DNA from: Dictyostelium discoideum
Lineage: Eukaryota
Length of the DNA stretch: 64,000 bases
Direction: 5' to 3'
Assembly: GCA_000004695.1 (NCBI GenBank)
Contig: CM000154.2
Span: 3,392,001 to 3,456,000, forward strand
The translations under genes and the position numbers were made by a program. Below the pieces are notes generated by a model. The model was given only the letters and a program-made list of their open reading frames with translations, was not told the DNA's origin and did not search any database. Within the stretch, counting starts at the first letter, position 1; each line of letters begins with the position of its first letter. Below are positions 1 to 64,000 of the stretch, in pieces.

Positions 1-2872
1 TATTTTGATTTTCAATTGCAATTGTATGATTTAACCCAAATCCACCGAAAATATGTAAAACAATTTCTTCTGGACTATTGATTGTATAATCTTGATCTTC
101 TATCAATTCTATATTATTATCCCTTGATACTATTATTGGTTGTTCAAAATAACGACCGGTAATTGTCACATCACTAGTTTGTACTGTATCTAATAATTGA
201 TTTGAAATTGATGAAATCCAAGGTTTTAATGCAACAGGAATACTTGGATAAATTTTATCACCTTGAGTAATTGTTAGAGTACCACTAATAACATTCAATG
301 GTAAATTTGAACATCTAATTAATTCTTTACTACCTAAACAATAGGATGATATATTAACACTATCTAAAATAATTGATAAGGTTGTTGCATCTGGTAAATC
401 TTTACCATTAATTAAAAGATCAGCTTTATCTTGATTAGTGTATAGGTCAGAATTAAAGTATTCTATTTGATATTGTGGTGTAATTGATGAAATACCGTCA
501 ACAATAATCTCTAAATTATAAGTGTCTGGTGATAATGGTGGTGATAAACAACTAATTTTTTCATGATCTTCAATTATAGCTACATTTTTACAACTGACAT
601 TAACATTATCTGATCCTCCAGTAATTAAAACTTGAATTAAGCTACTATCAATTCCAAAGTTTATACCAGAGATTGATAAAACTCCACCCACCTGAGCGAT
701 ATTATTCGAATAAATTATTGATGGCTCTGCATATTTATAAATAGCGGTTGTACTTTGATTTGAAACTTTTAATGCAACAGGTATTGTACCTGAACCAACT
801 GGTAATGTACAAGTATAACTCTTGTATGGAACTAAAACAGTGAGCAAACTACATGACTCGAATGTCAATAATGTATTTGAAAGTGTATTTGAAAAACTAC
901 TACCTGTTATTGTGACAATTCCACCAGTAGTTGGTACTCTATTCATAGTAATTATTGTTGGTTCATTATATTTTACAAATTGAGAATTTGCAGTTGTATT
1001 TAATGTATCCACTCTAACAACAATTTCATATGGACCATCAAAACCAGCAGCAATTTGAACATCCAATTCACCATTGATATAATCTCTTTCAAAATCCACT
1101 GATTTTCCATTGAAAAATACTGTAATTTTACTAAAAATCGTACCATAGTTATCTATACCAATATCAACTTTACCACCAATTGTATCAACTGTGTTTACTT
1201 TATTTGGAGTTGTAAAAGATGGAGGTGTACCACCATATTCTGTCAATACACCAGTATAAGAAGATAGTGTCATATTTGTTAACTCTAATGTATCTAAATA
1301 AATTACAAATCTTGTATTCTCAGTCCAAGTTGCTTTTACAGCATCACCTCCAATAATTGATTTATACTTTAAAATACATGGTTTACCTTGATTAGGACCT
1401 GTGATATAAACAAAATTTCCATTACCCACATATTTTGCATTTTGCCATAATATCCATCTTGCATTACCATTTTGAACTGGTAATGTATTATTTGCAAACT
1501 GTATCAATGTATCATCATAAAGTGATCCCATATGACCAATTTGACCATCAATTCTTAAATTTGATGCATAATCAATCATTGAAGTTTCAAATGTTGCCCA
1601 AGCTAAAAAACCACTATAATAATAACCATTATAAACTATTTTTAAAAAATAATTAATTATTAATAAATAATATAAAAAAAAACTTTTTTTTTTTTTTTTT
1701 TTACTTACAAATTGCAGCTTTAAATGAAATAAAAGTATTTGTTGAAACTGTAATTGTAATTGGTAAAAATTTATTACCAGTTAAACTTTCTGATAAAACA
1801 CAAGTAAAAACTTCATGTGCTTGTGTGATAATAATATTATTACATGAAACTCCTGGTGCACCTAATGTTACTGTGATTTCTGAAGCAATAGTTCCAAAAT
1901 TTGCACCTGTAATACTTGCAGTACTACCTTTTGAAAATACTGGATAAACACCACCAATCATTGGTAGTTCATAATTCCAATAAATTGGAAAATTATTCTT
2001 TTTATTTTTACTATCTTTAATTGCAACTGTGAATTTGCCTTGACCTGGTGGAATTGCACATTCAACACTACCAGTATCGATTTGTTTTATAGTTGTACAT
2101 GAAAAAGTTTTTGAAGAATCTGCTCTATTTGTGAAAATTATTGATAATTGACTATCGATTGTGAATGAATTTAAATGTTTGATAATTACAGTTGAACCAG
2201 TGGTTGGTGATGGAGGAATATGTGGTTCTTCATAACCACCAAATTCACAAACATATTTATCTAATAATGCCAATGGACCATTGTTATTAATGTAAGGAAC
2301 TGTCACAGAACCAGAGGTATGCAACCAATGTTCATCTTTAATTAAATTTGGTTCTAAACTTCCAAATATACAAAAACTATAACATTTATCAAAATAAAGA
2401 TTATACATAAAATCATCTTCTTCTGGTGAACCTTTTGAATATTTCCAAACACCTGTTTTTTCTGCATCACTGCCTGATATCCACATACCAGATGTTGTAA
2501 AATTATTTGTTTTACCCCAATTCCATTCTTCTTCACTTGTATATGTTACTAAATAGCTAATTATTTAAAATTAAATTTTAATAATTTTATTAATTTTTTA
2601 AAATAATAAAAAAAAAAATACATGGAAAAAAAAAAAAAAAAAAGAAATAAATTAATTATTTACCCTTTAGTTCCATTATAAGAAAAACTGTTACAATAAT
2701 CGGTAGCATTTGGTCCAGTTATTTGTACGCCATAGGCAAGTTTATTATCAAAAACTTGGTAATAATGTTGGTTTTGAGGGTTTTTGGTGGGGTTTATTGG
2801 TTGTGGTGGTGTCAAACAAAATACACAACCAATAAAAATAAAAAAAAAAATTAAATGAAAAATATTTTTCAT
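1..2872 (-). CDS. Secreted C-type-lectin-like + IPT/TIG-repeat protein. Three exons lie in the window and the 3' part runs off the window start.
   Basis: Exons are complement(2664..2872), complement(1709..2556) and complement(<1..1635). Exon 1 encodes a signal peptide, MKNIFHLIFFFIFIGCVFC. The exon-1 donor is GTAAAT (minus 2663-2658) and its acceptor AG lies at 2558-2557. The exon-2 donor is GTAAGT (1708-1703) and its acceptor AG lies at 1637-1636; splice phases were checked (GG|C gives Gly, T|TT gives Phe). Exons 1-2 carry CTLD-like motifs: ATDYCNS...LVTYTSEEEW, WISGSD..GVWKYSKGS and EPN...W. Exon 3 is an uninterrupted frame of more than 540 codons with repeated ITG.xFG / 'P.I..i.P..G...G.tvtI.G.nF' TIG-like units. 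No stop codon appears before position 1. Confidence 0.6.
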
Positions 2873-4184
2873 TATTTATTTATATTTTTTTTTTTTATTT
2901 TTATTTCTTTATTTCTTTATTTTTATTTTAATTTTTTTTTTTTATTTTTTTATGAAATGAATAAAAAAAAATCATTTGGTTTCGAGAACCTAGATGAAAA
3001 AAAAAAAAAAAATAAAAAAATAAAAAATAAATAAAATTTAAACAAAATAAAAATCTGGTATTTTATTTTTAGTAGTTGGCAAGTCAGGTCGGAAGCAGTA
3101 AAAAAGATTTTTTTTTTTGATTTTTTTTTTTTTAAAAAATTGATTTTTTTTTTTTTTTTAAACCAAATCTACTTTTTATCTCATTGCAATCTATTTTAAA
3201 AAAAAAAATGAAAATTCAAATATTAAGATGCCACAGAATAATTAATAAATGTCTACACCAAAATTTAATGGAAAAAAAAAAAAAAAAAAAAAAAAATTAA
3301 ATAAATTAATTATTTGACATGTCTCTTAAAATTACCTGACCAATACTAATTTAGATTAAAAAAAAAAAAAATAAAAAAAAAAATAAATACCTATTTTTTA
3401 CGGTTTTGTAAAAAAATTTTTTTTTTTTATTCAAATTCCAAAACCCATAAAAAAAATAAAAAAAAAAAAAATAAAAAAAAAAAAAAATTATAAAAGATAT
3501 TTTTAATTTATAATATTTTAGAAGTTCCAATACCGCCTGGTGCTTGATATGCATTTTATTTTTTTTTTTTTTTTTTTTTATTTTTTTTTATTTTTTTTTT
3601 TAATGATCTTTTAATTTTGAGAAAAAAAAAAAAAATTTTTTTTTAAAATCTTTTTTTAAATATCTGTATCATATTCCATGAAATTTAAAAAGGGAAATTA
3701 AAAAAAACCACCAATATGTAAATCAAGGAAATATTCCATTTCTTCACTTTTATTTTTTTTATTTTTTTTATTTTTTTTTTTTTTTTTTAATCATTTTTTC
3801 ACTAACTTTTCTTTAAAAAAAAAATGGTAAATTATTCAATTATGGTTCAACTTTAGCAACTGAAAACAAAAAACCTATAAAATAACCTAAAAATCATAAA
3901 AGAAAATGATATAATCATCAAAATAATTAAATTTAATTTAATTAAATTTATTAAAATAAAATCACAACATACAATAAAATTCAATTTTTTATAATATTAT
4001 TTTAATTACCATCCACAATCAATTATCAATCTAATATCTCTAAAAACGAGTTTTTTTTTTTTTTTTTTTTTTTATTTTGATTTTTTTTTTTAGGATCTTG
4101 TGTGTGAGACAGTAAGTATTTTTTTACATGAGAGGTTGTTTTATTTCATTATTTTTTCTATTATTTGTTCTTATACAATTTTGT

Positions 4185-4196
4185 ACACACACCCAC
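4185..4196 (+). promoter_or_regulatory. C-box / CA-rich element (ACACACACCCAC), G-box complement type, inside a GC-richer island 4090-4270.
   Basis: The motif ACACACCCA sits in an otherwise A/T-only intergenic region about 270 bp upstream of the small ORF at 4462. It resembles the Dictyostelium CAE/G-box (GBF-type) elements. Confidence 0.3.
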
Positions 4197-4461
4197 TTTA
4201 TAATATTAACTTTTTACAATGTGTTCTTTTTTAGTCTTTTACTTGTATTTCTGTAATTAACCAAAGGTTTTTTTTTTTTTTTTTATTACATTTTTTTTTT
4301 TTTTTTTAAACATTTTTTTTTTTTTACTATAAATAATTTTTTTTTTTTTTTATTATTCATTCAACAAAATTTAATTTAATCAATTAAAGCAAAAAAAAAA
4401 AAAAAATTATTTAATTTTATTTATTTATTTATTTTAAAAAAAAAAAAGAAAAAAAAAGAAA

Positions 4462-4677
4462 ATGTTATTTGAAACTTTAAAAAGTCTTTCTCAACAAAAT
4501 GGTGGCCAATTCTCTGATGAACAATCATTTGAAAGTCCAATTTCATCATCATTTAATGGTCATTCAATGCCATTCGGTAGTCCATCATCAACAATGAGTT
4601 CATCCTATAAGGGTAATACCAATTCCTCAACCAAATCAAGCAGTGCCTTCTTTTCAAGACCATTTTATTCTGAATAA
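4462..4677 (+). CDS. Small hypothetical protein (71 aa), S/T-rich.
   Basis: ATG-initiated ORF whose codon usage is not pure poly-A/T (it uses GGT, GGC, TCC and AAG). It lies downstream of a GC island carrying a C-box. No homology was recognised. Confidence 0.3.
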   Translation: MLFETLKSLSQQNGGQFSDEQSFESPISSSFNGHSMPFGSPSSTMSSSYKGNTNSSTKSSSAFFSRPFYSE

Positions 4678-4877
4678 TTAATTTACTTAATTATTTTTAT
4701 TATTTTTTTAGAAAAAAAAAAAAATAATAATATACATGTACTACTACAATTTCTTCCTTTTTTATTTATTAAAAAACAAAAAAACAATTTAAAATAAAAG
4801 ATTTATTTTAATCACACACAAACAAATAATAATATCTATTTTTTTTTTTTTTTTTTCTCCAATATTAATATTTTATT

Positions 4878-7854
4878 TTATTTTTTACTTAATTGTTTTG
4901 CCATTTGAGAGAATGCTCTTGAACTCATCTCCATTTCAGATGTTTTTAATTCCAACTCTTTTAATTGATCACCTCTTTTCTCTAAAGCTTCTTTAGCTTT
5001 ATTTAATAAATCTGAAATTCCTGCTATTTGTTGTGAATGTGATGGTGTTGGAATTTTATTTCCATCCTCTGAGAAAATTCTATCCAAATTTGATTCAGTA
5101 GTTTGTTGAGATGGTTTTGATGAAAAGAAACTTGTAAATTTACTCTTACCTTTTGGTAATGGTGGCATTGGAATATTATCAACAAATAATGTTGGATATT
5201 GATTTAATTGATGACCACCATTATTCGAAATACAATATAATAAACTACTATTATTATTATCAATATATAAATAACCATTACTATATGATGGTGTAATTAT
5301 AAATTTAATTATATTATTATTTAATGAAGAAGAGGAAGAAGAGGAAGAAGAACATAATGTTGGTAATCTAATTATTGGTAATAAACTATTTGATTTTAAT
5401 TTATCTAAATTTATAGTATTATATAATTCAATTGATGAAGTTGAAGCATCTAATGAAATTAATACAGGTTTACCATCTGATTGAGTTGATAAATGTACTA
5501 AACCATCAATAAAATATTTATTTGAACCGTCATGTTTATTTAATCTCTTGTGTTGAATTATTTTATTACTACCAAATGAAACACTATAAATTGAGATCTC
5601 TTTGATTGTTGATACTATTAATGATATTTCTTCAATCATTGATTTAAATTCTTCACCACCACCACCACCACCACCACTGCCATTGCCACTACCGTTAATT
5701 CCTGTTGAATTTAATAAATCATTATTAAATATTTTTGAAAGTGTTGATATATCATTTAAATTTTCAATTGATTCAGCATCATCATGATTAATTGAACCAA
5801 AGAATAAGAATTGAATTGGATCACCTCTTTTATTTGTAAATAATAATGAACCAACTTGAACACCACTACCACTATTTGATAATTTAAATGATGATATGAT
5901 TTTCATAGTTTGTAAATCTAATACCATAATATTTGCATCACTTGTTCCTAAATAAACTATACTACTATCAATATCACTATTACGAATTGGATAAAAACAT
6001 AATGATATTGATGTTATTGCTGCTGATATTGTTGAATCTCCTATTACTGTTGAAGGTGTAGTTGTTGATACATTATTTGATGAAGGTGTTGTTGATATTG
6101 ATGTTGTTGTTGTTGTTGTTGTTGTTGTTGAACAATTACCAAAACTAAAAACTGCTAATGTATAAACTACTTGACTTGAAGGTATAGTTGGAACTCCATC
6201 AACCCCAACTTCTTTATTATTTACAATTGATACTATATAATGATAAACATTACCTAAATCCGTACCAATTAATATCCTAGTTGAATAACTACTTTTATAT
6301 GGATTCAAAGTAATAGATGTTATATTCTCGCCATTTCCCATTATGATTTTACCCATTAATTTAAAAACATCAAAAACTGCATTCGGTAATTGTTTATCTT
6401 CTTTAATCCCATCTTCTTCTTGTTGTTGATTTTGTTCTGTATTATTATTATTACTATTATTATTATTATTATTACTATTATTATTATAAATTAATGTATC
6501 AATTCTTTTTGAAAAATCAGAAATATGATAAATTAATAATTCTGAACTACTTGTGGAGATTGTTAATAATAAATTTGATACTGAGAATGAAATTGTAATT
6601 ATTTCAATTGTTTTTGTTGTTGTTGTTACTGAATTATTATTATTATTATTATTTATATTTAAAGTTCCAAGGTATAAAATATTCTTTGGATCACTTGAAT
6701 TCCAAAATTCTATAGTATTATCATAATGAACAGTTATCATTAATTGTTGAAATGGTAATGATGATACACCTGGTAATTTATTTAATGTTAAAGTTTCTGG
6801 ACCACCATTAATTGAACTTTTCATATTATTATTTGATTCAAATAATTGATAAATTAAATCAATGGTTTTTGAATCACATTGATAACTTTTCATTAATTTA
6901 ACTTTATTATTACTACTATTACAACTGAATGATTTTAAATTAATTTCATCACATGATATTGGATTTGAAAAGAATAATGTTTTTTGATCAATTTTTAATT
7001 CAAGTAATCTATTTGAACCATTTGATTCAATTAATAATAAAGATTCAACAAAACCATTATTATTATAGTAAGGTAATGTGGTAATTGGACAGTATGATAG
7101 TAAATTTGAAAATACTTGAACTGATGATAAATGATTTACATTCTTAAAATTATCACCTTTAATAAGTATTAATGATTTTATATTATCAATATTATTTACA
7201 CCTTTAAATAATATTAATTTCTTATTATTGGTATATAATATTTCTAATTGATCAATTGGATAATATTGTTGTTGTTGTGATTGTTGAGATTGTTGAGATT
7301 GTTGTTGTTGTTGTGATTTATAAATTAAAATTGAAGTTGAATTTTGAGTTGAATATTTTATTAAATGAATTTCACCATTTAAAAAGCCTGCTACAAATTT
7401 TGAACCATTTCTAGACCAACAAATCGATGTACAATAACCACATTTAATGAATGATTCAATTCGTTTTTCAATTTTTTTAGATTCTAAATTAAATATTAAT
7501 ATTAAACCATTGTTATAACCAACTAATAATTGATTTGCATTGATTGGATTAACTTTTAAACATGATGGTAATGCTATTGATTCATTACATTTAACGTCAA
7601 ATTCAGGTTGTTGCTGCTGTGAAGTTTGACCATTATGTTCATAATCATAAAGTTGGTATGATGATAAAAAGTTATTATGTATATTATAAGTTTGAATCAT
7701 TGAATCCTCAGTTGAAAAGAATAAATGCTTTAATCCATTGGATTGACATATTGATGTAATTCTAGTCTTATATAATAATATATTATTTAATTTCATTCTA
7801 TCATAATCCCATTTTTCAATTGATGAATCCGTAACAATTATAATGAATGGCTAA

Positions 7855-7945
<91 letters not shown>

Positions 7946-8525
7946 GAATATTTTTTTTTTTTTTTTTTTGTATTTATAACAATAAAAAAATATACTTACT
8001 GAATTTATTATAAAGTAAATCTTTTTAATCATTGATTTTGTATGAGCTTTTAAAGGAATTTCATAACCATTTTTACCAAATCTAAAATGGAATAATAATA
8101 ATATAATAAAATTAGTATAGGTTTTTTTTTTTTTTTTATTAAATTAAAGTGTGAATTGTTGTTGATAATATTTACATTTTAAAAGAACCATCATTAAACC
8201 CAATTGCACATAAATTCAAAACATTATCAAAGGCTAATGCACTTTTTGTCCCATTAATACCATTTATAAAAATCTATAAAAGAAGAAAAGTTGAAAAAAG
8301 TAAAAATGAAAAAAAATAAAGGAAAAAGTGTGAATAATTTTTTGTAAGTTTCCTTTTTTTTATTTTTTTTTTTTTTATTTTTTAATAATGACAAACATTT
8401 TTTCCAAATTCGTTGATGTCTTGTTTGTTTGGGGTTTTATTTGGAGTTGCTGGTTTTTTGAAAATATCTTCTTCGTCTTCATCTTCATCTTTAATAAATT
8501 TTTTAATTTTATTAAAAATTGACAT
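4878..8525 (-). CDS. Tomosyn/Lgl (lethal giant larvae)/Sro7-family WD40 protein with a C-terminal R-SNARE-like coiled coil. It has 4 exons and about 1090 aa.
   Basis: Exons are complement(8397..8525), complement(8176..8273), complement(8000..8081) and complement(4878..7850). Exons 1-3 were not in the ORF track. Joined, they read MSIFNKIKKFIKDEDEDEEDIFKKPATPNKTPNKQDINEFGKN | IFINGINGTKSALAFDNVLNLCAIGFNDGSFK | IFGKNGYEIPLKAHTKSMIKKIYFIINS | PFIIIVTDSSIEKWDYDRMKLNN... This matches the Lgl/tomosyn N-terminal signature (hGFP.qPsALAfDpv..lLAIGt..G.i.ifG.pGve...H). The donors are GTTTGT (weak, 8396), GTAAAT (8175) and GTAAGT (7999). The acceptor AGs lie at 8274, 8082 and 7851. All phases are consistent. 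The large exon has WD40-like blocks. The C-terminus, KRGDQLKELELKTSEMEMSSRAFSQMAKQLSKK, is an R-SNARE/VAMP-like heptad motif as in tomosyn. Confidence 0.7.
7857..7944. repeat. (ATT)n microsatellite of about 29 units inside the last intron of the tomosyn/Lgl-like gene.
   Basis: A perfect ATT repeat read directly in the sequence. It lies between the donor at 7999 and the acceptor at 7851 on the minus strand. Confidence 0.9.
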
Positions 8526-8895
8526 TTTTGTTTTTTATTAAAAATAGTTGTATTTCCAAAAAAATAAAAATAAAAAATAAAAAAAAAAACTATAAAAAAA
8601 AAAAAAAAAAATAAAAAATAAAAAAAAATGAAAAAAAAAAAATAAAAATAAAAAATGGGAACAGTTGTCAATTTCAAATAAAAAAAAAAATAAAAAAAAT
8701 AAAAAAAATTATAATTTTAGCTCTACCAAATAAAAATAAAAAAAAAATAAAATAAAAAAAGTTTTAAAATGACCCTCTAGTTCGATACTTGCTATGAATA
8801 ATCGATAGATAACATAAATCTATGATTATTATCAATAGTAACACACTTTCAATTCATTCATTTTAGTCGATAAAATAGTGAGAATCATTTTGCGC

Positions 8896-8907
8896 TGACG
8901 TATATAA
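8896..8907 (+). promoter_or_regulatory. CRE-like TGACGTA overlapping a TATATAA TATA box, at the edge of a GC-richer island (8761-8905).
   Basis: The island stands out against an otherwise pure A/T intergenic spacer. It lies about 400 bp upstream of the + strand gene starting at 9305. The function is unverified. Confidence 0.3.
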
Positions 8908-9081
8908 TTTTACTTTGAATTTTAAAAAAAAAAAAATAAAAAAAAAAAAAAAAAAATGAAAATAAAAATAAAAATAAAATAAAATAAAATTTTTTTATAA
9001 TTTTATGGATTAAATAATAAAAAAAATTTTATGTATGTGTTCCTCATAATATTTAAATAATATATCACCTTTACAAAAATT

Positions 9082-9116
<35 letters not shown>

Positions 9117-9304
9117 AGTTAATTTTTTTTTAAATTTTTTTTTTTTTTTTTGTTTTTTAAATTTTTTTTTTTTTAATTTTTTTATTTTTTTTATTTTTTT
9201 TTTTAAATTTTTTATTTTTTTTTTTTTTTCATATTTTGTTGAACCTCTTTAGAGAAAAAAAAAAAAAAAAATTAAAAAAATAAAAATCAACTCCATCTCA
9301 TCCG

Positions 9305-16014
<6,710 letters not shown>

Positions 16015-16397
16015 GTAATAGTTTCAAAAATAAATAAAAGAGAATAAATTTTAAATAAAAAAAAAATAAAAAAAAAAATTAACAAATCACTTTTGGAAAA
16101 TGTGATAATAATTATAATTATTATTATTTCTCTCTATCTTTTTTTTTTTTAAAAAAAAAAATAAAGTAATAATATTTATTAAGATTAATTTTGATTAAAT
16201 AATAATAATTTAATTATCTTCATTCTTAATTTTATCCCAAAAAAAAAAAAAAAAAAAAAAAAAAAATTATTGATTAATATATGTCGATATATTTTTAATA
16301 TTAAAAATAAAATATAAATTTATTAATATAAACTTTTTTAATTAGTGGTTGTTTTTTTAAACCAAATTGCTTGAAAATGTTAAAAATTCTTGTTTTA

Positions 16398-16727
16398 TTA
16401 ACTTTGCCTTGAAAGATCAGAATTAATTGAAATTGAAATCTGTCTTAAAGAAAGGTTAGGTTGATTTTTGTGAATATCAATAACTTTGGAAACTAAGATT
16501 GAATATTCCTCAGGAGTAAACTTTGGTTTTGTTCTTAATCTTCCATGAGATTGTCTGATTTTTCCATTTCTATAGTCTCGAAGATAATAATTAAGTTGAT
16601 CTTTGGTAAAGCCATTCTGTCTTGCTGCTTTAGAATAATTTCCCATCATTAAACCTTGTCCTATAGCATCATATATTCTCTCTGTCTTTTCAATTAATTG
16701 GTCTACTGATCTCTTTGGTTTTACCAT
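16398..16727 (-). CDS. Solitary CENP-B/pogo-Tigger-type DNA-binding domain protein (109 aa): a psq HTH followed by an HTH_Tnp_Tc5-like domain. It is either a transposase-derived gene or a transposon remnant.
   Basis: The ATG start was verified and a double stop follows the ORF. The sequence MVKPKRSVDQLIEKTERIYDAIGQG..YSKAARQNGFTKDQLNYYLRDYRNGK...RTKPKFTPEEYSILVSKVIDIHKNQPNLSLRQISISIN matches the two-HTH N-terminus of pogo/CENP-B proteins. No DDE catalytic domain follows. Codon usage is GC-richer than the surroundings. Confidence 0.45.
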   Translation of the reverse strand: MVKPKRSVDQLIEKTERIYDAIGQGLMMGNYSKAARQNGFTKDQLNYYLRDYRNGKIRQSHGRLRTKPKFTPEEYSILVSKVIDIHKNQPNLSLRQISISINSDLSRQS

Positions 16728-17129
16728 TTTGTTAATATTATTATTGATTTTTGGTAAATAAAAAAAAAAAAAAATTACAATTTGTTTTTGGAAGTTAATT
16801 GCAATAATTATAATAGATTTTTTATTTTATTTAGAAAATTATATATTTTATTTTTTGAATTAAAAAAACTGATTACCACATTTTTTTAAATCGACAACCA
16901 CCAATAAAATAAAAAAAATTATTTATATAACCCCAGCAGTTAAAAATAGTTTTTATACAATCATTTTAATATTATAATTTACAACACAAAAAAACCTCAA
17001 TAAAATTAATAATAGTTATATTTTTGGAATTTTAAAATGAAAACTTTACAAATAATTAAATTTAATTTTAAAGCTATTAATTTATTTACAATATATTTTT
17101 TAATTTATTTGATTAAAAAAATACTATTA

Positions 17130-18881
17130 TTATTTGATATTTATTTGATAAATTGTAAATACCTTTTCACCCAATTCAATATTTGAATATTTTGAAAATA
17201 ATTGTGATAAATCTTTTTTAGCTTGATTAAAAAATAGAGTATTTAATTCTATGATAGATTTATGTAATTTCATTTGCCAACACCAATCAAATCTTTTTTC
17301 TAAATCTATTGATTTTTGATATAAATTTCTAATTTTAATTTGATTATTATCATCTTTTTCATAGTTCATTTTATTATTACTATTATTACTATCAATACCA
17401 TAATGATAAATTAAAGCTAACCAAAAATATGGCATTGATAAATTTGGATGTTTTGTTATTTCATTAATCAATGAATTTTTAATTAATGTGTGGCCATATT
17501 TACCAATATATCTATGAGATAATAATAATTCTTCGATTGAATATTCTAAAGGATGTAATGTTTGAAACATTGAGAAACATAATTTAAAATTTTCTTTACA
17601 AAATGAATGTAAACCTTCTTGATTTAATCTATAATAAAACAATTCCTCTTCGATTACCAATGGATTTAAACCACTTTTAAAATTATCTTGATTATTAAAT
17701 TCAATTGGTGATGTTGATTTTTTAATTTCAAACTGTTTATGTTGATAATGATCTTCATCATCATCATCATCTTGATCATCTTTATTCTCTTTGCTTTTAT
17801 TTATATTATTTTTATTAATTATATTATTACTATTATTTAAATGCTTATGATGCTTATGATTAAAAAAGTATCTATCAGCTCGTAACCAAAAATCCCAATC
17901 TTCCCAACCAAACCAACAAGATTCATCATATCCACCAACATTTTTCCACATTGATTTTTTGAATAATGCTGAACAATGTAATAAATTTGAATTTCTTAAA
18001 AGGTTTCTATTCCATTTTGGTATTTTCCAATCACCAACTTTATTAACATAACCCTTCTTATCATCAATATTACTATTTTTAAATCTTAATAAATTTGAAA
18101 TAACTACTATATTATCAATATTATCTTGGGATTGTTGTAGTCTCTTTTTTTCAATTTTTAAAATTGCTTTCTCAAAAAATGATTTATCGATTAAATCATC
18201 TGAATCTAAAGGTAGTATCCAAGTACCAGTTGAGAATTCAATACCAACATTCCTTGAATATGATAACCCTTTATTTCTATTAAAAATTATTGTAATATTC
18301 TATTTAGAAATAAAAAATAATAATTTTAATATTTTAATAATAATAATAAAAATAATTATTAAGTTTTTAAATAAAAAGATAAAATAAAAAAATCTTACCA
18401 TTTCATCAATAAATTTATTAAATAATGATATTAAATGTTTCTTTGAATTCCATTCTGTTGAACCATCATCAACAACTATAACTTCAAAATTCTTAAATGT
18501 TGATTCTTTCAATGAATTTAGTGTATACTCAATATATTTTAATTGATTATAAATTGGAATAATAACTGATATTAAAACATTATTGTTATTATTGTTATCA
18601 TTATTATTATTATTTTTTTTATTATAAAATTCTATGTTTATTTTACTGATTGAATATTTGTTTGATATTATCTTGTTGTATTTTGAAAGTGAATAATTAT
18701 GATTATTTTTATTATCATTATTATTTTCAATGTCTTCTTCAACATCAAAATTTTTATTATTATTATTATTATTATAAATTAAAATAAAAATAATAAATAA
18801 TATTAAAAAACTTAATAAAATTAAAAAATTTCTTAATGTTGATCCTTTAGTTTTTTTATTACTCTTTTTATTATAAAACAT
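17130..18881 (-). CDS. Family-2 (GT2) glycosyltransferase, a type-II membrane protein of about 549 aa with 2 exons.
   Basis: complement(join(17130..18299, 18399..18881)). Exon 1 encodes a cytoplasmic tail plus a TM anchor (FLILLSFLILFIIFILIY), then VLISVIIPIYNQLKYIEYTLNSLKESTFKNFEVIVVDDGSTE, which is the canonical GT2 N-terminal motif. The donor is GAA ATG|GTAAGA (18398) and the acceptor is aaatAG (18300); the 99-nt intron is phase 0. Exon 2 continues NITIIFNRNKGLSYSRNVGIEFSTGTWILPLDSDD (DxD region) through to GGYDESCWFGWEDWDFWLRA (GT2 C-terminal motif). The region 17952-18299 is not in the ORF track but is open in this frame. Confidence 0.8.
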
Positions 18882-20057
18882 TTTAATTAAAATATTTATT
18901 AAAACATATGAAAATTTTTGTTATTTTTTTTATAAATAACTATTAATATTATTATTAAGGTGTGTGAATATATTAAAAAAATGGGGTAAAAAAAACAGTG
19001 AGAGATTGTGTATGAATTAAAAAAAAAAAGTGAGAGATTGTGTGTTGGGGTGATTTGTTTTTTTTTTTTTTTTTTTTTTTGTTTTTTTTTATTGAAAAGA
19101 ATAAAATAGTTTTTGAAAAAAAAATGAAATAAATAAAAAAATATATACAAGTGAAAAAAAAAGATAAAGAAAATAAAAAAAAAATAAAAAAATAAAAAAA
19201 ATAAAAAGGATATAAATTAAGTTTCTACAACATGTCTAAAAATAAAAAATATATATAAAAATATAAAAATGTTATAAGCAACACAAGTTAAAAAAACAAA
19301 TAAAAAAAATATATTACTTTCATTGTTCATTTATATTAAGAATAAAAAATAAAAAAAAAAAAAAAATTTTAATTTATTTTTTTCTTTTTATTTTATTTTA
19401 TTTATTTTATTTTATTTTATTGTATTTTATTTTATTTTATTTTAAATGATGTGAAGCAAAATGAATAGAAAAAAAAAAACAATAAAAAAAAAATAATAAT
19501 TAAAAAAAAAAAAAAAAAAAGAAACAGAAAAAAAAAAAATAATAATAATAATAATAAAAATAATAAAAAAAAAAATCTTTTTTATTTAAATGAAATATTT
19601 GAGTTTTTAAATGCGAACCACAAATAAAAAATGTGTTTACTGCTGGTGTTAATGCAATTATCTCATTAATTATTATGAAAATACAAAAAAACAAAAAAAA
19701 AAAAAATATAAAAAAAAAAAAAAAAAAAAACAATAAACAAACGTTTTTGGTTATTCAATATGATTTAAATATTTTGAAAATAATAATAAAATTAAAAAAA
19801 AAATTAAAAAAAAATTAAAAAAATTAAAAAAAATTAAAAAATCATATATCTTTAAAAAAAAAATAAAAATAAAAATAAAAATAAAAAAAAAAAAATAAAA
19901 AAATCAAAAGATTTAAAAAAAAAAAAAAAAAATCATATATCTCTTAAAAAAAAAAAACACAAACTAAAATTTCTTCAATGATATTTAAAAAAAAAAAGTT
20001 ATATTTTAATTTAATTTAAAAAATAAAAAAAAAATAAAAAATAAAAAATAAAAAAAA

Positions 20058-20951
20058 ATGAAAGTAATAATTTTATTTTATTTTTTAATTTTAATTTTAA
20101 TTTTTTCAAAAATTGTAAAGTCATCAAATAATAATAATAATAATAATAATAATAAAGATAATCTTAATTGCCACAATATAATTAATGATGTTAATAACAA
20201 TAAAAAAATTAATGATGAAAATGTATATTTTGATTATCAAAATGATGAAATTTTAAAAGAAACAATTCATTATAATAATAGACTTTTAAAAAATAATAAA
20301 CAAATTAATCAAATTAATGATAATAACCCACCAACACAAACACCACCACCATTATCACCTTTTCAAGAAGGTATTTATAAAATTAGACCATCATTTCCAA
20401 ATGTGACATTAGGTGGTAAGAATGGTGGTCACTCATTTTTAACGAATTTAAAAGGGTCATGGGAACTTGGTGGTTATGATAGTTGGGTATTTTATAAGGA
20501 TAATGGGATATTACAAGTATTAAATAATGGTGATATTATTATAAGTGGTCCAATTGTACCAACAAATCAACAATCAAGTTGTCATAGTTGGTTTGTTAAT
20601 ATGATGTTTACACCATTACCAAAGGAAATTAAAAAAACACCAAGAAAAGATTTATACAAGCATTCTTATCAACCTTTAGGTTCGATTAATCCTGAAAATT
20701 GGAAATTCTATCAACCTATTCAACTATTAAATAATTCTTGGATTGCAATTGGTTGTAATCATATCAAAATCATTCAATTCGATGGTACAACTTTTCAAAA
20801 TAAACCACTTCAATTTGGTATTGGTGCAAATGGTAAAAATGAAAATAATGGTATATTATTCTCAATTCCAATACCATTTAATTCAAAAAATAATTTAAAA
20901 AATAAAAGAGATTATATTGATATAAATGTTGATATTGTTTTAATTTCTTAA
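20058..20951 (+). CDS. Secreted protein of unknown family (297 aa). It has an N-terminal signal peptide, a poly-N linker and a Cys-containing globular region.
   Basis: The ATG-initiated ORF starts MKVIILFYFLILILIFSKIVKS, which is a signal peptide. The mature part is non-repetitive (GGKNGGHSFLTNLKGSWELGGYDSWVFYKDNG...). No homology was recognised. Confidence 0.45.
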   Translation: MKVIILFYFLILILIFSKIVKSSNNNNNNNNNKDNLNCHNIINDVNNNKKINDENVYFDYQNDEILKETIHYNNRLLKNNKQINQINDNNPPTQTPPPLSPFQEGIYKIRPSFPNVTLGGKNGGHSFLTNLKGSWELGGYDSWVFYKDNGILQVLNNGDIIISGPIVPTNQQSSCHSWFVNMMFTPLPKEIKKTPRKDLYKHSYQPLGSINPENWKFYQPIQLLNNSWIAIGCNHIKIIQFDGTTFQNKPLQFGIGANGKNENNGILFSIPIPFNSKNNLKNKRDYIDINVDIVLIS

Positions 20952-20975
20952 TAAATAAATAAATAAATAAAAAAA

Positions 20976-21001
20976 TTATTTATTTAATTCAATATTATTT
21001 A

Positions 21002-21065
<64 letters not shown>

Positions 21066-22159
21066 ATTTTCATCAATTGTATTTGATTCTAAACCGAAAT
21101 ATAATGAATTAATTAAAAATAAAGCACCTAATAAAATTGATTTTTGGTGAATTGTTGATTTTGGTGGGAAATCAATATAGATGTTATCTTTATCATTGAA
21201 AAGAGATTGTTGTAATCCTGAATATAATTTTGAGATTTCTCCAATTTCATCACCATCTGAAATTATATTTGAAAGTGTATTTAAAATTGATTGATCATTA
21301 TTTAAGAATGATTGTTGTTGTTGTTGGTGTTTTTGTTGATGATGATGTGGATTTTGTTGTTGATAAATTTTCATTTGATAATATGATGAAAGGGATTGAG
21401 ATGTTATCATTTTATTATTAGTTATATTTGAATTATTTTTAATTTTATGACCAACGATTTTAAATTGTTCATTATTATCATCATCATAAATTTTGAAAAC
21501 TGGTTGAAACCAACTAAACTCTTCTTTAACTCTACCTAAATAAACTCTTGGCGTTGCTGTGTTATCACCACAGAAAATTAGTAAATCTTGATGACAACTT
21601 TCAATTGCACAACAACATAGTATACCACAGAAGCAACCTTGTCTACCACATTGTTTATCTCTTTTAAATTTTAATATTTCACTTCCATCCAATGTTTGAA
21701 TACTAATTTTATATGGTCTATATTTTTGAAAACTTAAAAAATCTGAATAATTATCTCTATAATATTCTTTACCAATTAAAATTACTTTAATAAAAAAATA
21801 AATAAAAAAAAATAATAAATAAAAATTTTAGTAATTAAAAAAAAAAGAAATAAAAAAAAAAATAAAAAAAAAGATTGTTCACTGAAATTTTATTATTTTA
21901 AGTTGCTTTTACAATTATTTAAAAAAAAGAAAAAATGAGCCCAAAAAAGATATTTTCATTTTCGGTGAAAAAAAAAAAAAAAGCAATAAAAAAAAAAATG
22001 ATAGAAGATATATTTACAATCATTGTTGACGCCATAAATATTAAATTGGCCTTCTTTTTTTCTTGATTTAAAAATATTTTTAAAAAAATTATTTTCTTCA
22101 ATTGATTCCTTCACAATAAATGTATCAAAGTGTAAAAAAAATTCCAATGATTCATCCAT
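20976..22159 (-). CDS. Phospholipid scramblase (PLSCR) family protein with a C-terminal poly-N tail, about 316 aa in 2 exons.
   Basis: complement(join(20976..21784, 22018..22159)). Exon 1 reads MDESLEFFLHFDTFIVKESIEENNFFKNIFKSRKKEGQFNIYGVNND. The donor is GAT T|GTAAAT (22017) and the acceptor is attaaAG (21785); the intron is 233 nt and phase 1, and T+TA gives Leu. Exon 2 (LILIGKEYYRDNYSDFLSFQKYRPYKISIQTLDGSEILKFKRDKQCGRQGCFCGILCCCAIESCHQDLLIFCGDNTATPRVYLGRVKEEFSWFQPVFKIYD...ILLGALFLINSLYFGLE) carries the scramblase Cys-rich palmitoylation-like block and the C-terminal helix. The ORF-track 'M' at 21692 is a TTG, and the frame is open upstream of it. Confidence 0.7.
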
Positions 22160-23173
22160 TATTATTTTTATTGACGAAATTTGATTAAGTAAAATTTTAA
22201 TATAAAAATTCTATCTACAATTATACTATTTATAATTTACCACTAATAAAAAAAATATTAATTTGATAAAAAAAAAAAAAAATAAAAAAAAAAATAAAAA
22301 AAAATATAAAAAAATAAATAAAAAAAAATAAAAAAAAATAAAAATAATAATTGGCACCACACAAAAAAATTTTTGGTTTTGTTTTTAATTTTTTTTTTAT
22401 TAATTGAAATTTCATTTAATAAATTCTATTTTTATCAATTATTATTACTTTTTTTTTTTTTTTTTTTTTTTCATAATATAGATTTATAAAAAATAAATCA
22501 AAGTATTGAAATTAAATTAATTATTTCTTTGATGATTTTATTTTTATTTTATTTTATTTATTTTTTTATTTTTTTTTTTTTTAATTTTCCATTGTGATAC
22601 TCAAATAATAAAAAAAAAATATTGGTGATTGATGAATTAAAAATATAATTTTAATCATTGGTAATGGTATTATAAACTTCTTTTGCACATAGAAATTAAA
22701 TTTTTTTTTTTTTTTTTTTATGCAGTTAAATTTTATTATTTCCAAAAAAAAAATAAAATCACTGCCTTCCTAAAAAAAAAAAAAAAATATAAAAAAAAAT
22801 TAAAAAATAATAAAATTCGATGAATCTTTTTTTATGAGATTTACAGGGCATGCAAAGATATCCCAAAATATACACTCAAAAATTCGAAAAAAAAAAAATT
22901 ATTTATTTTTATTTTTTTTTATTTTTTTTTTATTTTTGATACACACAACTTAATTTTTATATGGTAGCATAAAAATTTATTTTTTTTTATTTTTAATTTT
23001 TGTTTTTTTTTTTTTAATAATTTTTTTTTTTTAAAATTTTTATTTCCCAATTAAATTTTTTTTTTTCTTTATTATTTTTAAGTCTTTCATCACATTATTA
23101 TTATCTCTCATTATTTTCTAAAATTATTTTTTGTTTTCCTAAAATTTTAAAAAAAAAAAAAAGAAAAAAACCA

Positions 23174-23228
23174 ATGGGTATGTTATTATCATCACTCTTT
23201 TACTTTACACACACAACAAAACCTATAT

Positions 23229-23265
<37 letters not shown>

Positions 23266-23377
23266 CCACACGGAGCCTTTTTATAAATTTTTTTAAATAA
23301 ATTTATTTCAATAAAAATAAAAATTTAATAAAAATAAATTTTTTCCTTTTTTTTAAAAAAAAAAAAAAATTAAAAAA

Positions 23378-23425
<48 letters not shown>

Positions 23426-24665
23426 TAATATTAAAAAAAAAAAAAAAATTATTTTATTAAATAAAGAATTTTTATCAACATCCCAGTCATTGCAAATTAA
23501 CTTTGATTCTCAGCAATCAGAACAAATCCAAGTCCCAATTGGATTTGATTCAAGCCAACCTCCACAAGAGTTTGAATTTGAAACAACTCCATTGAACCAA
23601 TTACCTTTTTTGAAACAAATTGATATTGCAGCTTCTCTTTCCTTTATTCCAGCCTCAATTGAAAACCTCACAACAGAAAATACCATTACTGTTTTTCCAG
23701 TTCTTGTTGGCCAAGGTGCTTTTTCTCAACAAGATTCACTTCTTCAATTCCCAGTAAGTCTTCAAAACATCAACATCAACAATAACAACAACAGCAACTT
23801 CCAACTTGGTTTAGTACCATCTTCACCACAATCTTCTATCTCATCACCATCAACCATTGAAAGTAATTATTTATCCAATCCATCATCTCCATGTCAAAGC
23901 ACACCAATTTTGGAATCATCCACTCCCTTTTCTCAAAAATTGATGTCAAACGAACAACAACAACAACAACAACCACAAAATTTCTCTTTCCCACAAAAAC
24001 AACAGCAAGCTGTTGACCTCAATGAATTCTTTGGTTTAAATTCAGTTGGGGGTGGTGGTCATTTCAAAGCATGCTTTTCACCAGATAACAGTTTCAATTT
24101 GTACAATGATCTTTCACCAGAGGCTAAATCTTGTTTCAAAATTTTCGCTAAAAAGTGTAAACCAACCACCGAACATGAAGTCTTTAACAAGGTTATGAAT
24201 TTGTTGAACAATTTAACTCTTGAAGAAATTGATTTGATTATCAAGTCCGTTTCACGTATTGAAAAGTATGATACGCTCATTGCAAAGGTCTTTGCCACCG
24301 AACTTGATGTAGCTAACTTCCCAAGTATCAATGCCAAGCTTTTGCTCCAAAATTTATTGGTCGAAATTATTGACCAAGACAGAAAATTGGTCTACCACCT
24401 CTTCCAACTAGATACTGATCATATTCACTCACTCAAAAATAAATGTTCAATCTTATCAATCTCTACCCCAGCCAGTGATTCCCTTAATTTCTCTGCTTTA
24501 CTTCAAGAAGATAGTAATAACAATAACAATAACAATAACAATAACAATAACAATAACAATAACAATAACAATAACAATAACAATAACAATAACAATAACA
24601 ATAACAATAACAATAATAATAATAATAATAACAATAATAATAACAATAATAATTATAATAATAAT

Positions 24666-24746
<81 letters not shown>

Positions 24747-25197
24747 TGTAACAACAGCTTGGTTAATGATAGCAACACTAATATTATCAACCACACACAT
24801 AACCTAAATTATAACCAAAATCAAAACCAAAACCTCAACAACAACTATAATTACGACTACAACTTCACCAATGATACCAATAATAACGTCTACCACCAAA
24901 ATAATACTTCTCCTGCTAATAATTCTCCTTATGTCACACCAGTTTTAAAAGATAATGAATTACATTCTCAACTTTTACCTCAAATTGCTCACCAACAACC
25001 AGTTGCAGTTCTTGCTAACTATCAACATAACCAACAACAACAATCACCACAACAAATACAACAACAATTATATAATCCACATTTACAAATACTATCACAA
25101 CAAACAAATTCAAACCCACATAATACTGAAAACATTGAAGTTCCAAAGATTAAACTTCAACCAAATTTCCAATCAACAACCACCACCACAATTACTC

Positions 25198-25241
<44 letters not shown>

Positions 25242-26369
25242 AATACTCCATTAATCTCCCAACTTATTCCAGAAAGTATTAAACCAAAGGCTTCAAATAA
25301 ATTGGCAAATAATTCAAATGGAAAGAAAGTTGGATCAAGTAAAAAGGTCTCTAAATCTGTTTTTCCAAAAGGTATCATTACACCACAATACTTTTCAATA
25401 CTTAAAGATAGATTTGGTTTCACTATGGAGTCATTGGAAAAAGCATCAAATCCAAATGGTGCAAACTATATCCACAGTTTAAATGGTTCGCTTGCTCTTG
25501 TAAACACTTGTCTCGTGCCAATCTCTAGTGAAGTTAGTACCGGTAGAGATAGTAAAAATGGTGTTGTCATCACCGTAAAAAACTATGGTGACTATACCAC
25601 CAAACTCACATTGGAATATGAATTGGTGACCTCCAACAATGAAGTCAATGATGATAAATTCTCTTTCAAAAAGAAAAATCTTTTAATGGTTGAACCAGGT
25701 ATCTTTTATTTCCAATACTCTATGAATAGAATTGACAAGAATGAAAAAGAGGTCTATATTAGATTCAATCTCATCTGCGAAGGTAAAGTCATTGATAGCA
25801 TTCAATCACCTCAAATCCGTTTCAGAAATACTCCAAGTGAATTTGATCAACCAAATAACGTTCAATTAGAGACTCTCATCGCTGATCAATTTAAAACCTA
25901 TAGTGATGACCACAGTGTTCACGTTAAATTCGTTGCTATTGCTAATCTCTTTAAGAAAGGTATCATTCCAAAAGCATCAAAAGATTCATCCTCCTCTCCA
26001 ACTGCTTCTTCTGCCGCTCCTGGTGATAGTAGTAGTGATGGTGAAGGTGATGAACAATCATCAACTTCAACTAAAAAGATGAAGAAAGGTAAACCACTCG
26101 AAGTCACTTTAAAACATAGCAGTGGTTTCACATTGGTCATCCCACAACACATTTCCAAAGCTAAACCAGAAGATATTTGGAGATTCCCAAAGAATTTAAT
26201 CTCTCAAACTAATATTCCAATTAAAAAATCTGAAGGTGATATCATTCATTTCCCTTACTCTTATGTTGTTGAATTCTCTGCTTTAGTTCCAAGAGGAAAT
26301 TATACCATTACTTTTGGTTATGAATTTGTCAATAAAAAAGCAAATCCAATCCATAATTTTGTTATTTAA
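23174..26369 (+). CDS. Poly-N/Q-rich protein with a conserved ~330-aa C-terminal domain. This is paralogue 1 of a tandem pair, about 968 aa, with a 4-nt first exon (ATGG).
   Basis: join(23174..23177, 23467..26369). The ORF-track start at 23490 is TTG, and the frame is open upstream with no ATG. ATGG|GTATGT at 23174-23183 gives a phase-1 micro-exon. The acceptor ataaAG at 23465-23466 puts 23467 at codon position 2, so the protein starts M-EFLSTSQSLQINFDSQQ. The C-terminal domain (KGIITPQYFSILKDRFGFTMESLEKASNPNGANYIHSLNGSLALVNTCLVPISSEV...IHFPYSYVVEFSALVPRGNYTITFGYEFVNKKANPIHNFVI) is shared with the gene at 28219-31368. Confidence 0.55.
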
Positions 26370-27880
26370 GATAATAAAAAAAAAAAAAAAAAAAATAGAA
26401 AAAAAGAGAATAATAAAAAAAAAAAAAAAAATAGAAAAAGAGAATAATAATAAAAAAAAAAAAAAAAATACCATCATTTTAATAAGATATATAAAAAAAA
26501 AAAACCAATAAAAATAAATAAAACCAGTTTAATAAGATAAATAAAAAAAAAAAAAACAATAAAAAAAAACAATTAAAAAATTAACTGTTTTTTTTTTTTT
26601 TAAGATTTTTTTTTTTTCGAAAATTAAAGTGAAAAAATGGATTTCAATAAACTAATAAAAAATGTGTTTATTGCGCGAACTAAATTTTTAAAAAGAATTT
26701 TTTTTTTAATACTCATTGGAACTTTTCGAGACCTTACTTAATTTTATATGTAGGCAACTATGAATAAAATATCGGTTTTGGTTCTAATAATAAACTTTTT
26801 TCAAAAAAAATATTAACTTGAACTTAATTCAATAATAAGTTTTTCATTTCAAATCTTTCCAAAATCAAAAAAAAAGATAATTGTTTCAGGTTTTGAATAT
26901 ATTTTATTATTTTTATTTTTTCATTTATTGTTTTCCATTTAAATAAAATATTTGTTTAATAATTTTTTTATTTTTAATAATTCAATTCTCTAAAAAAAAA
27001 AAAAGTTAAATAAAAACGGGAAAAAAAAACACTTTATAACCAAAACCAAATTTTTTGTTTTTTTTTTTTTCTTAAAAAGTAAATGGATCGTGCCAAATTA
27101 ATTTCAGGATAAAAATAAAAAAAAAAAATAAAATAAAAATAAAAAAAAAATAAAAATAAAAAAAAAAAAATAAAAAAAGTTAAAATTTTCCATGTTTTCA
27201 TATTTTATATAAAATAAAAATAAAAAAAATGGAAAGTGATCAATACCGCCTTTACACCTCCATGATGATTTTGTTTTTTCAAAAACCAAAAGGCAAAACA
27301 AAATTTTTAATTGGATTTGAATAAATTTTATTTCAAAAAAAAATTTGTTAATGTTGCATAAAGTGAAAAAAAGGGGTTTGAGTGAATTGTAAAAAAGTGA
27401 AATCCATGACGAAATTTTTTTTTTTTTAAATTTTATTTTTTTTTTAATTCAAAAAAATTGAATTACACATTTTTTTTTTTTGATATTTTTCGGTGTGTCT
27501 ATCCAAAAATGAACAAGTGGTCATATTAAAATAAGTTAAATCAAAATAATACCCCTCCTCCATATAAATGGTCCCAATATTTTTAAAAATTTTTTTTTGT
27601 AATTCACAAAAATAAATTTAATTAGGCCAGGCAGCCTTTGTTTAAATGTTAAAATAAAATTATGCCGCAATTTTAAAATTTTTTTTAAAAAAAATAGCCA
27701 CACAAAAATTTTAATTACAGACATCATACATATAGTACTTTTTTTTTTTTTTTTATTTTTTTTTATTTTATGTAGTTTTTTTTTTCAGGGCACTTTTTTT
27801 TTTTATTTTTTTTTTATTCCATTATTTTTTTTTTATTCCACCGTTTCATTTTATGTTTGTTTCTTTACATTTTTTAGAAA

Positions 27881-27919
<39 letters not shown>

Positions 27920-28218
27920 ATTTCCATAGTTTTTTAATAAACCTTAAAAAAAATATTTATAATATATATTTTTTTAGTTATTAATAAAAGGACCGGAAAT
28001 TATAATTTTAAATTTTCTTTTTTATTTAAATTTTTTCTTTTAAAAAAATTTTTTTTTTATCCTAATCAATTATTTTTTTTTTTTTTTTTTTTTTTTATAA
28101 AAAAATAGATGGATTTTCCACAAATAAATCAAAACTTAGTGAAGGTTTCCAAAGTGAACAAAGGTTTGTCATTTTATATTATTTTATTTTCACCAACTTA
28201 CATATATATATATTGGTG

Positions 28219-31368
<3,150 letters not shown>

Positions 31369-31376
31369 GAAAATAT

Positions 31377-31421
<45 letters not shown>

Positions 31422-31664
31422 AGAGATTGGAAATATCTGTATCTTTATCTAAAAATTATTTTCAAATATCCTTTGGTTATTATCTCTTTTTAAAGAAGTT
31501 ATTATTTTCAATTTAATTATTAATAATAAAATAAAAAAAATGTTTTTTTAGTCTCACCAGGAAAAAAAAAAAAAAAATTAAAATTATATCTCAATAATAA
31601 AAATAATAAAATAATATGTTTAAATTAATCTCCTAAGAGATGCAAAAGATATATTTTATTATTC

Positions 31665-31940
31665 TTTTTGTTGTTGTCCTTTGCACCATTTTTTCCTTTA
31701 TTGTAACGAAATATAATTTACTGCAATTTGTAAATTGTGATTTAAGTTTTTAAAGATAGGGCCCAAGAGAGACAACTTTGAAAGTATTGTTGATTTTATC
31801 TTTTTTTTTTGTTGTTGTTTTGTTTTTGTTCTTTTGAATATTTTGCACCATTTTTTTCCTTTATTGTAACGAAATGTAGTTTGCAAACTGTGATTTAAGT
31901 TTTTAAAGAAAGACAAGGCCCAAGAGAGACGAGTTTGGAT
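31665..31940. repeat. Tandem direct duplication of two ~145-155-bp units inside a GC-richer intergenic island.
   Basis: Unit 1 spans about 31669-31780 and unit 2 about 31811-31937. Both share gttgttg...ttgcaccattttt(t)cctttattgtaacgaaat(a/g)ta...gcaa..tgtgatttaagtttttaaaga.ag..ggcccaagagagac. I aligned the units by eye and estimate about 85% identity. Neither strand carries a convincing ORF. Confidence 0.6.
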
Positions 31941-32407
31941 TTTTTTTTTTTATAATTTATTAAATAATATAGTTTACTGAATTTAATAAACAATGATTTA
32001 TCCTAAATGTTAAAGAAAAAAAATATATCTCTTTTTTTGATAGGTATTAAAATTTAGTGTACTGATTAAGAGAAAAGAAAAAAAGAAAATAAAAAAAAAA
32101 AAAATATTAGAGATTTTTATTTAATTATTAAATAAATATGTTATTATTGGTTTTTTTAAAATCCACCTACATTATTATTATATACTGTGGATGGAAATAT
32201 CTGTGCACAAAGTTAGTGATAGCGACTTTCCAAAAGTTTTTATAATTAGAATCTTTTTTTGATTGAAAAATAACTTAATTTGATACCATCATTTGAATAA
32301 ATTATAATTATTGTTTGAAATTCAATAGACATATGATTATTGATTAATAAATTATTTTTTATTTGCTTTTATATTTTTTTTTTTTCAACCAAAAATTAAT
32401 TTCTTTG

Positions 32408-32440
<33 letters not shown>

Positions 32441-32640
32441 CTGTAACTTTTTTTTAATATAGATTGAAAAAAAAAAGATTTTGGTCTAAAATTAAATTAA
32501 AAGAAATTGAAATCTAAAAAAATAAAACACAGAAAAAATAATCGAGTCATCACTTAATATGTATCTATTTTTGGGAAAAAAATCAAAAAGTGTTCACATT
32601 TTTTTTTTTCTATAATATCTATTATAAAGATATTGAAATC

Positions 32641-32671
<31 letters not shown>

Positions 32672-32731
32672 AATTTTATAGTTTATTTATTTTTTAAAAA
32701 ATAATTATTTAATTTTATTTTAAATTATGGG

Positions 32732-32778
<47 letters not shown>

Positions 32779-33058
32779 CAACTTTAGAAAAAAACATAAT
32801 TTATTTTAAACCACACACAACACACAAACACTTTTACCAAATTATCAAAAATATTTTTGACAATTTTAGCAATGTCAGTAATTAATTTAAATAAAATTTG
32901 TTTTGACTATTTTTAATTTATTATTTTATTTATTTTTCAATAAAAAAAAAAAAAAAAAAAGTATAAATTAATATTTTATATTTTTATTTTCTTAAATATT
33001 CCAACATTTTTAAATATACAAATAAAAAATTAAATAAAAATAATAATAAAAAAAAAAA

Positions 33059-46184: not shown

Positions 46185-46242
<58 letters not shown>

Positions 46243-46515
46243 AATATATATTACCATTCCATTGAATAAACTATAATCATATTTTCTTTCACTAAGATTA
46301 TAAATTAAATAATGATCTTTATGTGATGTATTTAATAATTTTGAAACATCATAAATTGAATTTCTATATGCACTTTCTACACCATCTGCAGGAAATGACA
46401 TTGCTATTACACGTTCCGTTATATATGTTAAATCTAAATCATACTCTTCATTTTCATATCTATTTTTATCTGCCGATATAGTTTTTCTAACTGCTTTTAC
46501 AATTGAATTATACAT
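43700..46515 (-). CDS. PTEN-like phosphoinositide 3-phosphatase with a C2-like region and a PH domain, about 904 aa in 2 exons. Possibly the CnrN-type PTEN paralogue.
   Basis: complement(join(43700..46153, 46255..46515)). Exon 1 (MYNSIVKAVRKTISADKNRYENEEYDLDLTYITERVIAMSFPADGVESAYRNSIYDVSKLLNTSHKDHYLIYNLSERKYDYSLFNGM) is the PTEN N-terminus. The donor is ATG|GTAATA (46254) and the acceptor is tataaAG (46154). The 101-nt intron contains a T46 tract and is phase 0. Exon 2 (VLDWCGFPDHHAPPLGLLFKIVMTIYSWLEKDPMNVVVVHCMAGKGRTG...) carries the CX5R P-loop HCxAGKGRTG. Later it has a PH-like module ([33 protein letters not shown]) and an acidic, S/N-rich tail. Confidence 0.8.
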
Positions 46516-46774
46516 GTTATTTTAAATTTTATAATTATTGATATCGATAATTCTTTATTTTTTTTTTTTTTTGATTTTTTTTTTTTTTTTTTTTTTTTTA
46601 TTATGATAAATATACAATTGTTATTATAAATATTATTAATATCTTTTTTTATAATATTAAGTTTTATTTTTGTAAAAAAAAAAAAAAAAAATAATTTAAA
46701 AAAAAACCTTTAACTAAAAGGTCATATGTAATTATATATATATATGTACTATATATTTAAAATAAATGAATAAT

Positions 46775-46806
<32 letters not shown>

Positions 46807-47004
46807 GAGTTTTTTTTTTTTTTTTTTTTTAAAATTTTTTTTGCAAATTTAAAAAAAAAAATTAAAAAAAATAAAAAATCCTATTTTTTCAGCCACTGGA
46901 AATTTTACTTAACGATTTGAAACAATCCATTTTTTTAGTTTTGTTTTTTTTTTATTTTTATTTAATTAATTAATTTTTTATTTAATAAAATAAAATAAAA
47001 TTAA

Positions 47005-47048
<44 letters not shown>

Positions 47049-47088
47049 TTGGTGGGACAAAATACTTGATGGATAAAAAAAAAAAATC

Positions 47089-47134
<46 letters not shown>

Positions 47135-47158
47135 ACCAATTAATTTTTTGAGTAGAAT

Positions 47159-47678
47159 TTAATGATCCAAAATTCTAAGAGTGCCAGAAAGTACTTTATT
47201 TTCTAAAACCACACCATCTGGAATATCAACACGTTCACCATGATTAGCTACAATAATGACTGTACCTTTAAGAGTAATTCTTGAACCAAAGTAAACATCA
47301 CCAGAAACAGTAAGATGATCCAATTCCAATAAATCTGGAATTGATTTAAATCTCTTTTCATAATCTGAAACTGTTGAAAATTCTTCACCCAATTTAACAA
47401 GTGGTACATCTTGACCTTCTCTCTTTGAATTTAATTTAACTTGACCATGATCAAATTGGAAAATATTTGATTGTGCAACCAATAATTGACTTGTTGATTT
47501 AATTGGACGATATCTATCACGTGGTACAAAAATTGCAACTGAATTCTTAAAATTTTGAATACCCATACCTGCTGGTGTTTCTAATTGTACCATTGCTTTA
47601 TGATTTTCAAGCTTTGGAAAATTAAAAATTAAAAATTTAAATAAATAAAAAATTATTAATTAATTAATAAATAAATAA

Positions 47679-47733
<55 letters not shown>

Positions 47734-49095
47734 ACTTACTGGATAATTAACAATCCAATCTAAATCTAATTTATCTTCTTTAATTAAATTTGAAACTGAT
47801 TTCAAATTAACCCAAATATTATTTGTATTCCAAAGTTTAAAATCTTTAAAGATCTTTAATTTCTCTGGTTTAACTTGAGATAATTCCAAAAGATGAAGTT
47901 TATCTTTATATGACATTAAAATACCACCAGTTGAATCAGTATTAATACGATTTGTAACTTCTAAACCAAATTCAATCTTTTGCAAATGAATATGATTTAA
48001 TACCTCTATAATAATAATAAAAATAATAATTTATTTTATTTGTGTTAGTTATTTTTATTTTTATTTATTTTTTTTTCAAATTTTAAAAAAACAACTTACG
48101 AAGATCAATTATTGAACCTAAATTTTCAACATTTGAAATGAAAATATATTCTTTACCAGCAGCTAAAAATTCATCAATCAAACCAGATCTTTGGAGTGAT
48201 CTAAAGATATCACCTGAACCTGGTGGATACCATTCCTTTGGATTCATTGGTGTATTTGGTTTTGGTACTAAATTTAATGTATCTTTATACATCTTTGGGA
48301 ACATTGATTGTTGGAAAGTTTTAATACTAACTTTATGAGTTTTATACTTTTCAATAACCTTATTAGTTTCATTATGAGTTTTATAAGAATTCATAATAAC
48401 CAATGGGACATCAACATTATAATCTTGATTAATTTGCTATATTAAAATTTTAATATAAAAAAAAAAATTAAAAAAAAAAATTAAAAAAAAAAAAAAAAAA
48501 AATTAAAAATGGAAAAAATGGAAAAAAGTGGAAAATAAAAAAATAAATAAATTAATACCAAAAGAAAATATTATTAATAATAATTATTATTATTTTAAAA
48601 AATTTTACTACTTACTTCAATATGAGCAACTGCCATATCTAAAAAAGTAACACCTGGAGCTATTTCCATTGTACTTTTAGCAGTTTTACAACCCATACTA
48701 TTACCAAGACCACCATTTAATTTAATTACAACTAATTTATTTAATAATCTGGAAGCATTTGATTGGTCAATTGGTGAGACTAAATGAAGTTGATGATAAT
48801 CTACCATTTCAGTTTTATTTGGAATTTTAATTTCATCAGTGTAAATTTGATCCTTGTTAATGTATGCATGTCTTTGTTTTTGGAATGCTTTAAGTTCATC
48901 TGGTTTCATACCCAATGCTAATAATGTACTATCTTCAATTGGTGCTGCAAATCTTGCACCATGTTGAAGTGGTGGATATAATTCTTCATCATTCTCTGAA
49001 AATAAATCAACATTTTTAAATAAACTATGTAATGATCCAGTTGATTGTAATTTTGGTCTTTCAACTGTTGCTTTTGATGTTGCTGTATCTGTCAT
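47159..49095 (-). CDS. UTP--glucose-1-phosphate uridylyltransferase (UDP-glucose pyrophosphorylase), 4 exons, about 511 aa.
   Basis: complement(join(47159..47611, 47740..48005, 48100..48436, 48616..49095)). All three donors are GTAAGT, at 48615, 48099 and 47739. The acceptors are atatAG (48437), attatAG (48006) and ccaaAG (47612). The phases are 0, 1 and 0. Motifs: [49 protein letters not shown]...[12 protein letters not shown], and [33 protein letters not shown]...[13 protein letters not shown]. The C-terminal beta-helix has [21 protein letters not shown]. Confidence 0.9.
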
Positions 49096-49522
49096 TTTTT
49101 TTTTTTTTATTTTCTTTTTATAATAATAAATTAATTAGTTAAAATTATTAATATTGTTTTTTTTTTTTTTTTATATATATATGAATATTTTTTATTATAA
49201 TAATTGTGATGGTGATGATGATGATAATGATGATTGGCGGAGTTAAAAAAAAATTAAAAAAAAAATAAAAATAAAAATAAAAAAAAAAAAAAAACTAATA
49301 TAAAAATAATAATACAAGTTTAAAATAAATTAATTATTTGAATACTACTTTTTGTGGTATTTTATATAACAAATGATAAATAAAAAAAAAATGTAATGTG
49401 AGATTTATATAAATTAAATTAAATTTTTTTTATTTTTTTTTGAAAAAAAAAAAAAAAAAAAAATTTAAAATTTTTAATTTTTTTTATATTTTTATTTTTA
49501 TTTTTTATTTATTTTTCAACTA

Positions 49523-49539
49523 CCCCATTTGGGGTGTAG
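49523..49539 (+). promoter_or_regulatory. G-box-like hairpin element CCCCATTTGGGGTGTAG in the UGPase/aminotransferase divergent promoter.
   Basis: It is the only G/C cluster in the 1.1-kb A/T spacer between the start codons at 49095 (-) and 50183 (+). It contains GGGGTGT (a GBF-type G-box) and a CCCC/GGGG inverted repeat. Confidence 0.35.
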
Positions 49540-50182
49540 TTAAAAAAAAAAAAAAAATATAAAAAAAAAATCAGACCAATAAAAAAAATAAAAAATAAAA
49601 AAATATAAATAAAAATGAAAAAATAAAAATAAAAATAGAAAATTTTTTTTTTTTTTTTGATGGTAATTTATTTTACTTACACAAAACAATTCCCAAGTGA
49701 AAAATAAATATAAATCTTTTTTTTTTTTTTTTTTTTTTTAAATTATATTAAAATAATTTTAATATAATTTCAAATAGTATTGAATAATAATAATAATAAT
49801 TATGAATACAAATTATTTTTAATATAATATTATTGAAGATAATATAAGATTATTACAGTAATTTTTCTTTTTTTGTGATGTGCATTAATATTTTCATTTT
49901 TTTTTTTTTTTTTTATTTTTATTTTTAATTAATTTTTAATTTTAATTTTTTTTTTTTTTTTATTTTTTTTTTTTAATTTCCCACTCATAAAAATCTTATT
50001 TCATTTTTTTTTTTTATTTTTGAATTTTATTAATTTTTATTTTTTTAATTACCAAATATATAAAAAAAAAAAAAAACACTGTTTATATTAGGTTTAATAA
50101 TACAAATTAATTAAATATTAAATACTTTAATCTAAAAATAAAAATTTATTTTTTTTAAAAAAATCTAAAAAAAAAAAAAAAA

Positions 50183-51496
50183 ATGGGTTACTCTGATAAA
50201 CATAAATTAAAAACATCCAATTTACAATTACCAGTAAGATTATTATTAGGACCAGGACCATCGAATTTACATCCAAGAGTTAATCAACAATTAATTTCAA
50301 GTATGGTTGGTTATACTGATGCTAGTTATTATAAAGTTATGGATGAAACAATGGAATTAATGAGATACTTATTCCAAACTGATAATCATTTTACAATTCC
50401 AATTTCTGGTGCTGGAACGTATGTATTTATTTATTTTTTATGAGGAAAAAAAAAAAAAAAAACCAAAAATGGATAAAATTTTTAATTATTATTTTTTTTT
50501 TTTTTTAGAGCTGCAATGGAAACTTGTGTTTCAAATTTAATTGAACCAGGTGATAAAGTTGTTTGTTTAGTATCAGGATTCTTTTCAGATAGAATTTATC
50601 AAATGGCAGTAAGATATGGTGGTAATATTTTAAAAGTTGATAAACAATGGGGACAATGGTTTGCATTGGAAGAGATTGAATCAGCATTGGTTCAACATAA
50701 ACCATCATTGTTGACATTAGTATTTGGTGAGACAAGTACTGGTGTTAAACAACAAATGGAAGGTGTTGGTGAATTATGTAAGAAATATAACTGTTTATTG
50801 ATGGTTGATTGTGTGGCTGCATTGGGCGGTGTGCCAGTGTTTGTCGATGATTGGAAAATCGACGCATGTTATACCGGCACTCAAAAATGCTTGAGTGGTC
50901 CACCAGGCATTTCACCACTTACATTCAGTAATGCAGCTTGTCACAAGATTGCCACTAGAAAAACACCCGTTGCCAACTGGTATTTGGATTGCAATTTATT
51001 GGGTGGTTATTGGTGTCCAGAATTCAATTTAGCAGATGGCACAATCGCCAAAGAGGAGAAATCAACAATACCCAAAAGATACCATCACACAACTCCTGCA
51101 AATTTATTGTACTCGTTGAGAGAGGCATTGGTTTTATTGGTGGAGGAGGGTCTTGACAATGTATGGAAACGTCATCAAGACGCTGCCATATTGTTGTATG
51201 CCGGTTTGGAAAGCTTAGGTTTGAAACCATTTGTTCCACAATTAAATGAAGCACCAGAAAAAGGTGGTCGTCTTTTCAGTTTAACCACTGTTAACATCCC
51301 AGATGGTGTCGATGGTAAAATGGTCATGAAATATCTTTTGGATAATTTCAATATTGAAATTGCTGGTGGTATTGGTGCTTTTGCTGGAAAAGTTTGGCGT
51401 ATTGGTTTGATGGGTCAAAATGCTAATCCAGGTAATATTAAATTATTAATTAGTTCATTATCTGATGCACTCAAAGTTAATGGTTTTAATTGTTAA
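50183..51496 (+). CDS. Alanine--glyoxylate / serine--pyruvate aminotransferase (class-V aminotransferase, AGXT-type), 2 exons, about 407 aa.
   Basis: join(50183..50418, 50509..51496). The donor is GGA AC|GTATGT (50419) and the acceptor is ttttttAG (50508). The intron is 90 nt and phase 2, and AC+A gives Thr. The protein matches AGXT along its whole length (LLGPGPSN...; VSGFFSDR; FGETSTGV; [12 protein letters not shown]; [13 protein letters not shown]; KVWRIGLMG). Confidence 0.9.
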
Positions 51497-52194
51497 AAAA
51501 AAAAAAAATAAATAAATAAATAAAAAAAGTGTTAAAAAAAAATAAAAAAAAATAAATAAATCAATTTAAATTTTTTTTCACTCATTGCCTTGGAATGGAT
51601 ATTTTTGAATTTATTTTAATATAACCAAAATTGATATTCTCTAAATATTTAAAAAAAAGAATAAAAAAGGAAAATATGGTTTTGTTTTTTTCACATTTTT
51701 TAATTTTTCAAAAAAAAAAAAATACACGCACGCTCTTGTTTCCCCAAGTTCAAAAAAAAAAAAATAAAAAAAAAAAAAATAAAAAAAAAAAAAAAAAAAA
51801 AATTTTTTAAATTTTTAATTTATATTTGTACATTTTATTTAAAATTTAAATTACCCCTTTTCATAATCTAAGATAAAGAGAGAAAAAGAGAAAGAAAGAG
51901 AGAGAAAGAAATAGGTAGTATTGGAATACTATACCAACATTAATTCATTAATCTCCTCTTTAAAAATATTAAATAACAATAATAATTTCAAATGTTTTTT
52001 TATACATAGTTACCTAATTTTTTTTTTTATATTTTATATTTTATATTTATTTAATATAAATTTATTTTTTAACATAAAATAATTGTAAACAAAAAAAAAA
52101 AAAAAAAAAAAAGAAAATAAAAAATCAAACATCATACAGTTTTTTTCACTAAAGTTCATCATAATCATCAATAAAACACATATTTTATCTTACA

Positions 52195-54235
<2,041 letters not shown>

Positions 54236-54425
54236 TAAAAAAAAAAAAAAAGAAAAAAAAAAAAAAGAAAAAGAAAAGATAAAAAAATAAATAAATTAAA
54301 TAAATAAATAAAATAAATAATTGAATAGATAAATAAAAAAAAAAAAAAATATGATATCATTTTAATATTTTAACAAATGCCAGTCTGTCTAAACTGTATC
54401 ATTTCAATTTTTTTTCAAACTGTTA

Positions 54426-54462
54426 ACCCACACCATCCAAGTGTTAAGTGTGGCAAGTGTGG
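54426..54462 (+). promoter_or_regulatory. G-box / C-box cluster (ACCCACACC ... GTGTGGCAAGTGTGG) about 210 bp upstream of the first FMO-like gene.
   Basis: This GC island lies in a spacer that is otherwise A/T-only. It pairs a CACACC C-box with tandem GTGTGG G-box half-sites of the type bound by Dictyostelium GBF. The ORF-track ORF 54377..54577 that covers it is poly-F junk. Confidence 0.4.
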
Positions 54463-54468
54463 TTGGTC

Positions 54469-54508
<40 letters not shown>

Positions 54509-54670
54509 TTTATTATAATTTTATTTTTTATTTTAATAATACAAAAACATTTTTTTTTTATTTTTAATTCTAATTAGTTGTTTTTTATTTTTTTATTTTT
54601 TAAATTTAATATTATTATTATTTTTTTTTTTTTTTTTCTTTTTTCTTTAAATAATACATAATTATTAAAA

Positions 54671-56375
54671 ATGATAAGCAATAAAAAAGTAGCAGTTATT
54701 GGGGCAGGATTGAGTGGATTATGTTTTTCAAAATATATTAATCAAATTGGGGATTTAGAACCAACAATTTTTGAAAAAACCAATGATATTGGAGGTGCTT
54801 GGTCAAATTCATCAAATAGAAAATCATGGGATAGTTTGAAGTTAAATACAAATCAATTATCAAGTAAGTTTTATTAATTTTTTTTTAATTTTTTATCTTA
54901 TTATAATTATAATTAATAAATTATTAATCCTTTTTTTTTTTTTTTTTTTTTTATTAGTGTCATTTTCAGATTTTCTATTTAAAAATCAATTCCCAAATAA
55001 AGAAGAAATTTTCCCATCAAATAAAACATTTTATGAATATTTAAAAAGTTTTGTTGAAAATTTTGAATTAATAAATTATATAAAATTTAATTCAAATGTT
55101 ATTAAAATTGAAAAGAATGTGGTTGTAGATGAAAATGAAAGTAATTGTAAATGGAAAGTTGTATGGGAATTTAATAATAATAATAACAATAATCAATCAA
55201 TAATTTATTCAGAAATATTTGATTATGTTGTTATTTGTACTGGTGCATTCTCAAAAAGTTCAACAAAGAATGATTTAGAGATTAAATTGAAACAATTTAA
55301 AGGTGATATAATACATAGTGAAAATTATAGAAATCCTGAATTATTAAAAGGAAAGAAAGTGCTTATTGTCGGATCATCATTTTCAGCATGTGAAATTGCA
55401 AATGATGTATGTAAAGAAGTTTCAAAATGTATTCAAATCGGTCATGAAAATTTCTATGCAGTAAATACATTTTTACCAAATGAAGATGGTAAACATATAC
55501 CTTGGGATATGTTATTTTTCACTCGTAAATCAATTTATGAAAAAAATAATAATTATAAAACTGATCAAGAGTTATGGGAAGTTTCAAAGAAAATGTTAAT
55601 ACAAATTTGCCCAAATCAAGATTTATCCAAAAATCCAAATTCTAAAATACCAATTAAAACAACACCTGAAAATCAACCACCAATTGGTTTTACAGTTTCA
55701 AGAAATTATTATGAAAATGTTGAATCTGGTAAAATTATTACATATACAGGTGATAATTATAAAATCCACTCAGTAGATGGTAATTCAATAACATTTTCAA
55801 ATGATAAAGGTGAGGTTAATACTGTTGATAAAATTGATTCAATTATTGTATGTAGTGGATACCAAATAGAGTTCCCATTTTTAGAAAATGATGTTTTGGA
55901 AGATATTTGTTATGATTCAAAAGATCAGTTCTTGCCTATGTGTATTTATGAACATACTTTTCCAAGTAAGTTCAAAAGTATTGCTTTTATTGGTTGTGTT
56001 AAAGGAATATTCTTAACAGAAATTGAAATGTATTGTCGTTGGGTTTCATTAGTATTTTCAGGTAAACTAGAATATCCAAATGATGAAAAATTAAGTCAAG
56101 GTAAAAATGATATTTTAAAATTAAGATCAGTCAGACCTCGTCCACAATTCCCAATTCTTGATTGTGTTTATCATTGTGATAAAATTGCTAAAGAAATTGG
56201 TTGTTTACCTGATTTTGAATCAATTAAAATCAATGATCCTGAATTATATAATAAATTATGGAATGGATTCTTTTGTCAAGCATCATATAATTTAATTGGT
56301 CCTGGTTCAAATCCAACATTAGCAAAAGAAATAATAAATAATTATTATGAAAATTATCAACAATTTAAAAATTAA
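54671..56375 (+). CDS. Flavin-containing monooxygenase (FMO)-like protein, paralogue 1 of 4 in a tandem array. Two exons, about 536 aa.
   Basis: join(54671..54863, 54958..56375). Exon 1 ([22 protein letters not shown]...[13 protein letters not shown]) carries the FAD GxGxxG motif. The donor is TCA A|GTAAGT (54864) and the acceptor is ttattAG (54957); the intron is phase 1 and A+TG gives Met. Exon 2 has the FMO-identifying motif [15 protein letters not shown] (FxGxxxHxxxY) and the NADPH motif [16 protein letters not shown]. Confidence 0.8.
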
Positions 56376-56807
56376 ATAATTTATCAAAAAAAAAAAATAA
56401 ATTCAATTTTTATATATAATAATATATTTGTAATAACAATATGTGATAAAATACCAATTATCTATGAATTTAAAATACTCTCTACTTATAATTATCATCA
56501 TTTATTTAAAAATAATTAAATTAATAAATATTTAATAAGTTAAATATTATTTGTTTATTAAATTATTTTTCTTTTCACAGAATTAAAAAATTTAAATAAT
56601 TAATATTTTAATAAATAAATTATATAAAATTTATAAAACAATAATTTTGAACAATAATTACAAATAAACAAAATTAAAACACAAATAACAAATATTAAAA
56701 ACTGTTACAATAATACATATAATTATTATTTAAATTAACACCACTCTTAAATTATCCTTGGATTCTAACAGAATAAAATATAAAATAAGTTTTTTAAATA
56801 AATAAAA

Positions 56808-56848
<41 letters not shown>

Positions 56849-57114
56849 CTTTAAGATTAAAGTATAAAATAAGAAAAGAAATAAAATAGTTTGAAAAATA
56901 AAATTGGAAGGGGATGAATTGTAATAATTAATAAAAAATATAATGTCATTCTTTAAATTGTATGAAATAAAAAAAAAATATGTGTAAAATTGTGTTTTTT
57001 CAAAAAATTATTAAAGATTGTTAAAAAGTATAAATTTTCAAATTAGAATAAGTATAAAATAAAGAAAAAATAATAAAATAATAATAAAATAATAATATTA
57101 ATAGTAATAATAAT

Positions 57115-57120
<6 letters not shown>

Positions 57121-57196
<76 letters not shown>

Positions 57197-57201
57197 TTAA
57201 T

Positions 57202-57253
<52 letters not shown>
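57121..57253. repeat. (AAT)n intergenic microsatellite of about 40 units, with TA interruptions.
   Basis: Read directly in the spacer between FMO-like genes 1 and 2. Confidence 0.9.
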
Positions 57254-57289
57254 TAGAAATAATAATTTTATTATTATTGTAAAAAGTTT

Positions 57290-57302
57290 GGGGTGAACAC
57301 CC
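57290..57302 (+). promoter_or_regulatory. Palindromic G-box GGGGTGAACACCC about 185 bp upstream of FMO-like gene 2.
   Basis: It is an inverted repeat of GGGTG/CACCC half-sites and the only GC cluster in the spacer. Confidence 0.4.
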
Positions 57303-57476
57303 TAAAAAAAGGTAGGATTATTGTTTTTTTATTTAATTTTTTTTTGGGGAATTTTAAAATTTTTCATTTTAATTTGTTATTTATTTTTTGTATATATTTC
57401 AAATTTATTAAAAATAATAAAAAGAAAAAAGTTTGTACGATTATTGGTAACTATATTTTTTTTAAATTAAAATAAA

Positions 57477-57712
57477 ATGATAAAAAATAAAAAAGTTGCT
57501 ATTATCGGTGCGGGACCTTCTGGATTATGTTTTGCTAAATATATAAACCAAATTGGATATTTAATTCCCACAATTTTTGATAAATCAAATGATTTTGGTG
57601 GTGTTTGGTCAAATTCTACATATAGAAAATCTTGGGATAATTTAAGAACAAACTTTAACCAATTTTCAAGTAATTATATAAAATTTTATTTATAATATTT
57701 TGTTTTATTCTA

Positions 57713-57757
<45 letters not shown>

Positions 57758-59192
57758 TTTTTTTTTTTTTTTTTTTTTTTATTTTAAACAAAAAGCTTCA
57801 TTTTCAGATTTCCCATTTAAAGATAGATTTCCAAGTAAAGGTGAAGTTTTTCCAACTAATCAAGAATTATATGAATATTTTAAATGTTATGTTGAACATT
57901 TTGATTTAATGAAAATTATTAGATTTAATTCTACAATTATTAGTGTTAAAAAATTAAAAGGATCGAGAGAAGATTTTACAAATTGTAAATGGAAAGTTAC
58001 ATGGGTTGAAAATGATAAAACCACATTAACTGAAGTTTTTGATTTTATTGTTGTGGCAAGTGGAATATTCTCTAAAGGTTTTGTATCAAAAGATTTACAA
58101 ATGAAATTAAAAAATTTTAAAGGTAATATTATCCATTCTGAAAATTATAGAAATCCAGACCCGTTAAAAGGAAAGAATGTTGTAGTTTTGGGGTCATCTT
58201 TTTCAGGTTGTGAAATTGCAAATGAAGTTTCAACTGTTACATCAAAATGTTATCAAGTTGGCCATGAAAATTATTATGCAATAAATTCATTTATACCAAA
58301 TGAAAAAGGAGTAGAAGTTCCATGGGAAATGATATTTCATGTTAGAAATTTAAGTTATCAAATTAATCATAACAAATCAATTAAAGAAATTTGGGAAACA
58401 AAAAAAAAGTTTTTATTAGATATTTGTCCAAAACAAGATATCAAAAAGTATCCAAACTCATTATTACCAATTAAAACAACACCAGAAAACCAACCCCCAA
58501 TTGGTATAATTTTTTCAAGAAATTATATTGAAAATGTCGAATCTGGTAAAATTAAAACATTTACAGGTGATAATTATAAAATCCAATCTGTAAATGGTAA
58601 TTCAATAACATTTTCAAATGATAAAGGTGAAATTAATACTGTTGATAATATTGATACTGTTATATTAAGTAGTGGATTTCAAATTGATTTCTCATTCCTA
58701 GATAACGATGTTTTGGAAGATATTTGTTATGAACCTACAGATTCCTTAGTTCCAATGTGTCTTTATGAACATACATTTCCAAGTAAATTTAAAAGTATTG
58801 CTTTTATTGGTTGTTTAAAAGGTGTGTTCCGTTTTGAAGTTGAATTATATTGTCGTTGGGTTTCTTTAGTATTTTCAGGTAAACTAGAATATCCAAATGA
58901 TGAAAAATTAAGTCAAGGTAAAAATGATCTTTTAAAATTAAGATCAATCAGACCTCGTCCACAATTCCCAATTATTGATTGTGTTTATCATTGTGATAAA
59001 ATAGCTAAAGAAATTGGTTGTTTACCTGATTTTGAATCAATTAAAATCAATGATCCTGAATTATATAATAAATTATGGAATGGATTCTTTTGTCAAGCAT
59101 CATATAATTTAATTGGACCTGGTTCGAATCCAACATTAGCAAAAGAAATAATAAATAATTATTATGAAAATTATCAACAATTTAAAAATTAA
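57477..59192 (+). CDS. FMO-like protein, paralogue 2 of 4. Two exons, about 529 aa.
   Basis: join(57477..57669, 57796..59192). The donor is TCA A|GTAATT (57670) and the acceptor is aaaAG (57794-57795); the intron is phase 1 and contains (ATT)n and poly-T. A+CT gives Thr, so the protein reads ...NQFSS|TSFSDFPFKD. This keeps the SFSDF block shared with all four paralogues. The motifs are [15 protein letters not shown] and KNVVVLGSSFSGCEIA. The last ~110 codons are about 97% nucleotide-identical to paralogue 1. Confidence 0.8.
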
Positions 59193-59316
59193 AAAAATAA
59201 ATAAATAAATTATCCTAATATTTTAATTACTTTTGTATCTGTAATTTATCCAATTTATTAAATTATTTTTTTAAACTATTTAAATCATCAAAATTGTCTC
59301 TTTTTTTTAATTTGGT

Positions 59317-59363
<47 letters not shown>

Positions 59364-59457
59364 TAAGCTAAAAAAATAAAAAAGATAATAAAAATTATAA
59401 TGATTATATACATTTATATATATATTTATATATATATTAATATTTTTTTTTAATATT

Positions 59458-59515
59458 GGGTGAAATTAAATTATTAAGTGTAATAATTTCCTAGTGGTGT
59501 GGGTGAAATTAAATT
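59458..59515 (+). promoter_or_regulatory. Direct repeat of GGGTGAAATTAAATT, the second copy preceded by GTGGTGTGGGTG, about 230 bp upstream of FMO-like gene 3. This is a G-box-type element.
   Basis: Two copies of a G-rich 15-mer lie 43 bp apart. GTGTGGGTG is a GBF-type G-box. Confidence 0.35.
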
Positions 59516-59741
59516 CTTGTGTTTAACTTTTTTTATTAACCACCTTAAATCTCGATCTAAATTTATTAATAATAATCATTTCAGAAAAAAAAATTATAAT
59601 AATTAGTTTTTTTTTGTTTTTTTTTATTTTTCTTTAGACCCCCTTTTTTTTTTTTTAAAAAAAAAAAAAATATATTATTTGTTATTTTTTATTTTTATTT
59701 CTCTTTAAACCCCTTTTTTATTTTATTTCTAACTATTTACA

Positions 59742-60179
59742 ATGATAACAAATAATGATAATAAAAATAAAAATAATTTTAAAAAAGTTGCTATAATTGG
59801 ATTTGGACCTGCAGGAATTTGTTCTACAAAGTCAGCAATTGAAAATGGATTAAACCCAACAGTTTTTGAAATGTCGTCAGATTTAGGTGGAGTATGGAGT
59901 AAATCAAATGGAAAGGTTTGGGATAATTTAACAACAAATGTTTCAAGATATACAATGAGTTTTTCTGATTTTTTAAATGAAGAAATAAATGATGAACCAT
60001 ATAATAATGATGAAAATAATATGTATCCTCACCATTCTTCAATTTATAAATATTTAAATAAATATGTTGATCATTTCAATTTAAAGAAATTTGTAAAATT
60101 TAATTCAAAAGTTATAAAAGTAGAAAAGGTTTTTAAAACAAATGATAATTTTAAATTAAATGTAACATATAAATCAACA

Positions 60180-60238
<59 letters not shown>

Positions 60239-61424
60239 AGGTGATGATGATTTTACAAGTGAAATTTTTGATTTTTTAATTGTTTGTACTGGTGTATTTT
60301 CAGAACCACAAGAATGTGGATTATATGAAAATGAATTAAAACAATTCACAGGTAAAATTATACATTCACAAGATTATAAAAATAATAATGATAGATCTGG
60401 AAAATCAATAGTTGTATTAGGTTCATCAATGTCAGCATGTGAAATTACTTCAGAAGTTTCCAAGGTAACTTCAAGATGCTATCATGTTGGTCATGAAGTA
60501 CATCATGTTTATAATAAACATTTACCATATAGAAAAAATCAAATTGCACCATTGGATTGTGTAATTTATCAGAGAAAGGAGGCATATGAAAGACAAGATT
60601 TACCAAGGGAAGAGTTTTTAAAACAAAAAAATAAAATGAATAAATTGTATTGCCCTAAACAAGATTCAGATAGATATCCAAATTCAAAGATTGCAATTGC
60701 ACCAGGATACAAATCTATGGGTTTAGTAATATCATCAGAGTATGTTACTCAATTTGAAAATGGCTCAATATCAGTATTTTGTGGTGACCAATTTACAATA
60801 TCCTCGTCGTGTGGAAAGAGTGTAACTTTTTCAAATTGTAAAGGTGATAGTCATACAGTGGAGGATATTGATGAGATTATAATTTGTAATGGATATAAAA
60901 CTGATTTATCATTTTTTGAAAAAAGTGTACTAGACGCTCTGGATTATAAACCAGAAGATACGAAAAGACCAATATTACTATACAGAAATCTATTTGCAAA
61001 AGATTTGAAAAATATTGGTTTTGCATCTTTTTTTAGAGGTTTATTCTTTTGTGAAATGGAGTTAATTACAAGATGGATGTGTTTGGTTTTTACTGGTAAT
61101 CATCCATATCCAAATTATTATCAATATAAAAATGGTATAAAAGATAGAAATTTTAAAATTAATCTTGATAATGCTCCACAATATTTAATTGCTGGGTCAA
61201 CAACTTATTGTGATTTGGTTGCATTAGAAATTGGTGTTTTACCTGATTTTGATAAATTAAAAATAACAGATCCAATATTATATGATCTCATTTGGAATGG
61301 TCATTTTACACCTGCAATATATAGATTAGTTGGACCTGGTTCAAACCCTAAACTTGCAAAAGAACTAATTGAAAAAGTAAATAACAATTATAATATTTAC
61401 ATAAAAAAAATAAATAATAAATAA
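59742..61424 (+). CDS. FMO-like protein, paralogue 3 of 4. Single exon, 560 aa, with an internal poly-N insert.
   Basis: ATG verified at 59742. The motifs are VAIIGFGPAGICS, FTGKIIHSQDYKNN and KSIVVLGSSMSACEIT. The SFSDF region is contiguous here, with no intron. Confidence 0.8.
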
Positions 61425-61667
61425 TAATTTTTTAAAAGTATGTTTTTTTTTTTTTTTTAATTATTTATTTATGTAAATATTATTTATTATTTTAATATTT
61501 CAAGATTGTTAAAATTTCTTATTTTAATTTTAGATTTTAAAAATATCTGATTTTTTTTTTTTTTAACTTTTGAAATTTTTTATTTTTGTTTTTGATTTTA
61601 AAAATATTTTTATTTTTCATTTTTTTTTTTTTTTTTTTCATCAAAAAAAAAAAAAAATTAATATGAA

Positions 61668-63281
61668 ATGATAAATAATAATAATAAAACAGTTGCAATT
61701 ATAGGATTTGGACCAGCAGGTATATGTTCAACAAAATCATCAATTGAAAATGGATTAATACCAACAGTATTTGAAATGTCATCAGAATTGGGTGGTGTTT
61801 GGAATCCTTCAATTGGAAAATGTTGGGATAATCTTACAACCAATGTCTCAAGATATGTTATGTGTTTTTCAGATTTTGATTATCATAATGATGATTATGA
61901 TATTTTTCCAAATTATAAAACAGTATATCAATATCTAATAAACTATGTGAATCATTTCCAATTAAAAAAATATGTAGAATTTAATTCAAAAGTTATTAAA
62001 GTTGAAAGAATTGATTCTGATTCCAATACTATAGTAACAACAACCTCGGAGGAAAAAGAAGAAAAAGATAAAATAATTAAAATAACTTGGATAAATAGTA
62101 ATGATAATAAAACCTATTCAAAAATATTTGATTATTTAATAGTTGCAACTGGATTATTTTCAAAACCACAAAATTCAACAATGTATGAAAATGAATTAAA
62201 ACAATTTACAGGTAAAATTATTCATTCACAAGATTATAAAAATAATGAAATTTATAAAGAAAAGAATGTTTTAGTATTAGGTTCATCAACATCAGCATGT
62301 GAAATATCAGCAGAGATATCAATGGTAACCAAGAAATGTATAATTGTGGGTCATGAAAATTCATATATCTATAGTAAACTTTTACCAAATGAAAACGGTT
62401 CAAAATTAGTACCATTAGATTCCTTACTTTTTCAAAGATCAAAATCATATGAACAACAATCATTACCAAAAGATGAATTTTCAAAATTAAAAAAACAAAT
62501 GAATTTAAAATATTGTCCAAATCAAAGTAAAGAAATTAATCCAACCTCAAAGATAATTGTAAATACACCAACTGATAAAACATTAGGATTTGTAGCATCT
62601 TCATCATATATAGAACAAGTTGAAAATGGTTTTATTTCAGTTCATTGTGGTAATGAATTCACAATAAAATCATCATCAAAGAAATCAATCAAAATTTCAA
62701 ATTGTTTAGGTGAAACTCATACAGAAGATAACATTGATTTCGTTATACTTTGTAATGGATATCAACCAGATTTATCATTTTTTGATGAAACCATATTAAA
62801 TTCAATTGATTATTTACCATCAGATTCAAAAAGACCACTTTGTTTATATAAGAATATATTTGCTCCAAATTCTAAAAATATAGCATTCATTTCATTCTTT
62901 AGAAGTTTATTTGTTGCAGAAGTTGAATTAATGTCAAGAATGATAACAATGATATTTAGTTCAAAAATTCCATATCCAACTGAATTTGAAATTAAAAATG
63001 GTTTTATAAATAGAGGAAATAATAATATTAATAATAATAATGATCCACCTTATTTTTTAGTAGCTGGTTCAACAGTTTTATGTGATCAAATTGCAAAGGA
63101 GATTGGTGTATTACCAGATTTTAAAAAATTAAAACAATCAGACCCAAAATTGTATGATCAATTATGGAATGGTTATTTCACTCCTGCGACATATCGTTTA
63201 GTTGGTAATGGTTCAAATCCAAAAGTTGCAAAAGAAATGATTGAAAAAGTTAATAAAATATATGATAAACTTTGTAATTAA
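61668..63281 (+). CDS. FMO-like protein, paralogue 4 of 4. Single exon, 537 aa.
   Basis: ATG verified at 61668. The motifs are VAIIGFGPAGICS, FTGKIIHSQDYKNNE and KNVLVLGSSTSACEIS. It is intronless, and is most similar to paralogue 3. Confidence 0.8.
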   Translation: MINNNNKTVAIIGFGPAGICSTKSSIENGLIPTVFEMSSELGGVWNPSIGKCWDNLTTNVSRYVMCFSDFDYHNDDYDIFPNYKTVYQYLINYVNHFQLKKYVEFNSKVIKVERIDSDSNTIVTTTSEEKEEKDKIIKITWINSNDNKTYSKIFDYLIVATGLFSKPQNSTMYENELKQFTGKIIHSQDYKNNEIYKEKNVLVLGSSTSACEISAEISMVTKKCIIVGHENSYIYSKLLPNENGSKLVPLDSLLFQRSKSYEQQSLPKDEFSKLKKQMNLKYCPNQSKEINPTSKIIVNTPTDKTLGFVASSSYIEQVENGFISVHCGNEFTIKSSSKKSIKISNCLGETHTEDNIDFVILCNGYQPDLSFFDETILNSIDYLPSDSKRPLCLYKNIFAPNSKNIAFISFFRSLFVAEVELMSRMITMIFSSKIPYPTEFEIKNGFINRGNNNINNNNDPPYFLVAGSTVLCDQIAKEIGVLPDFKKLKQSDPKLYDQLWNGYFTPATYRLVGNGSNPKVAKEMIEKVNKIYDKLCN

Positions 63282-63387
63282 TTTGTACTATACAAATTAA
63301 ACTAAACTAAATTATTTAATAAATAATTTTTTTTTTTTTTTATTTTTATTTTTATTTTATTTTTTTTTTTTTATTTTTTTTTTTTTT

Positions 63388-64000
63388 TTAATTATATAAA
63401 TCAATATCTTTACTCCCAACATATTCGCAAATATCATCTAAATCAAATTCTAAAACTGATAAATCACCAACTAATTGCACTATAGCCATTTCAATATCTT
63501 TTTTATTTCTTCTTCTTTCAATTAATGTTCCTATTTTTCCTTTATATTTTCCTCTAACTATAATTAAATCACCCTTTACTTTTGGTATTGCTGTTTCTAA
63601 CATACTCTGTTTAACATTCTCTACGACCACTCCATTATCAAAATGTAATGAACATAACTTTTCTCCTAAAATATCTGAAACTGTAGCTTTTTTATTATAA
63701 TATTTACCATCTCCCAATGATTTACTAATAACTTTAACTAAAATTTGTGGTCTAATCCACATAACTGAATTTGATGATGATGATGATGATGAACTTGATG
63801 TTGAATAAGATGAAGAACTTGAAGTAGATGATGATGATTTACTACTTGATGATGAATAAGATGATGAACTAGAAGAGGATGATGATGATTTACTACTTGA
63901 TGATTTACTATTGTTATTATTATTATTTGTTGTTAAATTTTTATCATAAAGTTGTAAATCAAATTTATCAACTATAACTTTTTCATCAGATTTGAAAATA
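63388..64000 (-). CDS. KIN17-like DNA/RNA-binding protein, C-terminal part. The gene continues beyond the 3' edge of the window.
   Basis: The frame stays open from 64000 down to the stop at 63388; the ORF-track start at 63762 is internal. Near the C-terminus it has WIRPQILVKVISKSLGDGKYYNKKATV...KGDLIIVRGKYKGKIGTLIERRRNKKDIEMAIVQL. This matches the tandem SH3-like/KOW region of KIN17 (WLQPGIVVKIITKKLGEKYHKKKAIV...ILVLNGGYRGNEGTLESI). A poly-Ser tract lies upstream of it. Confidence 0.65.
   Translation of the reverse strand, partial: IFKSDEKVIVDKFDLQLYDKNLTTNNNNNNSKSSSSKSSSSSSSSSSYSSSSSKSSSSTSSSSSYSTSSSSSSSSSNSVMWIRPQILVKVISKSLGDGKYYNKKATVSDILGEKLCSLHFDNGVVVENVKQSMLETAIPKVKGDLIIVRGKYKGKIGTLIERRRNKKDIEMAIVQLVGDLSVLEFDLDDICEYVGSKDIDLYN

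What the first reader, a model, noticed from the sequence alone, without database searches (positions are those of the whole stretch)
54426..59515. G-box (GBF-type) elements recur about 200 bp upstream of three of the four FMO-like genes
In a genome whose spacers are almost pure A/T, each of the first three FMO-like genes has one compact G/C cluster 185-250 bp upstream of its ATG. The clusters are ACCCACACC...GTGTGGCAAGTGTGG (54426-54462), the palindrome GGGGTGAACACCC (57290-57302), and a duplicated GGGTGAAATTAAATT with GTGGTGTGGGTG (59458-59515). These resemble the GTGTGG/CACACC G-box/CAE elements through which GBF activates post-aggregative Dictyostelium genes. This suggests the array is developmentally co-regulated. 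The fourth gene lacks such an element in its spacer.
Basis: partly seen in the sequence, partly recalled or inferred. Interest (0 to 1): 0.5.

Follow-up and report, generated by a model that had tools for sequence, protein, structure and literature searches.

The report
G-box-like promoter boxes upstream of FMO genes
Three short G/C-rich boxes really do sit about 200 bp upstream of three tandem Dictyostelium flavin-monooxygenase genes, and two of them fit the binding consensus of the developmental activator GBF, but such boxes are equally common in neighbouring spacers and the four genes are not switched on together, so this is an ordinary, untested promoter-motif prediction.

Summary
The window is Dictyostelium discoideum AX4. 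It carries four tandem FMO genes: g2 is fmoF (DDB_G0289927) and g4 is DDB_G0289931. All the quoted strings are at the stated coordinates.

Clusters 1 and 3 each contain strict matches to the published GBF half-site (T/G)G(T/G)G(T/G)G(T/G). They share the exact 9-mer GGTGTGGGT, in opposite orientation, about 240 bp from each ATG. Cluster 2, the palindrome, reaches only 6/7 on each arm.

Half-sites are about 10-fold above composition-matched random sequence. However, their density in the FMO spacers (0.86 clusters/kb) equals that in the rest of the window's non-coding DNA (0.86/kb).

In syntenic arrays from D. citrinum, D. firmibasis, D. cf. discoideum and a divergent D. discoideum strain:
- the CA-rich core of cluster 1 is a real footprint;
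- cluster 3 is kept only within D. discoideum;
- the palindrome is not conserved.

Published RNA-seq shows the following:
- DDB_G0289925 (probably g1) rises at 7-9 h.
- DDB_G0289929 (g3, by elimination) rises at 8-9 h, the post-aggregative period in which tgrB1/tgrC1 rise (6 h).
- fmoF rises only at 20-22 h and is stalk-enriched.
- g4 appears in no differential-expression list.

So GBF-type control is plausible for g1 and g3, but co-regulation of the whole array is not supported, and GBF dependence remains untested.

The parts
54421..54434 (-). Cluster 1 core. It is the CA-rich box TGTTAACCCACACC, which reads GGTGTGGGT on the minus strand and gives two overlapping strict GBF half-sites. It lies 237-250 bp upstream of the g1 ATG.
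   Evidence: locate it. Its 8-mers TGTTAACC, TTAACCCA and ACCCACAC recur in 3-4 of 4 orthologous promoters, against 1-2 of 14 non-orthologous FMO promoters. It is retained in L006, L001, L005 and the L003 g1 remnant, and is degenerate in L002.
54447..54466 (+). Cluster 1 distal part, AGTGTGGCAAGTGTGGTTGG. It holds two 6/7 near-half-sites, inverted relative to the CA box.
   Evidence: Only partly conserved: ACTFIZ has GTGGTAAGTGAAA and ACTFIW has GTGTTGCAAGTGTGGTTG. It looks like a lineage-specific duplication of AAGTGTGG.
54368..54408 (+). Conserved block TTAACAAATGCCAGTCTGTCTAAACTGTATCATTTC just upstream of cluster 1.
   Evidence: It is near-identical between AX4 and ACTFIZ. The 8-mers around GTCTGTCTAA occur in 3 of 4 orthologous promoters and 0-1 of 14 controls.
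57290..57302 (.). Cluster 2, the palindrome GGGGTGAACACCC (arms GGGTG/CACCC, 2-nt spacer), 175-187 bp upstream of g2 (fmoF). It has no strict GBF half-site.
   Evidence: It is degraded to GAGGGAGAACACC in ACTFIW copy b and replaced by GGGGGTGAAAAC...GGGGTGG in copy a. D. citrinum has GGGGTC(T)CC(C)C instead. None of its 8-mers is conserved.
59457..59526 (+). Cluster 3. It is a 27-nt direct repeat (TGGGTGAAATTAAATT...) at 43-bp spacing that encloses the G-box core.
   Evidence: family D3, 85% identity. It is conserved in ACTFIW. ACTFIZ keeps the two-copy GG(T/G)T(C/G)AAATT..AAATT layout without a strict half-site.
59494..59505 (+). Cluster 3 G-box core GTGGTGTGGGTG. It contains GGTGTGGGT, the same 9-mer as cluster 1 in the opposite orientation, 238-246 bp upstream of the g3 ATG.
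   Evidence: these are the only two exact copies in 64 kb. Identical in ACTFIW. D. citrinum has (A/T)TGTGTGGTG and D. firmibasis has GTGACACAC in the g3 spacer. Reduced to GTGGTTG in ACTFIZ.
59586..59727 (+). A 71-nt tandem duplication carrying AGACCCCCTTTT and AAACCCCTTTT boxes, 30-105 bp upstream of the g3 ATG. It is a candidate core-promoter element.
   Evidence: family D1. CCCC(C)TTTT is present in all five other lineages, and AAACCCCT occurs in 4 of 5 against 1 of 13 controls.
54671..56375 (+). g1, an FMO-like gene (536 aa, intron 54864-54957), equal to XP_635985 / Q54GT4. It is probably DDB_G0289925.
   Evidence: The ID is inferred from neighbouring IDs and is not proven.
57477..59193 (+). 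g2, which is fmoF (DDB_G0289927; 529 aa, intron 57670-57795).
   Evidence: (exact protein match), for the name and expression.
59742..61424 (+). g3, an FMO-like gene (560-aa ORF). It is DDB_G0289929 by elimination.
   Evidence: A newer assembly annotates it as 556 aa over a 1799-nt span.
61668..63281 (+). g4, an FMO-like gene (DDB_G0289931; 537 aa).
61422..61667 (+). The g4 spacer (246 bp, 7% GC). It has no G-box-like element and contains a 61-nt tandem duplication.
   Evidence: The ACTFIZ orthologue does carry GGTTGTGTGT, GCCACCC and GTCCCCC boxes.

Best explanation
The three clusters are promoter-region G/T-rich (CA-rich) boxes of the kind that dot Dictyostelium intergenic DNA.

The boxes upstream of g1 (core TGTTAACCCACACC) and g3 (core GTGGTGTGGGTG) are most likely real upstream activating elements of the G-box/CAE class. 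They share the 9-mer GGTGTGGGT, which reads as two overlapping GBF half-sites, about 240 bp from each ATG. The inferred mechanism is that the zinc-finger activator GBF, or a factor with the same G/T-rich specificity, binds them when aggregates form and switches these two genes on at 7-9 h.

The palindrome upstream of g2 (fmoF) is a lineage-specific, rapidly evolving G-rich box. It does not confer post-aggregative timing, because fmoF comes on at 20-22 h in stalk cells. g4 has no box and no detected developmental change.

The array is therefore a set of duplicates with diverged cis-regulation, not one co-regulated unit.

Shown here: the sequences, the consensus fit, the background frequency, the conservation pattern, and the expression timing of the gene IDs. 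Inferred: that the boxes are functional, that GBF is the binding factor, and that g1 is DDB_G0289925.
For: - Consensus: the GBF response element is (T/G)G(T/G)G(T/G)G(T/G), and functional promoters carry pairs of sites (PMC2257962). GbfA binds G-rich motifs in both prestalk and prespore genes (PMC6598861).
- Strict matches occur in clusters 1 and 3 only.
- The exact 9-mer GGTGTGGGT occurs only twice in 64 kb, in these two promoters, at -245..-237 and -246..-238.
- Half-sites are about 10-fold above the composition-matched expectation.
- The 8-mers of the cluster 1 core recur in 3-4 of 4 orthologous promoters against 1-2 of 14 controls (sequences).
- G/T-rich elements occur in the g3 spacer of every lineage.
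- Timing (PMC4403905, file S7, sheet filter_UP): DDB_G0289925 is up at Hr07, 08 and 09, and DDB_G0289929 at Hr08 and 09, just after tgrB1 and tgrC1 (Hr06). DDB_G0289927 (fmoF) is up only at Hr22.
- Parikh 2010 values reprinted in PMC6198379 file S5 show fmoF at 0-1.3 until 16 h, then 18 at 20 h and 28 at 24 h. Its stalk value is 48 TPM and its vegetative value 0.
- DDB_G0289931 is absent from those lists.
- Box quality therefore tracks timing across the four genes.
Against: - There is no enrichment over the local background: 0.86 against 0.86 half-site clusters per kb. About 38% of non-coding segments have a half-site, and many other spacers carry longer CA/GT runs. A consensus match is therefore weakly predictive.
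- The strict G-box of cluster 3 is lost in D. cf. discoideum ACTFIZ, while its AT-rich flanks and the two-copy layout persist. The conserved determinant there may not be the G-box.
- The GTGTGG repeats of cluster 1 are lineage-specific.
- The cluster 1 core is also intact in strain ACTFIW, where g1 is truncated after exon 1. Conservation at that short distance says nothing about function.
- The identity of g1 with DDB_G0289925 is unproven. UniProt and XP numbering leave room for DDB_G0289923.
- The correlation rests on only four genes.
- No binding, reporter or gbfA-null data could be examined.
Confidence: 0.45

Rival explanations
1. The boxes are functional cis-elements, but a factor other than GBF reads them. 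In cluster 3 the conserved unit would be the repeated GG(G/T)T(G/C)AAATT..AAATT module, a G-rich stub plus an AT element. In cluster 1 it would be TGTTAACC(C)ACA together with the upstream block GCCAGTCTGTCTAAACTG. The resemblance to GBF would then be incidental.
For: In ACTFIZ the strict G-box of cluster 3 is gone, but the two-copy GGTT(C/G)AAATT...AAATTCTT layout and the flanks TTAA(G/A)TGTAA(T/A)AATTTCC are kept. The 27-nt repeat unit extends well beyond the G-rich part. The best-conserved 8-mers in the g1 spacer include TGTTAACC and GTCTGTCT, which are not G-box sequence. The cotC promoter needs an AT-rich region and CudA sites besides GBF sites (PMC3253789).
Against: No alternative factor with a matching published motif could be identified with the papers available. 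The shared exact 9-mer GGTGTGGGT in g1 and g3 is pure G-box consensus. Induction at 7-9 h fits GBF.
Confidence: 0.25
2. The boxes are non-functional by-products of how this genome's spacers evolve, through slippage or duplication of short GT/CA-rich strings and neutral turnover. The fit to a seven-base degenerate consensus would then be chance at the local background rate.
For: Density in the FMO spacers equals the background. The consensus is very degenerate. GTGTGGCAAGTGTGG looks like a local duplication that is absent from ACTFIZ. The palindrome is not conserved between two D. discoideum strains. Tandem duplications are frequent in these spacers. Such elements appear and disappear between lineages, for example in the ACTFIZ g4 spacer.
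Against: The cluster 1 core recurs in the orthologous promoters of species whose spacers are otherwise unalignable. Half-sites are 9-11 times above the Markov expectation throughout non-coding DNA, which argues that the class as a whole is under selection. Box presence and quality track the expression timing of the four genes.
Confidence: 0.2
3. The G/C clusters belong to something other than a promoter, such as a small non-coding RNA gene, a tRNA- or transposon-derived fragment, or a structured 3' end of the upstream gene.
For: Cluster 1 lies only about 190 bp past the stop of the upstream lunapark-like gene. It contains an inverted repeat (CCACAC / GTGTGG), and cluster 2 is a palindrome.
Against: There is no Rfam match at E<=1 across 54200-61700. 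There are no tRNA genes in the window. No ORF in the g1-g2 spacer is credible. The stems are only 5-6 bp long.
Confidence: 0.03

Closest known systems
GBF-binding G-boxes / CA-rich elements (CAEs) of Dictyostelium post-aggregative promoters (cprB, cotC, tgrC1/lagC, the sigN family)
   Same: Short G/T-rich (CA-rich) runs that fit (T/G)G(T/G)G(T/G)G(T/G). They lie a few hundred bp upstream of the ATG in otherwise A/T-rich spacers and occur in either orientation. Two of the linked genes are induced at 7-9 h, the period in which known post-aggregative genes come on.
   Different: Each FMO promoter has only one strict G/T run plus 6/7 neighbours, whereas the cotC and sigN promoters are described as having multiple or paired sites. 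There are no binding, cAMP-induction or gbfA-null data. Cluster 2 fails the consensus and its gene is a late stalk gene. The boxes are not enriched over neighbouring spacers.
sigN gene clusters of D. discoideum (PMC2257962): tandem or inverted duplicated genes whose shared promoters carry conserved pairs of GBF sites
   Same: A recently duplicated gene family arranged in a cluster, with G-rich boxes in the spacers and developmental induction.
   Different: The sigN promoters are alignable paralogues with the same boxes conserved, and all are induced together at 10-12 h. The FMO spacers are not alignable with each other. Their boxes differ in sequence, orientation and context, and the genes differ in timing (7-9 h, 20-22 h, or none).
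The cotC minimal prespore promoter: a GBF site plus an AT element (the title of Powell-Coffman et al. 1994, cited in PMC3253789)
   Same: In cluster 3 a G-rich core abuts an AT-rich string (GGGTGAAATTAAATT), and the composite is what is repeated and conserved.
   Different: The sequence of the cotC AT element could not be consulted (the paper is not held), so the resemblance is architectural only. The cell-type specificity of g3 is unknown.

Membership tests
GBF-binding G-box / CAE | At least one match to the half-site consensus (T/G)G(T/G)G(T/G)G(T/G) (PMC2257962) | tested here: inconclusive
   Met for cluster 1 (GGTGTGG and TGTGGGT on the minus strand, 54426-54434) and for cluster 3 (59496-59504). 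Not met for cluster 2, where both arms are 6/7.
GBF-binding G-box / CAE | Two half-sites close together, in any relative orientation. Pairs of sites are described in PMC2257962. The strict requirement for two sites is recalled from Schnitzler 1994 and Powell-Coffman 1994, which could not be consulted. | tested here: inconclusive
   Cluster 1 has one 9-nt strict run plus two 6/7 sites within 37 nt. Cluster 3 has one 9-nt strict run plus 6/7 sites, one overlapping and one 33 nt upstream. Cluster 2 has two 6/7 arms.
GBF-binding G-box / CAE | Physical binding by GBF (EMSA or ChIP) | not testable with these tools
   No binding data for these promoters were found in the searchable literature.
GBF-binding G-box / CAE | The linked gene is induced after aggregation (about 6-12 h) | tested here: inconclusive
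   DDB_G0289925 (probably g1) is up at Hr07-09 and DDB_G0289929 (g3) at Hr08-09, so the feature is met for them. fmoF (g2) is up only at Hr22, so it is not met. g4 is in no list.
GBF-binding G-box / CAE | Expression depends on gbfA and on extracellular cAMP | not tested
   gbfA-null RNA-seq exists (PMC8327917), but its tables are not held.
   0.86 against 0.86 clusters per kb within the window. Pooled over six lineages, 1.07 against 0.56 per kb, p=0.058.
GBF-binding G-box / CAE | Evolutionary retention in orthologous promoters | tested here: inconclusive
   The cluster 1 core is retained in 4 of 5 other lineages. Cluster 3 is retained only within D. discoideum, although some G/T-rich element occurs in every g3 spacer. 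Cluster 2 is not retained.

The most novel reading that the evidence does not exclude
The FMO array may be a compact natural example of cis-regulatory divergence after tandem duplication. On this reading, g1 and g3, which belong to the two old paralogue lineages, independently carry the same GGTGTGGGT box at the same distance from the ATG in opposite orientations, and both are switched on as aggregates form. The young duplicate g2 (fmoF) has swapped this for a fast-evolving palindrome and become a late stalk gene, and g4 has neither box nor developmental regulation. Between wild strains and sister species the boxes are gained, lost and duplicated: ACTFIW has two g2 copies in different box states and a truncated g1 that still has its promoter, and ACTFIZ has boxes upstream of g4. 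That variation would make box-to-timing relationships testable by simple promoter swaps.
Probability: 0.25. Interest if true: 0.35.

Novelty: new member of a known kind. Interest (0 to 1): 0.2.

Why it matters
If confirmed, this would add two flavin-monooxygenase genes to the GBF regulon. It would also give a small, naturally varying test bed (four paralogues in six sequenced lineages) for how G-box presence, number and orientation set developmental timing in Dictyostelium. As it stands, it is a routine motif prediction. It illustrates that a seven-base degenerate consensus has little predictive value on its own in this genome, where about 40% of spacers contain a match.

Tried and rejected
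- Proving that g1 is DDB_G0289925:
  - A protein search with an exon of the upstream lunapark-like gene found nothing at E<=1e-20.
  - That gene is multi-exon, so I did not attempt an exact look-up of its protein.
  - UniProt, XP and EAL numbering give conflicting step counts.
  - The ID therefore remains an inference.
- Finding expression or gbfA-null tables: the supplements of PMC8327917, PMC2864575, PMC12142906 and PMC12750705 are not held. Only PMC6198379 file S5 and PMC4403905 file S7 gave data.
- Consulting the primary GBF-site papers and the review (PMC359110, PMC3586674, PMC1500839): none is held.
- Naming an alternative factor: the MrfA paper gives no motif.
- MAFFT alignment of spacers across species is unreliable in this A/T-rich DNA. 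I replaced it with a k-mer recurrence test that uses non-orthologous promoters as controls.
- An RNA-gene or tRNA-remnant explanation was rejected.
- A hidden gene in the 1.1-kb g1-g2 spacer was rejected. It has no ATG ORF longer than 32 aa, and the longest ORF is 60 aa with a GTG start.
- There is no full-text literature on these gene IDs or on Dictyostelium FMO regulation.

Full report
**What the locus is.** The window is 22% GC with near-pure A/T spacers. Exact protein look-ups place it in Dictyostelium discoideum AX4. Four FMO-like genes lie head-to-tail on the + strand.
- g1 has its ATG at 54671 and an intron at 54864-54957. It equals XP_635985 / Q54GT4.
- g2 has its ATG at 57477 and an intron at 57670-57795. 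It equals DDB_G0289927, which a dictyBase-derived table names fmoF.
- g3 runs 59742-61424.
- g4 runs 61668-63281 and equals DDB_G0289931.
- g3 is DDB_G0289929 by elimination.
- g1 is probably DDB_G0289925, but I could not prove it. Accession numbering leaves DDB_G0289923 possible.
- At the protein level g1 and g2 are 70% identical, g3 and g4 are 54% identical, and the two pairs are about 40% identical to each other.

**Observation.** Every quoted string is at its stated coordinates.
- The clusters lie 209-245, 175-187 and 227-284 bp upstream of the respective ATGs.
- Using a criterion of at least 8 G/C in 12 nt, each of the first three spacers has exactly one such island and the g4 spacer has none.
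- The duplicated 15-mer in cluster 3 is really a 27-nt direct repeat at 43-bp spacing.
- The exact 9-mer GGTGTGGGT occurs only twice in the 64-kb window. One copy is in cluster 1 (minus strand, 54426-54434) and the other in cluster 3 (plus strand, 59496-59504).
- The two copies lie 237-245 and 238-246 bp from their ATGs.

**Fit to the GBF consensus.**
- The only consensus I could document is (T/G)G(T/G)G(T/G)G(T/G), with functional promoters carrying pairs of sites (PMC2257962).
- GbfA binds G-rich motifs of both prestalk and prespore genes (PMC6598861).
- Cluster 1 contains two overlapping strict matches plus two 6/7 matches (AGTGTGG, twice).
- Cluster 3 contains two overlapping strict matches plus 6/7 matches (TGGGTGA).
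- Cluster 2 has none: GGGGTGA and AGGGTGT are each 6/7.

**Is it more than chance?** The answer depends on the null model.
- Against a first-order Markov model of the window's non-coding DNA, half-sites are strongly over-represented everywhere. Non-coding DNA as a whole has 25 observed against 2.8 expected, and the FMO spacers have 4 against 0.35.
- Against the real background the FMO spacers are ordinary, at 0.86 half-site clusters per kb both inside and outside them.
- Nine of 24 non-coding segments carry at least one half-site.
- At least eight other spacers hold equal or longer CA/GT runs. Examples are 32795-32835, 19000-19060, 4185-4195, 23207-23278 and 39765-39780.
- Pooling six lineages gives 1.07 against 0.56 per kb (p=0.058, and the lineages are not independent).
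- All three FMO G/C islands are G-box-like, against 2 of 11 elsewhere. By my own calculation this gives a Fisher p of about 0.03. The motif set was defined after the fact, and the background includes small exons.

**Comparative evidence.** I retrieved the syntenic arrays from six other assemblies.
- Two are D. citrinum assemblies (L001, L002).
- L003 is a divergent D. discoideum strain, ACTFIW.
- L005 is D. firmibasis.
- L006 is D. cf. discoideum ACTFIZ.
- L007 is a second D. discoideum assembly (GCA_054883475.1), identical to the window wherever I aligned it.
- D. firmibasis and ACTFIZ have three genes, with a single g1/g2-type gene, so the g1/g2 duplication is young.
- ACTFIW has two g2-type copies. 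Its g1 is truncated after exon 1 but keeps its promoter.

Spacers cannot be aligned across species, so I used a k-mer recurrence test with non-orthologous FMO promoters as controls.
- In the g1 spacer the conserved G/C-containing 8-mers fall into two places. One is GTCTGTCTAA (54383-54392) and the other is cluster 1.
- In cluster 1, TGTTAACC recurs in 4 of 4 orthologous promoters. TTAACCCA, ACCCACAC and TCCAAGTG each recur in 3 of 4, against 0-2 of 14 controls.
- The cluster 1 CA core reads as follows:
  - AX4: AACCCACACC
  - ACTFIW: AACCCACACC
  - ACTFIZ: AACCACACC
  - one D. citrinum assembly: AACCCACACAC
  - D. firmibasis: AACACCCAACC
  - the other D. citrinum assembly: the degenerate AACCAACAC
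- The GTGTGG repeats downstream of the core are lineage-specific.
- For g2, no 8-mer of the palindrome is conserved. The ACTFIW copies read GAGGGAGAACACC and GGGGGTGAAAAC...GGGGTGG, and D. citrinum has GGGGTC(T)CC(C)C.
- For g3, the strict G-box is identical in ACTFIW but shrinks to GTGGTTG in ACTFIZ, while the AT-rich flanks and the two-copy layout persist.
- D. citrinum carries (A/T)TGTGTGGTG and D. firmibasis carries GTGACACAC in the g3 spacer.
- The only g3-spacer 8-mers present in nearly all lineages belong to AAACCCC(C)TTTT boxes close to the ATG.
- The g4 spacer has no box in AX4, but ACTFIZ carries GGTTGTGTGT, GCCACCC and GTCCCCC there.
- Overall the pattern is rapid turnover of G/T-rich boxes with one real footprint, the cluster 1 core.

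**Expression.**
- Data from Parikh et al. 2010, reprinted in PMC6198379 file S5, give fmoF (g2) as 0, 0.08, 1.3, 1.1, 1.2, 18 and 28 at 0, 4, 8, 12, 16, 20 and 24 h.
- The same table gives fmoF 48 TPM in stalk, 7.8 in cup, 0.13 in spore and 0 in vegetative cells. fmoF is therefore a late stalk gene.
- In the hourly filter-development series of PMC4403905 (file S7, sheet filter_UP), DDB_G0289925 is listed as up at Hr07, Hr08 and Hr09.
- DDB_G0289929 is listed as up at Hr08 and Hr09, and DDB_G0289927 only at Hr22.
- tgrB1 and tgrC1/lagC appear at Hr06. lagC expression is GBF-dependent according to PMC2257962.
- DDB_G0289931 occurs in none of the lists.
- The two genes with strict G-boxes, assuming g1 is DDB_G0289925, come on in the post-aggregative period. 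The palindrome gene comes on 12 h later, and the box-less gene shows no change.
- This correlation is suggestive, but it rests on four genes and one inferred ID.
- A gbfA-null RNA-seq time course exists (PMC8327917), but its tables are not held.

**Alternatives.**
- No Rfam family matches the region at E<=1.
- The window has no tRNA gene.
- No ORF in the 1.1-kb g1-g2 spacer is credible.
- A different factor reading a composite element remains a live rival, because the composite is conserved in ACTFIZ without the strict G-box. The composite would be a G-rich stub plus AAATT..AAATT in cluster 3, or TGTTAACC plus the upstream GCCAGTCTGTCTAAACTG block in cluster 1.
- Neutral origin is most plausible for cluster 2 and for the GTGTGG repeats of cluster 1.

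**Verdict.**
GBF-type control is a reasonable but unproven hypothesis for g1 and g3. It is unlikely for g2, and co-regulation of the whole array is contradicted by the timing data.
- The boxes are not special relative to neighbouring spacers.
- This is a new but ordinary instance of a known class of promoter element, of low interest. The exception is its possible use as a small natural system for studying promoter divergence among tandem duplicates.

Noticed in passing
window 56035-56378 vs 58856-59196: The last ~340 nt of the g1 and g2 coding regions are 97-99% identical, whereas the rest of the genes are 60-87% identical. This looks like recent 3' gene conversion between the tandem paralogues.
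   Followed up: partly
L003 2271-7348: In D. discoideum strain ACTFIW the g1 promoter and exon 1 survive (91% identity; exon 1 is 95% identical at the protein level). The rest of g1 is replaced by about 4.5 kb that carries a 492-aa gene on the minus strand with an apparently hydrophobic N-terminus. Two g2-type FMO copies follow.
   Followed up: partly
L005 8092-13425; L006 7643-13766: D. firmibasis and D. cf. discoideum ACTFIZ have three-gene FMO arrays with a single g1/g2-type gene. The g1/g2 duplication is therefore confined to the AX4, ACTFIW and D. citrinum assemblies examined here.
   Followed up: partly
window 59586-59727: A 71-nt tandem duplication carries AGACCCCCTTTT and AAACCCCTTTT boxes 30-105 bp upstream of the g3 ATG. 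A CCCC(C)TTTT box is present upstream of g3 in every lineage examined, in two or three copies in most. It may be a core-promoter element.
   Followed up: partly
window 61482-61604: The g4 spacer contains a 61-nt tandem duplication. The string AAATTTCTTATTTT..GATTTT..AAAATATCT recurs in the g4 spacers of D. citrinum and ACTFIW.
   Followed up: no
window 49523-49537: A near-palindrome, CCCCATTTGGGGTGT, lies in the divergent spacer between the UDP-glucose pyrophosphorylase-like and class-V aminotransferase-like genes. It is conserved almost exactly in ACTFIZ (L006 2325-2336). It also contains a GBF-consensus half-site.
   Followed up: no
window 32795-32835, 19000-19060, 4185-4195, 23207-23278, 39765-39780: Other spacers carry CA/GT-rich runs as long as or longer than the FMO ones. 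Examples are CCACACACAACACACAAACAC upstream of the XRN-like gene and a repeated GTGAGAGATTGTGT followed by GGGGTG.
   Followed up: no
window 57088-57260: An (AAT)n microsatellite of about 170 nt ends about 30 bp upstream of the cluster 2 palindrome. ACTFIW has (AAT)n or (ATT)n tracts at the corresponding places.
   Followed up: no
window 31758-31771 and 31917-31928: A G/C-rich string, (G)GGCCCAAGAGAGAC, is repeated about 160 bp apart in non-coding sequence. It has no resemblance to a G-box.
   Followed up: no
window 59742-61424: The uninterrupted 560-aa translation of g3 is not in the protein collection. A newer D. discoideum assembly annotates the gene as 556 aa over a 1799-nt span, which implies an intron. 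The ORF contains a long poly-Asn tract.
   Followed up: no
window 42234-43421: The window also carries an atg5 homologue, an XRN-type exonuclease, a FNIP-repeat protein, a CitMHS transporter and a PTEN-C2/PH phosphatase-like gene. Gene order around the FMO array is conserved in all the species examined.
   Followed up: no

Follow-up and report, generated by a model that had tools for sequence, protein, structure and literature searches.

The window, that is, the whole 64-kb stretch of Dictyostelium discoideum AX4 DNA analysed here, contains four genes on the same strand, g1 to g4, encoding predicted flavin-containing monooxygenases (FMOs), and no further FMO gene was found within these 64 kb. 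All four are genuine, previously annotated D. discoideum genes. The initial annotation had proposed four same-strand FMO paralogues at these positions, and the gene models and the matches to the Pfam profile PF00743 (FMO-like) were both in agreement with it. The genes are arranged as follows (positions in the window):

54671–54863, + strand, g1 exon 1, 193 nt, encoding the FAD-binding GAGLSG and GGAW; the spliced model is 100% identical to the reference protein
54864–54957, + strand, g1 intron, 94 nt, phase 1, GTAAGT...TTAG
54958–56375, + strand, g1 exon 2, ending at the TAA stop codon; PF00743 E 2.4e-61
57477–57669, + strand, g2 exon 1, 193 nt
57670–57795, + strand, g2 intron, 126 nt, phase 1, GTAATT...AAAG, with an (ATT)n run inside
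57796–59192, + strand, g2 exon 2; PF00743 E 3.2e-58
59742–61424, + strand, g3, intronless, uninterrupted ORF of 560 amino acids, with a poly-Asn run at about 60180–60236
61668–63281, + strand, g4 (DDB_G0289931/Q54GT0), intronless, uninterrupted ORF of 537 amino acids

The spliced g1 model (536 amino acids) was identical to the AX4 reference protein XP_635985/Q54GT4 and that of g2 (529 amino acids) to the AX4 reference DDB_G0289927/Q54GT2, the start-to-start spacing of the two genes being 2.8 kb. The g2 intron of the independent assembly L007 (GCA_054883475.1) differs in length by 4 nt from that of AX4. The g3 and g4 ORFs were intact in all seven genomes compared, which comprise AX4 and six more of the discoideum/citrinum clade. 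Among the genomes examined, the array was restricted to the clade of D. discoideum, D. citrinum and D. firmibasis, the last of which carries a single g1/g2-type copy.

Class B flavin-containing monooxygenases depend on FAD and NADPH and oxygenate soft nucleophiles, and the products of g1 to g4 are predicted, from sequence motifs and a structural model, to belong to this class. PF00743 was matched by the four proteins with E values of 1e-50 to 1e-61 and scores of 172–208 bits (curated cut-off, 22 bits), the alignments extending from position 2 to about position 490 of the profile. The FAD-binding GxGxxG motif (GAGLSG, GAGPSG or GFGPAG) was found at residues 11–20 and GGxW at residues 41–49 of each protein, with G13, G16, G41 and G42 invariant in an alignment of 54 sequences. 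The FMO-identifying sequence FxGxxxHxxxY/F, which had been claimed for all four, was indeed present in each (twice as FTGKIIHSQDY). Two dinucleotide-binding motifs had also been claimed; the first is the GxGxxG motif just described, and the second, for NADPH, lies at the expected place but is a variant G-S-S-x-S-A/G (GSSFSA, GSSFSG, GSSMSA and GSSTSA) in which the middle Gly of the canonical GxGxxG/A is replaced.

The AlphaFold model of the g1 protein (pLDDT 91.2, pTM 0.91) is predicted to have the two-domain FMO fold, with Foldseek matches (E 7.6e-40, TM 0.80–0.82) to the mammalian-type ancestral enzymes AncFMO2 (6sem), AncFMO3-6 (6se3), AncFMO5 (6sek) and AncFMO1 (7al4). PF00743, the FAD-binding GxGxxG, FxGxxxHxxxY and the two-domain fold are common to these enzymes and the Dictyostelium proteins; however, identity to g1 in the Foldseek alignments is 24–27%, and the G-S-S-x-S-A/G form of the NADPH motif is unlike that of the mammalian-type FMOs. 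Mammalian FMO enzymes carry a membrane anchor. No hydrophobic C-terminal segment was found in the last 60 residues of the Dictyostelium proteins (the highest 19-residue Kyte-Doolittle mean was 0.30 in both g1 and g2 and did not exceed 0.67 in any of the four), and the anchor is therefore absent here.

The introns of g1 and g2 have GT..AG ends and lie directly before the (M/T)SFSDF sequence; since exon 1 is 193 nt long in both genes, both introns are in phase 1. The gene models thus bear out the proposal of a phase-1 intron at the matching site in g1 and g2 and of none in g3 and g4. Wherever exon 1 has been retained, the g1/g2-type genes of the seven genomes carry an intron at the same site and in the same phase, as does the single D. 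firmibasis copy, and no intron was found at the SFSDF site in g3 and g4 of the seven genomes or in four other paralogue lineages. The pattern had been described as a presence/absence polymorphism resulting from intron loss or gain within the array. Neither part of this description was retained: the intron is ancestral to the g1/g2 lineage and fixed in it, and the difference is one between paralogue lineages that is older than the g1/g2 split. A single gain on the g1/g2 stem would be the most parsimonious explanation, the direction of change being derived by parsimony on a neighbour-joining tree with 51–58% support at its deeper nodes.

The 3′ ends of g1 and g2 are nearly identical in AX4. The tract concerned, its 5′ edge and a second, weaker stretch of the same kind are located as follows:

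56006–56030, + strand, 5′ boundary block of g1, mismatched to g2 at 14 of its 25 nt, encoding G-I-F-L-T-E-I-E-M
58823–58847, + strand, 5′ boundary block of g2, encoding G-V-F-R-F-E-V-E-L
56031–56375, + strand, g1 copy of the putative conversion tract, codons 423–536 plus the stop codon, encoding an all-helical C-terminal region in the model
58848–59192, + strand, g2 copy of the tract, 7 differences in 345 nt to the g1 copy
55648–55800, + strand, second homogenised stretch of g1, 89–92% identical to g2 58465–58617, in the discoideum group only

From 56031 to the stop codon 7 of 345 nt differ between g1 and g2 (98.0% identity), as against 25.8% in the part of exon 2 upstream of the tract, which confirms the near-identity of about 340 nt, with few substitutions, noted initially. 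The 5′ part is divergent, as had been claimed; its protein identity, given as 65–75%, was measured as 63.1% for residues 1–422, compared with 97.4% for residues 423–536. The contrast extends to third codon positions, 4 of 115 of which (3.5%) differ in the tract and 121 of 351 (34.5%) upstream (binomial P 2e-16 with exon 1 included, 145 of 415 upstream). The maximum chi-square value was above those of all permutations (0 of 1000 reached it). Uniform identity along the two genes, named beforehand as evidence against conversion, was not what was found, identity being strongly non-uniform. The likeness stops a few bases 3′ of the stop codon and the flanks beyond are unrelated, as had been stated. 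In the g1 model the tract comprises the helices from 417–431 to 517–535, starting in the middle of the former and off any domain edge, and it aligns with AncFMO2 residues of about 384–480. No enrichment in GC was found in the tract (0.249 in AX4, versus 0.241–0.255 upstream; the other genomes are alike), and there is thus no sign of GC-biased conversion. Such a bias is frequent in gene conversion and neither universal nor defining, so that its absence leaves conversion tenable.

The tract is not peculiar to the reference assembly. The independent long-read assembly L007, from a nearly identical laboratory strain and matching the window at 99.45% identity over 19 kb, carries the complete g1 and both copies of the tract exactly, including the seven copy-specific differences. 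A tract with an unchanged 5′ boundary was also present in L008, L002, L009, L001 and L003, the boundary falling at 56022–56051 in all six other genomes; 56022 is the last paralogue-diagnostic site common to the species. Among natural isolates the structure of the g1/g2 pair is unstable: g1 is almost wholly replaced by g2-like sequence in L002, g2 lacks exon 1 in L009, and g2 is frameshifted in L001.

In the seven genomes the tract joins g1 and g2 of one genome, whereas the remainder of the gene joins orthologues. Tract distances were 1.2–5.5% between paralogues of the same genome and 9–12% between discoideum and citrinum orthologues, and the order was reversed upstream (22–27% and 13–20%, respectively). 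The upstream neighbour-joining tree placed the g1 orthologues in a clade with 98% support (the same split as for g2), and that of the tract grouped g1 with g2 in AX4 (82%) and in FIY (84%) and united the four citrinum copies (100%). Four-taxon site patterns were counted as same-genome versus orthologue groupings. For AX4 and D. citrinum FIV they were 25:0 in the tract and 20:93 upstream, for AX4 and FIR 8:2 and 1:205, for AX4 and FIY 10:0 and 1:179, and for FIR and FIY 11:0 and 0:172 (Fisher P 1e-9 to 1e-18 across eight genome pairs). The two D. citrinum strains compared with each other gave a mixed tract pattern of 7:7, so homogenisation in this species is partial or older. Upstream the two genes are old duplicates, the nucleotide divergence of g1 from g2 (about 25%) being as large as that of either from the single D. 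firmibasis gene. Homogenisation took place separately in the AX4, FIR, FIY and D. citrinum lineages, after these had diverged. In the second stretch (55648–55800) paralogues diverge by 7–14% in AX4, FIR and FIY and by about 20% in D. citrinum, with orthologues at 15–16%; it is probably older than the 3′ tract.

High identity in an A+T-rich and repeat-rich region, of a kind troublesome for assemblies, could by itself reflect an assembly artefact of the AX4 reference, with reads from one paralogue merged into the sequence of the other. The two AX4 copies differ at seven sites, however, five more genomes show the same architecture, and L007 reproduces both tracts with their own variants, so that collapse, also named beforehand as a possible refutation, is ruled out for practical purposes. 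Greater, though still very low, probability is attached to one partial re-duplication or conversion in the D. discoideum/D. citrinum ancestor, after which strong purifying selection alone would have preserved the C-terminal region. It would agree with the constancy of the 5′ boundary across lineages and with the better conservation of this region between orthologues too, which diverge, D. firmibasis included, by 9–14% in the last 250 nt and by 21–30% elsewhere. Silent divergence of AX4 and D. citrinum orthologues is likewise lower in the tract (15–16%) than upstream (28–30%), and some added constraint or a lower mutation rate therefore helps the likeness of the tract. A single old event nevertheless predicts sorting by orthologue, and the site patterns sorted by genome; the silent divergence of paralogues in the tract (1.7–7%) is below that of orthologues from lineages that split later (6–16.5%); and the flanks were not co-duplicated. 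Partial re-duplication, which the initial annotation had left beside gene conversion, is thus not supported, as homogenisation recurred lineage by lineage, and the contrast between 25:0 in the tract and 20:93 upstream for AX4 and D. citrinum argues for recurrent conversion. The conversion reading itself is upheld by the conflict between tract and remainder in trees, distances and site patterns.

Recurrent conversion could also be confined to codons 423–536 by selection, the C-terminal helical module being kept identical while the catalytic two-thirds diverge. This is unlikely, although it is the strongest of the alternatives: the boundary is the same across lineages with up to about 10–16% silent divergence in the tract, the tract coincides with a contiguous region that is all-helical in the model, and wider conversions occur (55650–55800 and g1 of L002), which means that the mismatch barrier is not absolute. 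On the other hand, the mismatches of the boundary block would account for the limit without selection, the tract begins within a helix and at no domain edge, and the L002, L009 and L001 variants argue for weak constraint on the pair. Rather less probable still is a selectively maintained module, in which conversion would keep the C-terminal 114 residues of g1 and g2 identical across several species so that both enzymes fit a common partner, oligomer interface or cellular location, and conversion into the catalytic two-thirds would be selected against. If true, the pair would illustrate domain-resolved concerted evolution in nature, and the three strain variants would serve as test cases.

It is very probable that the last 345 nt of g1 and g2 have been repeatedly homogenised by interlocus (non-allelic) gene conversion. 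A single gain of their intron on the g1/g2 stem is preferred by parsimony. Under recurrent conversion a break in one copy would be repaired by homologous recombination on the neighbouring copy without crossing over, perhaps by synthesis-dependent strand annealing or double-strand-break repair. The shared 5′ boundary may be a self-maintaining homology limit: the 14 mismatches at 56006–56030 would halt heteroduplex extension, and near-identity downstream of 56030 would keep the tract well suited to recombination. This boundary may in part be held by selection against overwriting the divergent catalytic region, and the one at the stop codon could result from rapid divergence of the A+T-rich spacer.

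The mechanism is ordinary and the genes are annotated; conversion at this locus is apparently unreported, no paper having been found on it or on these gene identifiers. Neither a new mechanism nor a new kind of gene is involved, and the substrates of the four enzymes are the more interesting question. The locus is a clean and well-controlled Dictyostelium case of recurrent interlocus conversion with a boundary conserved across species. In practice, inclusion of the 3′ 345 nt would mislead FMO phylogenies or orthology calls, and short reads mapped to either 3′ end, like constructs directed there for knock-out or tagging, would strike both genes.

Interlocus conversion with mosaic concerted evolution is known from primate globin, opsin and CYP21/CYP21P genes and from many yeast and Drosophila duplicates. 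As in these cases, g1 and g2 have a discrete, sharply bounded tract that is nearly identical even at silent sites, together with tree incongruence, a close same-strand tandem arrangement and recurrence across lineages. They differ in showing no detectable GC bias and in having a boundary that is conserved over several species, in an amoeba that is haploid and extremely A+T-rich. A paper on the tgr genes, a rapidly evolving tandem Dictyostelium family studied in the same long-read genome set, lists duplication, gene conversion and recombination as general diversifiers of recognition loci (PMC12745789). As described there, the tgr genes diversify at a hypermutable hotspot, whereas conversion at g1 and g2 homogenises part of two genes for metabolic enzymes.

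The four FMO-like monooxygenase genes, numbered g1 to g4 in order, and the gene that follows them are:

54671-54863 and 54958-56375, plus strand: g1, 536 aa, XP_635985/Q54GT4 (exact AX4 protein match, named "flavin-containing monooxygenase")
57477-57669 and 57796-59192, plus strand: g2, 529 aa, DDB_G0289927/Q54GT2 (exact AX4 protein match)
59742-61424, plus strand: g3, 560 aa, FMO gene of the array
61668-63281, plus strand: g4, 537 aa, DDB_G0289931/Q54GT0 (exact AX4 protein match)
63388-64000, minus strand: 3' part of a convergent gene, with about 100 nt between its end and the stop of g4

The gene models, the exact D. discoideum AX4 matches for three of the four proteins (g1, g2 and g4) and the Pfam PF00743 matches in all four (E 1e-50 to 1e-61) agreed with the initial annotation of four same-strand FMO paralogues. 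GxGxxG, GGxW and the FMO signature FxGxxxHxxxY, the last already recognized from the sequence, were found in all four proteins; of the two dinucleotide-binding motifs claimed, GxGxxG is present as such and the second, for NADPH, is the variant G-S-S-x-S-A/G. The AlphaFold model of g1 (pLDDT 91) showed TM values of 0.80-0.82 to ancestral mammalian FMO crystal structures, and a hydrophobic C-terminal segment is absent from the four proteins. The genes are annotated members of the FMO family, and the literature search returned no publication on DDB_G0289927, DDB_G0289931, neighbouring identifiers or Dictyostelium fmoA-E, and none on conversion at the locus. The window, with a G+C content of about 22%, contained no FMO gene besides g1-g4 and no tRNA gene.

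In a codon-based sliding window the nucleotide identity of g1 and g2 was 57-84% across most of the pair, rose to 89-92% near 55700-55800, and stayed at 96-100% between about 56030 and the stop, which rules out uniform identity. Only 7 of 345 positions differ between g1 56031-56375 and g2 58848-59192 (the tract), as expected from the near-identity noted for the last ~340 nt, and the likeness is gone within a few bases 3' of the stop, the flanks diverging as had been described. Protein identity was 97.4% for residues 423-536 and 63.1% for residues 1-422, a part previously put at 65-75%; it is clearly the lower of the two, at a value just below that range. Third codon positions differed by 3.5% in the tract versus 34.5% upstream (binomial P 2e-16, exon 1 included). 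The observed maximum chi-square was reached by none of 1000 permutations; its single breakpoint was placed at 55647 and not at 56030 because identity climbs in two steps, and two nested zones are therefore described instead of one. No signature of GC-biased conversion was found in the tract, which codes, in the g1 model, for the last part of helix 417-431 and the rest of the all-helical C-terminus, and which aligns to AncFMO2 residues ~384-480.

Collapse of the tract during assembly, which would have undone the conversion reading, was ruled out with the chromosome-level assembly GCA_054883475.1 (locus L007), which matches the window at 99.45% identity across 19 kb and is probably the long-read assembly of AX2-214 from PMC12745789. 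Its g1 is identical, and both tracts recur in it without a change, the seven variants of each included; its g2 intron departs from that of the window by 4 nt, in a repeat.

The array was then compared with loci from other genomes (FIR, FIW, FIY, FIU and FIV stand for the ACTFI- locus-tag prefixes):

L008, ACTFIR, isolate recorded as D. discoideum: same four-gene array, same neighbourhood
L002, ACTFIW, isolate recorded as D. discoideum: same four-gene array, same neighbourhood
L009, ACTFIY, isolate recorded as D. cf. discoideum: same four-gene array, same neighbourhood
L001, ACTFIU, D. citrinum isolate: same four-gene array, same neighbourhood
L003, ACTFIV, D. citrinum isolate: same four-gene array, same neighbourhood
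L004, D. firmibasis: three-gene array, one g1/g2-type gene

Outside the tract the sequences group by paralogue, with g1 and g2 from the same genome differing by 22-27% and discoideum-citrinum orthologues by 13-20%; the exception is L002, where the g1 slot is occupied by a g2-like copy. The tract shows the opposite order, with same-genome copies 1.2-5.5% and discoideum-citrinum orthologues 9-12% different, and the grouping in neighbour-joining trees flips between the tract and upstream partitions in keeping with these distances.

Table. Four-taxon counts (sites at which same-genome copies agree, unlike the other genome : sites at which orthologues agree).
AX4 vs D. citrinum FIV: tract 25:0; upstream exon 2 20:93
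AX4 vs FIR: tract 8:2; upstream exon 2 1:205
AX4 vs FIY: tract 10:0; upstream exon 2 1:179
FIR vs FIY: tract 11:0; upstream exon 2 0:172

The four-taxon site patterns are decisive. A single ancestral event behind the tract cannot yield them, and g1 and g2 were therefore homogenised separately in each lineage, after the divergence of AX4, FIR, FIY and D. citrinum; together with the tract and upstream trees, they bear out the gene conversion proposed between these paralogues. The two D. citrinum isolates compared with each other gave a mixed tract (7:7). The last paralogue-diagnostic site common to the species is 56022 and the first same-genome site of the tract is 56051, so that the 5' limit, which adjoins a 25-nt block containing 14 mismatches, is common to all lineages. 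A second stretch, at about 55650-55800, is homogenised in the discoideum group only.

The whole pattern is explained by non-allelic gene conversion that recurs between two copies on the same strand, 2.8 kb from each other. The constant tract end is best read as a self-maintaining homology limit, set on the 5' side by the dense mismatch block and on the 3' side presumably by the fast-diverging, A+T-rich spacer past the stop. Alternatively, though we give this the smaller weight, the limit might be fixed by selection to keep one C-terminal module common to both genes. Silent divergence between orthologues is likewise lower in the tract than elsewhere, and some extra constraint on the tract is thus likely. 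Conversion between g3 and g4 was rejected: sliding windows across seven genomes revealed no tract with paralogues clearly closer than orthologues. The sole hint was in D. firmibasis, whose g3 and g4 3' ends (aligned to window 61242-61330) are 11-14% different versus 19-22% elsewhere and may reflect a small lineage-specific conversion.

Exon 1 is 193 nt long in both g1 and g2, and both introns (94 nt in g1, 126 nt in g2, GT..AG) are therefore in phase 1, directly 5' of the SFSDF block, as first reported. Every g1/g2-type gene in which exon 1 survives has the same intron, the single D. firmibasis copy among them. The reading frame runs through the site in g3 and g4 of seven genomes, and the site is also uninterrupted in the intronless P0006-type gene (L005), in the P0009-type gene with introns elsewhere (L006), in the fifth paralogue DDB_G0289779 (L010) and in D. 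purpureum DICPUDRAFT_57884 (L011). In the neighbour-joining protein tree the g1/g2 clade, the g3+g4 clade and the clade joining both with the P0006-type genes each had 100% support. A single gain on the g1/g2 stem is most parsimonious. The intron is not the polymorphism it was taken for but a fixed difference between paralogue lineages; of the loss or gain suggested within the array, gain is preferred, at a time before the g1/g2 duplication.

D. firmibasis (L004:8092-13425, GCA_036169595.1) has just one g1/g2-type gene ahead of g3 and g4, lying 230 nt from g3, and no remnant of another copy; the g1/g2 duplication must therefore postdate the firmibasis split or have been followed by a clean loss. 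The single copy groups with g1 at 57% bootstrap only, and the tree does not choose. Its protein (528 aa), called on the contig, was missed by the homologue searches even as query, so absences from them are not evidence of gene absence, and the lack of a listed D. intermedium or D. dimigraforme g1/g2-type protein is uninformative.

Several isolates carry rearranged or damaged copies. In L002:2668-9159 (GCA_054859355.1) a near-intact g1 exon 1 with the first intron bases (~2668-2880) is followed by an insertion of ~4 kb with two unrelated ORFs, one of 492 aa, whose start resembles a signal peptide, and one of 111 aa; neither ORF matched Pfam significantly or showed similarity to the other loci. 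A complete g2-like gene lies 3' of the insertion, 2-3% different from the g2 of the same strain and flanked by g2-like sequence on its 5' side and g1-like sequence on its 3' side; the 3' junction seems to fall inside the shared tract. L009:11723-11930 (GCA_054859205.1) lacks the spacer between g1 and g2 together with the promoter and exon 1 of g2, so that ~200 nt separate g1 from g2 exon 2; a 942-aa g1-g2 fusion protein (P0064) is annotated, and g2, which has a 10-nt deletion within the tract, is probably dead or fused. The g2 of L001:12205-13926 (D. citrinum, GCA_054859145.1) carries two frameshifts along with an in-frame stop; 8 stops interrupt its spliced reading frame, and the annotation gives it extra introns and a product of 485 aa. 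Its 3' tract is still intact and close to that of g1, and it is likely a pseudogene still partaking in conversion.

Long (AAT/ATT)n microsatellites, variable in length among assemblies, occur at window 57060-57255 (g1-g2 spacer) and 57715-57760 (g2 intron), and a run at 60180-60236 encodes poly-Asn inside g3. The L007 g3 gene measures 1799 nt for an annotated product of 556 aa, which implies in the annotated model an intron of ~130 nt that is absent from the AX4 gene; a longer poly-Asn repeat is a likely cause. Orthologues of the convergent gene in other assemblies carry G-patch, KOW, KN17_SH3 and GPKOW_C domains. DDB_G0289779 (AX2-like assembly, CM142511.1:3350337-3358019) lies on the same chromosome ~170 kb from the array, adjoining a retrotransposon ORF (RVT_1); its identity is 34% with the D. 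firmibasis g1/g2-type protein and 29-33% with the four genes of the window, and its type is present in D. firmibasis as two tandem copies, RB653_009087 and RB653_009088.

The tract matters in practice for phylogenies, for the mapping of reads and for gene targeting at the 3' ends of g1 and g2. Interlocus gene conversion is an established process, homologous-recombination repair templated by a paralogue, and with mosaic concerted evolution it belongs to the textbook repertoire; the g1/g2 tract is a particularly clean case of it in Dictyostelium, with a boundary conserved among species.
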